From Escherichia phage AV109, in the sequence record OR352939.1: a DNA stretch of 64,000 nt, one strand, 5' to 3'. A program made the position numbers and the translations under genes. How positions within the stretch are numbered: the first letter of the stretch is position 1; every line of letters starts with the position of its first letter. This document shows positions 1 through 64,000 of this stretch, piece after piece. The notes under the pieces were generated by a model. The model was not told the DNA's origin and did no database searches. It saw only the letters and a program-made list of their open reading frames with translations.

Positions 1-488
1 CATATGTTACCTTAAATATTAATAGTGGGGTTCATGTATTAGGTCGGGGAGGAAATGGCGGAAGTAACTCTGCTGGCGGAGCAGGAGGAACTGCAATAAA
101 TAACGGAATTGGAACTCGTTTAAGAATAAACAATAATGGTATTATTGGTGGCGGCGGAGGTGGCGGCGCTGGTGCTAGATACCATCCTTTCCCTCAAATG
201 GATATGATATTTGGTGGCGGCGGAGGTCGTCCATTTGGCGCAGCTGGCGCAGCAGGAGGTGGCGCAGCGGCAGCATCCGCTGGTACAATTTCTGCTCCTG
301 GTAAAGGTACTGTTTCTGGGGTTCACTATGGAGGAAATGGTGGAGATTTGGGAGCTGCTGGCAAATCTTCATATATTCAAGGTGGTACTGGAGGAACTGT
401 TCACTCGGGTGGTGCAGCAGGTAAAGCTGTTACTGGTAATGCTCCAACTTGGACTAAAGTTGGTACAATATACGGTTCAAGAGTATAA
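1..488 (+). CDS. 38: Tail-fibre adhesin gp38-like protein, C-terminal fragment (5' end lies outside window)
   Basis: Open in frame from window start to TAA 486-488; poly-Gly blocks (GGGGGGAGA, FGGGGGRPFGAAGAAGGG, GGTGGTVHSGGAAG) resemble glycine-rich motifs of T2/T6-type gp38 adhesins; immediately followed by holin t as in T-even phages. Confidence 0.55.
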   Translation, partial: YVTLNINSGVHVLGRGGNGGSNSAGGAGGTAINNGIGTRLRINNNGIIGGGGGGGAGARYHPFPQMDMIFGGGGGRPFGAAGAAGGGAAAASAGTISAPGKGTVSGVHYGGNGGDLGAAGKSSYIQGGTGGTVHSGGAAGKAVTGNAPTWTKVGTIYGSRV

Positions 489-519
489 TTTTGAATAAAT
501 ATCCTTAAAAGGAGGTATT

Positions 520-1179
520 ATGGCAACACCAAAAGTGGCATTTTCACCTAGTGATATTCTATTTGGGTTGCTAGATCGTATTTTCAAAGATAACGCTACT
601 GGAAAGGTTTTAATGTCCCGAGTAGCGGTAATTATTCTTTTGTTCCTAATGGCACTAATATGGTACAAAGGAAGTATTTTGCTGGATTATTATGTAAGAG
701 CTAAGTATGATACTTATACTGAAATAATCCAAAAAGAACGAGCTTTACGTTTTGAATCTGCGGCTCTAGAACAACTGCAAATAGTTCATATCTCATCTGG
801 TGCAGATTTTAGTGCTGTGTATTCTTTCAGACCTAAAAACTTAAATTATTTTGTCGACCTTATAGCTTATGAAGGCAAACTACCTAGCACAATTTCTGAA
901 AAGTCCCTTGGCGGATTCCCGGTGGATAAAACGGCCAATGAATATATAATTCATTTAAGTGGCCGTCATTTCTCATCTAAATCAGAATTTGCATTTTTGC
1001 CTACAAAATCTAAGACTGCCGAACTTTCTTATATGTATAGTTGTCCATACTTTAATTTGGATAACATCTATGCTGGAACTGTGACGATGTATTGGTATAA
1101 GGGGAGTAATATACTTGAGGAAGATCGCTTAGCGGCTATATGCAACCAAGCGATCCGAATACTAGGAAGGGCTAAATAA
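520..1179 (+). CDS. t: Holin T (lysis timing protein)
   Basis: 219 aa; near-identical in recalled blocks to T4 holin T (FSPSDILFG..DRLFKDNATGKVL.SRVAV, YMYSCPYFNLDNIYAG); AGGAGG RBS 8 nt upstream. Confidence 0.92.
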   Translation: MATPKVAFSPSDILFGLLDRIFKDNATGKVLMSRVAVIILLFLMALIWYKGSILLDYYVRAKYDTYTEIIQKERALRFESAALEQLQIVHISSGADFSAVYSFRPKNLNYFVDLIAYEGKLPSTISEKSLGGFPVDKTANEYIIHLSGRHFSSKSEFAFLPTKSKTAELSYMYSCPYFNLDNIYAGTVTMYWYKGSNILEEDRLAAICNQAIRILGRAK

Positions 1180-1452
1180 TTAGTTGTTAGAATACATCGC
1201 TAAATGACGATAAATATTTTCAAAACCTTCATTGAATTCACTAATCAGTGTTTTCTTTTCTTCGGCAGTTAAATTTGTAATTAGTTTTCTGAACGAATTC
1301 TGATTTAACTGCCGACCATCTTTTTTAATTCCAATCTCATTCAAGAATCCGATGAAACTTGCTCGGTCTTCAACAATATCTTCCCTAGAGAATTTAATCA
1401 AAATAGAAGCAATAGTAATAATTTCACGTACGATTTCAATGTCTTTATTCAT
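1180..1452 (-). CDS. asiA: Anti-sigma70 factor AsiA
   Basis: 90 aa; matches T4 AsiA along its length (REIIT.ASILIKFSREDIVE, FLNEIG, LNQNSFRK, EFNEGFE). Confidence 0.9.
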   Translation of the reverse strand: MNKDIEIVREIITIASILIKFSREDIVEDRASFIGFLNEIGIKKDGRQLNQNSFRKLITNLTAEEKKTLISEFNEGFENIYRHLAMYSNN

Positions 1453-1498
1453 AACGTTTTATTCATTCCACTTAGTTGATATGGATATAGTACCATTA

Positions 1499-1660
1499 TC
1501 AGTGTTGATTGTAAACGGCTTTTTCTACGCTTTTAACGTAATTGGTGTAGTCTTCCTGTTCGTACGAGTGTAAGGCCAAGAACGGAACTAATAGTTCATT
1601 ATAGACTAAAGCCTCACGCTCACGTTCGGCCTCTACTACGTTCTGAAGATTATGACTCAT
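1499..1660 (-). CDS. Hypothetical small protein (asiA.1 position)
   Basis: ATG at 1660 with AAGGAA RBS directly after stop of upstream ORF; the longer track ORF 1499..1714 would overlap the upstream gene. Confidence 0.3.
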   Translation of the reverse strand: MSHNLQNVVEAEREREALVYNELLVPFLALHSYEQEDYTNYVKSVEKAVYNQH

Positions 1661-1949
1661 ATTGTTCCTTATAACTATCAATATAGTCCTGTATGTCGAA
1701 GAACGATATTTCATATTCTAGGGCATTAAGAGCCTGTTCTTCGGTGTAGTCAGAACCAAATACAATAGTGATTTCACCTGGTTTAGAATGACTGAAATCA
1801 ACACTAAACTCAATTCTAGAGCAGACTTCATCTTCCATATCTATGATAACACTACGATACACTTCTCGGTTAACCTGATAAAGCTCTGCAAGTTCTTCAC
1901 AACGAATAACAAGTTCAGTGGCAGGATTTTCTTTGATTTTAGTAAGCAT
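1650..1949 (-). CDS. arn: Acidic small protein, possible Arn-like anti-restriction protein (by synteny only)
   Basis: Start placed at internal Met (MLTKIKENP) of track ORF 1650..2036; highly acidic C-terminus (EDEVCSRIEF..EYEISFFDIQDYIDSYKEQYES); position between asiA and motA as T4 arn. Confidence 0.3.
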   Translation of the reverse strand: MLTKIKENPATELVIRCEELAELYQVNREVYRSVIIDMEDEVCSRIEFSVDFSHSKPGEITIVFGSDYTEEQALNALEYEISFFDIQDYIDSYKEQYES

Positions 1950-2032
1950 AGTCTTTACCCTTATGTTTTTGTTTACGTTTAGATTGAAGTTCTGATTTCT
2001 TTTTGTCCTTATGGACGGAAGCCTTATTGAAA

Positions 2033-2251
2033 TCATGTTTTGCTACAAGATTGTTCATAATGCTTTATAACCTCGTTTAAACATTTATCGGTAAAAGAAA
2101 ACTTTTTAGCCACAGAACATTCGATAATGTGCTCTTTCAAATCTTTAGAGTCGGTATATCCCATCTCAGTAATAAAGTGGCGAATTAAAGCTTTATTCTT
2201 ATCATTAACAGAATTAAAATAATCTGCTTTAGAATCAATTATTCTCATCAT
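2033..2251 (-). CDS. Hypothetical protein (arn.x region)
   Basis: 72-aa ORF in contiguous minus-strand array between asiA and motA. Confidence 0.4.
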   Translation of the reverse strand: MMRIIDSKADYFNSVNDKNKALIRHFITEMGYTDSKDLKEHIIECSVAKKFSFTDKCLNEVIKHYEQSCSKT

Positions 2252-2516
2252 CTAATTTCCTTAATTGATATTGCAACGAGCTAATAATTTCTTCGTTCAT
2301 TTTAATATACATGTCACGCAAGAAAGGTTTTAACCCATCACGAATAATTGCTAACGTATCACCTTTACATAAATTAACCAAATAAGGATGGTCTAAAGCG
2401 TCCCAACCAGGCTGATTAGCATACATACCATAGTTTTCTTCCATCATATGATTAAGACGTTTGATATCTTGGATACGTGATTCAATAGCATCTTTCTGGA
2501 GTTGTTTAATATTCAT
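2235..2516 (-). CDS. Hypothetical protein
   Basis: 93-aa ORF; stop/start coupled with neighbours. Confidence 0.4.
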   Translation of the reverse strand: MNIKQLQKDAIESRIQDIKRLNHMMEENYGMYANQPGWDALDHPYLVNLCKGDTLAIIRDGLKPFLRDMYIKMNEEIISSLQYQLRKLDDENN

Positions 2517-2977
2517 TAATAAAGGTCCTCTGAATAAAGTTCTTTCTCACTTCCACCACGTTCAATACGTACCTGTCCAGCATACGTTGCAATAATCATT
2601 GCTTCTTCACGCGTCCAGTAATTAGAGTATTGGTCAATAAAGCCTTGGTCGTCACCACAAACTTGTTGCGAGACTAATTGAGGACCAACTATATCAAGTA
2701 CTTCAGCCATATCTTTAGAGTAATGACGAACTCCAGGAATAACTAGAGTTCCACCACTCTTCAATTTAAACCTATTAGCCGCACATACTATAACACGTTG
2801 AACTTTTTGGTCATTATTCCAATAGCACGTTTGCCAACAGATTTCAGGAACTTCATTCATTATATCATCAGCAGAATAATTATAACCGTAGGACTGGAAT
2901 TTTTCTGCTAGACTTTCAGGAGTCTCACGAGACAAGGCCAAATCTAATAGCTCTAAACGTTCTTTAAATGATTTCAT
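2516..2977 (-). CDS. Hypothetical protein
   Basis: 153-aa ORF; start overlaps stop of upstream ORF (coupled); no motif recognised. Confidence 0.45.
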
Positions 2978-3303
2978 TTAAACCATTCCTTAATACGTTG
3001 CCAAATAGATTTTTGTGCTTGTTTATTTACACCAATCGAACGAATAATCGGTTGTGACTGCTGATATTCTTTATAATCTTCTTTATAGATTTCGTAAGCG
3101 GCATCAACAAATGAACTGATCGCTGCCATGTAGTTTTTACGAAGGCCAAATGGAGCGTCATTATTTTCACGAATAACCGTATATTGGCCTGCTTTAATCT
3201 TTACAATTGTCCCTAAATAAGCCCCGTGGTACCAAATATCCCATCCTTCCTGAGTAGGTTCTGCACATTTACGAAGTTCGTTAATAATATTCAGCTTATT
3301 CAT
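2974..3303 (-). CDS. Hypothetical protein
   Basis: 109-aa ORF immediately downstream of motA. Confidence 0.45.
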
Positions 3304-3313
3304 TATGTATTCC

Positions 3314-3946
3314 TCACAGTACGTTAGTTACAAGGGTAATGATTTCTTTGGACACATTAGGGAAGTCAATGTAAGTATATTTACCACCGATCTTAATCTT
3401 AACATCATTTTCAAGAGAAGTAAACAGCTTTGATTCAGTTTCTGACATGTTGTATGCAAAGATTCTAAGAGAACCATCTCGACGAATTTCGATCTGACGA
3501 ATACCTAGAACTCGTTTTGCAAATCGAACTTCCAAGTTACTACGGTTTTCACCGATTTCTTTAACTTCAACTTTATCTTTAATATTTTCAAAAACAAAGT
3601 TTGCTAGTTCATGCATTTCAGGAGTAACTCCACGTGCTTTTCTGGTGTTACGTTTCTGAAGAAGTTCTGGAGCATTTTCTTGAGCAAATAGGTCTGCAGC
3701 TTTTTGGATAATATCCATTGCTTCGCCTGTTGCTATAAGTCCATCACCAGATTTTTCGACTAAACCTTTCTTAATCAATACACCAATGTTAGAGTTAACA
3801 ACCGATGCATTGTATTCTGCCTCCAGAGCTTCACGGACATTGGCAGCAGTGGTGAAGTTGTTCTTAATGATATAAACCATTATTGCAGCAGTTTTTTCAT
3901 TCAGAGCGTTTTCAGAAGCTTTGATGATGTAAGTAACTTTAGACAT
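3314..3946 (-). CDS. motA: Middle transcription activator MotA
   Basis: 210 aa; N-terminus matches T4 MotA (MSKVTYIIKAS..LNEKTA, VVNSNIGVLIKKGLVEKSGDGLI, AQENAPELL.KR.TRKAR). Confidence 0.9.
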   Translation of the reverse strand: MSKVTYIIKASENALNEKTAAIMVYIIKNNFTTAANVREALEAEYNASVVNSNIGVLIKKGLVEKSGDGLIATGEAMDIIQKAADLFAQENAPELLQKRNTRKARGVTPEMHELANFVFENIKDKVEVKEIGENRSNLEVRFAKRVLGIRQIEIRRDGSLRIFAYNMSETESKLFTSLENDVKIKIGGKYTYIDFPNVSKEIITLVTNVL

Positions 3947-3985
3947 TTTATTTCTCCAATTTGGTTGTTTTGTTTTGATAGGTCT

Positions 3986-4014
3986 ATAATATCATGTTTG
4001 AAGCATATGTAAAC
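3986..4014 (-). promoter_or_regulatory. T4 early-type promoter (minus strand: GTTTAC -35, 17-bp spacer, TATTAT -10) upstream of motA
   Basis: Plus-strand gtaaac at 4009-4014 and ataata at 3986-3991; same module recurs before many genes in the window. Confidence 0.5.
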
Positions 4015-4024
4015 TGTTTTGTGA

Positions 4025-4055
4025 GAAAAATGCACAAAAGGGAGCCGAAGCTCCC
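4025..4055 (-). terminator. Intrinsic terminator-like hairpin after gene 52 (GGGAGC-UUCG-GCUCCC then U-rich tract on minus RNA)
   Basis: Inverted repeat gggagc/gctccc 4040-4055 with cgaa loop (UUCG on minus strand), followed on minus strand by UUUUGUGCAUUUUUC. Confidence 0.45.
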
Positions 4056-4131
4056 TAATCATGTTTGTCCAACCAATACAGCCAAATCACTAGTGCAGCT
4101 ATTGCGCCGAGAAATCCTAAGGCTATGGCAC

Positions 4132-5457
4132 TCAAAGTGCCTCCAAGTCTTTAGTGTACTCTGTCACAACATCAGTAGACTTCCAATACTCATTTTCTTC
4201 TTTCTTAGCTTTAGCTTCTTCTGCTAGTTTACGTGCTTCATCGGAAGTGATATGGAAGATGTTAAGACCTACCAGTTTATCGACATGTTCTTTATACATT
4301 TCGATTTGTGCGAGCTCTTCAGTCAAAGCTTTACGAGTCTTGCCCTGAATCACAATTTCGCCGTTGATAACTTTTTTGATGAAGTGTGCCTTAGCAAAAG
4401 CCAGTTTAAATGCTTTTTCAGATTCAAGGATTTTGTTGTCAATACGTTTCTGAACGTAAGTCTTACGGACTTCAACAAAATCTTTGATTAAGTCCACTAC
4501 GTTATCGTAGACAGCTAATTTACCCTTTTCATTAATCACTGTGATGTTTTGTGAACGACGTTCGATGAGACTAAAATCTTTCATGATTTTTTCATGACGT
4601 AGCTCTTCATCATCAGGAAGCGAGTACTCTTTACGGAACTTCACCTTAAACCCAAAGCCGTGTTCACCGCAATCATCTTCCCATGAGATTAGACCTTTGT
4701 CTTCCAACGGGTCAAGAACCTTACTCACATACGTTTCACGGTCGAATTTATATGGGATTTCAGTTATCTGCATTTGAGTGCGAGATGTGAACTTATATGT
4801 TCCGTGAATCTCATAACGCCCATCAACTTCATGTACTTCACCACGGAATTCCGGGAATTCAACTTTTGGCTTAGTGACATTTTTACCTTGAAGAGCTTGT
4901 AATACAGCCTTTTTGACTGATTTAAAACTATGAGGCAGAATATTTGTTGCGTAACCGGTTGCAATACCAGAGACACCATTCAAAAGAACTGTCGGAATAA
5001 TAGGAAGATAGAATTTTGGTGGAATGTGTTCTTTATCTTCATGAGCTGGAGCATATTCAGTATCTTTATATACGTTATAGAAATTTTTACTTACACGAGC
5101 AAAAATATAACGAGATGCTGCAGCTTTTTGGACTGTTCGAGAACCAAAGTTGCCTTGACCATCTAACAGTGGATAGTTGTTGTTCCATGTGTTAGCCATC
5201 AATGCACCTGCATCTTGTGCAGAAGATTCACCATGGTGATAACCTAAATCGGCAACACCACCCGCAATTGACGCAAGTTTATGAAATTTTTCTTTATTAC
5301 CACGAGCCAAATCTAACGCACGATGGACCACAAAACGTTGAACCGGCTTAAATCCATCAATCATGTTTGGGATTGCACGGTTTTCAACGGTGTACATCGC
5401 ATATGCTAAGGCTTCGTTATCAATAATACTTTTTAGATTACGAGAATTCAATTGCAT
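4132..5457 (-). CDS. 52: DNA topoisomerase II medium subunit gp52 (GyrA-like)
   Basis: 441 aa; near-identical to recalled T4 gp52 (MQLN.R.LKSIIDNEALAYAMYTVENRAIPNMIDGFKPVQRF, DGQGNFGSRTVQKAAASRYIFARV). Confidence 0.93.
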   Translation of the reverse strand: MQLNSRNLKSIIDNEALAYAMYTVENRAIPNMIDGFKPVQRFVVHRALDLARGNKEKFHKLASIAGGVADLGYHHGESSAQDAGALMANTWNNNYPLLDGQGNFGSRTVQKAAASRYIFARVSKNFYNVYKDTEYAPAHEDKEHIPPKFYLPIIPTVLLNGVSGIATGYATNILPHSFKSVKKAVLQALQGKNVTKPKVEFPEFRGEVHEVDGRYEIHGTYKFTSRTQMQITEIPYKFDRETYVSKVLDPLEDKGLISWEDDCGEHGFGFKVKFRKEYSLPDDEELRHEKIMKDFSLIERRSQNITVINEKGKLAVYDNVVDLIKDFVEVRKTYVQKRIDNKILESEKAFKLAFAKAHFIKKVINGEIVIQGKTRKALTEELAQIEMYKEHVDKLVGLNIFHITSDEARKLAEEAKAKKEENEYWKSTDVVTEYTKDLEAL

Positions 5458-5469
5458 ATTTTCACCATA

Positions 5470-5602
5470 TTAATGAACGAATAACCATTATAACATCTGA
5501 AATGAAAAGCACTACTTGGATTAGTCCAAACGTCACACCGTAGTACAGAACCGTAAGCAACAACAAGAGCCCGAAGGCTCCTGCTAAGATTTTCTTAATC
5601 AT
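5470..5602 (-). CDS. Small hydrophobic protein (44 aa), ac/stp region
   Basis: ATG 5602; translation MIKKILAGAFGLLLLLTVLYYGVTFGLIQVVLFISDVIMVIRSL; below the 60-aa track cutoff; a UUCG hairpin lies inside it, so uncertain. Confidence 0.25.
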
Positions 5603-5748
5603 TACTCGCCTTTTAACACGTTAAGAAGAGCTAAGACCGCTAAGGTACCTTGTGATACGGCCTGTTGAAATACTGTTGTTTCGCCTGTAACTAAAGTGTT
5701 AACGAATAAAAACGACCAACACAACAATGCAATAATCCATGCTACCAT
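5603..5748 (-). CDS. Small membrane protein (48 aa), ac/stp region
   Basis: ATG 5748 preceded by GAGG RBS; translation MVAWIIALLCWSFLFVNTLVTGETTVFQQAVSQGTLAVLALLNVLKGE. Confidence 0.35.
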
Positions 5749-5800
5749 TTTAATTACCTCAAAAATAAATTAAAGGCCCAACTTAATAGGCCCGTATAAA

Positions 5801-6247
5801 TTAATAACTCTGCAGAATGAATTTAAAGTTATCAGCCAGAAGACGGTTCATTTCAGTGAGTGTTTGATATTCTGATGTATGGTTGCGAGTGAATGCCAGA
5901 GCCAATTGACCTTTACCGTAACCAGTGGTCAGTGGTTTCATGTTCTTAGCTGCAACAAAGATTACATCATATTCAATATTGTTAGTGCCCATGGTACGGG
6001 CTAGTTGCGAACGGCCTTGACGAATGTGAGAAAGAATTGCATCCAACCCTTGTTTAGAACGTTGACGTCCTACAAAGAATCGTGCTGCAACTTGACGCCA
6101 GTCGGATGAACCTTTAACAAAGAAGTAAAAACCTTCACGAGAACGAAACTCTTTAGAAACTTCAGAACCGTATTCACCATTACGAACTACTGCAACAACT
6201 TCACCGCCAACTGCCAGAAGGTCTTTACGAGTTAAATATTTGGACAT
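5801..6247 (-). CDS. ndd: Nucleoid disruption protein Ndd
   Basis: 148 aa; matches recalled T4 Ndd blocks ([61 protein letters not shown]). Confidence 0.8.
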
Positions 6248-6291
6248 GCTAATTTCCTCAATTGATTAATGTTTTTGTAATCCATGAGAGC

Positions 6292-6320
6292 ATTATACTC
6301 TGCTCTCAAGAGTTTGTACA
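6292..6320 (-). promoter_or_regulatory. Early promoter upstream of ndd (minus: TGTACA -35, N17, TATAAT -10); -10 embedded in dyad GAGAGCAGAGTATAATGCTCTC
   Basis: 35-bp element 6284..6318 is identical to 53192..53226; perfect TATAAT on minus strand. Confidence 0.5.
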
Positions 6321-6323
6321 ATT

Positions 6324-6524
6324 TTATTCGGCTATATCAGAACGTTCAAAAAGCTCTTCAACAGTTAAACATTCAGTGTCATCTTCAATAAAGAATCGAG
6401 TCCAACACGTTGGGGCGATACAGTTATGAGTTTGTCCGGCGATAGAAGCTACACGAATAAGCTGCTGACCATTATTCAGAACAAATTTTTCACCAATTTC
6501 AACATCTTTAAAAAGCTTAGCCAT
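6324..6524 (-). CDS. Hypothetical protein
   Basis: 66-aa ORF in minus-strand array. Confidence 0.4.
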   Translation of the reverse strand: MAKLFKDVEIGEKFVLNNGQQLIRVASIAGQTHNCIAPTCWTRFFIEDDTECLTVEELFERSDIAE

Positions 6525-6552
6525 TTTGTGTTCCTCATGTTTCAGTAGGACT

Positions 6553-6581
6553 ACTATACCATAATCCTACCTTGTTGTAAA
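6553..6581 (-). promoter_or_regulatory. Putative early promoter (GTTTAC -35; weak -10)
   Basis: gtaaac at 6576-6581 with conserved TAGGACTACTATA context; -10 hexamer less clear. Confidence 0.3.
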
Positions 6582-6774
6582 CAATTAAATTACATTAAAA
6601 TATGTTAAAGCCAACCATGTTCCAGTGAACGAACATGCAATGTAAAAACCAGTATCACAAATTGTTTTTAGTACAATAAGAAGTGCATTTTTCATAAGTA
6701 CCTCAATGCAATTGAAAATATTATACAAATCATAGGGATACTAAGCAACCATATTCCGATCCACATTTTAGAGC

Positions 6775-7038
6775 TCATATCTCAACTTCCACGAGTTCCA
6801 TATATCCTTTGTTGATAACCTCTTTAAGGTCTTTAGAAAGAATAACACCAAAATGGTCGTTCATATGTCCATTAACTAAACGAGTTATTTCGGCTTCAGA
6901 TGACATATAAGGCACGTCTGAGTCCCAATGAGATAGTCCCAAATGGGTATAAATCATCCCTTCGTCATCTGCAGTGTTGTACATTGAAACAAATTCGCCT
7001 GTTACTTTATGTTTTGCGTAGAAAAATTTAAATTTCAT
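6775..7038 (-). CDS. Hypothetical protein
   Basis: 87-aa ORF; RBS GAGGATAA before ATG 7038. Confidence 0.45.
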   Translation of the reverse strand: MKFKFFYAKHKVTGEFVSMYNTADDEGMIYTHLGLSHWDSDVPYMSSEAEITRLVNGHMNDHFGVILSKDLKEVINKGYMELVEVEI

Positions 7039-7064
7039 GATGTTATCCTCTTTTAGATAGGACT

Positions 7065-7094
7065 ACTATATCATAGTCCTACTTAGTTGTAAAC
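7065..7094 (-). promoter_or_regulatory. Putative early promoter (GTTTAC -35, TATAGT/ATATAG -10)
   Basis: gtaaac 7089-7094; conserved GATAGGACTACTATATCATAGTCC module. Confidence 0.4.
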
Positions 7095-7106
7095 ACTTTT
7101 ATGAAA

Positions 7107-7664
7107 TTAAAGATGAAGATACCACCCGTTGTAGTTGCTCTTGCGGACGATTTTCTTTAGGTCTTCATGGTCTCCCACGAACTTTATAGAATAAGAGAAG
7201 ACGTCAGGTGAGGTTTCTTTGACATCTAATATAATAATGCAATCTGCGACTCGATGGTTCAAGAAGGGCCCTATATTGATTCCATTACCACCAGGATAAT
7301 CACCACTGTATCCTGTGGTAACCGAAATCCATTTAGAATCTATCTGGTGCGTCTTGACTTCGACACGCAACCCGCAGTATTTAGGATGAGCTAACACGTC
7401 CCATGCATACGTGTACGGGTCTTCTACGTCTTCATTACCTTTATTAACATATCCATCTAGCCAATTTGCTACTACATACTCTGCAAAGACTGCAACCTTA
7501 CAACGTCGAACAACGTCTTCTTTTATTTGACCTGGATCTTGTTTCAACGAGTACCGAGCAGTGTCAGCAATCTTCACCTTCATTTCACTAGTCAAAAACT
7601 CATTCGACAGGATAAATGTCGGAAGATTCTTCAGCCTCAACAGCCCCAAGTTCGTCTTTACCAT
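7107..7664 (-). CDS. denB: Endonuclease IV DenB-like (position and size as T4 denB)
   Basis: Start placed at internal Met (MVKTNLGLL) with AGAGGT RBS, giving 185 aa as in T4; the track ORF 7107..7727 would overlap the upstream gene; assignment mainly by synteny between ndd and rIIB. Confidence 0.5.
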   Translation of the reverse strand: MVKTNLGLLRLKNLPTFILSNEFLTSEMKVKIADTARYSLKQDPGQIKEDVVRRCKVAVFAEYVVANWLDGYVNKGNEDVEDPYTYAWDVLAHPKYCGLRVEVKTHQIDSKWISVTTGYSGDYPGGNGINIGPFLNHRVADCIIILDVKETSPDVFSYSIKFVGDHEDLKKIVRKSNYNGWYLHL

Positions 7665-7886
7665 AGATACCTCTGATGTGTAGTTCGCCAAAATAAATGC
7701 GGTCACCTTCTTCAAGATATTCTGCATCTACAGGCGGAATTTCAATAACAACTTCGTCGCATTCTAACCAGCCGTAGTGTGCATCGCCCGGGTGTTTTAC
7801 CAATTTAGCACAATAAACTGATTTACACTTATGATGACCACGAAGATTAGCAATTTTGGATTCTGATACGTCAAATGGATGAATCA
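7600..7886 (-). CDS. Hypothetical protein
   Basis: Start at ATG 7886 (MIHPFDV) preceded by AGGGGTAATT RBS and located just after the rIIB terminator hairpin; the track start at 7923 would lie inside the terminator. Confidence 0.4.
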
Positions 7887-7900
7887 TAATTACCCCTAAA

Positions 7901-7921
7901 GAAAAAAGGGGACCGAAGTCC
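7901..7921 (-). terminator. Intrinsic terminator after rIIB (GGAC-UUCG-GUCC + U6)
   Basis: Hairpin 7910-7921 followed on minus strand by CCUUUUUUCUUU. Confidence 0.45.
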
Positions 7922-7928
7922 ACAATTA

Positions 7929-8855
7929 TTATTCTGCAAATAATTCAGTAACGTCTGAAATTACTTCGTAACGACAAGTACGCATCTTAGCATCGCCATA
8001 GTCAACTGGGATAGATACAACATCACGTGGATGAACTTTAACCTTAACAACTTTATCTGAGCTAGAACCGAAGTAACGAATATATGATTTAGCACAAACG
8101 TGGAGACCGCGAGAACAGGTTTGAGTATCATCGTCGTTAACTCGAGTACGAGGCATTGAAACAACTTTACCAGGCGAGTTATCAAATGTGCCGCTATAGC
8201 AATCTAAATAGTCTTTACGAACTACTTTCCATGCATAGAAATGCCCGTCTTCAGTGATTTCAATATCATTTGCAACCAAGAAGTCGAATAAACGTTGTAC
8301 AGCTTTTTCGCTTGGGTTTTCTAACAGGTTTTCAAGGAACGGCAGATAGAATTTAAAGTCTTCGCCTTTTTCCATGGAATCAATAATACGATTAACCAGT
8401 CCTGAACGAATCTCTATACCTTGATAAAATAAACTACCACCTTCAATAGTAACATTACCGTCAACAAACTTAGTAATAGCTTTCTTGATGTTAATAAGTT
8501 CGACAGCTTTACTAAGGTTTCCTGCGACCAAATTAGCTTTAATTTCTTCAAAATTTGCATGACTTGATGGGGTCGCATTGTATGCTACGCGTCCTTCAAT
8601 GATTGAAATAAATTTAGATGACGCATTCCATACGATTTCTGGACGATGACCTGTAATAATAGGTTCATCATTTTTCGGAACTTCTTCAACTTTAGAAGTC
8701 TCATCTTCGTCTTTAAAATTCTTAACAATCTTACGAAGAGTGTCAGTGGAAATATTGAAGTAATCAGCAATTTCCCGACGAGTCCATTGACCTGATTCAA
8801 CCAGTCTGTAAGCTTCTAACTGTTCTTCTTTAGACAAGCATTTAATATTGTACAT
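7929..8855 (-). CDS. rIIB: rIIB lysis-inhibition/membrane integrity protein
   Basis: 308 aa; size and position next to rIIA as T4 rIIB (312 aa); N-terminus MYNIKCLSKEEQLEAYRL consistent. Confidence 0.8.
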   Translation of the reverse strand: MYNIKCLSKEEQLEAYRLVESGQWTRREIADYFNISTDTLRKIVKNFKDEDETSKVEEVPKNDEPIITGHRPEIVWNASSKFISIIEGRVAYNATPSSHANFEEIKANLVAGNLSKAVELINIKKAITKFVDGNVTIEGGSLFYQGIEIRSGLVNRIIDSMEKGEDFKFYLPFLENLLENPSEKAVQRLFDFLVANDIEITEDGHFYAWKVVRKDYLDCYSGTFDNSPGKVVSMPRTRVNDDDTQTCSRGLHVCAKSYIRYFGSSSDKVVKVKVHPRDVVSIPVDYGDAKMRTCRYEVISDVTELFAE

Positions 8856-8864
8856 AATGTTTCC

Positions 8865-11078
8865 TTATTTGGCTGCTTCCACAGCCTTCATGAATTTAAC
8901 GATTTGAGCGACCTGTTCTTTTGAAAGAGTACCACGTCGTCCCATGTATTCTGACACAATATGATAATTGGTTTCGAATTCAATAACCATTTTATCATCA
9001 TTATCGTAAGCATTATCTTTAAGCTTATCGAAAATTTTAGCACACAATTCTAACTTCTTATTCAGGTCTGTATTAGTAGCACCTGCGAATCGATTCCATC
9101 CCCAACGATTATTTACTGTTGAGAGTTTTGCAAAATCTTTACTGATTTCTTTGTTTTTAGAGCTAAAATACTTACTAAGGAAGTTAAGCTCTTCATTACG
9201 AGTAATATGATTCAAATAAGGTTGAGCTCTACGACTTGGTGATACATACTCATCATAATCCGCTTTATCAATTAGCGTAATATAGTCATTAATTGATTTT
9301 TCGAACAAGCATTCTACTTCACCAAGTTTACGAACTTTCTTAGCAATCTGTGGACGAACTACAGTGAACTCTTTAATACCCGACAAATCAGCAATACGGG
9401 TCAAGAAATTGGAGTCATAGTTCAACCAACCTTTATCTGCGTCAAGACATTCAGCATTAGAACGATTACGAACTATAGCATAACCTTGGATTTCATCTGC
9501 TTCACTTGCCGGAATAAAGAGATCTTCTGATACCCAAACATCGTTTTCATTCTTAAAGAATCGATGAGCACTTGGCGATTTAGGACGAGGCTCATTAGTC
9601 CGTTTCTTGACTTCAATCCATGGCTTAACGATTTGTAAAAGCTCTGAAGTCTTGTACATGTTAATGTTGTCGCCATCAAAGATAACTTTAAGGCGTTCCA
9701 GAAGTTTCATTGCATCTTCGTCTGTAGGGTCAACGAATAGTATGCTTTTACCAAAACCGCGCGGAACTTTACCAGTTAATTTAACATCGTCTTTAGACAT
9801 TTCAATTGAATTAAGAGCTCGCATTAATGGAACGCGTCCCTTAACGTCGTCAATAACAATTTCAACATTTTTAATGTTAATGCCAATCAGACTGTTAATT
9901 GAAATAGTCGCCGATGAGCTACCACTTTCACGAATACGACGAAGACGAGGGGATTCAACTATATCGTATACTACGCCAAGATTACACCACTCAGGCCCCA
10001 TTTTAAAACGTTTGTACAACTCAGAATAAGTTAGTTGTTCTTTAGAGTATTTCAGTGATTCAATATTAGACCCGGCCTTTTCCATGTATTTACGAGCGGT
10101 ATAGCCAAGAGAATCAATTTCACGGAACACATGACGTGGGTATTTACAATCAATCCATTTCTTAGAATCTTCAGCGAACAATTTAGCATCGATTTCTGCA
10201 ACGCGTTTATGGATATTTGCTACTGTACGTTTATCAAATGACAATGCTTCACGAGACGGGGCTACATCTAGTTCACCCATAGGGAATTTAATATAAGCTG
10301 TAGTGCATCGCGTCATCATCCATGTTTGTTCTTTAATAACACTTCCGATTGGATATACAATACCACCATAAACAGCCATGATATTACCACGTTCACCCCA
10401 TGGAGCTTCCTTGGCCAAATATACATCGTCAAATTCTGGGAAGTATTTAATATCTTTAACACCACGAACTTCTGCAATATCACCTAGAGGACGCATAACA
10501 TAAGCAATTTCGGATGCGAACTTTTCAAAATCTTCTGGGTTAACAGGCACAACTACTTCAACGCCGGTCCGGTCATCAGGACCCATCTTATCTACGAAGG
10601 TTGGCTTAATCTGTGGACCCGTGTCATCTTGGTAGATTACGTAACCACGAACTTCACCGTTGTGATAAGACGTAAGGTTAAACGTATCGGTATATGCTAA
10701 TGGAGCTTTAGAGCCGAGTCCGAATCCACCAATGAAATCGTTACTCGATGTTTTAGTTGAAGCAAAATATGAGTTATAGATTCCTGGCTCTTTGTCATTA
10801 CCTCGAATGGTGAAATCACTCATACCCGGTCCAAAATCACGAACTACAAAACGTGGGTCTAAACGACCTGGAGCCTGAACAATAAACTTATCAGTGCAAC
10901 CATTAAGAATTTGCCCATCAATACAGTTTGTGATTAATTCACGTACACAAGCCAATTCTTTGTTTGTATAAAGGTCATTAGACAAAATCTTATAAACTTT
11001 GCTATTGCCTTGAATAGTAAATGCTGTGCTCTTACCGCCTGAACCAATAATCGTTTCTTTAGCCGTTTCGATAATCAT
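8865..11078 (-). CDS. rIIA: rIIA protein (GHKL-type ATPase domain at N-terminus)
   Basis: 737 aa; N-terminal ATPase-like motif (ELITNCIDGQ, DFGPGMS); adjacent to rIIB as in T4. Confidence 0.8.
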   Translation of the reverse strand: MIIETAKETIIGSGGKSTAFTIQGNSKVYKILSNDLYTNKELACVRELITNCIDGQILNGCTDKFIVQAPGRLDPRFVVRDFGPGMSDFTIRGNDKEPGIYNSYFASTKTSSNDFIGGFGLGSKAPLAYTDTFNLTSYHNGEVRGYVIYQDDTGPQIKPTFVDKMGPDDRTGVEVVVPVNPEDFEKFASEIAYVMRPLGDIAEVRGVKDIKYFPEFDDVYLAKEAPWGERGNIMAVYGGIVYPIGSVIKEQTWMMTRCTTAYIKFPMGELDVAPSREALSFDKRTVANIHKRVAEIDAKLFAEDSKKWIDCKYPRHVFREIDSLGYTARKYMEKAGSNIESLKYSKEQLTYSELYKRFKMGPEWCNLGVVYDIVESPRLRRIRESGSSSATISINSLIGINIKNVEIVIDDVKGRVPLMRALNSIEMSKDDVKLTGKVPRGFGKSILFVDPTDEDAMKLLERLKVIFDGDNINMYKTSELLQIVKPWIEVKKRTNEPRPKSPSAHRFFKNENDVWVSEDLFIPASEADEIQGYAIVRNRSNAECLDADKGWLNYDSNFLTRIADLSGIKEFTVVRPQIAKKVRKLGEVECLFEKSINDYITLIDKADYDEYVSPSRRAQPYLNHITRNEELNFLSKYFSSKNKEISKDFAKLSTVNNRWGWNRFAGATNTDLNKKLELCAKIFDKLKDNAYDNDDKMVIEFETNYHIVSEYMGRRGTLSKEQVAQIVKFMKAVEAAK

Positions 11079-11090
11079 GTTTTTCTCTCA

Positions 11091-11291
11091 TCACAAGTTA
11101 CGTTTAAAAATTTCTGCCACTTCGAGAAGTTCTTCTTTAGTAGCTGTGTCGGTTTGTATTTTATATCGAATTTCCTTAAAGCGTTCTTTAAAGGCTTCAG
11201 CTGATTCGATATCAAAAAATCTTTGGATAAGCCGGAATTCCCGGAGCACTGCTTTATCAAAAAGTTCCAAGTCCACGTTATATGTTCTCAT
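11091..11291 (-). CDS. Hypothetical protein (rIIA.1 position)
   Basis: Start placed at ATG 11291 (MRTYNV); the track start at 11321 is a GTG lying inside a 16-bp inverted repeat. Confidence 0.35.
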   Translation of the reverse strand: MRTYNVDLELFDKAVLREFRLIQRFFDIESAEAFKERFKEIRYKIQTDTATKEELLEVAEIFKRNL

Positions 11292-11311
11292 AATATTCTC
11301 TTCAGTAGATT

Positions 11312-11372
11312 CCTGAGGCACTATTACTAAAGACCATATAATCTATCATCTTATGTGTAATAGTGCCTCAGG
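11312..11372. repeat. 16-bp perfect inverted repeat (cctgaggcactattac / gtaatagtgcctcagg) with 29-nt loop
   Basis: Arms at 11312-11327 and 11357-11372 are exact reverse complements; intergenic between glycosyltransferase gene and rIIA.1. Confidence 0.7.
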
Positions 11373-11383
11373 CGATTCAGGAT

Positions 11384-12484
11384 TTACGCTGTGAAGATTT
11401 TATCCCACATCGCAACAACTGCATCTCGATTATACTTCTTCCATACTGCTTCAGCACGTTTAACTCGAGCTTCGTATGTGTCAGTGAATTCTAATACAGC
11501 TTTTGTGTAAAGCGCAACTACTTCTTTCTTAGGAGTAGAGGAATCAATTTCTACACGCACAGTATCTGGGTCGTATTCAAATGTCGCATGAGGATAATCC
11601 TTAAAAACTAACTGGATTACAGGGACACCTTTAGAGATGGCTTCAATAGAACTATTCTCTACCGTACCTGTGTCAGGACACGTATTAATAAGTGCTTTAG
11701 CTGTTTTAAGACGTTCCATGATTTCACTATGTGGAGCATCAATAATAACAGGATACTTAGCCGGTGGTGCCCATTTACTAGGACAGTATCCTGCACCATT
11801 TTCGCCTAGTGCTTTAATCGCTTCAAGAGCAACATCAGTGCGACGCATTTTAGTGTCATAACGTTGGGCACTAATAATCAAATCAGTTGCTGGGAGAACT
11901 TCTGGCTTTTCGGTCAAACAAATAACCGGGTAGTCATCATGTTCAAATAATGGATTTTCACGCCAGTAATCATAATCAATGCTATCAGTAAGAGCTGAAG
12001 TCATATGGCAATATTTACGTTCAAATTCACGGAATGCTTTAGTAGGAGCATAGCTCTTACCACCGTATTTGTGGGTAAGAATAGTTTGTTTCCAAATTTC
12101 TACAATACCGCGAGATACAGGCTCAAATGGAGTTGCCATAAAATTTCTATGAACACTGGATAAACCGGCATCTTTAATTGCGTTAACAGTTAGTTTAGTC
12201 GGTTCCATAGTAACAACAAAATCGTATTCATGGATGCCGGCTAGTTCAACAATCTTACGAGCCATAGTATAACTCATACCTAGACTGAATTTAGTCAGAT
12301 GACCAACAGGATGATGATTAACTTTCCAGTCACCAAACGTGTCATTATCAAAGCCGATATAATCAATATCAGCACCGATGGACACAAGATATTTCAACAC
12401 ATTTAAATGTACTGCTTCAAGGCCACCTTGTACACGGTCAGGATTAAATGGGACTGCACGAGATGGGATAAACATAACTTTCAT
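11384..12484 (-). CDS. GT-B fold glycosyltransferase (GT4-like); candidate DNA hydroxymethylcytosine glycosyltransferase
   Basis: 366 aa; C-terminal nucleotide-sugar binding signature resembling GT4 E-x7-E (TGTVENSSIEAISKGVPVIQ); not present at this position in T4. Confidence 0.5.
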   Translation of the reverse strand: MKVMFIPSRAVPFNPDRVQGGLEAVHLNVLKYLVSIGADIDYIGFDNDTFGDWKVNHHPVGHLTKFSLGMSYTMARKIVELAGIHEYDFVVTMEPTKLTVNAIKDAGLSSVHRNFMATPFEPVSRGIVEIWKQTILTHKYGGKSYAPTKAFREFERKYCHMTSALTDSIDYDYWRENPLFEHDDYPVICLTEKPEVLPATDLIISAQRYDTKMRRTDVALEAIKALGENGAGYCPSKWAPPAKYPVIIDAPHSEIMERLKTAKALINTCPDTGTVENSSIEAISKGVPVIQLVFKDYPHATFEYDPDTVRVEIDSSTPKKEVVALYTKAVLEFTDTYEARVKRAEAVWKKYNRDAVVAMWDKIFTA

Positions 12485-12510
12485 AATTAAGCCTTATTAA
12501 AATTAAAATG

Positions 12511-12528
12511 AAGCTCCCGAAGGAGCTT
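12511..12528 (-). other. UUCG-tetraloop hairpin (AAGCUCC-UUCG-GGAGCUU) between HNH endonuclease gene and glycosyltransferase gene
   Basis: Inverted repeat with cgaa loop on plus strand; overlaps stop codon of the HNH gene. Confidence 0.4.
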
Positions 12529-13339
12529 AGGACATCCAACACATTTTATAACCTTTGCAGGTTCTGTTAGGATTATTTAATGCTTTCAATATATTAGAAG
12601 ACCCTATATCTAAATACTCCCTTAATTCATAAAGATAGTTAAAATCAATAGTTTCACCTGTTTTTACACTTGTGATTCTTATAGGCCTTCTTTCATATTT
12701 AGATTTATACAACTCTCTAGTCTTAGCTTTAGTTTCTTCTGACCTAGGAGTGTATGGTTTAAATCCTTTTGTTTTAAATGTTTCCATTCTTGATTTAGTT
12801 ATTTTATCCTGGTGTTCTTTTGTTTTTACAGGTGCTTTTCGCCCATTCTCCCAAGATAACTTGTTGGCCTGTATTATTTTATCTATTGCTTCTTGCGTAT
12901 GAGTTTTACCATAAAATGGATTTAATTCGCCTATACGTTGTGAAGCAATATGTGACATTAATTCTCTTGTTGCTTTAGTATGTTTTTTACCTTTAAATGG
13001 ATTGCCATTTTTAGCAATCCATTCTTTCATAAATCTAGAGTGCTCTTTAGAGAATTCTTGTTTAAGCCAATCATAATCTCTAGAATTTCTAGCTCCCATG
13101 TAAAAAGCTCTAATAGCCATAAGCATAGAACGGTTCTTATGAATTTTATAAAGCAATAAATGGGCGATAAAATGCTCTCTAGGGGTCATTTTAACTAGAT
13201 TTGATTTAGCATTACTCCCACCCATAGATTTAGGCAAAATATGGTGAGTTTCAGTATAATTAGGAATAGTGCTGCGGTTTTTAGCCGCAGCGATAAGTTT
13301 ATCATAAATTTTACGATAATTCATTATCCTAGCATCCAA
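12527..13339 (-). CDS. HNH homing endonuclease with NUMOD3-like repeats (Mob-like)
   Basis: 270 aa; HHILPKSMGG...N core and repeated NPFYGK.HT / NPFKGKKHT modules; occupies the mobA slot beside gene 39. Confidence 0.65.
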   Translation of the reverse strand: MDARIMNYRKIYDKLIAAAKNRSTIPNYTETHHILPKSMGGSNAKSNLVKMTPREHFIAHLLLYKIHKNRSMLMAIRAFYMGARNSRDYDWLKQEFSKEHSRFMKEWIAKNGNPFKGKKHTKATRELMSHIASQRIGELNPFYGKTHTQEAIDKIIQANKLSWENGRKAPVKTKEHQDKITKSRMETFKTKGFKPYTPRSEETKAKTRELYKSKYERRPIRITSVKTGETIDFNYLYELREYLDIGSSNILKALNNPNRTCKGYKMCWMS

Positions 13340-15162
13340 TCTTTACGGAGTTCAGGGTCGTTACCCATGAGCATTTCAAATAGTTCTTTCCAATTTTCAG
13401 GAAGTTTAACTACGTCGTACACAGGGTTTTGAATCATTTCTTTATATTCATCCCGCTGAAGTGAGCCCAATCCCTTGATGTATCGAATACTATGCTTAGG
13501 CAGTGTATCTTTAACTTCTTCATACTCAGCTACAGTATAAAACCATTTTTGAGTTTTGCCAATTTGTGCAATAATTACAGGCGTTTTAACAAAGCGAATA
13601 CGTCCTTGTTCAAACAATTCAGGCCAATTACTAAAGAAAGCAAGCAAAGCCGGATAAATACTTCCAAGGCCGTCATGATCGGCATCGGTCATAATTGCAA
13701 TATTACGGTAGTTCGTATTCTCTGCCTTTTCACCAAGAATAAGACCCGTGATAGCACAGATATCAAAGAGCTCTTTGTTCTTCATCATATCGGCATATGA
13801 CATACCCCAGCTATTCATCACCTTACCACGTAATGGGAATCCGCCGTGTAGTTCACGGTCACGAACATCAATGAGATAACCAATTGCCGAATCACCTTCT
13901 GTTAAAAACAATGTCGTATCTGCATCTTTACCACATTGGTTAGCTTTAATATGCTTATGAACCTTAGCTTTAGTTGCCTTTTTAGCTGCTTTAGTTTCTG
14001 CAGCCTTTTCTGCTGCCAATTTACGAGCTAATGCGGCTTCAATTATAGGCATTAAAACTGCTTCAGAATTCAAAATATTTTTTGCCAATTTTTTTGTATC
14101 TAATTTAATATGCGTCCGAATTTCGCCATAAGGACTTGTTAAACGCTCTTTGGTTTGGGAATCAAAACGAAGGTTCTTCATTCCACGAACGAACATTAAG
14201 AGAGTGAGACATTCCTTGATTCGCGCTTTAGTCACGTCGATTTTATATTTGCGTTTAATAGCCGGAATTAATTCTTCGCTAATGTCGTCCATCACACATT
14301 CAATGTGATGACCACCGTTTTTGGTATGGATGTTATTCACATAAGTTAAATGACGGAAGCCATCTGGTGACCGTCCAATGGCAATAGAGCATCCGTCTTG
14401 TTCTTGAATGATGGTCTCTTCATCAAATTGTTTAGCAAACTTCTTAAAGTTACCTTGAATCTTTTTGCCATTAAATTTAAATTCAATACCAGGATAAACG
14501 ACCGCCAATGTTTGGAGCCGGTCTATAGTAATATCTTGGTATATTTTTTCAAATTGATTCATTTCAAAATGTGAGAAATCAGGAATAAACTCGACCTTAG
14601 TACCGTTGTTTTTAGACGGCTTAGATTTCCAAGAAATATTATCAGCGTTATTAGAACAATTAACGGTCAATTCATTTTTACCATCTGAAGTAGTGCCAAC
14701 AAAAGAGACAGAAAAAATATTTGTTAATGAAGAACCGACACCGTTTTGTCCACCCGTAACACGTTCTTTGTCGTCACCAAAGTTGCCACCGGCTTTTGTA
14801 CGTGTCCACGCCGCAACTGGTCCTGGAATTTCTTCTCCTTCAGGAGTAATAACTGTTTCTTGAGGAATACCTCGACCATTATCTTCAACAGTCACTTTAT
14901 TAGAATTTAAATCAATACTAACGGAAATTTTATTAGCATATTTGAAATTGGTTCGAATAGCTTCGTCTACTGAGTTGTCAATAATTTCATCAATTAATTT
15001 GAGAACACCTGCAACATATTTAACCTTTTTAAATTCACCGAATAGGAAACGTTCTTGTTCTTCATTGGCAACACTTCCAATATACATGCCAGGACGCTTC
15101 AAACAATGCTCTTTATCAGATAGCATTTCAATTTTATTATCAATCATTAGATTTTCTCTCAA
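13324..15162 (-). CDS. 39: DNA topoisomerase II large subunit gp39 (GyrB-like), unsplit 39+60
   Basis: 612 aa continuous ORF with GyrB-type ATPase N-terminus (HCLKRPGMYIGS, DNGRGIP) and TOPRIM region; no separate gene 60 or bypass gap. Confidence 0.9.
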   Translation of the reverse strand: MRENLMIDNKIEMLSDKEHCLKRPGMYIGSVANEEQERFLFGEFKKVKYVAGVLKLIDEIIDNSVDEAIRTNFKYANKISVSIDLNSNKVTVEDNGRGIPQETVITPEGEEIPGPVAAWTRTKAGGNFGDDKERVTGGQNGVGSSLTNIFSVSFVGTTSDGKNELTVNCSNNADNISWKSKPSKNNGTKVEFIPDFSHFEMNQFEKIYQDITIDRLQTLAVVYPGIEFKFNGKKIQGNFKKFAKQFDEETIIQEQDGCSIAIGRSPDGFRHLTYVNNIHTKNGGHHIECVMDDISEELIPAIKRKYKIDVTKARIKECLTLLMFVRGMKNLRFDSQTKERLTSPYGEIRTHIKLDTKKLAKNILNSEAVLMPIIEAALARKLAAEKAAETKAAKKATKAKVHKHIKANQCGKDADTTLFLTEGDSAIGYLIDVRDRELHGGFPLRGKVMNSWGMSYADMMKNKELFDICAITGLILGEKAENTNYRNIAIMTDADHDGLGSIYPALLAFFSNWPELFEQGRIRFVKTPVIIAQIGKTQKWFYTVAEYEEVKDTLPKHSIRYIKGLGSLQRDEYKEMIQNPVYDVVKLPENWKELFEMLMGNDPELRKDWMLG

Positions 15163-15823
15163 ATTGCATGACTATATTTTTGTATGAACCTTCCGGAAAT
15201 CCACGTTTAATGCTTTCTTTAGCAAATTTCCCAACCTTTGGTTTATCCAATTCTAACCATAATTTATATAAAGCAGATTCATATTCCCATACAGGACTTT
15301 TACGATTTTTAAGCCCACACTTTATAAGCGCTTCCTTTGTATGTTTCTTATTATAAAATGGATTGTTTTTGCCACTCATTGCTTTAGAATGTTCCGGGCG
15401 CTTAATTCCATACATCGGATTAAGATCGCCTTTCTTGATAACGGATTGTAGTTCAATAGTTTCTTCAGAGTGATTGTGTCCATAAAATGGATTTAACTCT
15501 TTTGAAACATCCATACCAAAGCACCCATCGACTGTGGCATAAGACATGTTGAAAAATTTTTCAGATTTAACCACATTATGCAATTTCTGGTAATACAACT
15601 CACAAAACGTCGCTTCTTCCCGTGTATCAAATTCGCCAATAATACATGAATCAAATAAATGAGGATTATCTTTTATCTCTTTATCATAAATTTGTTTATA
15701 TTTTTTCGACTTTACCGTACCATGATAGTGATTGTTTGTATGTTTATCAAGATAAGTAGACCCTATATAAAACGGTGGCAACTTATCGCCTGTGTATATT
15801 GTTAAGTATGTTATGTATTTCAT
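15140..15823 (-). CDS. GIY-YIG homing endonuclease (Seg-like) with NUMOD3 repeats
   Basis: 227 aa; N-terminal YITYLTIYTGDKLPPFYIGST (GIY-YIG variant); NPFYG..HSEET and NPFYNKKHT repeats; paralogue of 50245..51048. Confidence 0.65.
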   Translation of the reverse strand: MKYITYLTIYTGDKLPPFYIGSTYLDKHTNNHYHGTVKSKKYKQIYDKEIKDNPHLFDSCIIGEFDTREEATFCELYYQKLHNVVKSEKFFNMSYATVDGCFGMDVSKELNPFYGHNHSEETIELQSVIKKGDLNPMYGIKRPEHSKAMSGKNNPFYNKKHTKEALIKCGLKNRKSPVWEYESALYKLWLELDKPKVGKFAKESIKRGFPEGSYKNIVMQFERKSND

Positions 15824-15856
15824 AAAGGTATTCTATCATCCGAAATCTAAAGCAAA

Positions 15857-15872
15857 AAGGGCCGAAGCCCTT
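15857..15872 (-). other. UUCG-tetraloop hairpin (AAGGGC-UUCG-GCCCUU)
   Basis: Inverted repeat immediately after stop of 15871..16293. Confidence 0.4.
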
Positions 15873-16293
15873 ATTTAAATTTAATTTTCTGAAGTGCATC
15901 AATTGCAGCCAAACGCCCTTGTTCACTTTTAACTGTAACGACCACATCGCCTGATACGATCACCGAACCATCAACAAATTCTATAGAGCCTTTTTTGAAA
16001 TCGACAGCTGTATCTGGTTCCGGAACTTCTTCAAAGAATTTAAATTCTGCACCATAAAGCAGAATATCACCTTGCATACTAATGATTGTACGTCCAGGTC
16101 CATCGGTTTCAGCGGCAATAATCGAAACGCCGTAACCAATCATCTCTTCCACAATAAAATCTTTGGACAATAAAGTAGTATGCAGATTAGTATTAAGACG
16201 TTTACCAGTCGTATTAAGAATTCTCAAGAAATTATCTTCCTGTCCTTTGATAATACGATATTTCTTACCAACTTCAAAACCTTTAAAAGCCAT
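15871..16293 (-). CDS. Hypothetical protein (39.1 position)
   Basis: 140-aa ORF; AAGGG RBS. Confidence 0.45.
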   Translation of the reverse strand: MAFKGFEVGKKYRIIKGQEDNFLRILNTTGKRLNTNLHTTLLSKDFIVEEMIGYGVSIIAAETDGPGRTIISMQGDILLYGAEFKFFEEVPEPDTAVDFKKGSIEFVDGSVIVSGDVVVTVKSEQGRLAAIDALQKIKFK

Positions 16294-16295
16294 AA

Positions 16296-16475
16296 TTAAC
16301 CCTTCTTAAGTAAGTCGTAAAAACCACCGTTCACATGTTTAGGAGCAGAAACCCGACGAGTAGACAGACGATGACATTCAGGGCAAACATCGGTTTCTCG
16401 TTCAGAAATTCTTTTAATTTTTTCATATTCATGACCACAATCTTCAGATTGGCATTTATAGTCGTATAACGGCAT
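16296..16475 (-). CDS. Small zinc-ribbon protein (59 aa)
   Basis: Translation [59 protein letters not shown] has two CxxC pairs; start ATG overlaps upstream stop (TAATG); just under the track size cutoff. Confidence 0.45.
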   Translation of the reverse strand: MPLYDYKCQSEDCGHEYEKIKRISERETDVCPECHRLSTRRVSAPKHVNGGFYDLLKKG

Positions 16476-16906
16476 TATTGTTCCTTAAAGCGAGCTTTCA
16501 ACATTTGATACAAAGACCATGCCTGGTCGTTATTTTCGATAGTAATCGTCATCACCGGAAATTCAGACAATTCGTCAAGTTCACCAGAATCTTGCTCTTC
16601 GGACTCTTGATATGGATTTCCAACTTCGTCAAAGAACTCTGCTTCATTCGTGGAGAGCCAGATAAAGTTTTCATCAAGGATATCACCGCCTGTTGCGTAT
16701 CCAACCGTGCCAGTAGATGTCACAATTTTAGTAGGACGACCAAGATGGTCAACATCTAATACTTTAAATGGTTCCATGCCAAGACGTCGTGCATAAATCC
16801 CATTATCAGTGTGGTTTTTAATAAACTCTTCTTGGGCACGTTTATCTTTAAATTGGTACCATGAGTTAACGTGGAATTTATTAGCCATTAGTAAGTTTCC
16901 TTCCAA
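16475..16906 (-). CDS. Hypothetical protein
   Basis: 143-aa ORF; acidic C-terminal half. Confidence 0.45.
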
Positions 16907-17115
16907 TAAGTTGTACCGTTTTCAGTGATTTCACGGAAGATACCATAGATAGGCATTTCATCGCCGAGTTTTTCGTAAACGTAAACCACTTCGGTGTAGC
17001 ATAAAAATTCGGTCCAGTTTTTCTGTACAACAACTAAATCAGGATTAAACAGAACATCTTCAAACTCATCGATGTTTGAATCAGTAGTTACGTTTTTAAT
17101 GATTTGACGTTTCAT
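16888..17115 (-). CDS. Hypothetical protein
   Basis: Start placed at Met16 (MKRQIIKNV) with GAGGAGA RBS; the longer track ORF would run through the promoter module. Confidence 0.4.
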
Positions 17116-17142
17116 AATATTCTCCTCTTGTTTTGATAGGTC

Positions 17143-17173
17143 TATAGTATCATAGACCATAGTTGTTGTACAT
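17143..17173 (-). promoter_or_regulatory. Putative early promoter (TATAGT/TACTAT -10; TGTACA-type -35)
   Basis: Conserved GATAGGTCTATAGTATCATAGACC module followed by tgtaca. Confidence 0.35.
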
Positions 17174-17697
17174 CATTTTAGCAAAATAAAATCAACTTGT
17201 TCTGCCAATGAACGTCTAAACATTAATTGACAACTTCCGAGGATGAAATCAGGTGCTTCATAGACCGCGATGTAGTATCCTTTAGCTTTCAAGAGTTCAA
17301 CATCCACCTGGTCATCAAACCATGCATAAACCGCATCAACACTTTCAAATCCAAAATAGAACCCTTGAGCCCAATCTTCGTTCAATTCAAATGTGTGCTC
17401 AATTCTATAGTATCTTAAGATATTTTGTTCAAGGAGTTTGTCTTCATTTACTGTAGGACGATTAGGGACATTATAGTTGTCGCCGTGATGGTAGAAGTTA
17501 CCTGAGAGTATTCCATGCTTATCAAGGAACTCCCATGTTTCTTCAGAGTTGTCGGTGCCCGACCAACCGTATGGCGAGCGAGGTTCTTTATTCCAAGAGG
17601 TTTCCCAAATTCTGACGGCTTTACCATCTTCGATAGCAATTCCTGGTAATGATTCACGTTGAGTACAAAAACTACGTTCTACGCGATAAACTAACAT
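17173..17697 (-). CDS. Hypothetical protein
   Basis: 174-aa ORF; GAGGAGAA RBS. Confidence 0.45.
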   Translation of the reverse strand: MLVYRVERSFCTQRESLPGIAIEDGKAVRIWETSWNKEPRSPYGWSGTDNSEETWEFLDKHGILSGNFYHHGDNYNVPNRPTVNEDKLLEQNILRYYRIEHTFELNEDWAQGFYFGFESVDAVYAWFDDQVDVELLKAKGYYIAVYEAPDFILGSCQLMFRRSLAEQVDFILLK

Positions 17698-17722
17698 ATT
17701 ATTCTCCTCTGGTTGATATGGT

Positions 17723-17752
17723 TATAATATCAAAACCAAAGGAGAAGTAAAC
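17723..17752 (-). promoter_or_regulatory. T4 early-type promoter (GTTTAC-N17/18-TAtTAT)
   Basis: tataat 17723-17728 and gtaaac 17747-17752 on plus strand. Confidence 0.45.
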
Positions 17753-17756
17753 AATT

Positions 17757-18176
17757 TTATGCGAAAGCAGCTGGGCTATATTTTTTAATTTGGAATTCAG
17801 GAACTACCATGAACTGACCAGCGAAAACGATGTTATAAAGCTTAATACCGTCTTCTACCCAACGGTCGCTAATAAATCCGGCGATTTGCTTAGTTTTCCA
17901 CGGTGTTCCATCAGTTGCCGCAGCAATAGTGAATTCATGGTCTTTTTCAACAGAAACTGATCTGCATAGTCCCCATTTGAACGCTTTTTCTTCCGGTTCA
18001 ATGAATTGGCTTTTAACGTAACCAATGTTACCATCGGCGTCACGAACTTTAACTTCGTTACGTCCAAAAACCGGATCACTCACAGAAAGAACTTCAACCA
18101 ACTTCCCGGCAACTTTAGAGCGAGAAGCAACAGATACATATACGTAATCACCTGTAGAGAGATTTACAATATTCAT
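17757..18176 (-). CDS. Hypothetical protein, paralogue of 18186..18650
   Basis: 139 aa; shares VSVASRSKVAGKLVEV and FISDRWVEDG.KLYNIVF blocks with neighbour. Confidence 0.5.
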   Translation of the reverse strand: MNIVNLSTGDYVYVSVASRSKVAGKLVEVLSVSDPVFGRNEVKVRDADGNIGYVKSQFIEPEEKAFKWGLCRSVSVEKDHEFTIAAATDGTPWKTKQIAGFISDRWVEDGIKLYNIVFAGQFMVVPEFQIKKYSPAAFA

Positions 18177-18185
18177 AATAATTCC

Positions 18186-18650
18186 TTAAGCTTTACGAGG
18201 AGACACATAGCGAGTGATTTCAGATTCTTTAACAACTCGGAAGTCACCTAAGAATACGATATTGTATAACTTTTCACCATCTTCAACCCATTGGTCACTA
18301 ATGAAGCCACACATGGTATCAGTTGTGCTTGGATAACCGTATTCGTCGATGTAATCAAATTCTTTATCGGTTATAAATTCAACGCCTTTGCAAAGGGCCC
18401 ATTTGAACTGTGTAGTAGGCTCAACGATATCGCTTGAAGCAAAGTGGGCACTTACACGAGTTTCCAAGAATTTAGGACTTACATAGGCGAACTGAGTTTC
18501 AGTTTTTCCAGAACTAGGAATGATTCGAACTTTAACTTCATTAATACGGCCCATGCCATTAGTACGAAGTCCTACTACTTCAACCAGCTTTCCTGCAGCT
18601 TTAGAACGAGACGCTGTCGATACACGTTTAATTTCACCAATATTAATCAT
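18186..18650 (-). CDS. Hypothetical protein, paralogue of 17757..18176
   Basis: Start placed at Met24 (MINIGEIKRVSTASRSKAAGKLVEVV); the track N-terminal extension would overlap the promoter. Confidence 0.5.
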   Translation of the reverse strand: MINIGEIKRVSTASRSKAAGKLVEVVGLRTNGMGRINEVKVRIIPSSGKTETQFAYVSPKFLETRVSAHFASSDIVEPTTQFKWALCKGVEFITDKEFDYIDEYGYPSTTDTMCGFISDQWVEDGEKLYNIVFLGDFRVVKESEITRYVSPRKA

Positions 18651-18680
18651 ATTTTTTCTCTCTTTGTTTAAATTGAATTC

Positions 18681-18709
18681 ATTATACTCCATCCATCCTT
18701 GGATGTACA
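18681..18709 (-). promoter_or_regulatory. Early promoter (minus: TGTACA -35, N17, TATAAT -10)
   Basis: attatactcc...ccatccttgg(a/t)tgtaca module, also at 61291..61319; a second copy of the -35 segment follows at 18721-18737. Confidence 0.45.
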
Positions 18710-18742
18710 ACATCTCCAACCATCCTTGGTTGTAAACTGGTT

Positions 18743-19420
18743 TTATCGCTGTTTTACACTTAACGGGTCAGGATTCTCAGGTACATCTTCAAGGCCAAGC
18801 GCATAACGCTGAGCATATTTTAACATCAAAATATCTTTAGCACAATCATGAATACTATCATGGGTAACGAATCCTTTTAGCGTACCCATCGGTAATGGAC
18901 ACATACTTAATCCTCGTGTCAACGAGTAAGCTTCGATTGCTGTACGAATATCGCGTTGTGCCCAGAATTTAACCGGTTCTAATTTATCGGTATCAATCTC
19001 TGGTTCAAGAACACCTTCATCACGATAGAGGTCACGAATCAAATCGACCAATATCGGGAAGTCAAAGCTCATACCACGGCACCACATCTGTGATTTCCAT
19101 TGGTCAACTTTATTAGCTCGGCAATAGTCTAAAAAGATTTTAATGCCTTCAAGCGTAGTGACATCGTCTTCAGACGGAGCCAAGTTTTTACGCGCTTCAG
19201 CCGATTGTTCTTTCCACCATTTCATAGTTGATTTAGCGAAAACTCGCTTCCCTTTCTGAGAAGCTAAATTAAATTTAATTCGCTTACCTCGTTGAACAAG
19301 TTCTTCAAATGATTCAACAACTTCAGGGTCGGAATTATATGCAATAACCGCAAGGTCAATAACAGCCGCTTTTGATGTATTGCCGAATGTTTCAAAATCT
19401 ATAATAACATCAGTGCTCAT
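18743..19420 (-). CDS. dexA: Exonuclease A (DEDDh 3'-5' exonuclease)
   Basis: 225 aa; N-terminal IIDFETFG motif; size and position before dda as T4 dexA. Confidence 0.8.
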   Translation of the reverse strand: MSTDVIIDFETFGNTSKAAVIDLAVIAYNSDPEVVESFEELVQRGKRIKFNLASQKGKRVFAKSTMKWWKEQSAEARKNLAPSEDDVTTLEGIKIFLDYCRANKVDQWKSQMWCRGMSFDFPILVDLIRDLYRDEGVLEPEIDTDKLEPVKFWAQRDIRTAIEAYSLTRGLSMCPLPMGTLKGFVTHDSIHDCAKDILMLKYAQRYALGLEDVPENPDPLSVKQR

Positions 19421-19429
19421 AATTTTCTC

Positions 19430-20743
19430 TCAAATAAAATGGACGTCAAAACGACCACGAGTTGTGCCGACATACAATAACTGTTTAGCTAGTTCTGAAT
19501 CGGCATAATGGATACACGGTGTATAAACAAAGGCAGTGTCAACAGACATACCCTGGGCCTTATGGAAGGTTGATACTGGTAGTGCCTTCACCTTAGTGAA
19601 CATACGTTTAGCATCCCAGAATTCGCTCCATGGAGCTTTACCACCTTTATTCCAGAATTTGTATGTTTCTGCGGTCTTAGCCAAAAACAAATTGAATTTA
19701 TAAAGCTCTTCTTCAGAAGAAATAACCTTTATATCTTCGCGGATGTATTCTTCATCATCCCCATATGTTTCTACTGTAAGATTCCAGTATCGTATCATAT
19801 ATTCGCCTGAAACACCACGTGCTTTAACGAATGTAGACGTTTCTACAGCATCTCGAATACGAACGAATTGCCCATTATTGAAAAGCATTTCGGTCATATT
19901 TTTACCATCTAGCTTATATGTCTTAGTAAACGGCTCTTGTAGAACAATGACTTCGTCTTTAATAAATGGTTTTTCTGTTTCAAGAAGTTTTCGGCGAATA
20001 ATTGAATTTAACTTGTCCACCGACTTATTTGTGAATGCCATCATTCGATTTTCAAAAAGGTCTTCAGGAGTTTTAACGACATTAAAATAGTTCGTCATAT
20101 ACGATTTAAGGTCTGTATATCCATGAACACCATGTCCGTCAACTACTTTATCGTAAATCCATTTGCCATTACGAATATCAGTTGCAACATCAATAATTGG
20201 TGCATTGCTACGTTTAACTTCTGTAAGGTTGCATTGCACAAAGTCTTTGTGAGTGAAGAAAGGACTTAGATACGCGGTTGATTCGCCTAGGTCTACCGGA
20301 CGAATCTGGCATCGGTCGCCGATTCCAATTACTGTGCACCATTTAGGGATACTAGCTAACATTATTTTAAACAGAGAACGGTCGCACATTGACGCTTCAT
20401 CAAATAACAGTACACGACACAAGGCTAAGTCGGGAACCTTTTTCTGTTCAAACAATACGTTTTCTTCGTATGTAGTTGGGTTGATTTTAAGAATGCTATG
20501 AATAGTCGATGCTTCTTGACCGGCAAGTTTGCTTAGAACCTTTTTAGCGGCATGTGTTGGTGCTGCTAAAATAATACCTGATTCTCCAGAAGAAATAAGA
20601 GCTTCAACGATAAATCTAGTAAGGGTTGTTTTACCTGTACCGGCAGGCCCATTAATAGTTACGTGATGTTTCTTTTCTTTAATAGCTTTCATAACAACGT
20701 TGAAGGCGTTTTTCTGGCCTTCAGTCAAATCATCAAATGTCAT
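19430..20743 (-). CDS. dda: Dda DNA helicase (SF1B)
   Basis: 437 aa; Walker A INGPAGTGKTT; size as T4 Dda. Confidence 0.88.
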   Translation of the reverse strand: MTFDDLTEGQKNAFNVVMKAIKEKKHHVTINGPAGTGKTTLTRFIVEALISSGESGIILAAPTHAAKKVLSKLAGQEASTIHSILKINPTTYEENVLFEQKKVPDLALCRVLLFDEASMCDRSLFKIMLASIPKWCTVIGIGDRCQIRPVDLGESTAYLSPFFTHKDFVQCNLTEVKRSNAPIIDVATDIRNGKWIYDKVVDGHGVHGYTDLKSYMTNYFNVVKTPEDLFENRMMAFTNKSVDKLNSIIRRKLLETEKPFIKDEVIVLQEPFTKTYKLDGKNMTEMLFNNGQFVRIRDAVETSTFVKARGVSGEYMIRYWNLTVETYGDDEEYIREDIKVISSEEELYKFNLFLAKTAETYKFWNKGGKAPWSEFWDAKRMFTKVKALPVSTFHKAQGMSVDTAFVYTPCIHYADSELAKQLLYVGTTRGRFDVHFI

Positions 20744-21051
20744 CGTAAAGTCCCTGCAATTGGAATACTAACAATACGGCCTGTGTCCAGGATTCGTTGA
20801 TACAATCTTTGTGTCTCCGCATCTAGTTTAACGTGTTTCATTTCAAGCTTATTAAACCAGAACTTACGCGGAGTTTCGACCATTCTTAGAACTCCCATTT
20901 TTAAATCTGTTTTATACTGTGTTTTCAAAGTATCGAAAACTTTATCTGCAATATCCTTTCTAAAAAATACTGCAGGACGATGCTCATCAAGTGGAACCGG
21001 GACAGTAAATCCTTCCATATCTCGATAAACTATTGCATATACATAAACCAT
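20740..21051 (-). CDS. Hypothetical protein (dda.1 position)
   Basis: 103-aa ORF with start overlapping dda stop. Confidence 0.45.
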   Translation of the reverse strand: MVYVYAIVYRDMEGFTVPVPLDEHRPAVFFRKDIADKVFDTLKTQYKTDLKMGVLRMVETPRKFWFNKLEMKHVKLDAETQRLYQRILDTGRIVSIPIAGTLR

Positions 21052-21053
21052 AA

Positions 21054-21800
21054 TTAACCTTTAATCAGTTGGAATAATGATGCGCTAAGTGGTAAGCCAC
21101 GTTTCAATTTTAATTTACCAATGAAACCAATCTTTTCAAAACGTTGCAGACCTTGGATAACTTTATCATATGTATCGAAAAGCGATTCAGCGTCAGTTAA
21201 TTTAGTTTTAGTTTTCCAGTCAGAGCCTTTAAGAAGAACGTTGAGTTTAGTAAGTTCATGGCCTTCTGCTTGATGTGAGCCATTAATGCGTGCTTTCAAA
21301 GCAACAATTCTAAGTTTAGACTCATTAGATAAAGGTTGATTTTTCATCATGTTCGCCATATGCTTAACACGGTTTTCACGTTTTGCTCGGATTTTTAAAA
21401 TAGTACCATAAACCTTTTTAATTTGGGCCCATTTCTTCTCGTCGAGATTAAGTTTCTCTACTTTACGAGCAGAAGGATTAGCGATACGTCTTGCAATAGC
21501 ATCACGTTTCTCAATAAGTTCTTCTAATGTTAAATCAGAACGAGCCGTGTTATATTTTTTCTTAACTGGGATAACATTACCTTTAATGTAGCCTATATCA
21601 TTATTAAAACGTTCTAAGGATAATTTCTCACCTTCAACAGAGTTATTAAAAGATTCACCTGAGTAAGCGCAGACCTTTTGATCAAGAATGTTTTTAAGGT
21701 AATTAAAGTCTAAGTTAAAATCCTTAGAGCGTCTCTTCGCAGAAGCTCTGGTGTGGTCAAGACGACGATTGATTTTGTTAATTTTATTATTTGATAACAT
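21054..21800 (-). CDS. srd: Hypothetical basic protein; Srd-like by synteny
   Basis: 248 aa; position after dda.1 and size correspond to T4 srd; no motif confirmed. Confidence 0.3.
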   Translation of the reverse strand: MLSNNKINKINRRLDHTRASAKRRSKDFNLDFNYLKNILDQKVCAYSGESFNNSVEGEKLSLERFNNDIGYIKGNVIPVKKKYNTARSDLTLEELIEKRDAIARRIANPSARKVEKLNLDEKKWAQIKKVYGTILKIRAKRENRVKHMANMMKNQPLSNESKLRIVALKARINGSHQAEGHELTKLNVLLKGSDWKTKTKLTDAESLFDTYDKVIQGLQRFEKIGFIGKLKLKRGLPLSASLFQLIKG

Positions 21801-21849
21801 AATATTTTCCTCTGTCTTACGGACGTTAAGGTCATTTAGCTGATAAGCT

Positions 21850-21879
21850 TATAATATCATGCCCTCAGGTAGTGTACAC
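21850..21879 (-). promoter_or_regulatory. Putative early promoter
   Basis: tataat 21850-21855 then 18 nt then gtacac. Confidence 0.4.
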
Positions 21880-21953
21880 TCTTTTTTCATAAAATGCTTT
21901 AATTTTTTATGTGTTATAATGGTTCTGAGTTCCATCCGGTTATTCCAATTCAG

Positions 21954-22562
21954 TCAGTAACTGACAATAGACAGATTCCAGATTGTATAACGTCCATCTT
22001 GAATAATAGAATCTACACGCAGTGTAGTCCCTATAGGGAGCATAAATTCACATTCGTCAGATATAAGTCTAGCATTAGACCGTCTTGTCGCTTCAGGGAA
22101 AGCTCCATTGAACTCACAAGATGGCGCAGCCAGAATCATGTTAAGCATATGTTCACGGAAGTTGAAAGCAAATGGTGCATCTTTGATGCAGAACATATTA
22201 AATGTTCCGTAAAAATTATACGAAGCAAAGTTACGTGCTACACCGAACACTGGACTGAAGCTCATTACTCTGTCAAATTTAATAATACTACCAATGCCTT
22301 TATCATCAAGTGTGGCCATAGTTTTCTTAGAGATTCCACGATACATTGTCTCAGGAACAGAAGACGTCCAATTTCTACGAACGATTGAACTTAACTCCTG
22401 TTGAATACAGTCTGGCTTGTTTTCCATACACTGCCAAAGGATGCTTTGTTCATTATCGTTGAATTGACTATCAATTTCGTACTGCAATACATCTTGATAT
22501 TCGGGGTTTTGAGCACGACGAACCATTTCTTCAATTTCACACTCGTTATACGGCATAAACAT
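21954..22562 (-). CDS. modA: ADP-ribosyltransferase ModA-like
   Basis: 202 aa; paralogous to the adjacent ORF; R...S-x-S...E arrangement (YRGIS, SFSP) typical of R-S-E ADP-ribosyltransferases; position after srd as in T4. Confidence 0.6.
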   Translation of the reverse strand: MFMPYNECEIEEMVRRAQNPEYQDVLQYEIDSQFNDNEQSILWQCMENKPDCIQQELSSIVRRNWTSSVPETMYRGISKKTMATLDDKGIGSIIKFDRVMSFSPVFGVARNFASYNFYGTFNMFCIKDAPFAFNFREHMLNMILAAPSCEFNGAFPEATRRSNARLISDECEFMLPIGTTLRVDSIIQDGRYTIWNLSIVSY

Positions 22563-22589
22563 TTAGGTTTCTCCTGTGGTTGATAAAGG

Positions 22590-22620
22590 TATAGTATCAT
22601 CATCGGAAGAGTTTGTACAC
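22590..22620 (-). promoter_or_regulatory. Putative early promoter
   Basis: GGTATAGTATCAT module followed by tgtaca. Confidence 0.35.
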
Positions 22621-23201
22621 TAAAAATTCAACATTTTCAAATGAATGATTTTGTATAATCGAGATAAAGGGTCATACTCTAACTCTTCAATTTTCACAAT
22701 CTCAAATCTAGAGATACCTGAAACCATGTACTCTTGTTCAGATTCAATCATATCTAGGACATCAACACGCGTTTCTTCCATAACATGCTTAGGGTTCTTT
22801 CCGGCGAGTACAATGTTAACCATGTTTTGGTAGTAATCAAAAATGAATGGAGCATTCCTGAGACTAAGAATAGTGTACGTCTGATACTCCCAACTCCCAG
22901 AGAATTGACGAGCTGTACTGAAATCAGTTGTGAACGATGTTACTCGTCCAGGAGACCAATGGCATCCAACAGAAAGAAGTGAAAGACGTTCTACTTCTTC
23001 TGGAGTTACACCACGGTAGAGTTCTACCGGTACTGTAGAAGTCATATGCTTACGAACAAGATGGTCTAATTCATAGTGGAAATCCGGGTCTTCCTTAGAA
23101 TCAGTGCAAGCCCAGAGAATGTTTTGTTCTTGGCGGGTGAATTTGCTATCAATCAGATTTGTTAGGTATTCGCGTTCTTGAAGTTCAGATTGACATGTCA
23201 T
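22620..23201 (-). CDS. modB: ADP-ribosyltransferase ModB-like
   Basis: 193 aa; paralogue of 21954..22562 (ILW.C...K.D....EL...VR...TS.VP...YRG). Confidence 0.6.
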   Translation of the reverse strand: MTCQSELQEREYLTNLIDSKFTRQEQNILWACTDSKEDPDFHYELDHLVRKHMTSTVPVELYRGVTPEEVERLSLLSVGCHWSPGRVTSFTTDFSTARQFSGSWEYQTYTILSLRNAPFIFDYYQNMVNIVLAGKNPKHVMEETRVDVLDMIESEQEYMVSGISRFEIVKIEELEYDPLSRLYKIIHLKMLNF

Positions 23202-23228
23202 GATAGACCTCCGTTTAAAGATAAGCCT

Positions 23229-23257
23229 ATCATAACACGAGAGGAGGGAATGTAAAC
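23229..23257 (-). promoter_or_regulatory. Putative early promoter (GTTTAC -35, TATGAT -10)
   Basis: gtaaac 23252-23257; GGAGG RBS and ATG of modB-like gene downstream. Confidence 0.4.
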
Positions 23258-23417
23258 TACTTTTTAAGCTTTCCTACTAAAGGACCATCAGGACCAGGTT
23301 GTTCTAACATGAATAAGGATGCTTTAAAAAGCAATGTCAACCCTTTCACCATTCGATACCATGTCTCAAAGTCTTTTTCCTTGATTTCTAGTAAGAATTT
23401 CTCTTTCAATTTATCTT

Positions 23418-23606
23418 TCATTTCCAAGGACTCCATGGTGGAGGGTCGTCATAATAAGAGGCAAGGTCTTTCAGGGCTTCAACAGGTAAACTAAAGCCAT
23501 GTCGTTGTATAATACTATCTAGTTCATCAACAAGTTCACTACGATGCACTTTAGGAGCCTCAACTTCAGGCTCGTCAAACATACTCATAAGGTCCATATT
23601 ATTCAC
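23418..23606 (-). CDS. Hypothetical protein
   Basis: 62-aa acidic ORF. Confidence 0.35.
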   Translation of the reverse strand: MNNMDLMSMFDEPEVEAPKVHRSELVDELDSIIQRHGFSLPVEALKDLASYYDDPPPWSPWK

Positions 23607-24063
23607 CTAAATAAAAACTAGGCTGCTCGGAGAATGTTTCTAGCGCTACACCTTTTGTCTTAAAAAATTTCCAAATAGCTCGTTGCAAATGGATTAAATC
23701 TGCTAATGATGTAATAAAGTATTTTTTGGCAAAATACTTATGGTCTCGCTTTTCAAACAAGTCTAAACGCTTTTCAGGATTCACATAAACTGCATTTTCC
23801 GTAGATTCATAACCTAAGTCCTTTATGCCTTCTTCAAGACTAAACGGAGAATTTTTAGAACGAGTAATAGCTCCAACTCGCTCTACACGAATTTTGTAAC
23901 CTTTAGGAATCTGCAATTTGCAGAATTCTTCTACGATATATTGCGGATTATTTAGACTTTTGTTAATGAGAATAGCTATTTCTAGTGGAGTCTTATCTTC
24001 TACTGGTATATGTTTAAACGACTTGGCTTCAAGCAAATACATTTTAAATAACATAGCATCCAT
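23599..24063 (-). CDS. Hypothetical protein
   Basis: 154-aa ORF. Confidence 0.45.
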   Translation of the reverse strand: MDAMLFKMYLLEAKSFKHIPVEDKTPLEIAILINKSLNNPQYIVEEFCKLQIPKGYKIRVERVGAITRSKNSPFSLEEGIKDLGYESTENAVYVNPEKRLDLFEKRDHKYFAKKYFITSLADLIHLQRAIWKFFKTKGVALETFSEQPSFYLGE

Positions 24064-24269
24064 TATAATTTCCTCGGTGGTTCACCCATATAAAGTTTTA
24101 CGATACGTTCGCCTTCATCTTCGACGAGCTTCTCTTCGTGTTTCTGGAATTCTTTAGCCATATTCTCTTCAAGAACATCCAGCCAATCTTCCGGACCGAC
24201 ACCATCGTCCCAGCTTTTAAACCATCTTACCACTCTGTTCATTCGCAGCTCCCTGAGCTTGAACCACAA
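24063..24269 (-). CDS. Hypothetical protein
   Basis: 68-aa ORF; start overlaps upstream stop. Confidence 0.4.
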   Translation of the reverse strand: MWFKLRELRMNRVVRWFKSWDDGVGPEDWLDVLEENMAKEFQKHEEKLVEDEGERIVKLYMGEPPRKL

Positions 24270-24439
24270 TCAGAATAACTTGACCCAGAATCACCAGACC
24301 AAGACGGTACGTATGAATGATTATAACTTGAAGAGCTTGAAGCATTAACCTGTTTTGTTTTTGGACGAACAACTTCTTCCATCATCCCGTCACAGATATA
24401 TTCCCAACTTTTTTCGTGTGTATCAGGAATAGGCATCAT
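24239..24439 (-). CDS. Hypothetical protein with Ser/Gly/Cys-rich C-terminus
   Basis: Start placed at MMPIPDTH to avoid a 110-nt overlap with the upstream ORF; tail ASSSSSYNHSYVPSWSGDSGSSYSDCGSSSGSCE. Confidence 0.35.
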   Translation of the reverse strand: MMPIPDTHEKSWEYICDGMMEEVVRPKTKQVNASSSSSYNHSYVPSWSGDSGSSYSDCGSSSGSCE

Positions 24440-24452
24440 ACCTTCGCCTGGT

Positions 24453-24680
24453 TTAACAGCAAATAACTTCTTCAGCGTCGTAAGCATTAATTGTTCCTCG
24501 AACAAAACGAACACCACCATCGCCCAAACGGATTTCGGCATTAAATTTGACGTCTTCACCATCCATCATGAATGAGTGTACGACTACATCATCGTAATAT
24601 CCAAGACCGTATTTCAACGAAACTTCTTGAGCAATCAAAGCACCTAATGTGTTATTAGGTTTAATCCAACGATTTAACAT
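24453..24680 (-). CDS. Hypothetical protein
   Basis: Start at internal Met (MLNRWIKPNN) preceded by AGAGGAGAA RBS and an early promoter; the track N-terminal extension runs through the promoter. Confidence 0.4.
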   Translation of the reverse strand: MLNRWIKPNNTLGALIAQEVSLKYGLGYYDDVVVHSFMMDGEDVKFNAEIRLGDGGVRFVRGTINAYDAEEVICC

Positions 24681-24708
24681 ATTGTTCTCCTCTTGAGTAA
24701 GTAAGAAT

Positions 24709-24738
24709 ATCTTAACACAGTTTTTAGTGGTTGTAAAC
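24709..24738 (-). promoter_or_regulatory. Putative early promoter (GTTTAC -35)
   Basis: gtaaac 24733-24738; -10 TAAGAT-like. Confidence 0.35.
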
Positions 24739-24752
24739 TGTAGAAACAAAAA

Positions 24753-24774
24753 AAGGAATCCCGAAGGATTCCTT
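24753..24774 (-). terminator. Hairpin after soc (9-bp stem, UUCG loop)
   Basis: aaggaatcc cgaa ggattcctt directly after soc stop. Confidence 0.45.
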
Positions 24775-24781
24775 AAATTAT

Positions 24782-25018
24782 TTAACCACTTACTGATGTA
24801 GGGGTAAACATTGCAGCGTTCTTAGTTTTCCAAGTTGCTGCATCAGAAACGACATCAGAATAAGCTGCCTTTTCTGACGGAAAGATTTGGTAATGAGAAT
24901 CTGCAATCCGATGTTCGTTTGAATAAATCTCAAACGGTACAGAAACTTCCATACCTTTGACTTCTTTGCCTTCACCAGCCGGACGTGTAAAGGTTTTGAT
25001 ATTAACGTAACCACCCAT
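24782..25018 (-). CDS. soc: Small outer capsid protein Soc
   Basis: 78 aa; matches recalled T4 Soc (GYVNIKTF, HYQ.FPSEKAAYS); AAGGAG RBS. Confidence 0.85.
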   Translation of the reverse strand: MGGYVNIKTFTRPAGEGKEVKGMEVSVPFEIYSNEHRIADSHYQIFPSEKAAYSDVVSDAATWKTKNAAMFTPTSVSG

Positions 25019-25049
25019 AATTAACTCCTTTGTTGTTTAATTACAGGTG

Positions 25050-25057
25050 TATTTATA
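25050..25057 (-). promoter_or_regulatory. T4 late promoter (TATAAATA) for soc
   Basis: Plus-strand tatttata is TATAAATA on minus strand, about 32 nt upstream of the soc ATG; soc is a late gene. Confidence 0.6.
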
Positions 25058-25063
25058 ACTTAA

Positions 25064-25585
25064 TCAGTAACCATTATCCTGACGTTCAAAGTTGTGTTGG
25101 TTTTTCAAGTAGTAAAGTTTAAAGATTTCTTCAGCGGAAAGACCCAAACCTTGGAACATATTCAGAACAAAGTGGAGAATATCAATCATCTCGAATTTAA
25201 TTTCAAGCTGGTCTTCAGGAGACAGTTCATCGATACGACGATTACGATATTCAGCATGTTGTGCTTTCCATGGCTTCCACACAGAGCTGGCAGCTTTTTC
25301 ACCGTTGGACATACCACCGAGTGAAGTCAGCAGTTCACGGAATTCATCATCAATATAATCTTTCTGATTACGCAGCCAATCAACAACATCACCGGCAGTA
25401 GCCAATTCATCAGGATGTTTGTTATGTTCAGGCTTGTCATTTGCCAGACGAACCTGTAAAGATTTCTGCATATCAAGCATTACCTGCAGTGGGTCTTTAT
25501 CTTCGTGAATCAGAGCATTAAAATAAGCTTCTTCTGCTTTATCAACACCAGAAATAAGTTGTGAACATTCGTTAAAGTGTGCCAT
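25064..25585 (-). CDS. 56: dCTPase/dCTP pyrophosphatase gp56
   Basis: Start at ATG 25585 (MAHFNEC) with AAGGAA RBS; 173 aa, close to T4 gp56 size; position between soc and 61. Confidence 0.8.
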   Translation of the reverse strand: MAHFNECSQLISGVDKAEEAYFNALIHEDKDPLQVMLDMQKSLQVRLANDKPEHNKHPDELATAGDVVDWLRNQKDYIDDEFRELLTSLGGMSNGEKAASSVWKPWKAQHAEYRNRRIDELSPEDQLEIKFEMIDILHFVLNMFQGLGLSAEEIFKLYYLKNQHNFERQDNGY

Positions 25586-25674
25586 TATTTTTCCTTTCAA
25601 TTCAGTATAAGAGAGTTAATTCTAACATTAATTTTATAAAGCGTAATAAATAATAAGGTAACTAAGGAGATATT

Positions 25675-25872
25675 ATGTTTAAACTTCCATCGTTAATCAA
25701 CGCTATTAAAGGCAATAAAAAGAAAACTGCTATCGCTGCAATAGTTGTAGGTGGCATTATTTCATGGAACTTCGGGATTGCACCATTGTTAGTTGCCAAT
25801 GGTATTATAGTTCCTTCTGTTCCATTGGATACTGTAGTTGATTTGGCCTTTGCTATTATAGGGCTTGTTTAA
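25675..25872 (+). CDS. Small hydrophobic protein (65 aa) on the plus strand
   Basis: ATG 25675 preceded by AAGGAG RBS (ctaaggagatattATG); two predicted hydrophobic segments; lies between gene 56 and gene 61, ending where gene 61 ends. Confidence 0.45.
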   Translation: MFKLPSLINAIKGNKKKTAIAAIVVGGIISWNFGIAPLLVANGIIVPSVPLDTVVDLAFAIIGLV

Positions 25873-26891
25873 ATCTTCGAATAACGAGATAATCTCATTT
25901 TAGCATGCAACCCACTTGAAATATTCTGTTTCATATATTCTAAAATTTCTTGTGGTGTTGCATTTTCTTTCATTACCATATCATTCACATCCTTTGAACT
26001 CCATGGAGCTCGGTCCCAGAACATGACACGTTCGCCTGCATCAACTAATCGCTTCATACGAGCTATAGTATCCGGATGCCTAGGTTCATTATCCATTACC
26101 CATACCCGGCGTTCTTTAAATGGTACCACATCTAAATCTATTGAGCCGCCTGTAATAGCGATTGCATTGGGTATGAATAAACTATCAATAGGACCTTCCA
26201 TTACCCAGACGTCCCCTTCCTTAACACGTTCAACACCATAAATTTTTGTTGCAGACTCAAACGCTTTAATAGTGATATATTTCTGAGGAGCATCTTTACG
26301 AAGTGCACGTCCTTGGAATGACTCGGCCTTCCCATCTTTATTAAAAATAGGAATCACTAAACGCGGTTCAGGAATCTCTTTCTTATACGTACCTGGTTGA
26401 ATCTTGTTGACCAATTTAGGCCATTCTAATGTGAACCATAATCTGTTCCATGATTCTTTAGGAATGCATCGAGACTTAACATATTTCACAATAGGATGCT
26501 CTTCAGGCAACTTGTCCAGACGAGAACAAGACGGCAAAGAATTTATAGTCTTTTTCTCTGGCTCCGGCTTAGCTTCAGGAACCTTTTCAATCTTTGGTTC
26601 CATTCTAGCTTTTTCTTTACGAACTTCCATTAGATATTCGCGATAAAGCTCTTCATCATACTCTTTTAAGTATCCGGAAATTGTATTGTGGTATTGACAG
26701 TTATAGCAATGTACATTACCAGGAGTACCGCCATAATACCAACCGCGAGCTTTCATTGCATCTGTCTGAGAGTCGCCACAAACTGGACATCGAAATGTTA
26801 ATTTAAATGTGCTTGAATTATTGATTTGTCTAAAACGAGGTAGGTGAGAAAACGCACGATAAGCAAATTCATTATCTATCCATTCAGCCAT
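25869..26891 (-). CDS. 61: DNA primase gp61
   Basis: 340 aa; N-terminal zinc ribbon (CPVCGDS...CYNCQYH) and TOPRIM region; size as T4 gp61. Confidence 0.88.
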   Translation of the reverse strand: MAEWIDNEFAYRAFSHLPRFRQINNSSTFKLTFRCPVCGDSQTDAMKARGWYYGGTPGNVHCYNCQYHNTISGYLKEYDEELYREYLMEVRKEKARMEPKIEKVPEAKPEPEKKTINSLPSCSRLDKLPEEHPIVKYVKSRCIPKESWNRLWFTLEWPKLVNKIQPGTYKKEIPEPRLVIPIFNKDGKAESFQGRALRKDAPQKYITIKAFESATKIYGVERVKEGDVWVMEGPIDSLFIPNAIAITGGSIDLDVVPFKERRVWVMDNEPRHPDTIARMKRLVDAGERVMFWDRAPWSSKDVNDMVMKENATPQEILEYMKQNISSGLHAKMRLSRYSKI

Positions 26892-26930
26892 AGTATTCTC
26901 CAGAGGCCTTAAATTAATAAGGCCATCTTA

Positions 26931-27425
26931 TCACAACTTATTAATATTTACTTTAATTCGCTTTCTTTTCTTGGAAGGAATTTGTTCGGGACCTTTATTT
27001 ACGACTGCACCTGTAGTTGTTCCTGATGCAATAGCTTGATGGCTGCCACCTGAATCACCAGCAACCATATCCTCAAATAAAGGGAGTTCTTTAAATATTT
27101 CTTTCTGTTGTTCTTCAGTAATGTTATAGCGTGAAGCTACAGCACTCCAAGCAGACATCATTGAGGCCATTCCATTAAGACCCGGAACAGTGCTCATCAT
27201 TCGCTTCATTGAACGAACTGAAGCATGAAAAGGTGTATAAGCCGCTTTCTCTTCAGGAGTAGAAGGACGTTTAAGAACACTTCCACGTTCATCGATGATT
27301 TTGGCTTCGTATGCTTTCCATTCGGTAAAAGGTTTTTGCATTAGTCGAATAAACTTATATGCATAAACAGAATCTATTGCAGTGTTAATAATACCCATAG
27401 GTACCTCCTGAGTATATTTAATCAA
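26931..27425 (-). CDS. Hypothetical protein (61.1 region)
   Basis: 164-aa ORF. Confidence 0.45.
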   Translation of the reverse strand: MIKYTQEVPMGIINTAIDSVYAYKFIRLMQKPFTEWKAYEAKIIDERGSVLKRPSTPEEKAAYTPFHASVRSMKRMMSTVPGLNGMASMMSAWSAVASRYNITEEQQKEIFKELPLFEDMVAGDSGGSHQAIASGTTTGAVVNKGPEQIPSKKRKRIKVNINKL

Positions 27426-27615
27426 TTACAAAGATTGCTTTGTCACCATTTATATCTGTGACTTCATATGTAGTGCCTTCATACTGTGGAATATTCCAAA
27501 TTACACCGTCATTAGCTTTTACGCTAATATGGCATTGGTGTTTTGAAACAACTTCATAATCTTCAAAACTTGTAAAAACACTAATTTTAGAACCAGTGCA
27601 AATTGCAGTAGTCAT
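27418..27615 (-). CDS. Hypothetical protein
   Basis: 65-aa ORF with coupled start/stop. Confidence 0.4.
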   Translation of the reverse strand: MTTAICTGSKISVFTSFEDYEVVSKHQCHISVKANDGVIWNIPQYEGTTYEVTDINGDKAIFVID

Positions 27616-27616
27616 T

Positions 27617-28276
27617 TTAACCTCGATTCATAAATGCATTAAATATTTGGTCATCAACAGAAATTTCTAATTCGACTTCAATTGCTTCAGCCTTTTCTTC
27701 AGGTGGTAATTCGTATCCACACACTACAATTTTTTCATCGATATCAAAATATACAGAAGCAATACGATTAATGTTATTTTCAGTTAAGTCTAAATCAACA
27801 TCAACATCTTTTTGATCTACACTTAAAGGATAACTAATACGGGTTATTTTATTATCTTTAACAAAGAGTCCACCAACATACTCTGTACTACGTTTGAAGT
27901 TTACACGTTTCCGAATTGAAAGATATGATACATCTTTACCGTGAGCTCGGCTCATAGGACATAATGAATAGCTAGAATAAGAGATGTCAAATCCTACACC
28001 TTCAATATGAGCCAACGTGTCATGATTAAACCAATTATAATCATATGCCAAATCCATTATATTGTAATATGTGAAAGGCACTGGATTAACATCATATGTT
28101 GTACCTTTAAAATCTGCCCAGGCAACGATTTCGTTATCTTTAACAATTACAAAAATTACACCAATATGGTATCCGTTATTATTTTCATTCGGCGTTATAT
28201 TATAACATTGTGCATTAGGAAATTTACCATATTTAAATGGCGCATTTTTGTGCATATAATAAATCATATTATTCAC
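27617..28276 (-). CDS. Hypothetical protein
   Basis: 219-aa ORF. Confidence 0.45.
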   Translation of the reverse strand: MNNMIYYMHKNAPFKYGKFPNAQCYNITPNENNNGYHIGVIFVIVKDNEIVAWADFKGTTYDVNPVPFTYYNIMDLAYDYNWFNHDTLAHIEGVGFDISYSSYSLCPMSRAHGKDVSYLSIRKRVNFKRSTEYVGGLFVKDNKITRISYPLSVDQKDVDVDLDLTENNINRIASVYFDIDEKIVVCGYELPPEEKAEAIEVELEISVDDQIFNAFMNRG

Positions 28277-28562
28277 CTGTGATTTCGGTTACGATATCTT
28301 TGTTATCGAAATTAGGGTCACAATACAAAACATAGTTGTACTGCATGATACCGCCAGACTTAAGTTGTTCAACAACTTTATTAACCATATTAGGACGGTC
28401 TCGTTTAGTGATGTTCATGATATCAGAGAAGATTTGTTGTTCAACATCTTCTTGATTTGCAGTCATTGACCACTCACAGAGGTCTTTATCATAACCTGCC
28501 GTAACTGGAGCCGGTGCACATGATACTGCAAGTAAGATTGCTGCCAATGATAACTTTTTCAT
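28269..28562 (-). CDS. sp: Secreted periplasmic protein, Spackle-like
   Basis: 97 aa with N-terminal signal peptide (MKKLSLAAILLAVSCAPA); size and 61-to-41 region position as T4 sp. Confidence 0.45.
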   Translation of the reverse strand: MKKLSLAAILLAVSCAPAPVTAGYDKDLCEWSMTANQEDVEQQIFSDIMNITKRDRPNMVNKVVEQLKSGGIMQYNYVLYCDPNFDNKDIVTEITGE

Positions 28563-28591
28563 TTTAACTCCTTAGTTGATTTGATAGGACT

Positions 28592-28621
28592 ACTATACTA
28601 TAGTCCATCTATAATGTAAAC
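28592..28621 (-). promoter_or_regulatory. Putative early promoter (GTTTAC -35)
   Basis: gtaaac 28616-28621; GATAGGACTACTATACTATAGTCC module. Confidence 0.4.
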
Positions 28622-28625
28622 AAGT

Positions 28626-28874
28626 TTATTCTTTTTCGCGAATAATAATTACTTGTTGAGGCTGCTGAGCAGATTTCTTTTCGGCAACGATAGACCAAAT
28701 TAAAGTTCCAATCCAACCAATCATCGTCCAGTTAAAGAGTAAAGATACAAAGAAGATTGCTGTTGTGCTTTTTGTGCCACGAATAAGTGCGATTACCCAA
28801 GGCAACATGTAAATGATGATTGAACCAATACCTGCGATTAAAACTGCTACTGAACTAGCTACGAATAATTCCAT
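28626..28874 (-). CDS. Small membrane protein
   Basis: 82 aa with two hydrophobic helices (LIAGIGSIIIYMLPWVIALI, FVSLLFNWTMIGWIGTLIW). Confidence 0.45.
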   Translation of the reverse strand: MELFVASSVAVLIAGIGSIIIYMLPWVIALIRGTKSTTAIFFVSLLFNWTMIGWIGTLIWSIVAEKKSAQQPQQVIIIREKE

Positions 28875-28935
28875 GTTAATTTCCTCTTGATTTGTTATGT
28901 TTATAGTATCTTATTTTAACTTTGGCGTAAACCAA

Positions 28936-29304
28936 TTAATTAAATTTGTTTAAACGTTCAATACACTGGACGTAGTTATTCGCGATTTGTTTCTGGGTAG
29001 GCTCTTTACCAGTTGTTTCAACATAGCGAATGAATGCGATTTCAGTAGCCTGTAAGCAATGTTCTTTAACGCGCTGTTCTTTTGACATAGCTACAGTATC
29101 AGAATCACGATAACGTTGAGCATGGGCATCAGCTTGAATCATTCGATTACCTACAGTAACCGGGTCTTCCACTTCAACTTTAGGTTGGTCGTACTGTTTA
29201 ACATTCGGATTGTAAATCAATTGGCCGACGTTATTAGGGATAAAGCCATGGGCACCACATCCGGTTAATCCAAATACCATTGCTAAAGCGATTAATTTTT
29301 TCAT
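28936..29304 (-). CDS. Putative lipoprotein
   Basis: 122 aa; signal peptide with lipobox (MKKLIALAMVFGLTGC). Confidence 0.5.
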   Translation of the reverse strand: MKKLIALAMVFGLTGCGAHGFIPNNVGQLIYNPNVKQYDQPKVEVEDPVTVGNRMIQADAHAQRYRDSDTVAMSKEQRVKEHCLQATEIAFIRYVETTGKEPTQKQIANNYVQCIERLNKFN

Positions 29305-29332
29305 TTCAATTTCCTCTGTAGTTGATAGAAAG

Positions 29333-29362
29333 ATAGTAACACAGTATGTGGTGCTTGTAAAC
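29333..29362 (-). promoter_or_regulatory. Putative early promoter
   Basis: gtaaac 29357-29362; TACTAT -10 with 18-nt spacer. Confidence 0.4.
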
Positions 29363-29375
29363 AGTTATTTTAAAA

Positions 29376-29564
29376 TTATCGAAAATCTGCTTCGAAAACT
29401 TTCTCGTCATTAACAAATGCTTTAACTAATGCTTTGTTCACTTCAGCAAGTTGTACCGTAACCCACTCGATTTCTTCGCGATCACCTGATAACATGATAT
29501 CTTTAGTGAACATCTCACCGCTTTTAAACCAACCGATAAAAGTAACTTTAGTTAATTTGCTCAT
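29376..29564 (-). CDS. dmd: Dmd antitoxin (discriminator of mRNA degradation)
   Basis: Start at internal Met (MSKLTKVTFIGWFK); matches recalled T4 Dmd (V.F.GWFK...MFTK.I, AEVNKALVKAF); about 62 aa. Confidence 0.65.
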   Translation of the reverse strand: MSKLTKVTFIGWFKSGEMFTKDIMLSGDREEIEWVTVQLAEVNKALVKAFVNDEKVFEADFR

Positions 29565-29878
29565 ATTTCCTCGCAAAATGCCCATTCAGCGTGATAAACT
29601 GTAGCGCCTTTAGTATCATTCATTTGAACTACATCTACCGGAGAAATTACTCGATAGAGACGTGGTTCACCTCCATAAGAGCGTGCTGCTCGTCCTGCAT
29701 AAATCTTTGCTAAACCGATATCTTCAGTAAAGAATACACGATCCAAGTTTTTCTTACGTCCAGTTTCAGACAGAACTCCTGTTTCTTCAGGAGGACAAAG
29801 CATGTTTTCGATGTTAGCTGAACTACTTGAACCGTGATAAAAAATCTTAAATTCTGCTTTACAATCGATGGTTTTCAT
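29561..29878 (-). CDS. Hypothetical protein with YHGS motif (possible ADP-ribosyltransferase/Tpt1-like fold)
   Basis: 105 aa; KIFYHGSSS followed by RVFFTEDIGLAKIYAGR; start preceded by GGAG RBS and an early promoter. Confidence 0.3.
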   Translation of the reverse strand: MKTIDCKAEFKIFYHGSSSSANIENMLCPPEETGVLSETGRKKNLDRVFFTEDIGLAKIYAGRAARSYGGEPRLYRVISPVDVVQMNDTKGATVYHAEWAFCEEI

Positions 29879-29903
29879 TTTGTTCTCCAGTAGTTGATAG
29901 GTC

Positions 29904-29933
29904 TATAATAACACAACTACTGGAGAAGTAAAC
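29904..29933 (-). promoter_or_regulatory. T4 early-type promoter (GTTTAC-N17-TATTAT)
   Basis: tataat 29904-29909, gtaaac 29928-29933. Confidence 0.5.
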
Positions 29934-30308
29934 TTAAAAACGTAATTTAGATATATCTGCGTTGATTTCGTTTTGGTTTGCGTCGTATGCAATTAAACGA
30001 ACCGCTTTAGATGGGTCATTCAATGCATAGAAATGATGGAACATTGCTCGAACGATATCACCATTTACGAGTTCTACCTGGATAGGAGAACCTTTTTCGA
30101 GTTGGAAATGTTCATAAGCTTTGATGGTTCGTAGATAATCAAGTTTTTGATTTCCGGCTCCAACTATTTGTACGATACGTTTGCCCATGTTTTCCATACG
30201 AGATACAATAGTTTTAGGAGCAAGAATAACGTAGGTTGCCAGCGGAGAAACTACTTCAACAGTTGTGTTTTCGGTGATTGCAGTAAAAATTGCTTGAGAC
30301 ATATTCAT
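29934..30308 (-). CDS. Hypothetical protein
   Basis: 124-aa ORF between gene 41 and dmd. Confidence 0.45.
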   Translation of the reverse strand: MNMSQAIFTAITENTTVEVVSPLATYVILAPKTIVSRMENMGKRIVQIVGAGNQKLDYLRTIKAYEHFQLEKGSPIQVELVNGDIVRAMFHHFYALNDPSKAVRLIAYDANQNEINADISKLRF

Positions 30309-30374
30309 AATGTTTTCCTCTTGGTTGGTGTAAGTACATCATATCATGCCTAGAGGAAGATGTAAACCCCGAAA

Positions 30375-30390
30375 GGAGACCGAAGTCTCC
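30375..30390 (-). terminator. Hairpin after gene 41 (GGAGAC-UUCG-GUCUCC); U-tract on plus strand side too
   Basis: Inverted repeat with cgaa loop; plus-strand TTTTTATT follows, minus-strand UUUCGGGGUUU follows. Confidence 0.4.
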
Positions 30391-30396
30391 TTTTTA

Positions 30397-31839
30397 TTAA
30401 AATTTTAACTCGTTGGCTAAGCTATCTAGGTCAGCACGTGTTGCTTTGGCTTTACCTACGCGTTCCGTACGATTCACCTCTGCCTGACGCATCTGAGCAC
30501 CTGCGTTTTCATTTACTGTGTTAGGTGTGTTCATGCCTTCTTGCTCAATCTCAACCCATTTCTGATTGCCTTTACGTACACCCATCAGGAATTTATTCCA
30601 CTTATTCTTATCACCATATCGTGATTTGATTTGTTTGATAAGTTGTTGTTCAGCTTGTGCAAGTTCTTCGGTTTCAATTACGGCCAACATGAAATCTGCC
30701 GTTGCTGGTAAACCTGCTGATTCTGCAATATCACTCATGTTCATGTCTGAAGCATCCCATGCTGCACGTCCTACTTGAGCTGCAGTCCATAGAACTGTTT
30801 CAGATTCTACTGCTAATGCACGAAGTTCTTCTGCGATAGCTTTAACTAATGTGTAGCTATTTTCAGTGTAAACTCTGATACGACAAGACCCACAAATACC
30901 TAAGTAATCAACCATGATTACAGATGGCACAAAGTTCTTCTTGAGTTTCAATTCATTAAGCAATGCACGGAATGTATTAGCATTAGCTCCGCCAGTAGGA
31001 TACTGTTTAACTACTAAACGTCCTAATGTGGATTTTGAACGCCATTTTTCCATCTTGGCTTTATATTCAGCATAAGATACGTTACCATCATCAATATCAT
31101 CGAGCGATACGTCAAGCATGTTTGCATCTATACGCTTAGCACAAACTTCTTCAGCCATTTCCATAGAAATATAAAGAACATTATGACCTGTTTGAAGATA
31201 ATCTGCAGCAAGTGAACAAAGGCCTAAAGATTTACCAACGTTAACACCGGCCATTAAAACATTCAGTGTACCGGTTTCAGCACCACCTTTAGTGATTTTA
31301 TTCAAAATGTTTAATTTGAACGGGACCTTACGTGCTTTGTTCAGATAAGAAAGCCAGCGTGCTTCATAGTCTTCCATCCAGTCATGTCCAACATAACTAT
31401 CGAACGAAATTGAAAGTGCTTGACGCATAATATCAGGAATAGCTCCTACGTCAGGCATTTTCTTGTTACGTTGTTCTGGAGGTAGTTCAGCATTAGACTG
31501 AATCTCAATGATTTTGGATGTAGCATTATACATCGCTTTTTGCTGGACATATTTCTCAGTTTCTTTAACCAACCATTCATGGTCTTCAGGAGTATCAGCC
31601 AATTTTTCAATTAGGTCCGAAGTTCCTTTATATTCGGCTTCAGTTAAAGAACTGTTATCTAAAGCCACCTTTAATGCATTGATAGATGGCATTGCATTAT
31701 ATTCGTTAACGTGGCTCTTTATAATTTTAAAGACATTTTTTGCCGGTCCACGCTCAAAATACTCAGAATCCATATAAGGCCAGACCTTAGAAAAATAAGC
31801 CTGGTCATATACTAGATGAGACAAAATAATTTCTACCAC
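30397..31839 (-). CDS. 41: Replicative DNA helicase gp41 (DnaB-like)
   Basis: 480 aa; Walker A MAGVNVGKS; size as T4 gp41 (475 aa). Confidence 0.9.
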   Translation of the reverse strand: MVEIILSHLVYDQAYFSKVWPYMDSEYFERGPAKNVFKIIKSHVNEYNAMPSINALKVALDNSSLTEAEYKGTSDLIEKLADTPEDHEWLVKETEKYVQQKAMYNATSKIIEIQSNAELPPEQRNKKMPDVGAIPDIMRQALSISFDSYVGHDWMEDYEARWLSYLNKARKVPFKLNILNKITKGGAETGTLNVLMAGVNVGKSLGLCSLAADYLQTGHNVLYISMEMAEEVCAKRIDANMLDVSLDDIDDGNVSYAEYKAKMEKWRSKSTLGRLVVKQYPTGGANANTFRALLNELKLKKNFVPSVIMVDYLGICGSCRIRVYTENSYTLVKAIAEELRALAVESETVLWTAAQVGRAAWDASDMNMSDIAESAGLPATADFMLAVIETEELAQAEQQLIKQIKSRYGDKNKWNKFLMGVRKGNQKWVEIEQEGMNTPNTVNENAGAQMRQAEVNRTERVGKAKATRADLDSLANELKF

Positions 31840-31848
31840 GATAACTCC

Positions 31849-32211
31849 TTAAAAGAATTTAAATTTTTTCTTGGTTCGTTCATTAAAAGCTTGTTGTACT
31901 TGCATTGTAACACATTTTTCAACGTGTGGTGCAAGTTCTGCTTTTCTGTCCTGGTCAAGAACTGCAAAGTCCATTACGATTTTACCATCAACCCAGTCTA
32001 GTTTTGTAATATAGACTATATGATGGGAACCGTCTTCAAGTGTAATCAGAATCTCTTGAATGACATTTTCCATTGCTGAACGGATAATTTTAAGAGATTC
32101 ATTAAACACTCGTTCTTTGCGAATGTCCTCCCCTTCCGAAGAAGGGGATTCATCAACGATTTCTAGATTTAAATCATCGAGATTATTCATCGAAATCTTC
32201 CATTTCGTCAA
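31849..32211 (-). CDS. 40: gp40-like head assembly/vertex chaperone (by synteny)
   Basis: 120 aa between uvsX and 41 as T4 gene 40. Confidence 0.45.
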   Translation of the reverse strand: MTKWKISMNNLDDLNLEIVDESPSSEGEDIRKERVFNESLKIIRSAMENVIQEILITLEDGSHHIVYITKLDWVDGKIVMDFAVLDQDRKAELAPHVEKCVTMQVQQAFNERTKKKFKFF

Positions 32212-33355
32212 GGTCGTTTTCTATATCTGCTGCAGACGGAGCATCAGAAGTTTTAACCGGAACTTTAGTTGTTGCTTTGCAATTAATAAGGTCGTTAACA
32301 GCGTCATCAACTTCTTTAATAGAAGAGATAGCACCTAGTTTATATTTAGTTTCAATTGCATCTCGGAAAGGTTTGTGTTTAAACAAAGGTCCCCAGAATT
32401 CTACACAATCAGTAGCTTTAGCACGCCATGATTTTTCTTCACGAATCATTTCACCTGTTTCTTCGTCAAGGAATTCGCGAGCATACCAACCGGCTTTAGG
32501 CTTAACTACAAAACCAATTTCAGTTGCCATTTCTAACAAGCCACTGAATGGGTCAATACCGCCATCAAAATTAACCGTGATTGGGAAAGTAGATTTTTCT
32601 TTAACGGTGCGAGATTTTTCTGCTTTCAACGTGAAGTCATAACCGGTCAATTCTGTACCTTCTTTAACCTGACGTTTAGAGATAAAGAATACAGTGTTAG
32701 CAGAATAAAGAATACCTGTACCACCACCCATAATCTCTTTAGGATACAATCCGCCGATTTCCATTGCTGTATGGTTGATTGCAACACACGGAATATCTTT
32801 AATAGTCAGATAAGGAGTCACAATACGGAAAAGAGATTTAAGTGCCTTAGCACGAGACATATCACCTACAACTTTCTCGTTCAATGCATCTTCAGTTTCT
32901 TTCTTAGATGCAGTATTACCGATTGAATCGATAAAGATAATAACTTTATCACCCCGTTCAATCGCGTCAAGCTGATTAGTCATATCAACTTTAAGTTGTT
33001 CGACGGATTGAATCGGAGTATGAACTACACGGTCTAAATCAACACCCATTGAACGAAAATAAGATTCTGAAGCACCAAATTCTGAATCATAGAACAAACA
33101 AATTGCATCTTTATATTTCTTCATATATGCTGCAACCATGGTCAGTCCAAACAACGTTTTAAAGTGTTTAGAAGGAGCAGCAAAAATAGTCAAGCCTGAT
33201 TGCAATCCTGCATTCAGAGCACCACCTAGTGCAATATTCAACATTGGAATACGAGTAGGGACTTCATCACGATTATTAAACAGCTTAGACTTAGTCAAGT
33301 CTGCAGTCATTTTAGAAGTAGAAGCTTTAATCAGACGAGATTTTAAATCAGACAT
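32183..33355 (-). CDS. uvsX: UvsX recombinase (RecA-like)
   Basis: 390 aa; RecA-fold P-loop region (IFAAPSKHFKT) and T4 UvsX N-terminus MSDLKSRLIKASTSKMTA. Confidence 0.9.
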   Translation of the reverse strand: MSDLKSRLIKASTSKMTADLTKSKLFNNRDEVPTRIPMLNIALGGALNAGLQSGLTIFAAPSKHFKTLFGLTMVAAYMKKYKDAICLFYDSEFGASESYFRSMGVDLDRVVHTPIQSVEQLKVDMTNQLDAIERGDKVIIFIDSIGNTASKKETEDALNEKVVGDMSRAKALKSLFRIVTPYLTIKDIPCVAINHTAMEIGGLYPKEIMGGGTGILYSANTVFFISKRQVKEGTELTGYDFTLKAEKSRTVKEKSTFPITVNFDGGIDPFSGLLEMATEIGFVVKPKAGWYAREFLDEETGEMIREEKSWRAKATDCVEFWGPLFKHKPFRDAIETKYKLGAISSIKEVDDAVNDLINCKATTKVPVKTSDAPSAADIENDLDEMEDFDE

Positions 33356-33453
33356 TGTATTTTTCCATAGGCATCATTATATTTTACTCATGTTTAAAAG
33401 ATAAGATGATTATATACTAAGGGTTATACAGCATTTAAAACTTTAAATGGCTC

Positions 33454-34002
33454 TTAACGAGCCCATTTGATAATTTCTGTAATCAAATAATTACGTTCGC
33501 TTGCATTAAATCCTATAACTTTGTTAGCACCATCATGATTAAGTAATTGATACGTTTGGATTTTGTTATGAATTGCAAACTCTTCAAAATGTGAAATGAC
33601 TGTATTAAAACCGAATGAAGACAAAGTAATAAGGTCGTCTTCAAAACTTTCAGTCATTTCGTTACGTGTTAAAATAATTGTGAACACATCATGGTTTTGG
33701 CAAAGACGAACATAATCCTGTTCATAAACGTCAAGAACCGAGTCCGCATCTTGTCGAATACGTCCATAAACCCAGTTACTAATATATCCACGGTCTAACA
33801 GATAAATCTTAGTAGGGTCTAAATAATTCAACATCGTTTCGAAACAGCCAACTTCATTTCGAGACTTAACATCGAAACGTCCATCAACTGTTCGTTTAGG
33901 GAAATCAATTTTTACATATCTTTCACTAATTTCCATTATGTCATTAATGAAAGTTGTTTTACCAGCATTATCCGGTCCATCTACTAAAATAATTTTAGCC
34001 AT
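33454..34002 (-). CDS. P-loop kinase, thymidylate/dNMP-kinase-like
   Basis: 182 aa; Walker A GPDNAGKTT and DRG motif (LLDRGYISNWVYG) as in TMPK-family kinases; sits where T4 has segA/bgt. Confidence 0.5.
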   Translation of the reverse strand: MAKIILVDGPDNAGKTTFINDIMEISERYVKIDFPKRTVDGRFDVKSRNEVGCFETMLNYLDPTKIYLLDRGYISNWVYGRIRQDADSVLDVYEQDYVRLCQNHDVFTIILTRNEMTESFEDDLITLSSFGFNTVISHFEEFAIHNKIQTYQLLNHDGANKVIGFNASERNYLITEIIKWAR

Positions 34003-34003
34003 T

Positions 34004-34903
34004 TTATTCCTCGATTACGACATCTTCATATTTAGGTATATTATATGGTGAAGAAATTAAAGCATTAAAGTAGATGAACTCACCAAGACCTGGATGAAAT
34101 ACTTCTTCAGGATTTTCGAAATATTGAATCTTCGGACGTCCTTTAAGAATTTGATAGTACTCAGTTTTAGTTGGTTTAAAAATTCGAATCAACGCTTCTT
34201 CAGGATACTTATTTCTGTCAAAGCTATTATTTGGATCGGTTATATAAAGCGGTTGACCTAATTGAATTGCGCATTCAACAACTTGTTCAAAACGATAGCA
34301 TGGGTCACTAATTCGAAATGGATGAAAAATACCATCTAGATGAATAGGAGCCAAATCACCTACAAGACGCTGCATGATGGAAGGACGTATAACTTTCTGC
34401 GTTACGATAATCTTATTACCATCTGCACCTGCGTTAACCAGCACTTCTTTTTGACGTTCATTCAACACAGTTGTTTGGATTGAACGATTAACCGACAATA
34501 TGTCGGTTTTTAAGAATTCGTCAATATAAAAACGTGGTTTATTAGGGTCTGCGGTGATATTGAAATTGAATTCTACATCAAAAGCGCCGTCATATCCAGT
34601 GATATCTGTGATTAGAAAATCACAATCATAATAAGCAATTAATGAATCAACCACAAATTCATTTTCAGACCAGAAATATTTACGAGTGTTATACGCGTTA
34701 TCTTTATACCATAATGGAACAAACTTAAATTCTGGAAAAAGACGTTCGCATTCTTTAATATCAGATGCATTACGTGGATATGTAATCACATCACCCGGAT
34801 TAGCACGGTGCAAATGAAGTTGGAAGTTGCCATCCTTAAGGATAGCATACTGTCCAGTTTCATAAGACCGCATACTCAAGATAGGTACGCGGAAAATAGC
34901 CAT
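34004..34903 (-). CDS. Hypothetical protein in the bgt slot (candidate transferase)
   Basis: 299-aa ORF tightly packed between the P-loop kinase and the gene 42 homologue; no motif recognised. Confidence 0.45.
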   Translation of the reverse strand: MAIFRVPILSMRSYETGQYAILKDGNFQLHLHRANPGDVITYPRNASDIKECERLFPEFKFVPLWYKDNAYNTRKYFWSENEFVVDSLIAYYDCDFLITDITGYDGAFDVEFNFNITADPNKPRFYIDEFLKTDILSVNRSIQTTVLNERQKEVLVNAGADGNKIIVTQKVIRPSIMQRLVGDLAPIHLDGIFHPFRISDPCYRFEQVVECAIQLGQPLYITDPNNSFDRNKYPEEALIRIFKPTKTEYYQILKGRPKIQYFENPEEVFHPGLGEFIYFNALISSPYNIPKYEDVVIEE

Positions 34904-35619
34904 TAGTCAAGGAATCCTTTAACATAATCAAAATCACGTTCAAACACATGGGCACTTACCATGGTATGAGTATAATCACCAACTTCTACACCACATTCGT
35001 TAGCGATATAATGAAGTAATTTTCCTTGGAGATAAAAATCCAACTGCATAACAACAGCACAGTTCTGGGAACGCATATGACAGTGGGTATAAAGCTTACC
35101 GTCACGAATATAATAGGTCACTGAGTCAGTACATGGATATTCAAGCGTTTCGTCTGAATCAAGCAAAGCCTGATCAGAACTTTCTAGAATTTGGAACACA
35201 ACTCTTCGGGAGTTAGGCTTCTCTTTAAGTTCTTTTAGAAGAGCTGGTAATTGAGCCGCAATGCGAGGACCATAGAAAGTGTTGAAGTTCGCCGGCAAAA
35301 CATCTGATTTTGGTTTAGAAATAAATTTAGCGACATTAGGATATGCCTTAAACGCTTCTTCTGCGTTGGTACCACCAGAAATCATAAACTTCCAGAAGTC
35401 TTCGGCATATTCATAAGAGATGCGGTTAATACGTGGGTCGGTCATTTTGAATGATGATGGAGTGTCAACAACTACTGTCATAGACCCAATTTCATTACAA
35501 CGTCCAATACGAGAATCAGTTACGAATTCCGGGTTTTCTAAAATTTCACGATTGACTGCTTTAAATGCGGCTTGAAAATCTGCGGCTTTGATATATTTCA
35601 TTGTGTTATGTTTTCCCAT
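34903..35619 (-). CDS. 42: dCMP hydroxymethylase-like (thymidylate synthase family)
   Basis: 238 aa; TS-family active-site region (YPCTDSVTYYIRDGKLY, HMRSQN); position before gene 43 as T4 gene 42. Confidence 0.65.
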   Translation of the reverse strand: MGKHNTMKYIKAADFQAAFKAVNREILENPEFVTDSRIGRCNEIGSMTVVVDTPSSFKMTDPRINRISYEYAEDFWKFMISGGTNAEEAFKAYPNVAKFISKPKSDVLPANFNTFYGPRIAAQLPALLKELKEKPNSRRVVFQILESSDQALLDSDETLEYPCTDSVTYYIRDGKLYTHCHMRSQNCAVVMQLDFYLQGKLLHYIANECGVEVGDYTHTMVSAHVFERDFDYVKGFLD

Positions 35620-35661
35620 GTTTACCTCAATACAATTTATTATATACTCAATTTGTAAAGC

Positions 35662-35901
35662 TTATTTGAATTTCTTGGCAATGTTGATATAACGTAAAGC
35701 TTCAGTATCAATACTTCCAAGAACACTATGAAGAAATGCATCAGCGTAGTATTCCAATTGAACAGGTTCTTTAATCACTTTAGCCGCTTTGGTTTCAAAC
35801 AGGCCCATCAGGGCCTTTTTAAGAATTTGTTCGTTAGTGTTCAGTTTAATAGTCAAAATCTCTTCGTTAAGTTTATAATTAAAAGTTTTTCTAGAAATCA
35901 T
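35662..35901 (-). CDS. Hypothetical protein
   Basis: 79-aa ORF. Confidence 0.4.
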   Translation of the reverse strand: MISRKTFNYKLNEEILTIKLNTNEQILKKALMGLFETKAAKVIKEPVQLEYYADAFLHSVLGSIDTEALRYINIAKKFK

Positions 35902-37067
35902 TCCGGGTACCTCAAAGCGTCATCAGAGTTAGTTATATCAATAATAGATATAGAGTTTTCTGCTAACCCGTTTTTAGATAATTGACGTTTATAATATCTT
36001 TCACAATATGTACACGTCGTCCCGCAGATTTCATTAGCACAATCGAAATCTGGATGTCTGAACCACCTTTTTTCTAAAAAGCCATCTAACAAAGAGGTTT
36101 CAATATTTACTGTATGTGAAAACTCAGTTTCGTTTTCAAGAGTGAAAATGGTCTCTAAAGGCTTCCACAGTTCTAACAAATTACCTTCAAACTTTTCAGA
36201 AGCGTATGCTTCAAGAACTTTCAAAATGTAGTCTGTGCTACCTGTACGTCCTGAAACTTTGAATTGAGTGATACCAATATCATTATAAAGTTTCAAATCT
36301 TGAGGACGAACAAAACGAGTTCTCAACCAGTTAAATGGGTCTGTATCACGAGCTTTAATACAGTGCTGCATAGGATATCCGTTTAAGGATTTAGCATCAT
36401 CAGCTGTAACATCAGTACTATGGAAAATATAGCAAGAGTCACGATAGCTACAATGTGTTGTATACCCTTTACCAGCATTAGAACAGAACTCATTTACAAG
36501 AACTTCAAATATTATATTGTTCTTATTGCAAAACTCTGCTGCACGCTTCAGGAAAGAAACTGAACGGTTCTTATGAATTCCGCAGCAGACCTTTTTGATA
36601 TTATACTGGTCATGCAAGTATTTGATTTGAGTTACAGCATCGACATGTAGAATTGTTGAAACTTCAATCTCAATGTCTTTATTGACTTCACGAACAATTT
36701 CCATAACAACAGGGTTAGCGATAGTAATACGCCATACGCCTATTGACCAAAGATACTGAACATAATCCTGAATAGCTTTCTTCTTCCACTCAACTAGTTC
36801 TCTTTTTGAACCAGGATTTATCGTGTTGAGTGTATAGTTAAAGCAAATACCTAATTCGTTACAACGTTTAACGTAGTCTTCTAACATCTTTTTGTCAACG
36901 TCAGGAAGCCTAAAATCAGGTCTGGCTGCTACAAAAGCCATTTCTCTTGTAGAGCCATATACTTCGTTTATCAAGCTATTAGGATAGGTTTTATTGAGCT
37001 CTACGATTTTATCAAGAAGAGCTAAATCAAAATTCGTTCCGATTTTAAAAGTATTCATTTTTTGCAT
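35898..37067 (-). CDS. U32-peptidase-family-like protein with Cys clusters (putative Fe-S enzyme)
   Basis: 389 aa; blocks resembling the U32 family (ICFNYTLNTINP, EVLVNEFCSNAGKGYTTHCSY, FKVSGRTGS) plus C-terminal CANEICGTTCTYC; assignment from motif recall only. Confidence 0.35.
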   Translation of the reverse strand: MQKMNTFKIGTNFDLALLDKIVELNKTYPNSLINEVYGSTREMAFVAARPDFRLPDVDKKMLEDYVKRCNELGICFNYTLNTINPGSKRELVEWKKKAIQDYVQYLWSIGVWRITIANPVVMEIVREVNKDIEIEVSTILHVDAVTQIKYLHDQYNIKKVCCGIHKNRSVSFLKRAAEFCNKNNIIFEVLVNEFCSNAGKGYTTHCSYRDSCYIFHSTDVTADDAKSLNGYPMQHCIKARDTDPFNWLRTRFVRPQDLKLYNDIGITQFKVSGRTGSTDYILKVLEAYASEKFEGNLLELWKPLETIFTLENETEFSHTVNIETSLLDGFLEKRWFRHPDFDCANEICGTTCTYCERYYKRQLSKNGLAENSISIIDITNSDDALRYPE

Positions 37068-37113
37068 CTCGCGTTAATTGATGCGATGGTTTTTGCAGGT
37101 CTTACTTAAATTA

Positions 37114-37515
37114 TTATAGATTCGGTTTATACGATTTAAATGTTTCGAATTCGCCTTTATTCATAAGAGCTTTGAATTCGTCAGGACGCATAGCTTTGTC
37201 GTCGATAATCCAATCATATACTGGTTTATGTGTTAGCAAATTATGGTACTTCAAGCCAATGTTTGCCAAGTTCTGAATCAGACTTGGGAGAATGTCAATT
37301 GCTATACGACCAGGACCTACTGACTTCATACCGCGAGCAGTGTAAAGCGTTATGGTATGCCCTGCATCATACAGGGCATTAATGGCAGACACCATTTCGA
37401 CGTCTGGTTTGAAGTTCACGTAATCACGATTGTTATTCCACTCTGTTATACAATCATCGACATCAAAACAAAGATTAAGCATGTTTTCTACACGGTGCAT
37501 TAGATTCGTTCCCAT
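37114..37515 (-). CDS. HAD-superfamily phosphatase (KdsC-like small sugar-phosphate phosphatase)
   Basis: 133 aa; DxD motif I (CFDVDDCIT) near N-terminus. Confidence 0.5.
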   Translation of the reverse strand: MGTNLMHRVENMLNLCFDVDDCITEWNNNRDYVNFKPDVEMVSAINALYDAGHTITLYTARGMKSVGPGRIAIDILPSLIQNLANIGLKYHNLLTHKPVYDWIIDDKAMRPDEFKALMNKGEFETFKSYKPNL

Positions 37516-39185
37516 TGATGAGTGATATCGCCACCGATTGGACGATAGGAAACACCAGTTTCTTTATCAGTTAGTACCCATTTACCAGGATTTTTTGTAA
37601 TCAGAGTAGCCGTTACAGGTTCTGCTACGTCATAACTAATAGAGCCGTCCTGAAGTACACGGCCCATGTTACGTAATTGCTTAGTCAGAAGTTCCATACC
37701 TTTATAATATGCGGCTACCGCTTTAAGTGGATTATTCTTGAAATAACCACCTAATGCAATCCAGATAATTGCCACAGCCAAATGATGATATTCATTAAAC
37801 GAACTCAGCTTTCCATATTTGTAAACTAATGGATTGATGTTAATAGTCACATTACAAGTTGTTTCATCAATAGTAAACTGTCCCCAGGTCGGATTAGCAT
37901 TGAATTCATCATAACCTGAAACAGCATAAAGCACTTTAGCTTCATCATACAATTTTGGCCCGTAAATCTTGGTTTCACCAAAATATCCACGAGGGTCGAT
38001 AAATTTGACTTCGCCGTTATCAGTAATCATAGTATTACTGAAGTTCGGGTCACCATGAATAACAGAGTACTGTCCCTGAGAACGGTTATGATAACGAATA
38101 AGGTGTTCTAAAGCTTGTTTCAGCATTGGCTTCAGACGTCCAATCTTAGTGTAGTTCACATGTGTGATTTTACCAAATGAATCAATCAACGGTTGAATGC
38201 TTTCACAACGATCAATAACTTTCGTATAGAATTCTTTAGTGAAATCACGACGAACAGTTTCAGGACTTACAAAATAAGTGTCTGTGCTGAATTTCAGTGC
38301 ATCTAAAATTGCATCAACAATTTGTGGACGAGCAAGACTTGATTTGGATTTAATATATTCAAATGCCGGCTTACCTTTAATGCGTTCCATTTCAAAGTTA
38401 TTTTCATTAACAGAAACTAACTGAGGAACTGAATCTGATTTCACTTTAAGATACCATGAAATCTCATCTTTCTGAAGAGCTCGACCTTGTTCAGTTAATG
38501 CGAATTTAGTTACAGTTTCTTCACCAATTTCAACTGCATTAAAACTACGATTAAGTTCACGAACTTCATGAGCCTTTTCAAGTTTAGGCATATCACCAAG
38601 GTCGATGATATTCATAAGCTCTGATTTATTGAATGCGCCGCTGTAAAGGAATTCTACGAAATCACGTCCTTTGCAGTATTCATGAATTTCCTCATCGGTA
38701 GAACCCATGTAGAATTCCCAGTCTTTGAACTGGTAAATTCCCACAACATTACCACCTGTTGAACCTACGTTAGTGATATTTTCACCATCGAAATTATATC
38801 GACATTCGTCACCCTTAACATAGATTGCGTTAACATTCCAAGACCATGAACCAAAATCAGGAATAATATCACACCAGTTAACAATTACGTTATGGCCGTC
38901 TAAATCTTTGTGTAATTTAGCAAGAGCATAAGCAGAACCATACGCTTCATCGACTGTACGAATAGTCACATTGAACCCTTCTTGCTCACAATAAGCTCGA
39001 ACAGTTTCAGCAAATTTTGAATGAACTACTACAATAATTTCATCTGCGCCAAGGTCAGAATAAATTGTATACAAATTGCTCAGAATAGTGTCTTGTTTAT
39101 AGTTAACAAGCACCTTAGGAATATGGTGAGTAATTGGATATAAACGAGTTGCCAATCCAGCACCAAGAATAACAGCTTTTTTCAT
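37500..39185 (-). CDS. Bifunctional sugar-1-phosphate nucleotidyltransferase / sugar kinase (APH/choline-kinase-like C-terminal domain)
   Basis: 561 aa; N-terminal NTP-transferase signature (KAVILGAGLATRLYPITHHIPKVLV); C-terminal phosphotransferase motifs (HGDPNFSNTMI, KFIDPRGYFG). Confidence 0.6.
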   Translation of the reverse strand: MKKAVILGAGLATRLYPITHHIPKVLVNYKQDTILSNLYTIYSDLGADEIIVVVHSKFAETVRAYCEQEGFNVTIRTVDEAYGSAYALAKLHKDLDGHNVIVNWCDIIPDFGSWSWNVNAIYVKGDECRYNFDGENITNVGSTGGNVVGIYQFKDWEFYMGSTDEEIHEYCKGRDFVEFLYSGAFNKSELMNIIDLGDMPKLEKAHEVRELNRSFNAVEIGEETVTKFALTEQGRALQKDEISWYLKVKSDSVPQLVSVNENNFEMERIKGKPAFEYIKSKSSLARPQIVDAILDALKFSTDTYFVSPETVRRDFTKEFYTKVIDRCESIQPLIDSFGKITHVNYTKIGRLKPMLKQALEHLIRYHNRSQGQYSVIHGDPNFSNTMITDNGEVKFIDPRGYFGETKIYGPKLYDEAKVLYAVSGYDEFNANPTWGQFTIDETTCNVTININPLVYKYGKLSSFNEYHHLAVAIIWIALGGYFKNNPLKAVAAYYKGMELLTKQLRNMGRVLQDGSISYDVAEPVTATLITKNPGKWVLTDKETGVSYRPIGGDITHQWERI

Positions 39186-39212
39186 GTTGTGGTCCTCATT
39201 GGTAAGTAGGAG

Positions 39213-39240
39213 TATTGTACACTATTCTAGTTAAAGCATT
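39213..39240 (-). promoter_or_regulatory. Candidate MotA-dependent middle promoter (MotA box AATGCTTTA + TACAAT -10) upstream of the nucleotidyltransferase-kinase gene
   Basis: Minus strand reads AATGCTTTAA-N12/13-TACAAT, then GAGG RBS and ATG at 39185. Confidence 0.4.
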
Positions 39241-39370
39241 CATACTTTGCTTGTAGTCCAATCATAATCCATCCAATTACAAGTGTTGGAATCATTACCG
39301 GAGCCGTTAAGCTCCAGTAGATAGTCATGACAAGCATCAATAGTAAAAGTCCTATTGTTATTGCTTTCAT
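39227..39370 (-). CDS. Small membrane protein (about 47 aa)
   Basis: ATG 39370 overlapping stop of SIS gene (ATGA), GAGG RBS; translation MKAITIGLLLLMLVMTIYWSLTAPVMIPTLVIGWIMIGLQAKYECFN; T4 has membrane protein Imm in this interval. Confidence 0.3.
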   Translation of the reverse strand: MKAITIGLLLLMLVMTIYWSLTAPVMIPTLVIGWIMIGLQAKYECFN

Positions 39371-40002
39371 TGTTCGCCTCGTAACATGGCACCTAGTGCA
39401 CCGCCTGGATGGAACTTAAGGAAATCATTAGAGGTAAATCCACGTTCAGACGAAAGGTTGATAGCAAACGTATCGATAAGCGCTAACAACAATGTAGTGG
39501 ACATTGTCGGAGCTAAAGAGTTCTCGTCAACTTCTACCGCGATACCAGTACAGAACGTATAATCAAAAAGAGCTTCGTATTCTTGTGGAATGTCAGGGTT
39601 ACAATGTAACAGAATCTGTTTAACCTGAGGACGAATCATACGAAGATGTTTAGCAACACCTATCATTTCTTCAGTCTTACCAGAACGACTAATATGAATC
39701 AACACGTCATTAGGTGCAATAAATCCTGCGTCACCATGAGAATAATGCCCAGTGTTCAAATACATGCTAGGAATACCTAGTGAAGCAAATGTCTCGGAAG
39801 CTTTAGTTGCGATATTAGCATTCTTACCAACACCTGTAATAATTACCCGGCTTTCATAATTACTAAGTCCAGGGCGTCGAAGAGTTTCTAGAATAGCATT
39901 ATAACGAGCAGGGTTTTGACTAATTACTTTGGCCATAGCGGCCAAAGAAGAAGCTTGTTTTATGATTGCGTCAATAGCGATAGTAATAGGAGTAGTTTTC
40001 AT
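39367..40002 (-). CDS. SIS-domain sugar-phosphate isomerase, KpsF/GutQ-type (arabinose-5-phosphate isomerase-like), no CBS domains
   Basis: 211 aa; ITGVGKNANIATKASETFASLGIPSMYL, HGDAGFIAPNDVLIHISRSGKTEEM, LAPTMSTTLLLALID, FHPGGALG match the KpsF/GutQ SIS-domain pattern. Confidence 0.6.
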   Translation of the reverse strand: MKTTPITIAIDAIIKQASSLAAMAKVISQNPARYNAILETLRRPGLSNYESRVIITGVGKNANIATKASETFASLGIPSMYLNTGHYSHGDAGFIAPNDVLIHISRSGKTEEMIGVAKHLRMIRPQVKQILLHCNPDIPQEYEALFDYTFCTGIAVEVDENSLAPTMSTTLLLALIDTFAINLSSERGFTSNDFLKFHPGGALGAMLRGEQ

Positions 40003-40042
40003 ATTTCTCTCATTTAATTAGTTTACCGTCCATGGCATTATA

Positions 40043-42754
40043 TCAAAAATCGAACATATCGAACAGAGATGCTTTCTTCTCGTAATCGAGTTTCGCTGCT
40101 GATGTGAATCCTTCAAGTGGTTTAATAAATGTCTTCTCAAGGAGAACAGTGTAGTCCATCCAATGAAGTACGTCGTCTTTAATTAAATCTGTGATTTCAG
40201 TACCAGAAGGCCATGCGATACATTTATCACCGAATGGGTTTCCTTCACGTAAAGGCAGAACATATACTTTTTCACCTTCTACAACTTGTGGTGCATCAAT
40301 ATTACCTTTGATAGCTCGGTTATATGTCAGAATTCCACGAATATGAAACGGGCATTTAGGACCAGGGAATCCACCGACATCATATTTAGCAATGTTATTC
40401 GCAGAAGATACCGACGCGATGCTAATATAATTCAATTGACGGAATTCTTTTTCAAACTCTTTAAAATATTCTTGTAATGATTCTTCACCTTCTTGAAGCA
40501 TACGACGAATACATTCTTTAAGAGCTTTCTGTACTGCTTTAGGAGTCGAAGATTTCTGAGTCTCTAGACCCATGATTTTGAGTTTAGGCTCAGCATAACG
40601 AGTGCCTTCCATATCCCACACGTTTAATGCATAACGTTTCTTACCAGTCCAGAATCCACCAATACCTTTAGAACCGAGCGGAGGGCCAGCAATAGCTTCT
40701 CGGTCCATGAACATTAAGTGTTGTTTATTGTTCATGTATTCACACATTTCACGGAAACCTCTATCAATAGCTGGTTCCATACGTTCACGTGCAAACTTAT
40801 CTAAGAAGTCTACCCAATGGTTTGTATCACGGAATTTAGATTCACCAACCTTATCGATAATTTTATCAGCAGATACGTAAATAGAGTCTGTATCACCATA
40901 AAGAACGAAAGCTTCACCTTCTGTACCACAAACTTCATTCAGATATTCATTAACTTTACGTTCAATCCACTGTAAAGCCATTTGACCAAATGTTGTGATT
41001 GCAGTTGCATTACGCAAATCATAATAACGGAACCAAACGTTTCCAAGTGCACCATAAAGTGAGTTGATAAGCAATTTACGGTTAATTTGGGCAGTCATAC
41101 CCGCAACTTCAGTACGTTGAGCTCTAAACAACATTTCATTAAGAGATTTAGCAGACAACTTTTTAATCTTTTCTTTAATCTCATCGCTGAAGTCGAAACG
41201 ATAATCAACATCTAATGGTTCGTCAACAGAAAGATTAGGATTATGCAATGCCTCTTTAATTATTTCACCATTACGTTGAGCTGCAAGCATGTAACCTTTA
41301 TGTTCTTTACGTTGATTAAAGACCTTAGTGATTTCAGTTGGAACTACACCATCACGGTCTTTATAATACATCATGCCGTTAGGAGAACAACTGTACACAT
41401 CTGAAGGACGTTCAGCGATTGCGTTAATATAATCATGTAATGGAGCTACTTTAAACGTTCCTGCTATTGTTTCTGGGCTAATATTCACTTGGCGAATGAT
41501 GCTTGGATACAGAGATGTAAGGTCGAAACTCATTACATATTTGTATCGATTTGGAATAGGTTCCTTAACAAAAGCGCCAGGATAAGGTTGAACCGGGTGA
41601 GAACGACCTTGTGGAATCACCTTGTTCTGCTCTTTAAGGCTATTAAAAATAATAGCATCCCAAGTTTTAATTGGACTGAACACAGATTGAATCTGAATTT
41701 TAGCATAATAACCCATGTCCAAGCTCAAGTTGATGAACTGACGCTTAGAATCAATTTGCAATACACGATACACGTCGATAATGTTATAAGAAATATATCG
41801 TTGGTGATTGCTTTCACGAAGCTTAGAAATAGGGCCGTCATATTTCAGTTTACCAACGTTCAATTCAAATTCTGAAATGTAATCCAGAGAATACGACGGT
41901 TGATTGGTAAAAGAGAATTTTTTGTAAAGGTCAATGTAATCAAGAACAGAGATACCGAACAATGTAATGATTTCACGAGAACCATACATGTTTTCGATAA
42001 CTTTAACACGAGTTTTACGATGTGGCGATAAACGTTTCGCAGTAGATTCGCCAAAAATATTCTTGATTCGGTTATACACATATGGAATATCAAATGACTC
42101 AACGTTCCATCCAGTCAAAATGACAGGAGTTTTCTGTTGCCAGAAGTTGAGATATTCCATCAACAATTCTTTTTCGTTATCGAACGGCATATAAATGATT
42201 TTATCGATAATTTCAGATGGAACTTCATCACCGCCTTGTTCTTGAAGCTTAGCAGCGATTTCAATAGACCATTCTTCTACATTACCATACGGAGAATTCA
42301 ATAGATCAAATACGTAGAACCTGTCGTCAATTGAGTCATAATGGGTGATAGCATCAATAGGATGCTTTGCTTGTGCCGGCTCAGGGAACCCGTCCGGAGA
42401 TGTTACTTCGATGTCGAAGTTAGCCACACGAATTTTTGTATGGTCGTATTTGATTTCATAGTTATAAGTGTCAGACAAATACGCCAATTTGAAATCGTCC
42501 ATGCCAAGTGCTTCAAGTCCGATATCTTCCATGCGTTTAATCCATTGGGAGGCATCACGCATATTAGCGAACAACTTACGAGTACACGGCTTACCGTAGA
42601 TATCGAAATATTTCGTAGCCTGACTTTCCGGACAATGAGCAAACAGTGATGGTTTATATTCTACTTCACGAGTACGTTCACGGCCATTAGAATCGATGTA
42701 ACGTTCAAAAATTGAATCACCAATCTGTTCAACCGTTAAGTAAAATTCTTTCAT
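40043..42754 (-). CDS. 43: DNA polymerase gp43 (family B)
   Basis: 903 aa; exonuclease and polymerase motifs including YGDTDS; size as T4 gp43. Confidence 0.95.
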   Translation of the reverse strand: MKEFYLTVEQIGDSIFERYIDSNGRERTREVEYKPSLFAHCPESQATKYFDIYGKPCTRKLFANMRDASQWIKRMEDIGLEALGMDDFKLAYLSDTYNYEIKYDHTKIRVANFDIEVTSPDGFPEPAQAKHPIDAITHYDSIDDRFYVFDLLNSPYGNVEEWSIEIAAKLQEQGGDEVPSEIIDKIIYMPFDNEKELLMEYLNFWQQKTPVILTGWNVESFDIPYVYNRIKNIFGESTAKRLSPHRKTRVKVIENMYGSREIITLFGISVLDYIDLYKKFSFTNQPSYSLDYISEFELNVGKLKYDGPISKLRESNHQRYISYNIIDVYRVLQIDSKRQFINLSLDMGYYAKIQIQSVFSPIKTWDAIIFNSLKEQNKVIPQGRSHPVQPYPGAFVKEPIPNRYKYVMSFDLTSLYPSIIRQVNISPETIAGTFKVAPLHDYINAIAERPSDVYSCSPNGMMYYKDRDGVVPTEITKVFNQRKEHKGYMLAAQRNGEIIKEALHNPNLSVDEPLDVDYRFDFSDEIKEKIKKLSAKSLNEMLFRAQRTEVAGMTAQINRKLLINSLYGALGNVWFRYYDLRNATAITTFGQMALQWIERKVNEYLNEVCGTEGEAFVLYGDTDSIYVSADKIIDKVGESKFRDTNHWVDFLDKFARERMEPAIDRGFREMCEYMNNKQHLMFMDREAIAGPPLGSKGIGGFWTGKKRYALNVWDMEGTRYAEPKLKIMGLETQKSSTPKAVQKALKECIRRMLQEGEESLQEYFKEFEKEFRQLNYISIASVSSANNIAKYDVGGFPGPKCPFHIRGILTYNRAIKGNIDAPQVVEGEKVYVLPLREGNPFGDKCIAWPSGTEITDLIKDDVLHWMDYTVLLEKTFIKPLEGFTSAAKLDYEKKASLFDMFDF

Positions 42755-42814
42755 TTAATTTCCTTTAGACGAGTTATTGTCTTTTGTTTGTTGATGAACT
42801 TATTATACTCCAAA

Positions 42815-42830
42815 TGGGACCGAAGTCCCA
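42815..42830 (-). other. UUCG-tetraloop hairpin (UGGGAC-UUCG-GUCCCA) between regA and gene 43
   Basis: Inverted repeat directly after regA stop; followed by TATAAT-like -10 (GAGTATAATAAG on minus strand). Confidence 0.4.
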
Positions 42831-42835
42831 TTGCT

Positions 42836-43204
42836 TTAATTACCAATTGTATATTTTGCTTTCAAAGTCCAGTCATCTTTCTGTTTAAAAGAGATAACAC
42901 GGAAGTTATTAGTAAGGCCAAATAGATCTTCACGAGCAGAGTCTTCAATAACAATCAAGCCCCAGTCTTCAAGCAACTGAGCAATCGAATCACGTCGTTG
43001 GTAGTCTTCACCATCAATATCAACCTGACGTCCGTCCATACGCAGCATTTCTTTAAAGTGGACGATGTAGTATTTACCTTGCTTTTGGAGGATATGACAA
43101 GACTGATAAAGAACTTTATCCTTGTTATTAGCGATGCCCATACGGGTCAGAGTCTCTTTGACTTTCAGAAAATCTTCAGGGTTCTTCAATTTAATTTCAA
43201 TCAT
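42836..43204 (-). CDS. regA: Translational repressor RegA
   Basis: Start at Met4 gives 122 aa; near-identical to recalled T4 RegA (MIEI.LK.PEDFLKVKETLTRMGIANNKDKVLYQSCHILQK). Confidence 0.9.
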   Translation of the reverse strand: MIEIKLKNPEDFLKVKETLTRMGIANNKDKVLYQSCHILQKQGKYYIVHFKEMLRMDGRQVDIDGEDYQRRDSIAQLLEDWGLIVIEDSAREDLFGLTNNFRVISFKQKDDWTLKAKYTIGN

Positions 43205-43206
43205 TT

Positions 43207-43770
43207 TTACCATTCCAATGCTAATTTTTTAAATTGTTTTTGTTCTTTCACATTTTTTGTAACTTCTTTGAGAAACTCATCAGTGACCATGGCCTTCAGT
43301 TCTTTAAGGACTATTGGCAACTTGTTATTTTTTTCAAGGAGCCGCTTATACTCGGTAGCATCATTCATGTTGATTGTGTAATGTTTCATCAACAGTTTGA
43401 TAACTAGTAACTCTGAAGTGTCTTCAACTAGTTTAGCCCATTTAGAGAATCGACGACCACGCGGAATTGCAGCCATCATATAGTTGAAGTGCGCTTCATC
43501 ACTTAATTCAGAACCGACTAAGTTCATCATGTAAACAGCTGGCATACATTCCGGGAACTGGGATAATGAGTTCTCAACCATAAATTTTGAGTAGTCGACC
43601 TGAGCAATTGACGTAGATTTCTTTTCATTAATAGCATTAATGATTTTAAAGAATTCATTCTCAGGTTTTTCTTTAAACATGTCAGCACATTTTTGAATCG
43701 CATCAGCGTCGTTAGACTTCCATGCAATTTGGTGCTCGTTAAGTTGGACGTCATCATCAAATAAGTTCAT
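43207..43770 (-). CDS. 62: Clamp loader subunit gp62
   Basis: 187 aa; size and position between 44 and regA as T4 gp62. Confidence 0.8.
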
Positions 43771-43771
43771 A

Positions 43772-44734
43772 TTATTTCCAAGTCAGTTCGCAGGTCAGTT
43801 GAAGAAGCATATACATAACATGTAATTCAATATTACTTGCTAATCCATGAAACTTATTGTTTTCGCCTGCAATTTCATAAAGCGAAATAATACTTTTACC
43901 AGGTGCAACTTGGTCATAACATTCTGAAACTAATTTATCGATGAACCATGAATAATCTGCGGCATATTTTGGAGCTAATGCACGAAGTTGTTTGATATCT
44001 TTATTTTTCATTGCTTCTATGACATCATCTACCGTGCCACGGTCATTAGTTACGATAGACAAAATACCCGCATCAAGAACACCTTTAGACGAGTACTGGT
44101 CTAATTGACCAATTGTACGACGAAAGTCCGGGAAGTTCTTTTTAACCAGAGCTGCAACAACTTTCATATCAGCGATTTCGATATTTTCGTTCTTACAGAT
44201 TTCAACCATACGATGAATCATTTTCTTCATCATCGAGATTTTATCTTCTTCGGTTGGACGTCCGAATTCGATAACTCGACAACGACTACGTAACGGTTCG
44301 ATAATTCCATCGATGTTGTTAGCAGTAATAATAATAGAACAGTTACTAGAGAATTCTTCCATAAACGTACGAAGGTGACGTTGTGATTCGGCGAGGCCAC
44401 TACGGTCAAATTCATCGATAACGATAACTTTCGGCTTGCCTTCCATTGAGACTGAACGAGCGAATGCAGTTAATGGACCACGCACAAAATCAATCTTACA
44501 ATCAGAACCGTTGACGAACATCATTTCGGCATTAATATCATTACATAATGCTTTTGCTACGGTTGTTTTACCTGTACCAGGAGAAGGAGAGTGTAAAATA
44601 ATATGAGGAAGTTTTCCTTTAGATACTAAAGACTTGAATGTTTCATGGTCATACGCAGGCAGAATACATTCGTCAATGGAAGAAGGACGATATTTCTGTT
44701 CTAGAATGTGTTCTTTGGAATTGATAGTAATCAT
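43772..44734 (-). CDS. 44: Clamp loader ATPase gp44 (AAA+)
   Basis: 320 aa; Walker [11 protein letters not shown] and Walker B VIVIDEFD. Confidence 0.9.
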
Positions 44735-44809
44735 GTAATTTTCCTCATTATCATTAAACTGGAGGATTTCTCCTCCATAATCGTATCACAATAAACGTAA
44801 AGCTTTGAC

Positions 44810-45496
44810 TTAGAAGTCGTGAGTAGAATCGGCTTCCATCGCAATAACATAACTTACTTGAGAGCTTTCAAACTTGGCTGCAACTTTATCACCAGCTCCC
44901 CACAACATTACTTTATAGTTACCTGGCTGGATTTTCATATTAGCCATATTGATTACGAAGTTAAAGTTGTTAGAACCATCATAATCGGTAAGAGTCAAAG
45001 AATACTTAGGACGAGTTAGTCCTGAATCTTCAACTTTATTATAGCCATTGATAACAATTTTACCATCTTTATTTGTAATAGCAATTGTATCAATCTGAAG
45101 ACCACGTGAAACTCGAAGCAATTGTTGAAGGTCTTCAGCTTTAATTTCAGTAATCACAGAAGCTACTGGGAATTGAATTGGCTTATTAGGAAAAACAATT
45201 GTGCTCTTGTCAGCGGCAGGCCAATAAACTGTGGAACGTGTATCTGCAATTTTAATATTGCCATCAGTGTGCATTGAAATTTCAGCATCATCAGACACTA
45301 GACTCAAAATGCTTAAGAAGCTATTCAAATCATAAAGTGCTACGTCAAAATCAATTTCATCAGAGATATTTGCTTCCGCATAAGTGGTGCCATTAACTGC
45401 ACGAGTCATAATAAATTTACCTTGACTCAGCAGAATGCCAGAGTTAATAGAAGCGAAGTTTTTCAGAATATTTACGGTTTCACGGCTAAGTTTCAT
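44810..45496 (-). CDS. 45: Sliding clamp gp45
   Basis: 228 aa, identical length to T4 gp45; position after 44. Confidence 0.85.
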   Translation of the reverse strand: MKLSRETVNILKNFASINSGILLSQGKFIMTRAVNGTTYAEANISDEIDFDVALYDLNSFLSILSLVSDDAEISMHTDGNIKIADTRSTVYWPAADKSTIVFPNKPIQFPVASVITEIKAEDLQQLLRVSRGLQIDTIAITNKDGKIVINGYNKVEDSGLTRPKYSLTLTDYDGSNNFNFVINMANMKIQPGNYKVMLWGAGDKVAAKFESSQVSYVIAMEADSTHDF

Positions 45497-46392
45497 TTAG
45501 GTTTCCTATTAGCATAATAATTTGTCCAAGACCGGATAGCACCTTGGTATGATTCATCATTAAAACCATGCTGAATTGCATGTTTTCTAAATGTAATATA
45601 ACTTGGTTTTCCTAAAGCAATCCACAATTCCTTTAATTTTTGTTCATGAAATATCCATGTACCTCTAGCTTTAGATTTTCTGAATTTATCCTTAAATTCT
45701 TTGGTTGCATTTCTTTTCGAAGCTGCGATAGAGGCCTTTGCTCTATTTTCAGGTTTAGACCAATACAATGTTTTAGATATTTTTATTTTATCTTTAACAT
45801 TAGGAGAATTCATTATATCTTTAAATTTTAAAGCAAAATCTCTATCGCTAAACATTTTTTTAGAAAGAATAGAAACTTTCTCTCTTCGTTCTTTGGTCCA
45901 ATATGTTTTTTGAAATTCTCTAATTGCGTTTAAATGATTCTCCGACAATTTGCAATTTTTTCTAACACCGACGTAATCTTCGTTTATTTCGTTTTTAGAA
46001 AGTTTTACTATTTTGCCTGTTTTTAAATTTTTATACGGTGCATATCCTTTAGCTGATATTCTAGACTTCTCGTTAGCATAAGCCTTATTAAAATATTTTT
46101 CATTTGAAACGGCTTTAACATTGAGTTGGAATAGTCTTTCTATTCTTCTAGGGTCTAATGTGGTTTCGCCTAAAATTTTTACAGAATATTCGCCTTGGTC
46201 TATTAATCTGGTATATAAAGGAGAATACGAGGAATTAACACTACCGGTATATATTTTACCGGTAGAATCTTCAATAATATCCTTTCCATTAAAATGACAC
46301 GAAACTTTAGAACCTATATAATAACACGGGTATTCATTTTTAATCTCACGATTATAAAAGGTTATAAGATATATTAAATTCATAATTATCAA
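45493..46392 (-). CDS. GIY-YIG-like homing endonuclease (Seg-like), basic C-terminal DNA-binding region
   Basis: 299 aa; N-terminal LIYLITFYNREIKNEYPCYYIGSK (GIY-YIG variant); Lys-rich C-terminus; paralogue of 57374..58195; inserted between 45 and rpbA. Confidence 0.5.
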   Translation of the reverse strand: MIIMNLIYLITFYNREIKNEYPCYYIGSKVSCHFNGKDIIEDSTGKIYTGSVNSSYSPLYTRLIDQGEYSVKILGETTLDPRRIERLFQLNVKAVSNEKYFNKAYANEKSRISAKGYAPYKNLKTGKIVKLSKNEINEDYVGVRKNCKLSENHLNAIREFQKTYWTKERREKVSILSKKMFSDRDFALKFKDIMNSPNVKDKIKISKTLYWSKPENRAKASIAASKRNATKEFKDKFRKSKARGTWIFHEQKLKELWIALGKPSYITFRKHAIQHGFNDESYQGAIRSWTNYYANRKPK

Positions 46393-46805
46393 GCAGCAAC
46401 CATCTGCTTTTTAATAGTTTCAGGCAGTGATTCAATATATTCTGGAATTTTAGAAGCAACAATTTCGCCAGCTGCAATTAGTTGTTCGTCGGCATCAACA
46501 CAGTAGGAATCTTCCAGACGCTCAGAACCGTCTTTATCAAGAACGATTTTTGCGCCAGCTTCAATAGAATCGTTATAGTGCTTACGCATCAGATGAATCC
46601 ACATATCAGATACATCGTTATCAATAAAACCATAAATCATAAAACGAGTTTCTTGTGGCAAAGATTGGAGTTTTTTAGCACTTGCGTCATCACAATGCAG
46701 GACCCATGCTTTACGAACACGATTATGGTTATGTGGGTTAGCGTCAGTACGGATAGAAGTAACTTTCAGATCAGCAGCAGTGAAACCTTTAGCAGTAGTA
46801 AACAT
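46389..46805 (-). CDS. rpbA: RpbA-like RNA polymerase-binding protein (by synteny)
   Basis: 138-aa ORF between gene 45 region and gene 46. Confidence 0.4.
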   Translation of the reverse strand: MFTTAKGFTAADLKVTSIRTDANPHNHNRVRKAWVLHCDDASAKKLQSLPQETRFMIYGFIDNDVSDMWIHLMRKHYNDSIEAGAKIVLDKDGSERLEDSYCVDADEQLIAAGEIVASKIPEYIESLPETIKKQMVAA

Positions 46806-46817
46806 ATTATTTCTCTC

Positions 46818-47018
46818 TTATTCGTAGAAGTCGGTAACTGTCCATGCAGAATTGCGATTAGACATTATTTTATTATACTCGTCTTTAAAAGCAGATTTGA
46901 GCATTTGTTCAGTAACAATATGTTCTTCACCTGAAAACGTATTGGTCAGAACATATTTTTTAATTTCAGGGACAACAAGAAGATGTTGTCCGGTTGAATA
47001 CTCCATGTTGTTCTCCAT
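46818..47018 (-). CDS. Hypothetical protein (45.2 position)
   Basis: 66-aa ORF. Confidence 0.4.
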   Translation of the reverse strand: MENNMEYSTGQHLLVVPEIKKYVLTNTFSGEEHIVTEQMLKSAFKDEYNKIMSNRNSAWTVTDFYE

Positions 47019-47060
47019 TTAATTTGATGTGGTCATTATAACCACATCGTGTTAAAGCGT

Positions 47061-48749
47061 TTATGAAACAGTCATTACCGTAAATCGTCCAACTTTGCTC
47101 ATTTGAAGATGTTGTCCATAAGCTTGTGGGTCATGGTCTCTGTGACTAATTATAAACACGTTTGCATCGGTTAGAGAGTTAAGAATTGTTGAAATAGCTT
47201 TAATACCTTCAGAATCAGTCGCGGAATCCATGACTTCGTCCATAATTAATGTATTGATTCTAACACCAGAGACCTTTTCAGCAATATCTCGCCATGTAAA
47301 CAACAACGCGATATCGATACGTGCTTTTTCACCTTGACTAAATGAAGCATAACTGAACTCTTCACGACCACGTGATTTTATAGATTCATTGAATTCTTCG
47401 TCAATAGAAAACACGTAATCAGCTTCCATGATTTTAAGATAATGGTTAATCTGCTTGTTGAACAGAGGCACATATTTTTTAATGATAGCACCTTTAATAC
47501 CAGAATCTTTTAACATATCTGTGATAATACCACGATGGTATTTTTCAAGAACGATATCCGATTTTGTTTTAATGATTTTATCAAGTTCTTTTTGAAGCAA
47601 AGCTATCTCATCGGCATGGTCGATAAATTCCGCTGAGGCTTGTTCTATTGCAGCTTTAACTTTCTTAGCTTTATCAATAGTGGCAATCATTGCTTGTTTC
47701 TTGGTACGAATATCAGATGCAAGGTCCTGTTTAGTCTTAACATTAGCTCTATATTCGTCCACTAGGACACTCAGATTATCTCTGTGGCAGGTAAGTTGCT
47801 CGAATGAGTGATTACATTCATGAAGCTTATCGGTAATCTTAGAGACAATAGGATCACCCTGGTGCAACTGTGATGCGCAAGTAGGACATGTACCGCCATC
47901 ATGATACATCTTAATAACTTTGTTGTATGAGTCAATTTTAGATTTAATCAAGAATGCTTCTTGTCCTATCTTGTTGAATGCCTCAGTAGGGTCTTCATCA
48001 AGAACGATATTAAGTAGTCGCTCATTAGCTTCTTCGATTTCTGCTTTTAATGAACGAGCTTCTTTAGCTAGGTCGTCATACATATTCTGTAGACGCGCTA
48101 CATTATCACCAGATAATTTCTTTTGACGTTCGATATTCTCGTTATAAATCTTAATTTGTTGGATAACACCATCTTTCTTGGCATCGAGAACTTGTCCCTG
48201 GGAATTAAGTTCTCGAACTTGAGACTTATTGATTTTATCCATTTCAGCGAGTGTGCCGACTTCTAAAAGGTCTTCGACAAGTTTTCTACGAGCAGGGGTG
48301 CTAAGAGCCATGAAAGGGGTATACCCTGCCGTCCCAAGCACAACGATCTGTTTAAAAGACGCGTATGACATTCCGATGCTACGTTCAAATTCTTCTTGGA
48401 AGTCACGACTGCTGGCAGATTCATCAAGACGAACACCGTCAACGGAGATTTCGAAAATATTGGGCTTTTGGCCACGTTTAATGAAGTATTTTTTATCATC
48501 GAATTCCATCCAAAGCTCAACTAAGAGCTCTTTCTTGTTCGTGCTATTAATGATTTGTCCTTTCTTAACATCACGAAATGGTTTACCGAAAAGTCCGAAA
48601 GTAATGGCTTCTAACATCGTAGATTTACCACCGCCATTTTTACCAGTGATTAATGTCTTTTGAACTTTATCTAATTGGATATCAATAGGATTCCCACCTA
48701 CCGACATGATGTTTTGATAACGAACACGATTTAATTTAAATGATTTCAT
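47061..48749 (-). CDS. 46: Recombination nuclease subunit gp46 (Rad50/SbcC-like ATPase)
   Basis: 562 aa; Walker A GKNGGGKST, coiled-coil middle with CPTC zinc hook, C-terminal Walker B LIMDEV. Confidence 0.9.
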   Translation of the reverse strand: MKSFKLNRVRYQNIMSVGGNPIDIQLDKVQKTLITGKNGGGKSTMLEAITFGLFGKPFRDVKKGQIINSTNKKELLVELWMEFDDKKYFIKRGQKPNIFEISVDGVRLDESASSRDFQEEFERSIGMSYASFKQIVVLGTAGYTPFMALSTPARRKLVEDLLEVGTLAEMDKINKSQVRELNSQGQVLDAKKDGVIQQIKIYNENIERQKKLSGDNVARLQNMYDDLAKEARSLKAEIEEANERLLNIVLDEDPTEAFNKIGQEAFLIKSKIDSYNKVIKMYHDGGTCPTCASQLHQGDPIVSKITDKLHECNHSFEQLTCHRDNLSVLVDEYRANVKTKQDLASDIRTKKQAMIATIDKAKKVKAAIEQASAEFIDHADEIALLQKELDKIIKTKSDIVLEKYHRGIITDMLKDSGIKGAIIKKYVPLFNKQINHYLKIMEADYVFSIDEEFNESIKSRGREEFSYASFSQGEKARIDIALLFTWRDIAEKVSGVRINTLIMDEVMDSATDSEGIKAISTILNSLTDANVFIISHRDHDPQAYGQHLQMSKVGRFTVMTVS

Positions 48750-49000
48750 ATGTATTCTCTTCGAATGAAGTCCTCTACATATTTTAACATGTCATCCCTA
48801 TCAGCAAAATATTCATCTAGTTCTGCATACATAACAACACCTGGTGCATACTCACAGGTAACATACATTGTTCCAAAGAAACGAGGAGTTGATTCCTCGT
48901 AATTCTCAGTCCATTCAACGATACCAATATAACCGTCACCAATACTAAATTCATGACGATGGATTTCATAATCAGTCTTCGTCATTATACGCATCCTCAA
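48746..49000 (-). CDS. Hypothetical protein (46.1 position)
   Basis: 84-aa ORF. Confidence 0.4.
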   Translation of the reverse strand: MRMRIMTKTDYEIHRHEFSIGDGYIGIVEWTENYEESTPRFFGTMYVTCEYAPGVVMYAELDEYFADRDDMLKYVEDFIRREYI

Positions 49001-49229
49001 TACACGCTTCAGCCATTTTAAGAATAGAGCCAGGAGTATCGTTGTCCATTATATTAAAGCTAAATTCAATAGCCCAGTCGGTGCAGACATGAACTGCTTT
49101 AACTTCATTGCCTTCAACGCGTAATGGCTCAATCCAATACTTGATAGTGTTCTCGAATCCATCGTCATCTTTAACGTCCATTTCAACTTCAAGCCTGAGT
49201 CCAGCATTGTTAAATTCATCTAAAGTCAT
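48972..49229 (-). CDS. Hypothetical protein (46.2 position)
   Basis: 85-aa acidic ORF. Confidence 0.4.
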   Translation of the reverse strand: MTLDEFNNAGLRLEVEMDVKDDDGFENTIKYWIEPLRVEGNEVKAVHVCTDWAIEFSFNIMDNDTPGSILKMAEACIEDAYNDED

Positions 49230-50248
49230 TGTGTTGCCTCAATATAAAGTTCGTTGGAATATTTGACCAGCGCTTCTCTGTCTTCATCTGAGATATCTGG
49301 AATCGCGTCAATATATTCTTTAATGATATCTTGAAGTGATTTAATCTCGATTTCCTGGTCGTCATCAGATTCAACACTGTTATCAACTTTAGAAACCATA
49401 CGAAGAGAGTGAACTACTTTTTCAAGTTCAGATTCAAACTTAGTCAACTCTGAATCAATTTCTGATACTATAACACGTACGGCTAGATTAGTATAATCAG
49501 AATAATTGATTTTGCCTTTAAATGGATAAGTGATTCGTCGATGCCATGTTGTTTCATTAGGAATAAATTCCATACGTTCAACATCAGTGTCAAATACCCA
49601 GAATCCGCGAGGGTCGTTCTCATCACCTGCAGTAAGGGTCCATGGTGTCCCAATATATTTGACGTTAGCAGCTTCAGAGATTGTGTGGAAGTGGCCAGAC
49701 CAGACTTGTTTATAGGTCTTTAAGAAATCAGGTTCAAGCCCATGAGACTTCATTCCTTTATAGAAATAGAAGCCATTTAATTCCCAGTGCCCAACACAAT
49801 ACGCTGCAGAAGAAGTCTTGATGTGCTCTAAGATTTCACCTGTATTTTCTTCACACATCCATGGAATCAAATCAATCAAGCACCCATCAAAATCTACTGT
49901 AGTTGGCTTATCATAAATTATTACGTTTTTACGATGGCTCAATAATTCTTGAACAGTGTTAGGATATAAGGTTGTTTTATAAAAGAGATCATGATTCCCA
50001 AGTATTGTATGGACTGTTATACCAGCGGCTTCCACCAAATCAAACATTTCACGCGTGAATTCCATACAACGTTGTGTGGTGTGGGCTCTGACATCAAATG
50101 TATCACCATATTGAATCCATGTTGTTATTCCATTTGCGACGGAATAGTCGATCATTTGTCTGAAACCGTCACGTTGTATAGCTTGAATCCAATCGTCGTC
50201 TTTTTTGACGCCTAGATGCAAATCGCCTATATTAAGTATTTTCATCAC
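49226..50248 (-). CDS. 47: Recombination nuclease subunit gp47 (Mre11/SbcD-like)
   Basis: 340 aa; metallophosphatase motifs (LNIGDLHLG, GDTFD, GNHD). Confidence 0.9.
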   Translation of the reverse strand: MMKILNIGDLHLGVKKDDDWIQAIQRDGFRQMIDYSVANGITTWIQYGDTFDVRAHTTQRCMEFTREMFDLVEAAGITVHTILGNHDLFYKTTLYPNTVQELLSHRKNVIIYDKPTTVDFDGCLIDLIPWMCEENTGEILEHIKTSSAAYCVGHWELNGFYFYKGMKSHGLEPDFLKTYKQVWSGHFHTISEAANVKYIGTPWTLTAGDENDPRGFWVFDTDVERMEFIPNETTWHRRITYPFKGKINYSDYTNLAVRVIVSEIDSELTKFESELEKVVHSLRMVSKVDNSVESDDDQEIEIKSLQDIIKEYIDAIPDISDEDREALVKYSNELYIEATQ

Positions 50249-51048
50249 ATACCTTTAAATTTGGAGTAAATTATATTGTGGTACGATATATCAGGAAACC
50301 CTTTATCGACCGCAATTTTTCTAAACTTATTAGGACTTATTTTACCACACTCCATCCATAATGCAAACAACTCGTCAAAATGCTCATATGCTGGACCTCG
50401 ACGAGCTTTTGACACAGCAGCACTTATGCGAGCCTTTTTCTCAGAATCAAGGTTTTTAAGAGAATTACTTATTTTATTTTTTTGCTCTTCTGAATTGAAG
50501 GTGCCTTTTTCCCAGCCTAAAGGTTGGCTTCCTTCATGGAACATTTTTCTTGAAGTTCCATTGGTATACCATATTTTACCTTTATTGTGCCCTGATGCTT
50601 TATATTTTGGTGAGCGTCCTTTTATAAATCCTTCAGGTATAGTAGGAGCAAATGTTTGTTCAAGGGTTTCTGGGTTATACGAATGTATGTTATTTTTGGC
50701 GTTATGAGACCCATATAATGGGTGATTTTTACCAGAAACATCACGCCCAAAGAAACCAGTTGGTGATGCCAAAGACATATTCATATACAAAGGATTTTTA
50801 TGAGCTTGAACTCTAATTTGATAGTCCTTTTCCACCTTTAAAGCTTCTTCTCGTGTTGGATGTTCGCTCAAAATACAAGAATCAAACAACGTAGGATTTT
50901 CTAAAAGTTCTTTGTTATAAATTTTACGATAGGCTTTAGATAGAATAGTACCATGATACCCGTTTAAATGTTTTTCTAAGCTAGTCGAACCTATGTAAAA
51001 AGGTGGTAGCTTATCTCCAGAATAAATTGTCAAATAGACTATAAACAT
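50245..51048 (-). CDS. GIY-YIG homing endonuclease (Seg-like)
   Basis: Start at ATG 51048 (MFIVYLTIYSGDKLPPFYIGST) with AAGGAG RBS; paralogue of 15140..15823; occupies the slot where T4 has 47.1/alpha-gt. Confidence 0.6.
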   Translation of the reverse strand: MFIVYLTIYSGDKLPPFYIGSTSLEKHLNGYHGTILSKAYRKIYNKELLENPTLFDSCILSEHPTREEALKVEKDYQIRVQAHKNPLYMNMSLASPTGFFGRDVSGKNHPLYGSHNAKNNIHSYNPETLEQTFAPTIPEGFIKGRSPKYKASGHNKGKIWYTNGTSRKMFHEGSQPLGWEKGTFNSEEQKNKISNSLKNLDSEKKARISAAVSKARRGPAYEHFDELFALWMECGKISPNKFRKIAVDKGFPDISYHNIIYSKFKGM

Positions 51049-51071
51049 ATATTTCTCCTTTGATTTAAGGA

Positions 51072-51102
51072 GATTATAACACGCCTTTAATGAAGCGTAA
51101 AC
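51072..51102 (-). promoter_or_regulatory. Putative early promoter for the homing endonuclease gene
   Basis: Minus strand GTTTAC (plus gtaaac 51097-51102) with TATAAT about 19 nt downstream. Confidence 0.35.
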
Positions 51103-51106
51103 AAAA

Positions 51107-51129
51107 AAAGGAAGCACTAGGCTTCCTTT
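51107..51129. terminator. Intrinsic terminator, strong on minus strand (9-bp stem + U7), also terminator-like on plus strand
   Basis: aaaggaagc actag gcttccttt; minus strand has the hairpin followed by UUUUUUUGUUU. Confidence 0.55.
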
Positions 51130-51193
51130 TGATATCGCCTAAGGCTTATAGGTCCTTAGAAATCTGGATGTTCATCTTCAACAAAGCTAGTAT

Positions 51194-51409
51194 TCATCGC
51201 TGCCACCATTTTTTAAGTTGATGTGAATCTACCCATACCTTCGCTACAGGCTCAATATTAAAAATACCATCGGACGTACGTCCAATCATTTTGTATTCGG
51301 TTTCAGATTGCTTGATACAAATATCACCATAAGAGCGAAGTCTAAAAGCGGCTCCTACTAGAAGCCGTTTAAACTTTGTTTGAACTAGCGCCATTAATGA
51401 TGTCCTCAA
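51194..51409 (-). CDS. Hypothetical protein
   Basis: 71-aa ORF. Confidence 0.4.
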   Translation of the reverse strand: MRTSLMALVQTKFKRLLVGAAFRLRSYGDICIKQSETEYKMIGRTSDGIFNIEPVAKVWVDSHQLKKWWQR

Positions 51410-51692
51410 TAGCCTGACGAGTAGTAACCCACTGGATTTTAATTAACTTGTCATTATATGGTTGTCTTAGAATATCCCGAGATTTCTTAATAGCATATTC
51501 GTAAGCTTCGAAGTTGTTTTGAATTGCTGCTTCTTGAGCATGAGCATAAAGACGGTTTAGTTCAAAACGATTCTTTTTAAGAATCTTTTCGGATTTTTTA
51601 CGTGCTTCAGCTTCATTTTTCTTTTGGATTTCTTGTAGCATTTTAGCTACTGCATCTTCTGCTTCTTTATTTTCAATAATCTCGGTAGTCAT
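51369..51692 (-). CDS. Hypothetical protein
   Basis: 107-aa ORF, Lys/Glu-rich. Confidence 0.4.
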   Translation of the reverse strand: MTTEIIENKEAEDAVAKMLQEIQKKNEAEARKKSEKILKKNRFELNRLYAHAQEAAIQNNFEAYEYAIKKSRDILRQPYNDKLIKIQWVTTRQAIEDIINGASSNKV

Positions 51693-51693
51693 A

Positions 51694-51909
51694 TTATCTC
51701 ATTAAATTAAAATAAAAACGTCCGTCCTCTTCAATACAGAACTCATACTCAACCGGAGTCCCATTTATCGAAAATAACACGTCATGTGGGTTCAAAGGGT
51801 CGATGTCAAAATTAATTTTAAATTCACGACCCAACAGTTTTACCAAATAAGGGATTGCTTCGTCAAAAGGTTCTTCTAAGTAGTTAGAGATGTCAATTGT
51901 CATCCTCAT
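51694..51909 (-). CDS. Hypothetical protein
   Basis: Start uncertain (MRMTIDIS); the track ORF 51694..51987 overlaps the 3' end of gene 55. Confidence 0.3.
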
Positions 51910-52450
51910 ATAAAAAATCCAAACTAGGCGAATCGCTAACAACTTCCTTCTTTTCAGCCCCAGGAGCTTTATAAGCGGATTCTTCATAATGCGTCATTTT
52001 ATCGTAGATGTCTTGAATAAACGTTTCATCTACCAACGCTACCATATCATCGTCATGACTGTCGTAGACATTATGAACGAAGTAACTATATTTCTTTGCA
52101 ACTTCCTTACGTTCTTTTTTGATACGTTGGACAAAAGCATTAAAACAAGCTCGAGTTATGTATGCATGTGGGTTATTGTACTTAGTTTCGTCGAAATTAT
52201 GAAGTCCCTTAATAGAGGCTTCAATCCCATCTGCAATCATCTCCTGCTTCCAAGACTGGGTATATCCTGAAAAGTTGAAACGTTTGGACAGGCCTTCGGC
52301 GATAAGCATAATTGCTAAACCGATGGTATCATTCTGACGAATAATTTTGTTTGGGTCTTTATTATTTAAGAGCTCCTTTTTCCACTCGATTATAGCGGCG
52401 AGAAGCTCTTTATTATTCACATAGTTATTTTTAGGTTTTTGTTCAGTCAT
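51893..52450 (-). CDS. 55: Late sigma factor gp55
   Basis: Start at Met7 ([17 protein letters not shown]) with GAGGT RBS gives 185 aa as T4 gp55; near-identical in recalled blocks ([55 protein letters not shown]). Confidence 0.9.
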
Positions 52451-52605
52451 AAGTACCTCTTGGCTCAATTCATAGGTCTATTATATCATAATATTTAGAG
52501 ACCTATCTTAAAGCACGAGATACTATCAAAGATACGTAACTTTCATAAAGTTGTCGACTTAAAATTCACCAAACTTTTCTTCGGTTATAGCGATTCAAGA
52601 TAGTT

Positions 52606-52833
52606 TCATTCTATTTCCTTTGCTGCAAATAAGGCAGCATCCAACGAATCAAATTGGTCAACAAAATCAATATTTAACGCATCGTCAACCGTAGCATATA
52701 ACCACCATTGTTTGAATTCATATTCAAGAATAAATCCAGGCCCTTCAATCTGAGGAAGACCTAGGCTATTTGTACCAACTTCGTAACCAGCTAGACGGAG
52801 GTCATTAATCAAAGTTTCTGTTAATACGCTCAT
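52606..52833 (-). CDS. Hypothetical protein
   Basis: 75-aa ORF. Confidence 0.4.
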   Translation of the reverse strand: MSVLTETLINDLRLAGYEVGTNSLGLPQIEGPGFILEYEFKQWWLYATVDDALNIDFVDQFDSLDAALFAAKEIE

Positions 52834-53162
52834 TTTACCGCCTTAACAATTTTCAAGTCAACGAATTTTTTCTTACGTTGATTTTTCATACGACGGATAG
52901 TCTTTTCAGAGATTTCATGTTTCTGATAAGCTTTAGATTCAACACCAAATGCAGCAACGTCAAATTCAGAAAGAATATATTGTACTAGAATTTCACGAAT
53001 AGAATTACGTCCAATTTTCTGGTCGTGTTTTTGCATGATTTCATAAAGACGGAATTCCCACGCGTCAAGAACTTGAGGAGTAACAATATTGCCGGATTCC
53101 AGAAGAGCAACAACTTTATCGAAAGCGAAAGAATTAACTACGTTTTTGATTTTAGTAGACAT
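52830..53162 (-). CDS. Hypothetical protein
   Basis: Start at Met14 (MSTKIKNV) with GAGGAAA RBS; the track start at 53201 lies inside the promoter -10 element. Confidence 0.4.
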   Translation of the reverse strand: MSTKIKNVVNSFAFDKVVALLESGNIVTPQVLDAWEFRLYEIMQKHDQKIGRNSIREILVQYILSEFDVAAFGVESKAYQKHEISEKTIRRMKNQRKKKFVDLKIVKAVK

Positions 53163-53199
53163 ATTATTTTCCTCGGTTATTTTATTATCCAATGAGAGC

Positions 53200-53228
53200 A
53201 TTATACTCTGCTCTCAAGAGTTTGTAAA
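53200..53228 (-). promoter_or_regulatory. Early promoter (TTTACA -35, N17, TATAAT -10), second copy of the 35-bp element found before ndd
   Basis: 53192..53226 identical to 6284..6318; -10 inside dyad GAGAGCAGAGTATAATGCTCTC. Confidence 0.5.
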
Positions 53229-53231
53229 TCG

Positions 53232-53432
53232 TTATCCGAACTTTTTAGCGCCTTTCCAGCCTTCGTACATAACTGCACAAGTCAGTAGTACAGCGTGCTG
53301 GCATTCTTTGTATTTGTAAATCCAGAACCAGCGTAAGAAGTCTTCATCCTCAACGCCGTTGAGTTTCATATTGGCAAAGAATTCGGCACGTTCTTCACGA
53401 AGCTTTTGCGATAACATAGATTCAGGATTCAT
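53232..53432 (-). CDS. Hypothetical protein
   Basis: 66-aa ORF. Confidence 0.4.
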   Translation of the reverse strand: MNPESMLSQKLREERAEFFANMKLNGVEDEDFLRWFWIYKYKECQHAVLLTCAVMYEGWKGAKKFG

Positions 53433-53570
53433 TTTGCGTTCCAGGCCCCATTTTCATCGATGAACTTAATCCAGTCATTTACAGACCATTTAGTTGTATC
53501 ACCCTTTGGATTAACATTTAAAGTATATAATCCCTGCTTAAAAAGCATTCGTTTGATATTCATAATTTCC

Positions 53571-53891
53571 TCAACTATAACGATAACATTCGTTAGCTTT
53601 ACGTTTGGCTTCAGTATGAGAAGTATTATAATCATACTCTTCTTTACTGTAAACATCTTTTTTCAACTTACGAACTTCTTTGCGGAGTTGTCGATTCATT
53701 TCGTTCTTGACTTCAGAATCAACGCCTTTCATACGTTTCCATTTATCTGAGCGGAAGATGTTTTCAACCATGTCTTTGTGGCTAACACCGTCAGGAGCTT
53801 TACGCTTACCAAAATAGTCGTAATCGCGAACTTTCAAATCTTTACGACGATATGTTTTACCCATAAGTACCTCAGAGGTTGATTGATACAA
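53571..53891 (-). CDS. Hypothetical basic protein
   Basis: 106-aa Lys/Arg-rich ORF. Confidence 0.4.
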   Translation of the reverse strand: MYQSTSEVLMGKTYRRKDLKVRDYDYFGKRKAPDGVSHKDMVENIFRSDKWKRMKGVDSEVKNEMNRQLRKEVRKLKKDVYSKEEYDYNTSHTEAKRKANECYRYS

Positions 53892-54120
53892 TGCGTTTGA
53901 TAAAATTCACTTCACTTACTGAAAGGTCTTTAAGACCGATTGATTCTAAACGCTGAATAAAAGTCAACATTGGGATATAGTCCCAATGTGTTTTAGACGT
54001 TTGATAAGTACGGACGCCATTAGCAATTTCAACGTTCAAATCGGAAATGGTAATGAATATCAGACGTTCGTTATTTACATTAAGAGATAGAACAACTTTC
54101 TTTGAATCTAAACTAATCAC
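53872..54120 (-). CDS. Hypothetical protein
   Basis: 82-aa ORF. Confidence 0.4.
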   Translation of the reverse strand: MISLDSKKVVLSLNVNNERLIFITISDLNVEIANGVRTYQTSKTHWDYIPMLTFIQRLESIGLKDLSVSEVNFIKRIVSINL

Positions 54121-54299
54121 GGCTTAATTTCCTTCGCAATTGAACAGAAGATACCACGGTCACAAAGCATTTCACCAATTTCTGGATATTTGATTGAACG
54201 GTACCAAACATCCAGGCTTGAAACTCTGGTTATCTGTACTGCATTACCGTTGACAGAATAGTACTGGTCAACCTTAATTTCTTTATCTTCAATTGTCAT
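54117..54299 (-). CDS. Hypothetical protein
   Basis: Start at internal Met (MTIEDKEIKV) with GAGGAAA RBS; the upstream part of the track ORF contains gtaaac promoter-like sequence. Confidence 0.35.
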   Translation of the reverse strand: MTIEDKEIKVDQYYSVNGNAVQITRVSSLDVWYRSIKYPEIGEMLCDRGIFCSIAKEIKP

Positions 54300-54464
54300 T
54301 TTATTTTCCTCTATAGTAGATGGTTTAATCTTAACACATCTATCGAGGATGTAAACTGTTTTATGAAAATATTTTTGATTTGAGAGGGGCACAAGGAGAT
54401 AGTGAAGTGAAGATTCCAATGGATTATATTAGAAATGAGATAAAGAAGACCAGGCGGCACCTGG

Positions 54465-54773
54465 TCAATCTTCTATGATATCAGAGTCGTATCCTAATGA
54501 AATCAAGGACTTTTTAAACTCTGCAATATTCTTTTGTTTCTTATCATTTAAAAATATGACAGGATAACGAATATTAAGTGAAGTGAATCCTGCACGTTTA
54601 GCAAGAGATACGATTAAAGGACGGTCATATTCAATCTTACCATTATTAGTGAGGACTTTATAAAATGTATAAGGAGCATTGAGCTCCTTTAAAAGTTTTG
54701 TAACAGTATAACATCCTGGACAACGTCCAACTTCTTCAGGGATGCCATAAATTTCAATCTTGTTGTGTTCCAC
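54465..54773 (-). CDS. nrdH: Glutaredoxin-like protein NrdH
   Basis: 102 aa; CPGC redox motif near N-terminus; precedes nrdG/nrdD. Confidence 0.6.
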   Translation of the reverse strand: MEHNKIEIYGIPEEVGRCPGCYTVTKLLKELNAPYTFYKVLTNNGKIEYDRPLIVSLAKRAGFTSLNIRYPVIFLNDKKQKNIAEFKKSLISLGYDSDIIED

Positions 54774-54775
54774 AA

Positions 54776-54988
54776 TTATTCCTTGCCAAGAACAGAATTC
54801 AGTTTATTAGTAATTTTGTCCAAACGTTCATTGAATTCGCTGGAGGATAAACCCTTTTCCGGAGAAATTAAACTAATCACGAAAAATACACCAGTAAAAG
54901 GAATAAGAAAAATAGCTCCAACTGCCATAAACAAAAAGAACGTTACAGTTGTAAGAAAATCAGCTAAACCTTTACGAAATTTGTACAT
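54776..54988 (-). CDS. Small membrane protein
   Basis: 70 aa with two hydrophobic segments. Confidence 0.4.
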   Translation of the reverse strand: MYKFRKGLADFLTTVTFFLFMAVGAIFLIPFTGVFFVISLISPEKGLSSSEFNERLDKITNKLNSVLGKE

Positions 54989-55098
54989 ATTTACCCTTAA
55001 TTAACTAAGAATTGATAATCATTAAACTATATTGCGAATAAAATTCTGGACCAAAACGAAAAATCATATCATTTATAGTATCCATAATGTAATTCAAT

Positions 55099-55569
55099 TT
55101 AATCATGTTTCCACACCCCATCGGTATTTGACCAAAGTCGCTGATTATCTGATCCTCGCCACAGTTTTTTGGTCGGAAGATTTTTCTCATACTTCCCATC
55201 AATAATAACATCAACATATTTAAGCATTTCTAGTTGTTTAATATCTTCAAACTTATATCCTGTCCACAACCAAATGCTTTTATTGGGATAAAGATTTTTT
55301 ACTGTTTGAACAATGCAATGAATAACATCTCGGTTATCAGGATAGAGAGGGTCACCTCCGGTTATAGTTAATCCTTCTATATAATCATTATTCAAACATT
55401 CAATTAATTGTTCTAGTGTTTCACCAGTGAATGGAATACCATTTCTAGCATTCCATGTTGATTTATTATAACACCCTTCGCATTTATGCAAACAACCTGT
55501 AACGAAAAGAACGACCCTGCATCCAGGGCCATTCACAAAATCGCAAGGATAAAATCTATCATAATTCAT
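55099..55569 (-). CDS. nrdG: Anaerobic ribonucleotide reductase activating protein NrdG (radical SAM)
   Basis: 156 aa, same length as T4 NrdG; Cys-rich N-terminus (CLHKCEGC). Confidence 0.85.
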   Translation of the reverse strand: MNYDRFYPCDFVNGPGCRVVLFVTGCLHKCEGCYNKSTWNARNGIPFTGETLEQLIECLNNDYIEGLTITGGDPLYPDNRDVIHCIVQTVKNLYPNKSIWLWTGYKFEDIKQLEMLKYVDVIIDGKYEKNLPTKKLWRGSDNQRLWSNTDGVWKHD

Positions 55570-57383
55570 TGGTGTTTAACCCTATGCATTATTTCTTTAT
55601 TTTTACCGAGATTAAATCCGCGTTCGTTCGGATTTCCCAAATAACCGCATGTTCTTCTTATGGTGTTCATCTTTTTAGGATCAGTTTCTCCACAGATAGA
55701 ACAAACAAATCCGTTTTCAGTAGGAGTCATTTCATGGGTACTTCCACATGTAAAACATTTATCTACTGGCATATTAACACCAAAATAATCTAAATGCTGT
55801 GCAGCATAATCCCACACGGCCTCAAGACCTTTTAAGTTATTTTTCATATCAGGAAGTTCAACATAAGAAATGTGACCACCTGTCGCAATGAAATGATACG
55901 GCGCTTCACGAGAAATCTTTTCAAACGGAGTAATATTTTCTTCTACTGAAACGTGGAAACTGTTAGTGTACCAGCCTTTATCGGTAACATCTTTTACACT
56001 TCCATATTTTTCTGTATCAAGTTTACAGAAGCGATAACAAAGGTTTTCAGCAGGAGTAGAATACAAACTAAAAGCAAAACCAGTTCTTTCAGTCCACTGT
56101 TTAAGATGAGCATTCATTTTAGTTAAAATTTCTTGTCCAATATCACGACCGACAAGAATATTCAATTCATGAATACCGATGTATCCTAAAGACACTGAAC
56201 TTCTACCGTTTTTAAATAGCTCAATTATATCGTCATCAGGTTTAAGACGAACCCCGAATGCACCTTCTTGGTAAAGAATAGGAGCAACAGTCGCTTTAAC
56301 TCCTTTTAAGGAACTAATTCTACACATCAAAGCTTCAAAACACAGGTCCATTCGTTCATTGAATAATTCAACAAATTTCTGTTCATTGAACTGTGTTCCA
56401 ATATAAGAATCTAATGCGATACGAGGAAGATTCAGTGTTACAACGCCGAGATTATTACGACCGTCAAGAATTTCATTTCCAGTTGAATCTTTCCATACGC
56501 TCAAGAAACTACGGCAACCCATCGGAGAAACTGGAACTGAAGAACCGGTAATAGCTTTATTATTCTTAACTGAAATAATGTCAGGATACATTCTTTTGCT
56601 TGCACATTCTAACGCAAGTTGTTTAATATCATAGTTTGGATCATCTTTATAAAGATTAACACCTTCTTCAAAAAACATAACAAGCTTAGGGAAAATAGGA
56701 GTTATTCCATCACGTCCAAGGCCTTTAATGCGGTTTTTAAGAATTGCCTTCTGAATCATTCGTTCAGTCCAGTCAGTTCCCGTACCAAATGTAATTGTCA
56801 CAAAAGGCGTTTGTCCGTTTGAACTAAAGAGAGTGTTTACTTCATATTCATAAGCTTGGAATGCATCGTATACGTCTTTTTCTGTTTTAGATTGAGCATA
56901 ATTCAGAATGTCTGGTATTTGCCATTTTTCTGCATCTTCAACATGTTTAGCGTATGTGCGTTTAACATAAGGAGAAAGAACTTTATCGACATTCGCAAAT
57001 GTAGTTCCGCCATACTGGTGTGAAGCAACTTGTGCAGTAATTTGTGCCATAATTGCAGTAGCAACGCCAATAGATTTAGGCGTTTCAATTTGAGCATTGC
57101 CTAATTTAAATCCATTCTCAAGCATTCCTTTTAAATCTACTAAACAGCAATTAGTAAAAGGCAATGATATACTATAATCTAAATCGTGAAAATGAATTAA
57201 TCCGACATTATGAGCATTTACAATATGGCTCGGAAGAATACTACAAGCGATATGTTTAGAAACAATACCGGCCATTAAATCTCTTTTTGTTGGAAAGACA
57301 CGAGAATCTTTGTTGGCATTTTCGGTATTTAATTCTTTATCTTTATTTGAAATAAAATTTAAAACATCTTTCTCTAAAGACAT
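55566..57383 (-). CDS. nrdD: Anaerobic ribonucleoside-triphosphate reductase NrdD, uninterrupted
   Basis: 605 aa continuous ORF; C-terminal glycyl-radical motif RRTCGYLG and zinc ribbon CFTCGSTHE...CSICG. Confidence 0.9.
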   Translation of the reverse strand: MSLEKDVLNFISNKDKELNTENANKDSRVFPTKRDLMAGIVSKHIACSILPSHIVNAHNVGLIHFHDLDYSISLPFTNCCLVDLKGMLENGFKLGNAQIETPKSIGVATAIMAQITAQVASHQYGGTTFANVDKVLSPYVKRTYAKHVEDAEKWQIPDILNYAQSKTEKDVYDAFQAYEYEVNTLFSSNGQTPFVTITFGTGTDWTERMIQKAILKNRIKGLGRDGITPIFPKLVMFFEEGVNLYKDDPNYDIKQLALECASKRMYPDIISVKNNKAITGSSVPVSPMGCRSFLSVWKDSTGNEILDGRNNLGVVTLNLPRIALDSYIGTQFNEQKFVELFNERMDLCFEALMCRISSLKGVKATVAPILYQEGAFGVRLKPDDDIIELFKNGRSSVSLGYIGIHELNILVGRDIGQEILTKMNAHLKQWTERTGFAFSLYSTPAENLCYRFCKLDTEKYGSVKDVTDKGWYTNSFHVSVEENITPFEKISREAPYHFIATGGHISYVELPDMKNNLKGLEAVWDYAAQHLDYFGVNMPVDKCFTCGSTHEMTPTENGFVCSICGETDPKKMNTIRRTCGYLGNPNERGFNLGKNKEIMHRVKHQ

Positions 57384-58195
57384 AATTCTAATTTATCCTT
57401 TTGAAATTCTTCGTCTAAATATGGGTTCCAACCCATTTTAAACCTTTTGATGAAATTATCAATTCTAAATTTCGGTAAATTTAACTCCGCAAAAATAGAT
57501 GATTTACTTTTAAAATCTGGACCTAAATAATCATATAAAATTTCTGCGTATTTTAACCATAATATATAAGTACCAGATTTAATTGCGTTCGGAGTTTTCC
57601 AAGGTTTTACACCATACATCGGATTTCCACTTCCTTTATGCCTGATAGAAGATGAAATTCCAATTTTAATTTTAGCTTCCTTTGTATGCGAAAATCCACG
57701 ATGCGGATTTTCTTTCCAGTATTTTTTAGCAGCTTCTGATATTTTCTTTCTGGCTAAATTAGTATGATGCTTTCCATAAAATCCATGATTTTTGCCTTTA
57801 TTACGATTTCTTTTAATCATGGTTATTGATTGCTTTTCTCTAGTTTCTTTAGAAGGAGAAATACCATATGTCGTAAATTTGCCATCAGCATATGCTAAAT
57901 TAAAATACTCTTTATTCCATACATCTTTTTCTATATTCTTTTGAAATTCAGCTTCAATGCTAGTTATTTGTTCATCTCCGACTAATTGAAAATATAATAT
58001 TTCAACTTTCGGCGTTTCTTTCAATAAGGCTTTTTGAAATTCGGAAGATGACGAAGACGAATAATAAAATTTACCATTTTTATCAATAATATTCGTTCCA
58101 TCAAAAGTGCAATTGGTTTTACTTCCAATGTAATAATATGGTGGGGTTTTAGCATTAATTCTATTAATAAATGATAGTTTATATACTACATTCAT
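57374..58195 (-). CDS. GIY-YIG-like homing endonuclease (Seg-like)
   Basis: 273 aa; N-terminal VVYKLSFINRINAKTPPYYYIGSK; paralogue of 45493..46392; inserted between nrdD and gene 49. Confidence 0.5.
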   Translation of the reverse strand: MNVVYKLSFINRINAKTPPYYYIGSKTNCTFDGTNIIDKNGKFYYSSSSSSEFQKALLKETPKVEILYFQLVGDEQITSIEAEFQKNIEKDVWNKEYFNLAYADGKFTTYGISPSKETREKQSITMIKRNRNKGKNHGFYGKHHTNLARKKISEAAKKYWKENPHRGFSHTKEAKIKIGISSSIRHKGSGNPMYGVKPWKTPNAIKSGTYILWLKYAEILYDYLGPDFKSKSSIFAELNLPKFRIDNFIKRFKMGWNPYLDEEFQKDKLELCL

Positions 58196-58665
58196 TTTAA
58201 ACTCTTTCTAAGCTGCTTTTTGAATGAAGCTATTAATTGTGTTTTAGTATCAGATTCAGTATATTCAAATCCTCTTTGAAGCATCTCAGCCATCATTTCC
58301 TCTTTACCTAGTCTTGAGAACTCTTTAGTTTTGTCTGGAACAAAATTAGGATGGATATTATTATCAGAATAATCTTGTTTCAAATAAGCAAGAAGAGCTT
58401 CAAGCCATTCTAAGTAGTCAACGTTTTGACCTTTCAAACCGGAACGGTTGAACTTATGCTTCATTTGACCTTCTGCTGCGTTGCACAGATTACAGAGTAA
58501 TCCACGAACTCTACCGGCTTTTGGCCCGTTTAATTCATGGTCGTGGTCAAGATGGTTACCTTGAACATCAGGGTCTAATTCACGGTGGCAAATAGGACAC
58601 TTACCATTCTGTGCATCATAAAATTTTTGTTTTTCTTCTTTATATTTTGCGCCTGATAATAACAT
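58192..58665 (-). CDS. 49: Endonuclease VII (Holliday junction resolvase) gp49
   Basis: 157 aa; near-identical to recalled T4 endo VII (KYKEEKQKFYDAQNGKC.IC.REL.PDVQ.NHLDHDHELNGPKAG.VRGLLCNLCNAAEG). Confidence 0.92.
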   Translation of the reverse strand: MLLSGAKYKEEKQKFYDAQNGKCPICHRELDPDVQGNHLDHDHELNGPKAGRVRGLLCNLCNAAEGQMKHKFNRSGLKGQNVDYLEWLEALLAYLKQDYSDNNIHPNFVPDKTKEFSRLGKEEMMAEMLQRGFEYTESDTKTQLIASFKKQLRKSLK

Positions 58666-58696
58666 GATAAACCCTTACCTTTTAAATAGATAAGGG

Positions 58697-58704
58697 TATT
58701 TATA
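58697..58704 (-). promoter_or_regulatory. T4 late promoter (TATAAATA) upstream of gene 49
   Basis: Plus tatttata is TATAAATA on minus strand, about 32 nt upstream of gene 49 ATG. Confidence 0.55.
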
Positions 58705-58706
58705 AT

Positions 58707-58904
58707 TTAGTAAACGTTATAAAAGTTACGATGAGAACGTTTAGCTTTGCGAAGCTGACGTTTAGTAGGACGAACTGTAAATGGTTGTCCAGAGAAAAAA
58801 TTCGGATCGGTTTTAATAAGCAAATACCAATCATGCTTGCCATTTTTTAATAAACGGTACAATAATTTAACTTGCATAATAATCTCTTCCCATTTCCATA
58901 TCAA
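58707..58904 (-). CDS. Hypothetical protein
   Basis: 65-aa basic ORF. Confidence 0.35.
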   Translation of the reverse strand: MIWKWEEIIMQVKLLYRLLKNGKHDWYLLIKTDPNFFSGQPFTVRPTKRQLRKAKRSHRNFYNVY

Positions 58905-59005
58905 TTAATTCATTTATTGAAGGTTCATCATAACATGTTTCTTCGTCGTTGTAAACTGTTTCGACGTCTGGCTCGACCGTCTCCCATCGAGCCGAATACC
59001 ACGGT

Positions 59006-59341
59006 TTAACCGCGGAGTTTATTGAGCTCTTCATAATCAACCCAGGATTCTAGCCCAGATGGCAAATCAGATTCAATTTCCCAAAGAAGCTCTTCAATGG
59101 CTTGCAGGCGATTATATTCTTCAACGGTAATGGTAACCATTGTTTCAGGCTTTTTAACCATCATGTCATTCATCAGAATATACAGGTCTTCACAAACAGC
59201 CGGGTCATCCCATGTCCATATTTCAGCATCTCGAACCAATGAAGTCGGAATCGAATTTAAAACTTCAAGCTTAGTAGGAGCGTCAGGGCCGAGAAGAGTT
59301 GCTACAAATTTATATGCTTTGGCGAAATCAATATCGTTCAT
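59006..59341 (-). CDS. Hypothetical protein
   Basis: 111-aa acidic ORF. Confidence 0.4.
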   Translation of the reverse strand: MNDIDFAKAYKFVATLLGPDAPTKLEVLNSIPTSLVRDAEIWTWDDPAVCEDLYILMNDMMVKKPETMVTITVEEYNRLQAIEELLWEIESDLPSGLESWVDYEELNKLRG

Positions 59342-59601
59342 TTAAAATATTCTCGCAGTTGGTCAAATCCACCAATGTGACTTCCATCAGGAGCAAACAC
59401 TTGAGGCATAGTCAATCCGACTTGTGATTCACGTCCAAGCTTAACCAGAAGCTCAGCAATTTTCTCATCATCGAACACACCTTTTTCTGGCATAACATTA
59501 ATGAATTCGAACGGCTGTTTCTTAACAGTCAGCAATCGTTTCGCATTATCACAATAAATGCATTTATGAATAGTAGAGTCATACCCGTACACTTTAAACA
59601 T
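59338..59601 (-). CDS. nrdC: Thioredoxin/glutaredoxin NrdC
   Basis: Start at Met6 (MFKVYGYD) gives 87 aa; near-identical to recalled T4 NrdC (IHKC.YCDNAKRLLTVKKQPFEFIN.MPEKGVFDDEKIAELL.KLGR..Q.GLTMPQVFAPDGSHIGGFDQLREYFK). Confidence 0.88.
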   Translation of the reverse strand: MFKVYGYDSTIHKCIYCDNAKRLLTVKKQPFEFINVMPEKGVFDDEKIAELLVKLGRESQVGLTMPQVFAPDGSHIGGFDQLREYFK

Positions 59602-59788
59602 TATTTTTCCTTTCATCGATTAAATATGCAACGCCAAATACAATACATGTAATAAAACCTGTGATACAGATAGAAACCAACAACACCGTACCAAAGAACC
59701 AAATCAAGTTATCTTTAGTAGTTTGTTTGATATCCATCTCACGAATTTCTATAGCTATCGTATCACCTTTATTCAGAAGCGTATAAAA

Positions 59789-60007
59789 CTAAGGTGATAC
59801 ATGCCTGTCAAAAACTCGTCCTTGCTCATCTTTATAGACTGCAATAAATTCTAATTTAGAATATTTTCCTGTAGATTGACCTGAAATTAATTCCACTACC
59901 TCCACAGGAATTACTTTAGTTTCCATGTAAGTATTCTGGCTGTTCCAAATGAATGGAATGATGGCAAAAACTAAAGCTGCGATAAAACAACGAAGGCTAT
60001 ATCTCAT
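59789..60007 (-). CDS. Hypothetical exported/membrane protein
   Basis: 72 aa with hydrophobic N-terminus (CFIAALVFAIIPFIW). Confidence 0.4.
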   Translation of the reverse strand: MRYSLRCFIAALVFAIIPFIWNSQNTYMETKVIPVEVVELISGQSTGKYSKLEFIAVYKDEQGRVFDRHVSP

Positions 60008-60312
60008 TATAATGTTCTCTCAAATTTGTGGAAGCATTTACGGCATTTCAATTTCAAGTTATCGGTGGTCCAGTTAACCAGTTGGACTTGGATAGTTCCA
60101 CATTCCGGGCATGGATGTTTTGCTGCCGATTTGGCAGCATTTTCACGTCGTTCAACCATTTTCATTATTTCGTTCCATGCCGGAGGAACGAACTCTTCTT
60201 CACCGTGGATTTTATTTCTCTGAACAAATTCAATCTTTGAACTATCGTCAATAAACTTAACCAAGCGGTGATTAGTGTTCATATCAATATCCTCTAAAAG
60301 ACGTAGTTTCAT
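60007..60312 (-). CDS. Hypothetical zinc-ribbon protein
   Basis: 101 aa; C-terminal CPECG...CRKC. Confidence 0.4.
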   Translation of the reverse strand: MKLRLLEDIDMNTNHRLVKFIDDSSKIEFVQRNKIHGEEEFVPPAWNEIMKMVERRENAAKSAAKHPCPECGTIQVQLVNWTTDNLKLKCRKCFHKFERTL

Positions 60313-61262
60313 TATAAAACCTCAATGGCATTTCGTAAACCATCCGCTTTCGCATTCAGAGCTTTTAACGATTTAGTTTGTTCTGCAATCTGGGCTTCGA
60401 CTTCTTTAAGACGAGATTTGAGATATTCGCGTTCTTCTCTTAAGTTATCAACTTTTTCTGCTTTAGGTTCTTTAATAGTCTTAAGTTTATACCCGTTAGG
60501 GGACTTCAGCTTAATTCGGGTACGAGAACTGTATAACATTGAACCGTTATCTTCGGATTCGTCGAACGTTTCAACAACATCCATAGTCTCTAACAATGTA
60601 ATAAGTTTATAAGACAACGAACGAACGGTTTTGTTATGCTTATTAATTTCTTCGGCTTTCATGGTACCGAGATTACGTGAGTAGTAATAAGGAACCTGGA
60701 TATCAATTGACAATGATGCGTTACCATTACCAGTTGGTTTGAATACTGCAGTAACCCAATCTTTAACATGAACTTTATTTGTACGACCATCACCGCCTGT
60801 GAATAATTTACGAGAATGTTTAAAAAGCATATTCACTTGGTTATTGAATTCACAAGCAAATTTATCAACAAATTTAGTTTCAGGAATGGTAGATAACCAA
60901 TCAGCTAAATGAGTCTTTTTAACATCGTTAATAATAGTAAATTCAACCAAATCGGTTTTAGATGTCACAGATTTAATAAAGCTCGGCTTCATAAAGTTTT
61001 TAATGTTATCGCGAGCTACAGTAGAAGATAATAAACGAGAACGTTTGAACCATTGAAGCAGTGTCCCTAATGAATGAGAATACGCATTCTGAGTATCTTT
61101 ACAGATATGATTTTCTTGGCCTGTATATGTACCAAAATCTCGAAGAATACCACTTACTACATCTCGGTGTGGAACATCAAATCCTAGTGCACCAGAAGCG
61201 CGCTGAGCATGAACGTTAGCGATAAGACCGGCAAAGTATTCAATGTAATGTGAACGTGTCAT
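60312..61262 (-). CDS. Hypothetical protein with C-terminal coiled coil
   Basis: 316-aa ORF; GAGAGG RBS. Confidence 0.45.
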   Translation of the reverse strand: MTRSHYIEYFAGLIANVHAQRASGALGFDVPHRDVVSGILRDFGTYTGQENHICKDTQNAYSHSLGTLLQWFKRSRLLSSTVARDNIKNFMKPSFIKSVTSKTDLVEFTIINDVKKTHLADWLSTIPETKFVDKFACEFNNQVNMLFKHSRKLFTGGDGRTNKVHVKDWVTAVFKPTGNGNASLSIDIQVPYYYSRNLGTMKAEEINKHNKTVRSLSYKLITLLETMDVVETFDESEDNGSMLYSSRTRIKLKSPNGYKLKTIKEPKAEKVDNLREEREYLKSRLKEVEAQIAEQTKSLKALNAKADGLRNAIEVL

Positions 61263-61290
61263 AATATTTTCCTCTCGTTAAGATAGAAAG

Positions 61291-61319
61291 ATTATACTCC
61301 AACCATCCTTGGTTGTACA
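61291..61319 (-). promoter_or_regulatory. Early promoter (TGTACA -35, N17, TATAAT -10)
   Basis: attatactccaaccatccttggttgtaca, same module as 18681..18709. Confidence 0.45.
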
Positions 61320-62315
61320 TCATTCCTTAAGAAGTTTTACTACCTGAATAAGATTAGCTCGTTCTGTTTTATTTTTACCGTTTAAGCCTGCTAATCGTGA
61401 GATTTCATCGTCGGTCTGTTGAATAGTTACATTAAGTTCGTTAATCAAAGCTTCAAAGTATTTGATTTGCTCAGCATGTTTTGATTCAAATTTCTGAACC
61501 GGAATAACGTCTTGGTTTAGTTCATCAATAAGGTCTTTAAGAGCATCTTCTTGGTTGATATCATATTCAACTTCTTTTATTTCTTCAACAAGCTCGTCTT
61601 TATATCTAACGTCTTTTAGTCCTGGGATCGGGCCTAAAATCTCTTCTTTAAGAGTACAAACATATCCAATACGGTATCCAATGCCGTCTCGCTTGATATC
61701 AACTTCGTCGATAAATCCACAATGTTTAAAACCAGAGCCGATTAGGTCAAAATATCCTTGACGTCGTCCTTCAAACGTTACACGAACTACTAAGATGGTT
61801 TTGCCACCAACCTTTTGAAGCTCACATTTATAAAAGTCTGTTGAACCTGAATAACGTGGATGAGTTTTAAAGTTCATCTGACGATCTAGGCCCATTTGTA
61901 AACGTGCTGTTACGGCCAGAAAACGTGTTTGGTTCTCGTTAAGATGAGCAACAATCCATTTCAAAGGCATTTTACCATGTTCACGACCGAACAAATCAGT
62001 ACGTCCTAAATTACGCAGGATATTGTTAGAGTTAATCATCGACAGAACGTTAAGTTTATTCAGCGCGCTGAAGATTCCATCGGCCATTGATTTTCCGTAA
62101 CCTTTACATGCTTTAATAAGCGCTCGCGGTAGATTAGTATAGATTTCAGACGGCATATGAAAATCAAATTTACTAGTCAGTAATTGATGAACTTGGATAG
62201 CAATTTGTTCATAATTAAGTGCTCTGCGATCGTTATGGTCTTTAAACCACACTTTAATCTGTGAAGCACATAAACCGTTAATTTCATGTTTTACCGCATC
62301 AGATGTAATGCTCAT
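61320..62315 (-). CDS. Hypothetical protein with C-terminal coiled coil
   Basis: 331-aa ORF. Confidence 0.45.
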   Translation of the reverse strand: MSITSDAVKHEINGLCASQIKVWFKDHNDRRALNYEQIAIQVHQLLTSKFDFHMPSEIYTNLPRALIKACKGYGKSMADGIFSALNKLNVLSMINSNNILRNLGRTDLFGREHGKMPLKWIVAHLNENQTRFLAVTARLQMGLDRQMNFKTHPRYSGSTDFYKCELQKVGGKTILVVRVTFEGRRQGYFDLIGSGFKHCGFIDEVDIKRDGIGYRIGYVCTLKEEILGPIPGLKDVRYKDELVEEIKEVEYDINQEDALKDLIDELNQDVIPVQKFESKHAEQIKYFEALINELNVTIQQTDDEISRLAGLNGKNKTERANLIQVVKLLKE

Positions 62316-62377
62316 AACTATTTCCTCAGATTGAATTGGAATTCAAAACCATTATAACCCGTCCTTGGGTAAAGCGT

Positions 62378-62905
62378 TTATGCGTGAACCGTCTTTAAAC
62401 GTTCTTCAAATTTCCGAAGAGTACTAATACGTTCTGCTTTCTGTTTTGTATAGTTTGCAATACGTTCTGAAGTGAGAGCGTATCGTTCGTTTACTGATTC
62501 TTTCATGAAGTCAGGGATTTCACGAGAAGCTTTAATTTCATCAAACTTATCGAGTACTGCCTGGTCTTCAGCGATTAAATTTTCGTACATCTCGATATCT
62601 TTCTTGATAAACTCGATATCTTCCTGGGTTACTTTGGATAAACGAGATGCTTTATCCTTTTTGTACTGCTCGTTAGTTTCACGAGACCAGAATAATGTAC
62701 GTTTTTTGTTAGTGTTTTTGTAGACTTCCACAATTCCAACTGAATCGATGATAACAATCCAATTCCAGCGAGATTTGAAAATCTGACCTCCGTCCACGGT
62801 AATCTCGTTACCATAAGCAATGTCATTAAAGAACTTACTTTGTGCTTCAGATTTAAATTTACCGTCGTTATAATTTACCAGGTTGAAAATATCTTTAGCG
62901 TTCAT
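62378..62905 (-). CDS. Hypothetical protein
   Basis: 175-aa ORF; GGAGGT RBS. Confidence 0.45.
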   Translation of the reverse strand: MNAKDIFNLVNYNDGKFKSEAQSKFFNDIAYGNEITVDGGQIFKSRWNWIVIIDSVGIVEVYKNTNKKRTLFWSRETNEQYKKDKASRLSKVTQEDIEFIKKDIEMYENLIAEDQAVLDKFDEIKASREIPDFMKESVNERYALTSERIANYTKQKAERISTLRKFEERLKTVHA

Positions 62906-62931
62906 GTTTTACCTCCAGTAGTTGATAGGTC

Positions 62932-62961
62932 TATAATAACATAACCATAGACCTTGTAAAC
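62932..62961 (-). promoter_or_regulatory. T4 early-type promoter (GTTTAC-N17-TATTAT)
   Basis: tataat 62932-62937 and gtaaac 62956-62961; GATAGGTCTATAATAAC...ATAGACC module. Confidence 0.5.
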
Positions 62962-62963
62962 AA

Positions 62964-63251
62964 CTAAAAGAAACTTTTTTCGGTATTTTTTCCACTGAAC
63001 CAAACAGACTTCGGGATTTTTTGTAATTTTTCAGATTTAAGTTTCTCTTCCTGTTCTTTCTTATATACACCCTTGTCGTACTGGAGCATCTCTATGGCAT
63101 TCTTTTGCAAACGATCTAAGGTAATTAAGGCTTTAGTTTTTCCTTTCAAGGAAGAGTCTTGGCGAACCTCCTCGCTATATTGCATCGTAGAACTAACCAT
63201 ACGATGAGCATACAGTTCTACTGCGGCTTTAATTTTTTGCATAAAATCCAT
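62964..63251 (-). CDS. Hypothetical protein
   Basis: 95-aa ORF. Confidence 0.4.
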   Translation of the reverse strand: MDFMQKIKAAVELYAHRMVSSTMQYSEEVRQDSSLKGKTKALITLDRLQKNAIEMLQYDKGVYKKEQEEKLKSEKLQKIPKSVWFSGKNTEKSFF

Positions 63252-63427
63252 AACATATCCTCTTTGATTTGTACATCATTATTTTTAAATATTTCTATGC
63301 CCTCAGTAGGTTCCTGGTGTCCTTCTTTGAGGTAAGCCATATGATTATTCATCTTTATGGCTTTTGTTACCTCAGAACTTCCTATAAAGCTTATTTCAGT
63401 AAAGTAACTTCCGAGATTTCTTCCCAA
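63218..63427 (-). CDS. Hypothetical protein
   Basis: 69-aa ORF. Confidence 0.35.
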   Translation of the reverse strand: MGRNLGSYFTEISFIGSSEVTKAIKMNNHMAYLKEGHQEPTEGIEIFKNNDVQIKEDMLWILCKKLKPQ

Positions 63428-64000
63428 CCATCTTTATCAGTTGAAATAAAATCTGCTACATAAAGAGCCGTACGTAATGATACATTGCGAAGACGAGATA
63501 CGTTAGCCTTCATCCAGGACAATGCTTTGTACGTTTCTGCATCCGTCAGGCCACGTTTCTGCATCATGTCAGTAGATAATATTACATCTTCAACTCGAAC
63601 CATAATCTCTTCATTAGAGTGTACTCCAAGGTCGAGATACACTGAACGAGATACTAAAGCTTGAAGGTGTGGAGCAAGTTTCGAACCCCGTTCTAACTCT
63701 TTATCGATATCAACGTTTGTAATGAAAACGATAGTACCTTCAAACTCAAATTCTTTATCAATACCCTTATCCTCGAGATAAGATGACGCAGTGCTCCAAC
63801 AAACTTTGCGTTTATCTCCGGTATCTAATGCTGCTTTAAGAAGATTCAAGATGTCCATATCTGAGAATACGTCAACGTCGTCGATTAAGAGAACGCTGTC
63901 TGCATCACGGTTGAGCCAAAGTTGTTCGTAAAGGCCAATACCAGAGATTTTACCATTAATACTTTTGTATTTGATGAAACCATTATCATTAGCATTATTA
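63391..64000 (-). CDS. Hypothetical protein, possible P-loop NTPase (N-terminus outside window)
   Basis: Reading frame stays open upstream of the track Met to the window end; Walker-B-like LLIDDVDVF and IVFITNVD. Confidence 0.35.
   Translation of the reverse strand, partial: NNANDNGFIKYKSINGKISGIGLYEQLWLNRDADSVLLIDDVDVFSDMDILNLLKAALDTGDKRKVCWSTASSYLEDKGIDKEFEFEGTIVFITNVDIDKELERGSKLAPHLQALVSRSVYLDLGVHSNEEIMVRVEDVILSTDMMQKRGLTDAETYKALSWMKANVSRLRNVSLRTALYVADFISTDKDGWEEISEVTLLK

Follow-up and report, generated by a model that had tools for sequence, protein, structure and literature searches.

The DNA of RB69-type phages was first described as containing arabosyl-hydroxymethylcytosine (PMC6024577). 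According to Lee et al. (NAR 2026, PMC13326640), the sugar is joined via an ether oxygen directly at C5 of cytosine. RB69 DNA carries α-D-Araf and β-D-Araf-(1-3)-α-D-Araf on O5 of cytosine. The pathway includes RB69 gp48, a flavin-associated, O2-using 5-hydroxy-dCMP synthase whose conversion of dCMP to 5-hydroxy-dCMP has been shown; the substitutions D169N and N177D were defined as the signature of this enzyme. RB69 gp159, a homologue of T4 gp1, already converts 5hodCMP to 5hodCDP, and gp48 together with gp159 suffices for 5hodC incorporation into E. coli DNA. UDP-arabinofuranose is made by SIS, kinase/nucleotidyltransferase and HAD enzymes, as shown for orthologues. Table 1 of the same paper lists two further proteins with a predicted fold and a position in the pathway for each: the 'nucleotide kinase' RB69 gp45 and the 'arabinosyltransferase 1' gp46:47, with gp78 and gp79 as the DLP3 pair. 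Their functions are published predictions. Neither with UDP-Araf nor with UDP-Arap did single DLP3 glycosyltransferases act on 5hoC-DNA. A later arabinosylation step takes place on DNA, and for the first one Lee et al. leave the choice between nucleotide and DNA level open (PMC13326640).

Arabinosyl-5-hydroxycytosine shields therapeutic-type coliphages (Mosigvirus, Dhakavirus and relatives) as well as phages of Acinetobacter, Klebsiella and Serratia from restriction enzymes and DNA-targeting CRISPR, and it also exposes them to type IV systems. Bas46, Bas47 and LC53 are reportedly the arabinosyl-hydroxy-cytosine phages of Mahler et al. (Cell Host Microbe 2025), and the Afh pathway of phage HY126 is said to be that of He et al. 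(Nat Chem Biol 2026), where the kinase and the transferase may already be assigned. A transposon-mutagenesis preprint naming LC53 and Bas46 gave no essentiality data for these two genes. In both of these phages, Cas13 can be used for counter-selection. Shewanella phage Thanatos has the same triad of genes (TH1_062/063/064) in the same order as the locus described below, with 47.5% identity for the glycosyltransferase and 44% for the kinase. TH1_063 has been reported as a UDP-xylose pyrophosphorylase and the Thanatos modification as a deoxypentose (PMC12838424), whereas Lee et al. treat Thanatos as mono-arabinosylated (PMC13326640).

The window examined here, a 64-kb stretch of DNA taken as a whole, belongs by nucleotide identity to an RB69-like Mosigvirus. 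Over the 6.5 kb around the kinase and transferase genes, identity is 99% with Escherichia phage AV114 and 98% with many other genomes of Mosigvirus, and the region is syntenic with RB69 ORF045c-ORF055c. Two ORFs on the minus strand, one of 182 aa (33454..34002, the orthologue of RB69 gp45) and one of 299 aa (34004..34903, the orthologue of RB69 gp46:47), have exactly the coordinates given to them by a sequence-only reading, which described a P-loop kinase and an unknown protein in the slot of T4 bgt. That placement is positionally correct. The two genes lie between uvsX and a thymidylate-synthase homologue, and the equivalent T4 interval reads uvsX-segA-b-gt-42-imm-43, so that the same slot downstream of a ThyA-family gene is occupied in both phages. 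The stop of the 238-aa synthase homologue (34903..35619, minus strand) overlaps the start of the 299-aa gene in TAATG at 34903, and a single base separates the stop of the latter from the kinase start (TAAAATG). Synthase, transferase and kinase form a translationally coupled three-gene unit in which the two ORFs come last. Immediately 5' of the unit is a putative MotA-box-like middle promoter (GCTTTA, 11 nt, TATAAT; 35639..35661, minus strand), picked out by eye by comparison with the T4 middle-promoter consensus. A generic sigma-70 and terminator scan found sites no more numerous than in shuffled sequence.

Kinase and transferase are real genes and not chance ORFs, as follows from their conservation in about 340 phage genomes with identity down to 35-47%, from PHROG matches (phrog_3891, E 8e-156, for the transferase; phrog_761, E 2e-45, for the kinase) and from confident AlphaFold models (pLDDT 95.6 and 87.6 for the two proteins). 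In the RB69 reference the 299-aa gene is split into ORF046 and ORF047; here it is one intact ORF. Lee et al. ascribe the split to a sequencing error (PMC13326640). Neither protein has a paralogue within the 64-kb window or a PDB entry matching its sequence.

The sequence-only reading had the 299-aa gene coupled to a gene 42 homologue. The coupling stands, but the identity of the partner as a dCMP hydroxymethylase does not. The 238-aa protein shares about 98% identity with PDB 9iqc/9ir2/9iqu (E 8e-161), entries that probably come from one study, and its segment MRSQN...LD contains the ThyA substitutions D169N and N177D, whereas T4 gp42 has MRSND and keeps D169. By this identity and these residues it is a flavin/O2-dependent 5-hydroxy-dCMP synthase and not a dCMP hydroxymethylase, and the locus represents the same genus-level system as the Afh pathway of phage HY126 and as Bas46, Bas47 and LC53. 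Since the synthase is of the 5-hydroxy type and the sugar is attached at C5 via an ether oxygen, the system contains no hydroxymethyl group. The DNA base here is, to judge from the synthase, arabinosyl-5-hydroxycytosine and not hydroxymethylcytosine, and the premise of a hydroxymethylated base has to be given up.

The enzymes for the sugar donor are encoded on the same strand. A HAD-type phosphatase (37114..37515; RB69 gp51, AfhF-like) matches phrog_1238 and the capsule biosynthesis phosphatase model TIGR01689 (E 4e-13). It is followed by a 561-aa bifunctional sugar-1-P nucleotidyltransferase and kinase (37500..39185; RB69 gp52:53, AfhE-like), with PF00483 in its N-terminal part, kinase-like matches in its C-terminal part and NCBIfam nucleotidyltransferase matches. 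The roles of both are taken from Lee et al. (PMC13326640). A SIS-domain arabinose-5-phosphate isomerase (39367..40002; RB69 gp55; PF01380, E 5e-10) is annotated as D-arabinose-5-phosphate isomerase in the AV114 record. A second glycosyltransferase of 366 aa is found at a distance (11384..12484, minus strand), flanked by rIIA and gene 39 as it is in RB69. It is the homologue of RB69 ORF003c, 96% identical to RB69p003, and equal in length to PDB 9iqz, 'phage HY126 glycosyltransferase' (366 residues).

The 299-aa protein matched nothing in Pfam, NCBIfam or PDB, whether by sequence or by profile. Structure prediction and structural search, named in the sequence-only reading as a check, placed it in the GT-B fold, with two Rossmann-like domains and a GT4-like appearance, so that the suggestion of a transferase was borne out. 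The match is the same as that published for RB69 gp46:47. Membership in the RB69 gp46:47/DLP3 gp79 family (phrog_3891) is seen in the synteny with RB69 and in the D169N synthase next door, and the protein is 46% identical to the DLP3 homologue. T4 β-glucosyltransferase likewise has the GT-B fold. Closer kinship between the two was rejected, with neither sequence nor close structural similarity found. Thirty residues are invariant in the family. They cluster in an N-terminal block (M11 R12 S13, Y19, K23 D24 G25 N26, R33) at the acceptor-domain position of GT-B enzymes, with a second group made up of F193-P195-F196-R197, D200 and H270-P271-G272. By eye, no canonical E-x7-E motif can be made out, the corresponding stretch being FHPGLGEF. 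On the strength of the model and the orthology, the 299-aa protein is best read as the predicted first, base-proximal arabinofuranosyltransferase. A GT4-like retaining fold would fit the α linkage of the inner sugar.

The 182-aa protein was taken from the start for a thymidylate-kinase-like P-loop kinase, and structure, motifs and alignments agree. The predicted model is a P-loop NMP-kinase fold nearest to thymidylate kinases (TMKs). The P-loop GPDNAGKTT (residues 9-17; 33952..33978, minus strand) is of the TMK type with Asp in third position, and aligns to the P-loops of vaccinia and yeast TMK and to GVDRAGKST of human TMPK. The DRG motif (residues 70-72; 33787..33795, minus strand) corresponds to the TMK DR(Y/H) and aligns to DRY of the yeast enzyme. 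Among 51 diverse members of the kinase family, G9, D11, G14 and K15 of the P-loop are conserved in 94-100% and D70 and R71 in all. The full set of TMK motifs, GxDxxGK, FPxR (here FPKR) and DR...S...Y (here DRGYISNWVY), aligns with vaccinia, yeast and human TMK and is kept in the 51 members.

Fold, P-loop GxDxxGK(S/T)T, FPxR and DR...S...Y are thus shared with cellular, poxviral and eukaryotic TMKs such as vaccinia 2v54 and human TMPK, but identity is only about 14-19% and below the curated family cut-offs. PF02223 gave no match at E<=0.1, and against TIGR00041 (dTMP kinase) the protein scores 16 bits where the cut-off is 83.25. Profile alignments with the human and E. coli TMKs extend over the first 25-40 residues only. 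The model has one helix fewer than TMKs between strand 2 and the DR strand, and the family has its own invariant D122-D123 in the lid region, unlike TMKs. Placement with the T4 gp1-type dNMP kinases (PF21448, DNMK) was considered and rejected by both sequence and structure. As a whole, the earlier interpretation of the locus is partly supported, right about the kinase fold and the transferase and wrong about the base chemistry.

Our favoured reading, held with moderate confidence, is that within an arabinosyl-5-hydroxycytosine cluster the 299-aa protein is the first arabinosyltransferase and the 182-aa protein a 5-hydroxy-dCMP kinase. The synthase would use dCMP with flavin and O2 to give 5-hydroxy-dCMP. 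The kinase, a TMK-type dNMP kinase dedicated to the synthase product, would convert 5-hydroxy-dCMP and ATP to 5-hydroxy-dCDP, which would then pass via host NDP kinase to the phage polymerase. With UDP-Araf as donor, the 299-aa glycosyltransferase would place the first Araf on the 5-OH of 5-hydroxycytosine, most probably in DNA that has already been replicated. The logic would be that of the T4 module, where a modified dCMP is phosphorylated and the base later glycosylated.

The genomic company of the kinase bears on its substrate. Among phage records, 343 contain the kinase and 348 the transferase, and the genera are identical. In Dhakavirus Bp7 the order is kinase-synthase-transferase with all three genes overlapping, and in uncultured phage contigs the kinase lies directly 3' of a D169N-type synthase. 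In Serratia phage PS2, an hmC phage, an ordinary gp42 (D169) precedes a gene distantly homologous to the transferase. At this locus PS2 has no such kinase, and neither does T4. Taken together, the Bp7 order, the uncultured contigs and the absence from PS2 make the hydroxylase-type synthase the constant partner of the kinase. The kinase accompanies this synthase and not the transferase, which favours 5-hydroxy-dCMP as its substrate. Agrobacterium phage Atu_ph04 also has a synthase, transferase and kinase triad (hhalign: transferase 99.2%, kinase 92.8%), with a weak gp1-like DNMK match nearby. Tenacibaculum phage PTm1 was rejected as a carrier; it has a related ThyA homologue, but the neighbours are not homologous to transferase or kinase. 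By tying it to the hydroxylase-type synthase, these comparisons narrow the role of the second, TMK-like kinase.

The coexistence of two dNMP kinases is the main difficulty. Both types are present in T4-like phages and apparently in Atu_ph04 as well, and because gp159 of RB69 already performs the step, the second kinase looks redundant. This keeps alive an unlikely rival, in which the 299-aa protein arabinosylates 5-hydroxy-dCMP before replication, the TMK-like kinase serves arabinosyl-5hodCMP, too bulky for a gp1-type enzyme, and the polymerase uses a glycosylated dNTP. It would account for the two kinases and for the failure of single glycosyltransferases on 5hoC-DNA in vitro; it would be the first case known in which a DNA precursor is glycosylated before replication, and it lies within what Lee et al. 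leave open (PMC13326640). The coupled order here, synthase, transferase, kinase, equals the proposed order of reactions. That order varies, however: it is kinase-synthase-transferase in Dhakavirus, and synthase, kinase-fusion, transferase-like gene in contig L012. The acidity of the transferase family (median computed pI 5.1) might be taken to suit a nucleotide acceptor, but T4 α-glucosyltransferase, a true DNA glycosyltransferase, is acidic too (6.1, with T4 β-glucosyltransferase at 9.05), and net charge was discarded as a means of telling a DNA from a nucleotide acceptor. Finally, the kinase follows the type of synthase and not the glycosyltransferase family, the later arabinosylation is at the DNA level, and the T-even paradigm is post-replicative.

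For the kinase alone, the sequence-only reading offered an analogy with kinases that act on hydroxymethylpyrimidines in DNA. In its present form this would have the 182-aa protein phosphorylate the 5-OH of 5-hydroxycytosine in DNA, as the 5-hmU DNA kinases (5-HMUDK) of M6, ViI and SP10 do with their base, and we regard it as very unlikely. There are resemblances. Both are P-loop kinases of hypermodifying phages, encoded next to a ThyA-family enzyme that modifies a pyrimidine, and relatives of both are fused to HhH-fold domains. A profile search of 1.8 billion representatives gave 292 relatives of the kinase, eight of which (314-357 aa) are extended at the C terminus by an HhH-GPD glycosylase domain of MBD4 type (E 2.8e-21 by profile against PDB MBD4), with GxGKYxxDS invariant in seven of the eight. 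One fusion gene has a D169N synthase on one side and an FMN reductase, a SIS isomerase and an AfhE-like enzyme on the other; another is followed by a transferase-like gene. Since the added domain is DNA-binding and base-flipping and the fusions recall SP10 gp186, a kinase/HhH-fold fusion, they may by analogy hint at a kinase acting at DNA. These relatives are distant (profile E 7e-19 and weaker), and the MBD4 domain may just as well serve in repair, as a glycosylase acting on deaminated 5-hydroxycytosine, a simpler explanation than a DNA-acting kinase. No HhH/MBD4-like domain is encoded within the 64-kb window.

The families also differ. M6 gp54 belongs to phrog_800 and the window kinase to phrog_761. 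hhalign between them (80.7%) covers only the N-terminal P-loop half without the DR motif, and homology to the 5-hmU DNA kinases (M6 gp54, ViI gp67, SP10 gp186N) beyond the P-loop was rejected; the TMK-specific nucleotide-binding motifs are conserved in the window kinase. The usual company of 5-HMUDK, an HhH-fold aGPT-pyrophosphorylase and a hydroxymethylase, was not found in the 64-kb window, where the neighbour is a hydroxylase-type ThyA homologue. The chemistry differs as well. 5-HMUDK makes a leaving group, which is superfluous for O-glycosylation of a 5-OH, and according to Lee et al. (PMC13326640) the bridging oxygen is retained as an ether in the product, so that a leaving group would be unnecessary.

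A housekeeping role for the kinase, raising dTTP supply as an ordinary dTMP kinase with no part in cytosine modification, is highly improbable. The TMK fold and the 'thymidylate kinase' annotation in many records speak for it, but the protein fails the curated dTMP-kinase models, the gene is restricted to phages with the 5-hydroxy-type synthase cluster and missing from T4 and PS2 at this locus, and dTMP is already covered by host Tmk and the phage gp1 homologue, T4 gp1 being an enzyme that covers dTMP. Least probable of all is that the 299-aa family is a UDP-pentose pyrophosphorylase, as reported from LC-MS in vitro for the syntenic TH1_063, 47.5% identical to the 299-aa protein (UTP and xylose-1-P to UDP-xylose; PMC12838424), given a GT-B and not a nucleotidyltransferase fold and a genuine nucleotidyltransferase already in the cluster. 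The acceptors in that study (dCMP, dCTP, cytosine and plasmid; PMC12838424) all lack a 5-OH, which makes the negative transfer result for TH1_063 uninformative. UDP-xylose synthesis is unlikely as the native activity of a protein with a predicted GT-B fold; a host uridylyltransferase contaminating the His-tag preparation of TH1_063 is one suggestion.

The finding of kinase and transferase is genuine but not new: publications of 2025-2026 already contain the cluster, the prediction of a transferase and the label 'nucleotide kinase'. More novel are the kinase-MBD4 fusions and a pair formed by a U32-family protein and a chorismate mutase. The 389-aa peptidase-U32-family protein (35898..37067, minus strand; RB69 gp50; PF01136, E 7e-11, with a weak UbiU match) is better conserved than any other gene of the cluster, with 79% identity to Thanatos TH1_065 as against 44-47% for kinase and transferase. 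It has 221 records in the phage collection, all at least 80% identical, and is absent from all 57 Acinetobacter phages with kinase and transferase. A 79-aa ORF (35662..35901, minus strand; phrog_8601) overlaps its stop and gave no CM_2 match. The ORFs at this position in Klebsiella phage KLB31 and Thanatos, likewise small and overlapping, encode a type II chorismate mutase (PF01817, E 1.3e-9 and 2e-8). Lee et al. label the U32 protein only as a "sugar or heterocycle reductase" (PMC13326640). In E. coli, RlhA (5-hydroxycytidine in 23S rRNA) and TrhP (5-hydroxyuridine in tRNA) are U32 proteins and both are prephenate-dependent; RlhA also requires iron-sulfur clusters and conserved C-terminal cysteines, and TrhP operates beside an O2-dependent alternative. 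The phage U32 protein has CxxxCxxxCxxC at its C-terminal end. By analogy, this suggests a prephenate-dependent, O2-independent route to 5-hydroxycytosine that may run parallel to the O2-dependent synthase in phages of facultative anaerobes.

The U32-family protein of the arabinosyl-5-hydroxycytosine cluster (35898-37067, minus strand) shows exceptional conservation. None of the 221 phage copies falls below 80% identity, and the copy in Shewanella phage Thanatos has 79% identity to that of the window. Acinetobacter phages possessing the rest of the pathway contain no copies. In Kanagawavirus KLB31 (3483-4894 of comparison sequence L016) and Thanatos (L003, 7462-8852), the gene after U32 encodes a type II chorismate mutase and is translationally coupled to it; the 79-aa ORF at the equivalent position in the window (35662-35901, minus strand) gives no chorismate-mutase signal. 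The U32 enzymes RlhA and TrhP use prephenate to form 5-hydroxy-pyrimidines in RNA. These observations suggest that 5-hydroxycytosine could be obtained by a route that is prephenate-dependent and O2-independent.

The gene order of the cluster varies. In the Dhakavirus Escherichia phage Bp7 (L017, 3768-5889) it is kinase-synthase-transferase, with every junction overlapping, and no U32 gene lies within the cluster. This arrangement probably explains why about 40 Escherichia phages have the kinase and transferase with no U32 match. Related genes also occur outside Straboviridae, in Agrobacterium phage Atu_ph04 (Pootjesviridae; L008, 3237-7431). There, consecutive genes encode a weak gp1-like DNMK, a 161-aa ORF, a D169N-type synthase (the 5-hydroxy-dCMP enzyme), a homologue of the 299-aa transferase, and a TMK-like kinase whose DR motif has another residue in place of Asp (LVRSF). 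Most of this row carries no annotation in the record. The 161-aa ORF has no Pfam match; its position suggests a candidate dCTPase.

Serratia phage PS2 is of the hmC type, with D169 kept in gp42, and it has both beta-gt and beta-glucosyl-HMC-alpha-glucosyltransferase. A full-length, strongly diverged homologue of the 299-aa transferase (hhalign 99.2%) directly follows gp42 (L015, 4217-5927), but it lacks the MRSY and FPFRISD motifs that are invariant in the 299-aa family. No TMK-like kinase was found in this phage.

Eight proteins, among them P0179, P0180 and P0184, combine a distant relative of the 182-aa kinase with an MBD4-type HhH-GPD DNA-glycosylase domain (fusion genes at L010, 8001-9074; L011, 1446-2390; and L012, 127-1092). 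In profile comparison the fused domain matches MBD4 in the PDB with an E-value of 2.8e-21. On L010 and L011, the contigs from uncultured phages with upstream context, a D169N-type 5-hydroxy-dCMP synthase immediately precedes the fusion gene; L010 also encodes an FMN reductase, a SIS isomerase and an AfhE-like enzyme. The MBD4-type domain may serve in repair, as a glycosylase acting on deaminated 5-hydroxycytosine, or may instead be a sign of action at the DNA level.

In the window, the interval between uvsX and the kinase stop (33380-33450, minus strand) contains a second MotA-box-like element (TGCTGTA, 12 nt, TATAAT), recognized by eye only. The three-gene unit thus appears to end before a separate putative uvsX middle promoter. 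A 270-aa homing-endonuclease-like ORF (12527-13339, minus strand; a NUMOD3 match and a weak HNH match) separates the second glycosyltransferase (11384-12484) from the topoisomerase large subunit (13324-15162), whereas these two adjoin in RB69. The RB69 reference genome (NC_004928; L002) presents the transferase (4598-5498) as ORF046/047 and the bifunctional nucleotidyltransferase-kinase (8095-9781) as ORF052/053; in the window and in AV114, each of these two genes is one uninterrupted ORF, of 299 and 561 aa, respectively.

Follow-up and report, generated by a model that had tools for sequence, protein, structure and literature searches.

The genome of Escherichia phage AV109 (sequence record OR352939.1) was analysed in a window of 64,000 nucleotides, which is the whole stretch of DNA considered here. 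The phage is an RB69-type Mosigvirus. The DNA of RB69 carries arabosylated 5-hydroxycytosine (PMC13326640); the modified base replaces cytosine completely, and the DNA shows modified cytidines only. RB69 gp48 was identified by experiment as a flavin- and O2-dependent 5-hydroxy-dCMP synthase, and 18O2 labelling showed that the oxygen comes from O2 (PMC13326640). The window also encodes NrdD and NrdG, and with these genes the phage is equipped for O2-free dNTP synthesis. A synthase that needs O2 in a phage with NrdD and NrdG indicates that the oxygen problem is real. The question raised by this locus is what the U32-family gene in the same cluster contributes. Its RB69 orthologue, gp50, was labelled 'sugar or heterocycle reductase' in a published table without experiments (PMC13326640, Table 1). 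Herein, gp50 is proposed to be an O2-independent, prephenate-dependent dCMP C5-hydroxylase. This is a moderately likely function, put forward from comparative genomics, namely gene neighbourhood and homology.

Family, fold and cysteines of the U32 protein

The protein of the window is 99.5% identical to RB69 gp50. The sequence-only reading had likened it to U32-family enzymes from several blocks and had noted a C-terminal cysteine cluster, all of which are present in the translation: ICFNYTLNTINP at residues 74-85, EVLVNEFCSNAGKGYTTHCSY at residues 188-208, FKVSGRTGS at residues 269-277, and the C-terminal cysteines listed in Table 1. Profile searches confirmed the U32 similarity. Pfam PF01136 matched residues 97-289 with an E value of 7.4e-11 and 42.2 bits (cut-off 22.4), and the Serratia LC53 orthologue matched Peptidase_U32 as well. 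Comparison by hhalign of the phage U32 profile with E. coli UbiU, UbiV, RlhA and TrhP gave a probability of 96.4% and an E value of 1.3e-9. Structure prediction, which had been suggested as a check for a TIM barrel, returned one, and its closest structure by Foldseek was the U32 protein 5D88. The fold is thus predicted to resemble that of the solved protein Mk0906 of Methanopyrus kandleri (PDB 5D88; 14% identity, 247 residues), which lacks such a cysteine-bearing domain at its C-terminus and is functionally uncharacterised.

None of the NCBIfam equivalogs for UbiU, UbiV, TrhP and RlhA was passed; the sole match, UbiU, reached 18.4 bits where 440 are required. The Pfam scan of the protein found no DUF3656, no U32 C-terminal domain and no other domain, and PDB sequence searches with the protein and the family profile gave nothing relevant. 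Similarity to thymidylate synthase, in the fold or in the D169N/N177D signature, was sought in the protein and not found, and no second U32 paralogue that could serve as a UbiV-like partner was found within the window. A search with the phage-family profile collected 481 clusters at E<=1e-30, and the genomic context was phage-like in every one examined. The phage U32 proteins are a family of their own and, within the iron-sulfur enzymes of the U32 type, a branch specific to phages.

Both cysteine groups of the protein are fully invariant among 121 close homologues. In the core group (C195, C206, C212 and C236), hhalign aligned C206, C212 and C236 with the UbiU cluster ligands C169, C176 and C232. 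The fourth canonical ligand, UbiU C193, has no aligned phage residue, and the conserved C195 sits 10 residues upstream. Among 133 distant representatives, C195 was kept in 132, C206 and C236 in all 133, and position 212 was Cys or His. The C-terminal group was conserved at about 94% across the wider family, with varying spacing, and it lies outside the region alignable to the E. coli U32 proteins. It is a putative metal or Fe-S site that appears specific to the phage family. A radical-SAM site was considered for its CX3CX2C part (C348-x3-C352-x2-C355) and rejected: there was no Radical_SAM match in Pfam, a fourth cysteine (C343) is conserved, and the exact CX3CX2C spacing occurred in just 26 of the 133 representatives.

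Neighbouring genes in the window

Table 1 Features of the U32 locus and of the anaerobic ribonucleotide reductase genes in the AV109 window.
Feature	Position	Strand	Remarks
Thymidylate-kinase-like nucleotide kinase	33454-34002	-	RB69 gp45 orthologue; PHROG 761
DNA 5hoC arabinosyltransferase 1	34004-34903	-	RB69 gp46:47 orthologue, here intact; PMC13326640 Table 1
5-hydroxy-dCMP synthase, flavin- and O2-dependent thymidylate-synthase homologue	34903-35619	-	RB69 gp48 orthologue; Pfam Thymidylat_synt
79-aa ORF (RB69 ORF049)	35662-35901	-	PHROG 8601; start overlaps U32 stop by 4 nt (ATGA)
U32-family Fe-S TIM-barrel protein (putative)	35898-37067	-	389 aa, ATG start; RB69 gp50 orthologue; PHROG 5757 'peptidase'
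C-terminal cluster C343-x4-C348-x3-C352-x2-C355, putative second metal/Fe-S site	36003-36041	-	Conservation
Pfam Peptidase_U32 domain match	36201-36779	-	Residues 97-289
Core motif C195-x10-C206-x5-C212-x23-C236, putative [4Fe-4S] site	36360-36485	-	Conservation and UbiU alignment
HAD-type sugar phosphatase	37114-37515	-	RB69 gp51; AfhF-like; PMC13326640
Bifunctional sugar kinase and nucleotidyltransferase	37500-39185	-	RB69 gp52:53, here intact; AfhE-like; PMC13326640
SIS-domain arabinose-5-phosphate isomerase	39367-40002	-	RB69 gp55; Pfam SIS
NrdG, activase of NrdD	55099-55569	-	Pfam Fer4_12 and Radical_SAM
Anaerobic ribonucleotide reductase NrdD	55566-57383	-	Pfam NRDD, 568 bits

The U32 gene lies inside a DNA-modification cluster, as had been noticed from the sequence, and is adjoined by synthase, transferase, kinase and sugar genes (Table 1). 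The product of the sugar kinase and nucleotidyltransferase gene gave Pfam NTP_transferase and kinase-like matches. The gene at 34903-35619 had been taken for a dCMP hydroxymethylase. It is instead the 5-hydroxy-dCMP synthase, with 98.7% identity to RB69 gp48 and the D169N signature 'RSQN'. A chemistry new to the DNA of T-even phages had also been suggested, and this is not supported: the chemistry of RB69-type phages is already known to be arabinosyl-5-hydroxycytosine, and neither a new chemistry nor an unexpected nucleoside mass is therefore expected. A promoter and terminator scan of 33300-40200 stayed at chance level (23 found, 27.8 expected), so no operon claims are made.

ORF049 was found in 162 phage records, and its slot is next to the site that holds chorismate mutase in other phages. 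A single-sequence structure model of ORF049 is a two-helix hairpin (pLDDT 72). A hidden chorismate mutase was considered and rejected: BLASTP gave an E value of 16, Pfam and NCBIfam gave no match, and the hhalign probability was 0.6%. In phages of Yersinia and Pectobacterium, moreover, ORF049 is accompanied by a genuine chorismate mutase.

Linkage to chorismate mutase and DAHP synthase

The strongest clue to the role of the U32 protein is its linkage to genes for chorismate mutase and for DAHP synthase. The sequence-only reading missed this linkage because it is visible in related genomes only. In Serratia phage LC53 and Klebsiella phage KLB31, a Pfam CM_2 chorismate mutase gene lies directly 3' of U32. 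Chorismate mutase was present in 48 T4-like phage records, always positioned between the U32 and thymidylate-synthase-homologue genes, and in 15 of the 19 T4-like loci examined. In non-T4 phages, with U32 proteins 45-56% identical, the gene beside U32 can encode a DAHP synthase fused to chorismate mutase, or either enzyme on its own. One or both of these genes stand beside U32 in 13 non-T4 loci, which represent 8 of 29 lineages. Elsewhere among phages, almost no chorismate mutase or DAHP synthase genes occur. The DAHP_synth_1 neighbours were also considered as KDO8P synthases of a sugar branch. This was rejected by NCBIfam (DAHP synthase 237 bits, KDO8P synthase 63 bits), and some of these neighbours are fused to chorismate mutase.

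Neither a chorismate mutase nor a DAHP synthase gene was found in the window, and chorismate mutase is absent from the Mosigviruses, the window included. Prephenate would then come from the host PheA/TyrA. Full-text literature searches found no paper that ties U32 or prephenate to phage 5hoC. The Thanatos paper states that it has no hypothesis as to where the hydroxyl group comes from, and the U32 and chorismate mutase genes go unmentioned in the LC53 genome paper.

Distribution of the U32 gene among phages

The U32 gene was found in 221 phage genomes, all with at least 80% amino-acid identity, and the hosts are Enterobacterales or Shewanella without exception. No other gene of the DNA-modification cluster is as highly conserved. 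The conservation indicates a real, strongly constrained gene. U32 was found in none of 57 Acinetobacter phages with transferase and kinase genes. Acinetobacter is a strict aerobe, and few independent lineages stand behind this correlation. E. coli Dhakaviruses such as JS98 have the pathway genes and no U32; counting all Enterobacterales phages, about 70 have the pathway without it. U32 is therefore not a general requirement in facultative anaerobes.

The same phages bear on the suggestion that the enzyme could tailor either the pyrimidine or its sugar. Oxidation at the pyrimidine C5 is the best-supported part of that suggestion. Sugar tailoring is unlikely because the arabinose genes occur without U32 in Acinetobacter and Dhakavirus phages, and because many non-T4 phages pair U32 with a transferase and have no sugar-nucleotide genes. 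The Acinetobacter phage DLP3 has tri-arabinosylated 5hoC and no U32 entry in the published gene table (PMC13326640).

U32 loci outside the T4-like phages

The non-T4 set comprised 38 loci of uncultivated phages, with up to 10 kb seen on each side of U32. Homologues of the RB69 DNA transferase were beside U32 in 27 of the 38 loci, and homologues of the RB69 nucleotide kinase were near it in 30. Other neighbours were MazG/dUTPase-like, dCTPase/dUTPase-like and dCMP-deaminase-like genes. Together with the kinases, the MazG/dUTPase-like and dCMP-deaminase-like genes suggest a reaction at the level of nucleotides. This gene company does not fit an RNA target, and it bears on the possibility that the U32 enzyme hydroxylates a polymer, either the cytosines of newly replicated phage DNA or the tRNA or rRNA of host or phage. 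The sole characterised U32 systems for pyrimidine hydroxylation, RlhA and TrhP, act upon RNA polymers, and the linkage to prephenate supply would fit a polymer target equally well. However, the cytosine of RB69 is wholly replaced by a pathway built upon nucleotide-pool enzymes, and Pfam recognised no nucleic-acid-binding extension of the kind of DUF3656 in RlhA or the U32 C-terminal domain. A polymer target is considered unlikely.

A thymidylate-synthase homologue of the 5hodCMP-synthase type was found in 0 of the 38 loci within the up to 10 kb seen on each side, and such a gene may lie farther off. The sole thymidylate-synthase gene in the set (locus L035) is canonical, with D169 and N177 retained. 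One locus (L014) shows a full replication module, from the lysis genes to the terminase, that holds no thymidylate-synthase gene. The occurrence of U32 without the synthase-type gene in 38 of 38 loci indicates that U32 is not merely a partner of the synthase. It counts against a redox helper, which would be an Fe-S reductase that returns the synthase flavin to its reduced form, or the 'sugar or heterocycle reductase' of the published table (PMC13326640) acting on the pentose or base. Such a helper would suit the two conserved cysteine clusters, the position of the gene between sugar and base genes, and the flavoprotein MTHFR as the second-ranked Foldseek match, albeit as a generic TIM barrel. 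The DLP3-type and Dhakavirus clusters make arabinosyl-5hoC without U32, however, and a reductase does not account for the recurrent association of U32 with chorismate mutase and DAHP synthase genes. We regard this role as rather unlikely, slightly more so than a polymer target.

Certain family members (loci L006, L007 and L067) have no linked transferase, and some relatives adjoin dCMP-deaminase-like or dUTPase genes, which are producers of dUMP. These observations would agree with a prephenate-dependent hydroxylase with another small-molecule substrate (dUMP, for instance, or a further position or metabolite) that feeds a second, minor and yet undetected modification. Against this stand the DNA of RB69, with modified cytidines only, and the conserved partner, which is a homologue of the 5hoC transferase. 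This reading is improbable, and more doubtful than the helper role. That the protein is a collagenase-like protease is hardly credible: database labels in GenBank and PHROGs are all that speaks for it, the 'peptidase' in the U32 name is historical, characterised U32 members are tied to hydroxylation, and the invariant Fe-S-type cysteines stand in a context of nucleotide metabolism.

Proposed dCMP hydroxylation and comparison with known systems

For the proposed dCMP C5-hydroxylase, we infer that the substrate would be free dCMP, that the oxygen donor would be prephenate, as is proposed for UbiU/UbiV, TrhP and RlhA, and that O2 would not be needed. The phage dCTPase would convert dCTP to dCMP. 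The Fe-S cluster or clusters of the U32 enzyme would oxidise the ring, and transfer of the prephenate hydroxyl would give 5-hydroxy-dCMP, phenylpyruvate and CO2. Nucleotide kinases would then take 5-hydroxy-dCMP to the triphosphate, the polymerase would incorporate the product, and the adjacent transferases would attach arabinose at the 5-hydroxyl group. In RB69-type phages, the U32 enzyme would be an anaerobic counterpart to the flavin- and O2-dependent synthase, giving the identical product by another route; many uncultivated non-T4 phages would have no hydroxylase besides it. With both hydroxylases, RB69-type phages could replicate in air as well as in the oxygen-free gut. To our knowledge, no U32 enzyme acts on a free nucleotide.

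A close functional parallel in the atom attacked is E. coli RlhA (YdcP), the 23S rRNA 5-hydroxycytidine-2501 synthase. RlhA is required for rRNA 5-hydroxycytidine and depends on prephenate and Fe-S clusters; it shares the U32 domain and conserved cysteines with the phage protein, and hydroxylates cytosine C5, the same atom as proposed here (PMC5727448). RlhA has 653 aa, DUF3656 and the ribosome as target, whereas the phage protein has 389 aa and an extra C-terminal four-Cys cluster. The two are alignable at the profile level only, and the proposed phage substrate is a free deoxynucleotide. The logic of one product made with or without oxygen, by O2-dependent and prephenate-dependent U32 enzymes, is shared with TrhO and TrhP, which are redundant routes to ho5U (PMC6599085), and with UbiI/H/F and UbiU-UbiV, where prephenate is the oxygen donor of UbiU/V (PMC10990095). 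Unlike the phage proposal, these systems are cellular and act on tRNA or lipid. UbiU and UbiV pair as a heterodimer and are assisted by UbiT; the window has a single U32 gene. In the phage, the O2-dependent partner is neither a rhodanese nor a classical flavin monooxygenase but a thymidylate-synthase homologue that binds flavin. The 5hodCMP synthase (RB69 gp48/HY126) makes 5-hydroxy-dCMP, which is also the proposed U32 product, and the two genes are two ORFs apart in one cluster. The fold, the flavin cofactor and the O2 oxygen source of the synthase are unrelated to those of U32, and its function is experimental while that of U32 is inferred.

A wider proposal is plausible, at slightly less than even odds. 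The large, phage-restricted branch would be the first U32 group to act on a free deoxynucleotide, and many uncultivated phages of oxygen-free habitats would owe the 5-hydroxypyrimidine of their DNA to it alone. Phage DAHP synthase and chorismate mutase would redirect the host shikimate pathway to prephenate, and RB69-type coliphages would keep both hydroxylases for air and gut. If true, the dCMP hydroxylase would explain O2-free replication of phages that require 5-hydroxycytosine, which is impossible via the published O2-dependent synthase. It would account for the phage chorismate mutase and DAHP synthase genes and connect the hypermodification of viral DNA with the metabolism of aromatic amino acids. 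Two unrelated enzyme folds would have been recruited to one DNA-modification step. Mosigviruses are in use for gut-directed phage therapy, and their performance in anoxia relative to the U32-less Dhakaviruses could hinge on this enzyme. Being soluble and acting on a small molecule, the enzyme would also offer a route to the first prephenate-dependent U32 hydroxylation in vitro. According to a 2024 PNAS paper, no U32 enzyme had been reconstituted in vitro, and this reaction was still undemonstrated for UbiU/V, TrhP and RlhA (PMC10990095).

The proposed pathway resembles in architecture that of T4 gp42 dCMP hydroxymethylase, with a dCTPase, a C5-modifying enzyme, a dNMP kinase and a DNA glycosyltransferase. 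Similarly, a MazG/dUTPase-like gene, U32, a kinase and a transferase are clustered in non-T4 phages. T4 gp42 has a folate-dependent thymidylate-synthase fold, whereas the C5 step of the non-T4 phages would be carried out by the U32 Fe-S enzyme. The sugar of T4 is hydroxymethyl-linked, and that of the U32-type pathway would be ether-linked.

Gene order and known DNA modification chemistry

The window, 64 kb long, derives from an RB69-type T4-like phage of the genus Mosigvirus. Its 389-aa U32 protein has 100% identity to a vB_EcoM_G2469 phage protein and 99.5% to RB69p050, annotated as 'peptidase'. The modified base of RB69 DNA is 5-hydroxycytosine bearing one or two arabinoses, not hydroxymethylcytosine (Lee et al., NAR 2026, PMC13326640). 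5-Hydroxy-dCMP (5hodCMP) is made by RB69 gp48, a flavin-binding thymidylate-synthase homologue for which 18O2 labelling identified O2 as the oxygen source, and UDP-arabinofuranose is made from ribulose-5-phosphate via the sugar genes (PMC13326640). The window copy is 98.7% identical to gp48 and carries the D169N signature. The neighbor that the sequence-only reading had taken for a dCMP hydroxymethylase is thus a 5hodCMP synthase. In the same paper, gp50, the RB69 orthologue of the U32 protein, appears only as a table entry ('sugar or heterocycle reductase', structural match 5D88); tRNA hydroxylation pathways are mentioned in the discussion and gp50 is not linked to them (PMC13326640). The authors of the Thanatos phage paper write that they can offer no hypothesis on where the hydroxyl group comes from.

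In the RB69 reference record, the transferase is split into gp46/47 and the kinase/nucleotidyltransferase into gp52/53. These splits are sequencing errors according to a published statement, with which the window ORFs agree. The window also encodes an anaerobic ribonucleotide reductase and its activase, which indicates a phage built for anoxic dNTP synthesis.

Features of the window around the U32 gene and the anaerobic reductase genes
Feature	Position	Strand	Remark
uvsX	32183-33355	-	
Thymidylate-kinase-like kinase	33454-34002	-	
Transferase, 299 aa	34004-34903	-	Single intact ORF
Thymidylate-synthase homologue	34903-35619	-	
79-aa ORF (RB69 ORF049)	35662-35901	-	PHROG 8601
U32 gene, 389 aa	35898-37067	-	PF01136
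HAD phosphatase	37114-37515	-	
Fused nucleotidyltransferase/kinase, 561 aa	37500-39185	-	Single intact ORF
SIS arabinose-5-phosphate isomerase	39367-40002	-	
DNA polymerase gp43	40043-42754	-	
NrdD (605 aa) and radical-SAM activase NrdG (156 aa)	55099-57383	-	
Homing-endonuclease-like ORF, 273 aa	57374-58195	-	NUMOD3 motif; between nrdD and endonuclease VII genes
Endonuclease VII gene	58192-58665		

Family assignment and conserved cysteines

The membership proposed earlier was borne out. All sequence blocks quoted in its support are present in the translation, Pfam PF01136 (Peptidase_U32) was matched above the gathering score (E 7.4e-11), and a profile built from 61 family members matched E. 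coli UbiU, UbiV, RlhA, and TrhP with 96.4% probability. At the level of sequence, the U32 assignment is solid. The phage family is sizeable and distinct from the cellular U32 groups: the family profile found 481 clusters at E<=1e-30 among 1.84 billion representatives, and UbiU scored only 18 bits for the U32 protein (NCBIfam). The nearest relatives beyond T4-like phages, about 360 aa long and all metagenomic, are 45-58% identical. Judged by sequence identity, the gene is unusually conserved, with the U32 proteins of the window and Serratia phage LC53 being 83% identical and the transferase, the kinase, and most sugar genes 60-73%.

The cysteines fall into two groups. Ten are conserved in 121 close homologues, nine being invariant and C180 reaching 98%. 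Across 133 representatives differing from one another by more than 50%, C206 and C236 are invariant, C195 is cysteine in 132, and C212 is cysteine or histidine, with about 94% conservation at the four C-terminal positions. The UbiU cluster ligands C169, C176, and C232 aligned with phage C206, C212, and C236, and one canonical ligand had no aligned partner. The C-terminal cluster lies beyond the region alignable with E. coli U32 proteins and is a hallmark of the phage family.

Chorismate mutase and DAHP synthase genes near U32

A type II chorismate mutase gene overlaps the U32 3' end in LC53 and in Klebsiella phage KLB31 (Pfam CM_2, E 1.7e-11 and 1.3e-9). Among 50,697 phage records, matches to this mutase were found in 48 genomes, and in all 48 the match sits between the U32 gene and that of the thymidylate-synthase homologue. 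It is present in 15 of the 19 T4-like loci examined in detail; none was found in Mosigviruses, including this window, where ORF049 alone is present. The product of chorismate mutase is prephenate. The U32 proteins RlhA, responsible for 5-hydroxycytidine formation in rRNA (PMC5727448), and TrhP (PMC6599085) depend on prephenate, which is also the demonstrated oxygen donor in the UbiU/UbiV pathway (PMC10990095).

Among the non-T4 loci, 13 of 38 (8 of 29 lineages) carry DAHP synthase, chorismate mutase, or their fusion within about 1.7 kb of U32. Three independent gene arrangements tie the U32 family to prephenate-making enzymes. DAHP synthase is nearly absent from deposited phage genomes, and phage-borne shikimate-pathway genes are almost unknown in cultured phages.

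The fusion adjoins U32 at L047 (7302-8357) and also at L044, L045, L049, and L058; a standalone mutase occurs at L050, L052, L055, L056, L059, and L061, and DAHP synthase alone at L010 and L033. Assignment of the synthase neighbors as KDO8P synthase was rejected (63 bits versus 237 bits for DAHP synthase, NCBIfam).

U32 genes of uncultivated phages

Forty-seven loci were taken from IMG/VR, and the 38 non-T4 loci analyzed, on partial contigs, represent 29 lineages at 90% U32 identity. All U32 contexts examined were phage-like, with surrounding genes including DnaE- or PolA-type polymerases, primase, SSB, RecA, terminase, holin, and UDG-like genes. Near U32, homologues were found of the RB69 DNA transferase (27/38, often overlapping the U32 start), the gp45-type kinase (30/38), the sugar kinase/nucleotidyltransferase (17/38), and the SIS isomerase (10/38). 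Pfam annotation of six independent contigs gave the same picture. A thymidylate-synthase homologue of the 5hodCMP-synthase type was found in none of the 38 partial contigs around U32. The sole thymidylate-synthase gene among them (L035) is canonical, keeping D169 and N177, and L014 has none in a full replication module running from lysis genes to terminase. In most lineages U32 holds the slot of RB69's O2-dependent hydroxylase, beside the transferase and nucleotide-pool enzymes, an apparent displacement.

Host distribution

U32 was found in 221 phages of Enterobacterales and Shewanella, and in none of 57 Acinetobacter phages carrying the pathway. Acinetobacter is a strict aerobe. This distribution fits an O2-independent hydroxylase, the aerobe/anaerobe correlation coming from few independent lineages. 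The E. coli Dhakavirus JS98 (NC_010105.1, 17573-33243) has the kinase/nucleotidyltransferase, phosphatase, kinase, 5hodCMP-synthase homologue, and transferase; its cluster contains no U32, chorismate mutase, or arabinose-5-phosphate isomerase gene. Such phages have the pathway without U32, which indicates that U32 is accessory, not a universal requirement.

Proposed function

Given the linkages to prephenate enzymes and the place of U32 in the slot of the O2-dependent hydroxylase, the simplest interpretation is that these enzymes would hydroxylate a pyrimidine deoxynucleotide at C5 with the help of prephenate and without oxygen. The product would be the 5-hydroxyl acceptor needed by the adjoining transferase. 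On balance, a hydroxylase acting on dCMP is somewhat favored. In RB69-type phages, 5hodCMP synthase and U32 would then form an aerobic/anaerobic hydroxylase pair, mirroring the host pairs TrhO/TrhP and UbiIHF/UbiUV and, within the phage itself, the reductases NrdAB and NrdDG.

We know of no U32 enzyme with a mononucleotide substrate, so hydroxylation could instead occur on DNA or RNA polymers, which we consider unlikely. A redox or 'reductase' helper role is rather more doubtful, and action on another small substrate is the least probable of these main rivals.

Databases already list the gene with its U32 label, and the DNA modification has been described in print, so the observation alone is not new. 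Within the searchable literature, the functional reading, the family-wide chorismate mutase/DAHP synthase linkage, and the apparent displacement of the thymidylate-synthase-type hydroxylase appear new. If C5 hydroxylation by U32 is correct, a prephenate-dependent hydroxylase was recruited to viral deoxynucleotide modification.

Accessory genes

Phage-like contigs of very large size (up to 466 kb) carry a dCMP-deaminase-family gene directly before U32 (L006 7447-8004, L007 7504-7929), with thymidylate-kinase and UDG-like genes nearby. No transferase was detected on them, which hints that their end product may differ, e.g., a derivative of 5-hydroxyuracil or a base left unglycosylated. In one lineage, a 343-aa radical-SAM ORF separates the kinase gene from the transferase-U32 pair (L012 5980-7011, L013 549-1580). 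In LC53, the HAD phosphatase and U32 genes are separated by an inserted ORF similar to the window's NUMOD3 ORF (L002 5352-5990).

The ORF049 start overlaps the U32 stop codon by 4 nt. ORF049 is conserved in 162 phage records, contains no cysteines, and is predicted to form a two-helix hairpin; BLAST matches it in two pieces in HY126, AV113, and ECCR664, an apparent frameshift. Sequence comparisons show no relation to chorismate mutase. In Yersinia and Pectobacterium phages, ORF049 adjoins the chorismate mutase gene.

Follow-up and report, generated by a model that had tools for sequence, protein, structure and literature searches.

A phage-encoded fusion of nucleotidyltransferase and kinase, very probably a supplier of UDP-D-arabinofuranose for the arabinosylation of 5-hydroxycytosine in a Mosigvirus

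Arabinose was found on the DNA of phage RB69 by Thomas et al. in 2018 (PMC6024577). The same study reported that the RB69 genes ORF053c and ORF052c really are one gene encoding 561 amino acids, which had been split in the database record through a sequencing error, and that an expressed band was consistent with the predicted mass of 63.9 kDa. This product (ORF53_52c) was named, along with the SIS protein ORF055c, as a candidate for the synthesis of UDP-arabinose (PMC6024577). A NAR paper published in 2026 revised the modified base of RB69 from hydroxymethylcytosine to 5-hydroxycytosine, which is made by a thymidylate-synthase-like gene and bears one or two D-arabinofuranose units; arabinosyl-5-hydroxycytosine blocks many restriction enzymes (PMC13326640). 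In that work, RB69 gp55, gp52:53 and gp51 were assigned to the conversion of ribulose-5-phosphate (Ru5P) to Araf5P, then to Araf-1,5-P2, Araf-1-P and finally UDP-Araf, and the biochemical proof in coliphage HY126 was credited to He et al. (Nat Chem Biol 2026). According to this summary, the HY126 protein AfhE converts D-arabinose-5-phosphate (Ara5P) to the 1,5-bisphosphate and is both an Ara5P 1-kinase and a UDP-Ara pyrophosphorylase. AfhF, a separate HAD phosphatase, must strip off the 5-phosphate before the N-terminal domain of AfhE makes UDP-Araf (He et al. 2026, as summarized in PMC13326640).

The DNA analyzed here, referred to as the window, is a stretch of 64,000 nucleotides from Escherichia phage AV109 (OR352939.1). 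The surroundings of the gene under study are T4-like, comprising genes for UvsX, the family-B DNA polymerase gp43, RegA and the clamp loader, and the phage is a Mosigvirus, i.e., an RB69-like T-even phage. The gene (37500..39185, minus strand, TAA stop included) was recognized from the list of open reading frames and by homology as the orthologue of RB69 ORF53_52c/gp52:53, encoding a bifunctional, AfhE-like protein of 561 amino acids. Its product shares 98.9% amino acid identity with RB69 ORF052c and ORF053c taken together. While the RB69 gene is split in GenBank by the sequencing error (PMC6024577), the AV109 copy is intact. The 1686-bp segment revealed 100% nucleotide identity with Escherichia phages AV114 and AV115, and 96-99% with some 150 further RB69-like genomes (Mosigvirus). 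PHROG 4098 was matched end to end (residues 1-561, E 1.7e-294), and 364 phage records covered at least 80% of the 561-aa query. A scan of GTDB genomes for homologues yielded three loci only, and at least one of these probably stems from a T4-like phage contig that was binned in error. The BFVD models of both RB69 halves could be superposed on the AlphaFold2 model of the 561-aa protein (pLDDT 90.4, pTM 0.87) with a TM of 0.96. Family and architecture are the same as those of RB69 ORF53_52c/gp52:53, HY126 AfhE and DLP3 gp82, and no substantive difference to these proteins was noticed. The two domains with their catalytic motifs, the orthology to gp52:53, and a conserved gene trio together with natural gene fusions were observed directly. 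We are rather confident that the gene is the Mosigvirus orthologue of RB69 gp52:53 and HY126 AfhE, and that it supplies UDP-D-arabinofuranose for the arabinosylation of 5-hydroxycytosine.

A reading of the DNA made beforehand from the sequence alone (hereafter the sequence-only reading) had proposed that a sugar-1-phosphate nucleotidyltransferase and an APH-like kinase are fused in this single polypeptide, and Pfam, the family profile and the predicted fold bore this out. Residues 1 to approximately 205 (38571..39185, minus strand) were assigned by Pfam, profile and Foldseek searches to the sugar-1-phosphate nucleotidyltransferase, the putative UDP-arabinose pyrophosphorylase. Pfam NTP_transferase (PF00483) scored 39.1 bits at a cut-off of 21.2, the alignment being limited to profile positions 1-101 of 245. 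The motifs quoted in the sequence-only reading, GAGLATRL (residues 8-15), HGDPNFSN (377-384) and IDPRGYFG (396-403), are all present, but the G-x-G-T-R-L signature exists as the variant G10-L-A12-T-R-L, in which Ala replaces the second Gly (in register with 'AAGLGTRL' of LicC). Among the family members this position is occupied by G, S or A. GAGLATRL is followed by YPIT and then by IPK24. In a set of 29 homologues with identities down to 28%, on which all counts of invariant residues are based, G10, R14, K24, D106, D195, D198 and K201 did not vary; by analogy, the invariant Asp residues may be metal-binding.

As judged from the model, the domain has a Rossmann-like nucleotidyltransferase fold resembling RmlA and MurU. 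Foldseek gave RmlA, MurU (4y7u), HddC and LicC at E values of ~1e-8 with target-normalised TM values of 0.52-0.69; the search with the full-length model was dominated by matches of the N-terminal domain. The profile built from the 29 sequences matched HddC (9e-13) and LicC (2.7e-12) in the PDB, and also mannose-1-phosphate and glucose-1-phosphate nucleotidyltransferases. When the AV109 sequence itself was used, the best PDB match of this domain was LicC, a CTP:phosphocholine cytidylyltransferase (E 2e-5), and one metagenomic homologue (P0083) is labelled 'choline kinase' by its source. These matches would fit a non-sugar enzyme of the LicC/LicA type, in which a choline/ethanolamine kinase and a phospho-alcohol cytidylyltransferase produce a CDP-alcohol. 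Such an enzyme is very improbable here, however, because an arabinose-5-phosphate isomerase and a HAD protein of the sugar-phosphate type always flank the gene or are fused to it in homologues, and because arabinose is present on the phage DNA (PMC6024577, PMC13326640). LicC/LicA and the LicCA fusions of CDP-choline synthesis differ, moreover, in their amino-alcohol substrate and are without an isomerase or phosphatase partner.

In several GenBank records the protein bears the name 'bifunctional protein GlmU', in line with weak NCBIfam matches (22-23 bits compared to cut-offs of 367-505), and CDD once flagged its N-terminus as belonging to the GT-A superfamily (PMC6024577). That the protein itself acetylates or transfers a sugar is hardly conceivable, though, as the GlmU matches were restricted to the first ~100 residues, which are the shared nucleotidyltransferase core, and as the C-terminal part is predicted to adopt a kinase fold instead of the left-handed beta-helix of the acetyltransferase. 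The transfer steps, on the other hand, are assigned to separate glycosyltransferases (PMC13326640). Both identities, GlmU and GT-A, are effectively refuted by the modeled fold of residues 206-561.

The C-terminal kinase, a putative anomeric kinase of the APH/choline-kinase fold, extends from about residue 206 to residue 507 (37665..38570, minus strand). In the model, these residues carry a bilobal eukaryotic-like kinase fold with a helical C-lobe of the APH type. The kinase fold is that of free-sugar anomeric kinases, e.g., NahK and MTR kinase. While Pfam detected the NTP_transferase domain, APH (PF01636) failed to match the AV109 sequence at E<=0.01. The kinase models of Pfam all remained below threshold on this sequence (Fructosamin_kin 17.1 versus 22.4), and in the PDB sequence and family-profile searches no solved kinase was matched by the C-terminal part. 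APH was nevertheless found at E<=0.001 in 11 of the 29 family members, and its cut-off of 23.2 was exceeded by the homologues P0056 (25.6) and P0087 (34.2). Membership in the APH family is thus supported transitively and by the fold, not by a direct score. The Brenner motif H377-G-D379-PNFS-N384 (pattern H-x-D-x4-N), the sequence I-D397-PRG with the Asp expected to bind metal downstream of it, as well as K227 and E241 as the N-lobe Lys/Glu pair were invariant in all 29 homologues; according to the model, K227 resides in a strand (224-229) and E241 in a helix (232-247). Further invariant basic residues are R213, K322, R326, R399 and K417, which are candidates for a pocket holding the 5-phosphate close to D379. 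The remaining C-terminal tail (residues 508-561; 37503..37664, minus strand) is predicted to form short beta strands with lower confidence (pLDDT 67-83 per ten-residue block versus at least 90 elsewhere) and is weakly conserved in the family alignment.

In the window, the gene resides beside an isomerase gene and a small HAD phosphatase gene within a cytosine-modification cluster. The isomerase gene (39367..40002, minus strand) encodes a SIS-domain arabinose-5-phosphate isomerase corresponding to RB69 gp55, which was matched by Pfam SIS (4.8e-10), by PHROG 5670 'arabinose 5-phosphate isomerase' (E 1.6e-116) and, below the equivalog cut-offs, by NCBIfam KpsF/GutQ (5.2e-32) and KdsD (2.1e-30). 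Between the isomerase gene and the 561-aa gene lies a small ORF (39227..39370, minus strand) for a hydrophobic product of 47 amino acids (PHROG 3610, E 6.8e-27); it is a CDS in the AV114 annotation, and Serratia phage LC53 has 'transmembrane segment(s)' annotated at the same position. The HAD-family phosphatase (RB69 gp51/AfhF-like; 37114..37515, minus strand) may start at 37500 (128 aa) or at 37515 (133 aa). It contains the DxD motif 'FDVDDCIT' and matched PHROG 1238 (E 1e-42) and, below the family cut-off, the NCBIfam capsule-biosynthesis phosphatase TIGR01689 (E 3.8e-13); its role is assigned according to PMC13326640. Further downstream, a thymidylate-synthase-like 5-hydroxy-dCMP synthase (RB69 gp48 orthologue; 34903..35619, minus strand; Pfam Thymidylat_synt 2.3e-15) makes the acceptor base, its function being taken from PMC13326640. 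Identity of this protein with PDB entries 9iqc/9ir2 (233 of 238 residues) agrees with the crystal structure from HY126 to which PMC13326640 refers, and HY126 is therefore, on sequence grounds, probably a near-identical Mosigvirus. RB69 gp46:47 is the proposed first DNA arabinosyltransferase and thus the user of UDP-Ara (PMC13326640). Its place in AV109 is taken by a 299-aa protein (34004..34903, minus strand), which had no match in Pfam or NCBIfam and was equated with gp46:47 solely by position and by the literature (PMC13326640).

The order of the SIS, nucleotidyltransferase/kinase and HAD genes was also found to be kept in Serratia phage LC53, Acinetobacter phage AM101 and cyanophage S-SRM01, in the last of which the protein is 26% identical. 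Distant homologues are fusions of HAD, SIS, nucleotidyltransferase and kinase, in this order, with lengths of 926-955 aa. By the classic fusion argument, a natural four-way fusion indicates that all four activities belong to a single pathway.

In the pathway that we propose, the upstream SIS isomerase would convert host ribulose-5-phosphate to D-arabinose-5-phosphate, which would then be phosphorylated at C1 by the C-terminal APH-fold kinase with ATP, yielding arabinofuranose-1,5-bisphosphate. The downstream, translationally coupled HAD phosphatase would take off the 5-phosphate to give Araf-1-phosphate, and the N-terminal nucleotidyltransferase would form UDP-Araf and pyrophosphate from Araf-1-P and UTP. 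Finally, phage glycosyltransferases would move Araf onto 5-hydroxy-dC in the DNA. A 5-phosphate on a pentose prevents pyranose ring closure. From carbohydrate chemistry, phosphorylation of Ara5P at C1 would therefore lock the furanose, which could account for Araf on DNA without a mutase. The order of the substrates and the use of UDP in this scheme are taken second-hand from the literature.

An anomeric (C1) kinase with arabinose as the sugar, as anticipated in the sequence-only reading, agrees with PMC13326640 (its summary of He et al. 2026) and PMC6024577. The same reading had assumed that a free sugar is converted straight to an NDP-sugar; this part has to be corrected, since the published substrate of the kinase is arabinose-5-phosphate and the HAD phosphatase intervenes (PMC13326640). 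With a separate phosphatase acting between them, the fused domains would catalyze the second and the fourth of four steps rather than successive ones.

Consecutive domains would result from a salvage order, in which HAD converts Ara5P to D-arabinose, the kinase acts on C1 of the free sugar and the N-terminal domain makes UDP-Ara. This order is the same as that of MupP (HAD), AmgK and MurU in Pseudomonas (abstracts of PMC5371407 and PMC5371409). It also corresponds to Table 1 of PMC13326640, where the steps of RB69 and DLP3 are still put in this way ('dephosphorylates Araf5p to Ara', 'phosphorylates Ara to Araf1p'), and it is in keeping with the homology of the N-terminal domain to MurU and with the kinase fold shared with the free-sugar enzymes NahK and MTR kinase. 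By established chemistry, however, free arabinose is mainly a pyranose, while the sugar on the DNA is a furanose (PMC13326640). Moreover, Pfam and NCBIfam did not disclose any mutase-family match among the proteins scanned in 33454-40002. We therefore deem the free-sugar order unlikely. The Pseudomonas system resembles the phage system in that a HAD phosphatase takes part and that MurU ranked high when the N-terminal domain was compared with known structures; it differs by its separate proteins, by the phosphatase acting first, by a kinase working on the free sugar and by its substrate MurNAc, which is converted to UDP-MurNAc. AmgK has an APH-family kinase fold as well; no AmgK structure was among the structural matches.

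The preferred route via arabinofuranose-1,5-bisphosphate is identical in its logic to the heptose pathways. In the synthesis of ADP-heptose (HldE, GmhA and GmhB) and GDP-heptose (HddA/HddC), a SIS isomerase, an anomeric kinase yielding a bisphosphate, a HAD phosphatase and a nucleotidyltransferase are employed, in the former in the order GmhA, HldE kinase, GmhB and HldE transferase. HldE is likewise a fusion of kinase and nucleotidyltransferase whose domains act on non-consecutive steps, and HddC was the best profile match of the N-terminal domain of the 561-aa protein. The HldE kinase has a ribokinase/PfkB fold, the HldE transferase is of the cytidylyltransferase type, and HddA is a GHMP kinase. 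The 561-aa protein, by contrast, falls outside the HldE type, its kinase being predicted to have an APH fold and its N-terminal domain to be RmlA/MurU-like. Owing to the different folds, the heptose enzymes are analogous, but not homologous, to the kinase part. The substrates differ too, a heptose in those systems and a pentose in the phage. Another single polypeptide, FKP of Bacteroides (L-fucokinase/GDP-fucose pyrophosphorylase), leads from a free sugar to an NDP-sugar and is the textbook example of the conversion supposed in the sequence-only reading. It differs from the phage protein by its GHMP-family kinase and by consecutive steps on free fucose, for which no phosphatase is needed.

The overlap with the HAD phosphatase gene, which had been noticed in the sequence, exists, but its direction is reversed: with both genes on the minus strand, it is the stop codon of the 561-aa gene that runs into the HAD start. 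The TAA codon at 37502-37500 shares one nucleotide with the HAD ATG at 37500 (ATC-TAATG-CAC); use of the alternative ATG at 37515 would result in an overlap of 16 nt. The same gene pair overlaps by 4 nt in AM101 and by 17 nt in LC53. Taken together, the overlaps in the window and in these two phages fit translational coupling.

The MotA-box-like middle promoter suggested upstream of the 561-aa gene was confirmed as a consensus match (TGCTTTA, 12 nt, TACAAT; 39238..39214, minus strand), located 28 nt upstream of the ATG. In the window, the pattern TGCTTYA-N11-13-TANNNT occurs 16 times compared to 1.7 expected occurrences, a number reached by none of 100 shuffles, and 12 of the 16 sites are on the coding strand. 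Scans of 33300-40200 for sigma-70 promoters (23 versus 27.8 in shuffles) and intrinsic terminators (5 versus 3.9) showed no enrichment. A Shine-Dalgarno sequence, GAGGA (39193..39197, minus strand), can be read 7 nt before the ATG.

Protein, architecture, role and mechanism are already published (2018, 2026). The analysis is of value for annotation, as the gene still goes by 'hypothetical protein' or 'GlmU' in over 150 Mosigvirus records, and it corrects the mechanism initially proposed, in that the fused domains are non-consecutive with the phosphatase between them. The mono- and di-arabinosyl-5-hydroxycytosine standing in for cytosine in RB69-type DNA receives its arabinose from UDP-D-arabinofuranose, a matter of relevance for phage therapy and for the enzymatic synthesis of rare NDP-furanoses.

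Some observations were made beyond the Mosigvirus cluster. Cyanophage S-SRM01 keeps the trio of isomerase, nucleotidyltransferase/kinase and phosphatase among glycan genes, and the four-domain fusions are located on giant-virus-like contigs, near genes for PolB, MutS7-HNH, RNA polymerase subunits and glycosyltransferases. Tentatively, and with more doubt than belief, we consider that the cassette may not be specific to DNA modification but may serve as a general and widespread pathway by which an NDP-pentofuranose is made de novo out of a ketose-5-phosphate. If so, one HAD-SIS-nucleotidyltransferase-kinase protein (~900-950 aa) might carry out the whole conversion of Ru5P to NDP-Ara, for glycans of the virion or the host surface.

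Directly after the HAD gene, two genes downstream of the 561-aa gene, AV109 harbors a gene for a 389-aa homologue of peptidase U32 (35898..37067). This homologue is 82-88% identical in phages in which the 561-aa protein is only 42-73% identical. Acinetobacter was not among the named groups of the 221 records matching U32, and AM101 is devoid of it, whereas homologues of the 561-aa protein are present in 57 Acinetobacter phage records. A 79-aa ORF (35662..35901) was considered as a diverged chorismate mutase but did not exhibit any similarity to it by BLASTP or Pfam. In RNA, 5-hydroxycytidine and 5-hydroxyuridine are products of the U32-family proteins RlhA and TrhP, and for UbiU/V prephenate is the oxygen donor, independent of O2 (PMC5727448, PMC6599085, PMC10990095). 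In LC53, a type II chorismate mutase gene (Pfam CM_2, 1.7e-11) comes directly after the U32 gene, with the TS-like hydroxylase gene next. Together with the chemistry of RlhA, TrhP and UbiU/V, this neighborhood suggests that phages of facultative anaerobes may form 5-hydroxycytosine by a route that depends on prephenate and not on oxygen, of which PMC13326640 makes no mention. Homologues of the LC53 mutase were found by tblastn in 54 phage records and, where annotated, adjoin a TS-like or peptidase gene.

Within the 5-hydroxycytosine cluster of AV109, a 389-aa homologue of the peptidase U32 family is encoded (RB69 gp50; 35898..37067, minus strand), and the observation also draws on the related loci L012 (5992-7502) and L013. 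The protein is 82-100% identical among 221 phage records, none of which was seen to belong to an Acinetobacter phage, though the rest of the cluster is present there. In the Serratia phage LC53, the two genes immediately after the U32 gene encode, in this order, a chorismate mutase of type II (CM_2 in Pfam) and the thymidylate-synthase-like hydroxylase. The LC53-type mutase had matches in 54 phage records (tblastn). The U32 relatives RlhA, TrhP and UbiU/V are prephenate-dependent, O2-independent hydroxylases, and the product of RlhA is 5-hydroxycytidine (PMC5727448, PMC6599085, PMC10990095). Since the U32 homologue lies in this cluster, adjoins a chorismate mutase in LC53 and has relatives of this kind, the data suggest a putative anaerobic route to 5-hydroxy-dC. 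Such a route is not discussed in PMC13326640.

At the position of the chorismate mutase of related phages, AV109 contains an ORF of 79 aa (35662..35901, minus strand), which overlaps the stop codon of the U32 gene and is annotated in phage AV114 as a 53-aa version only. This ORF was considered as a chorismate mutase, but similarity to the LC53-type enzyme was undetectable, nor did it match any Pfam family. Another gene (33454..34002, minus strand) encodes a P-loop protein of 182 aa, which corresponds to RB69 gp45, labelled 'nucleotide kinase' in PMC13326640. Its similarity to dTMP kinase is only marginal (E 0.007). The gene adjoins a glycosyltransferase gene, an arrangement kept in Mosigvirus, LC53 and AM101.

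The isomerase and nucleotidyltransferase/kinase genes flank a conserved, strongly hydrophobic 47-aa ORF (MKAITIGLLLLMLVMTIYWSLTAPVMIPTLVIGWIMIGLQAKYECFN; 39227..39370, minus strand), which matches PHROG 3610 and has a homologue in LC53. Its 3′-end contains the MotA-like box of the nucleotidyltransferase/kinase gene. Further matches to the MotA-type pattern were detected on the minus strand inside the kinase-domain coding sequence (37908..37933), approximately 400 nt upstream of the HAD phosphatase start, and inside the isomerase coding sequence (39764..39787). Each may be an internal middle promoter or may have arisen by chance.

Synechococcus phage S-SRM01 keeps the SIS, nucleotidyltransferase/kinase and HAD trio at 26% identity (L014, 4411-6823). 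Its neighbours are two NDP-sugar epimerase genes, a NodZ-like fucosyltransferase gene, GT2 genes and a methyltransferase gene, while no thymidylate-synthase-like gene is annotated in the 11.5-kb stretch around the trio. This cassette may feed glycan rather than DNA.

Larger homologues of 890-955 aa are encoded at L002 (8001-10781), L008 (8001-10862) and L010 (1-2144 and 8001-10679). Because the respective contigs also carry genes for a 1553-aa PolB, MutS7-HNH, Rpb2 and Rpb10, they look like giant viruses. The two paralogues on the L010 contig adjoin NDP-sugar epimerase and GT2 genes; for the L010 protein P0118, only the HAD part had Pfam support. In P0084 and P0089 all four domains are fused in the order HAD-SIS-nucleotidyltransferase-kinase, and one such fusion, P0091, originates from a eukaryotic transcriptome.
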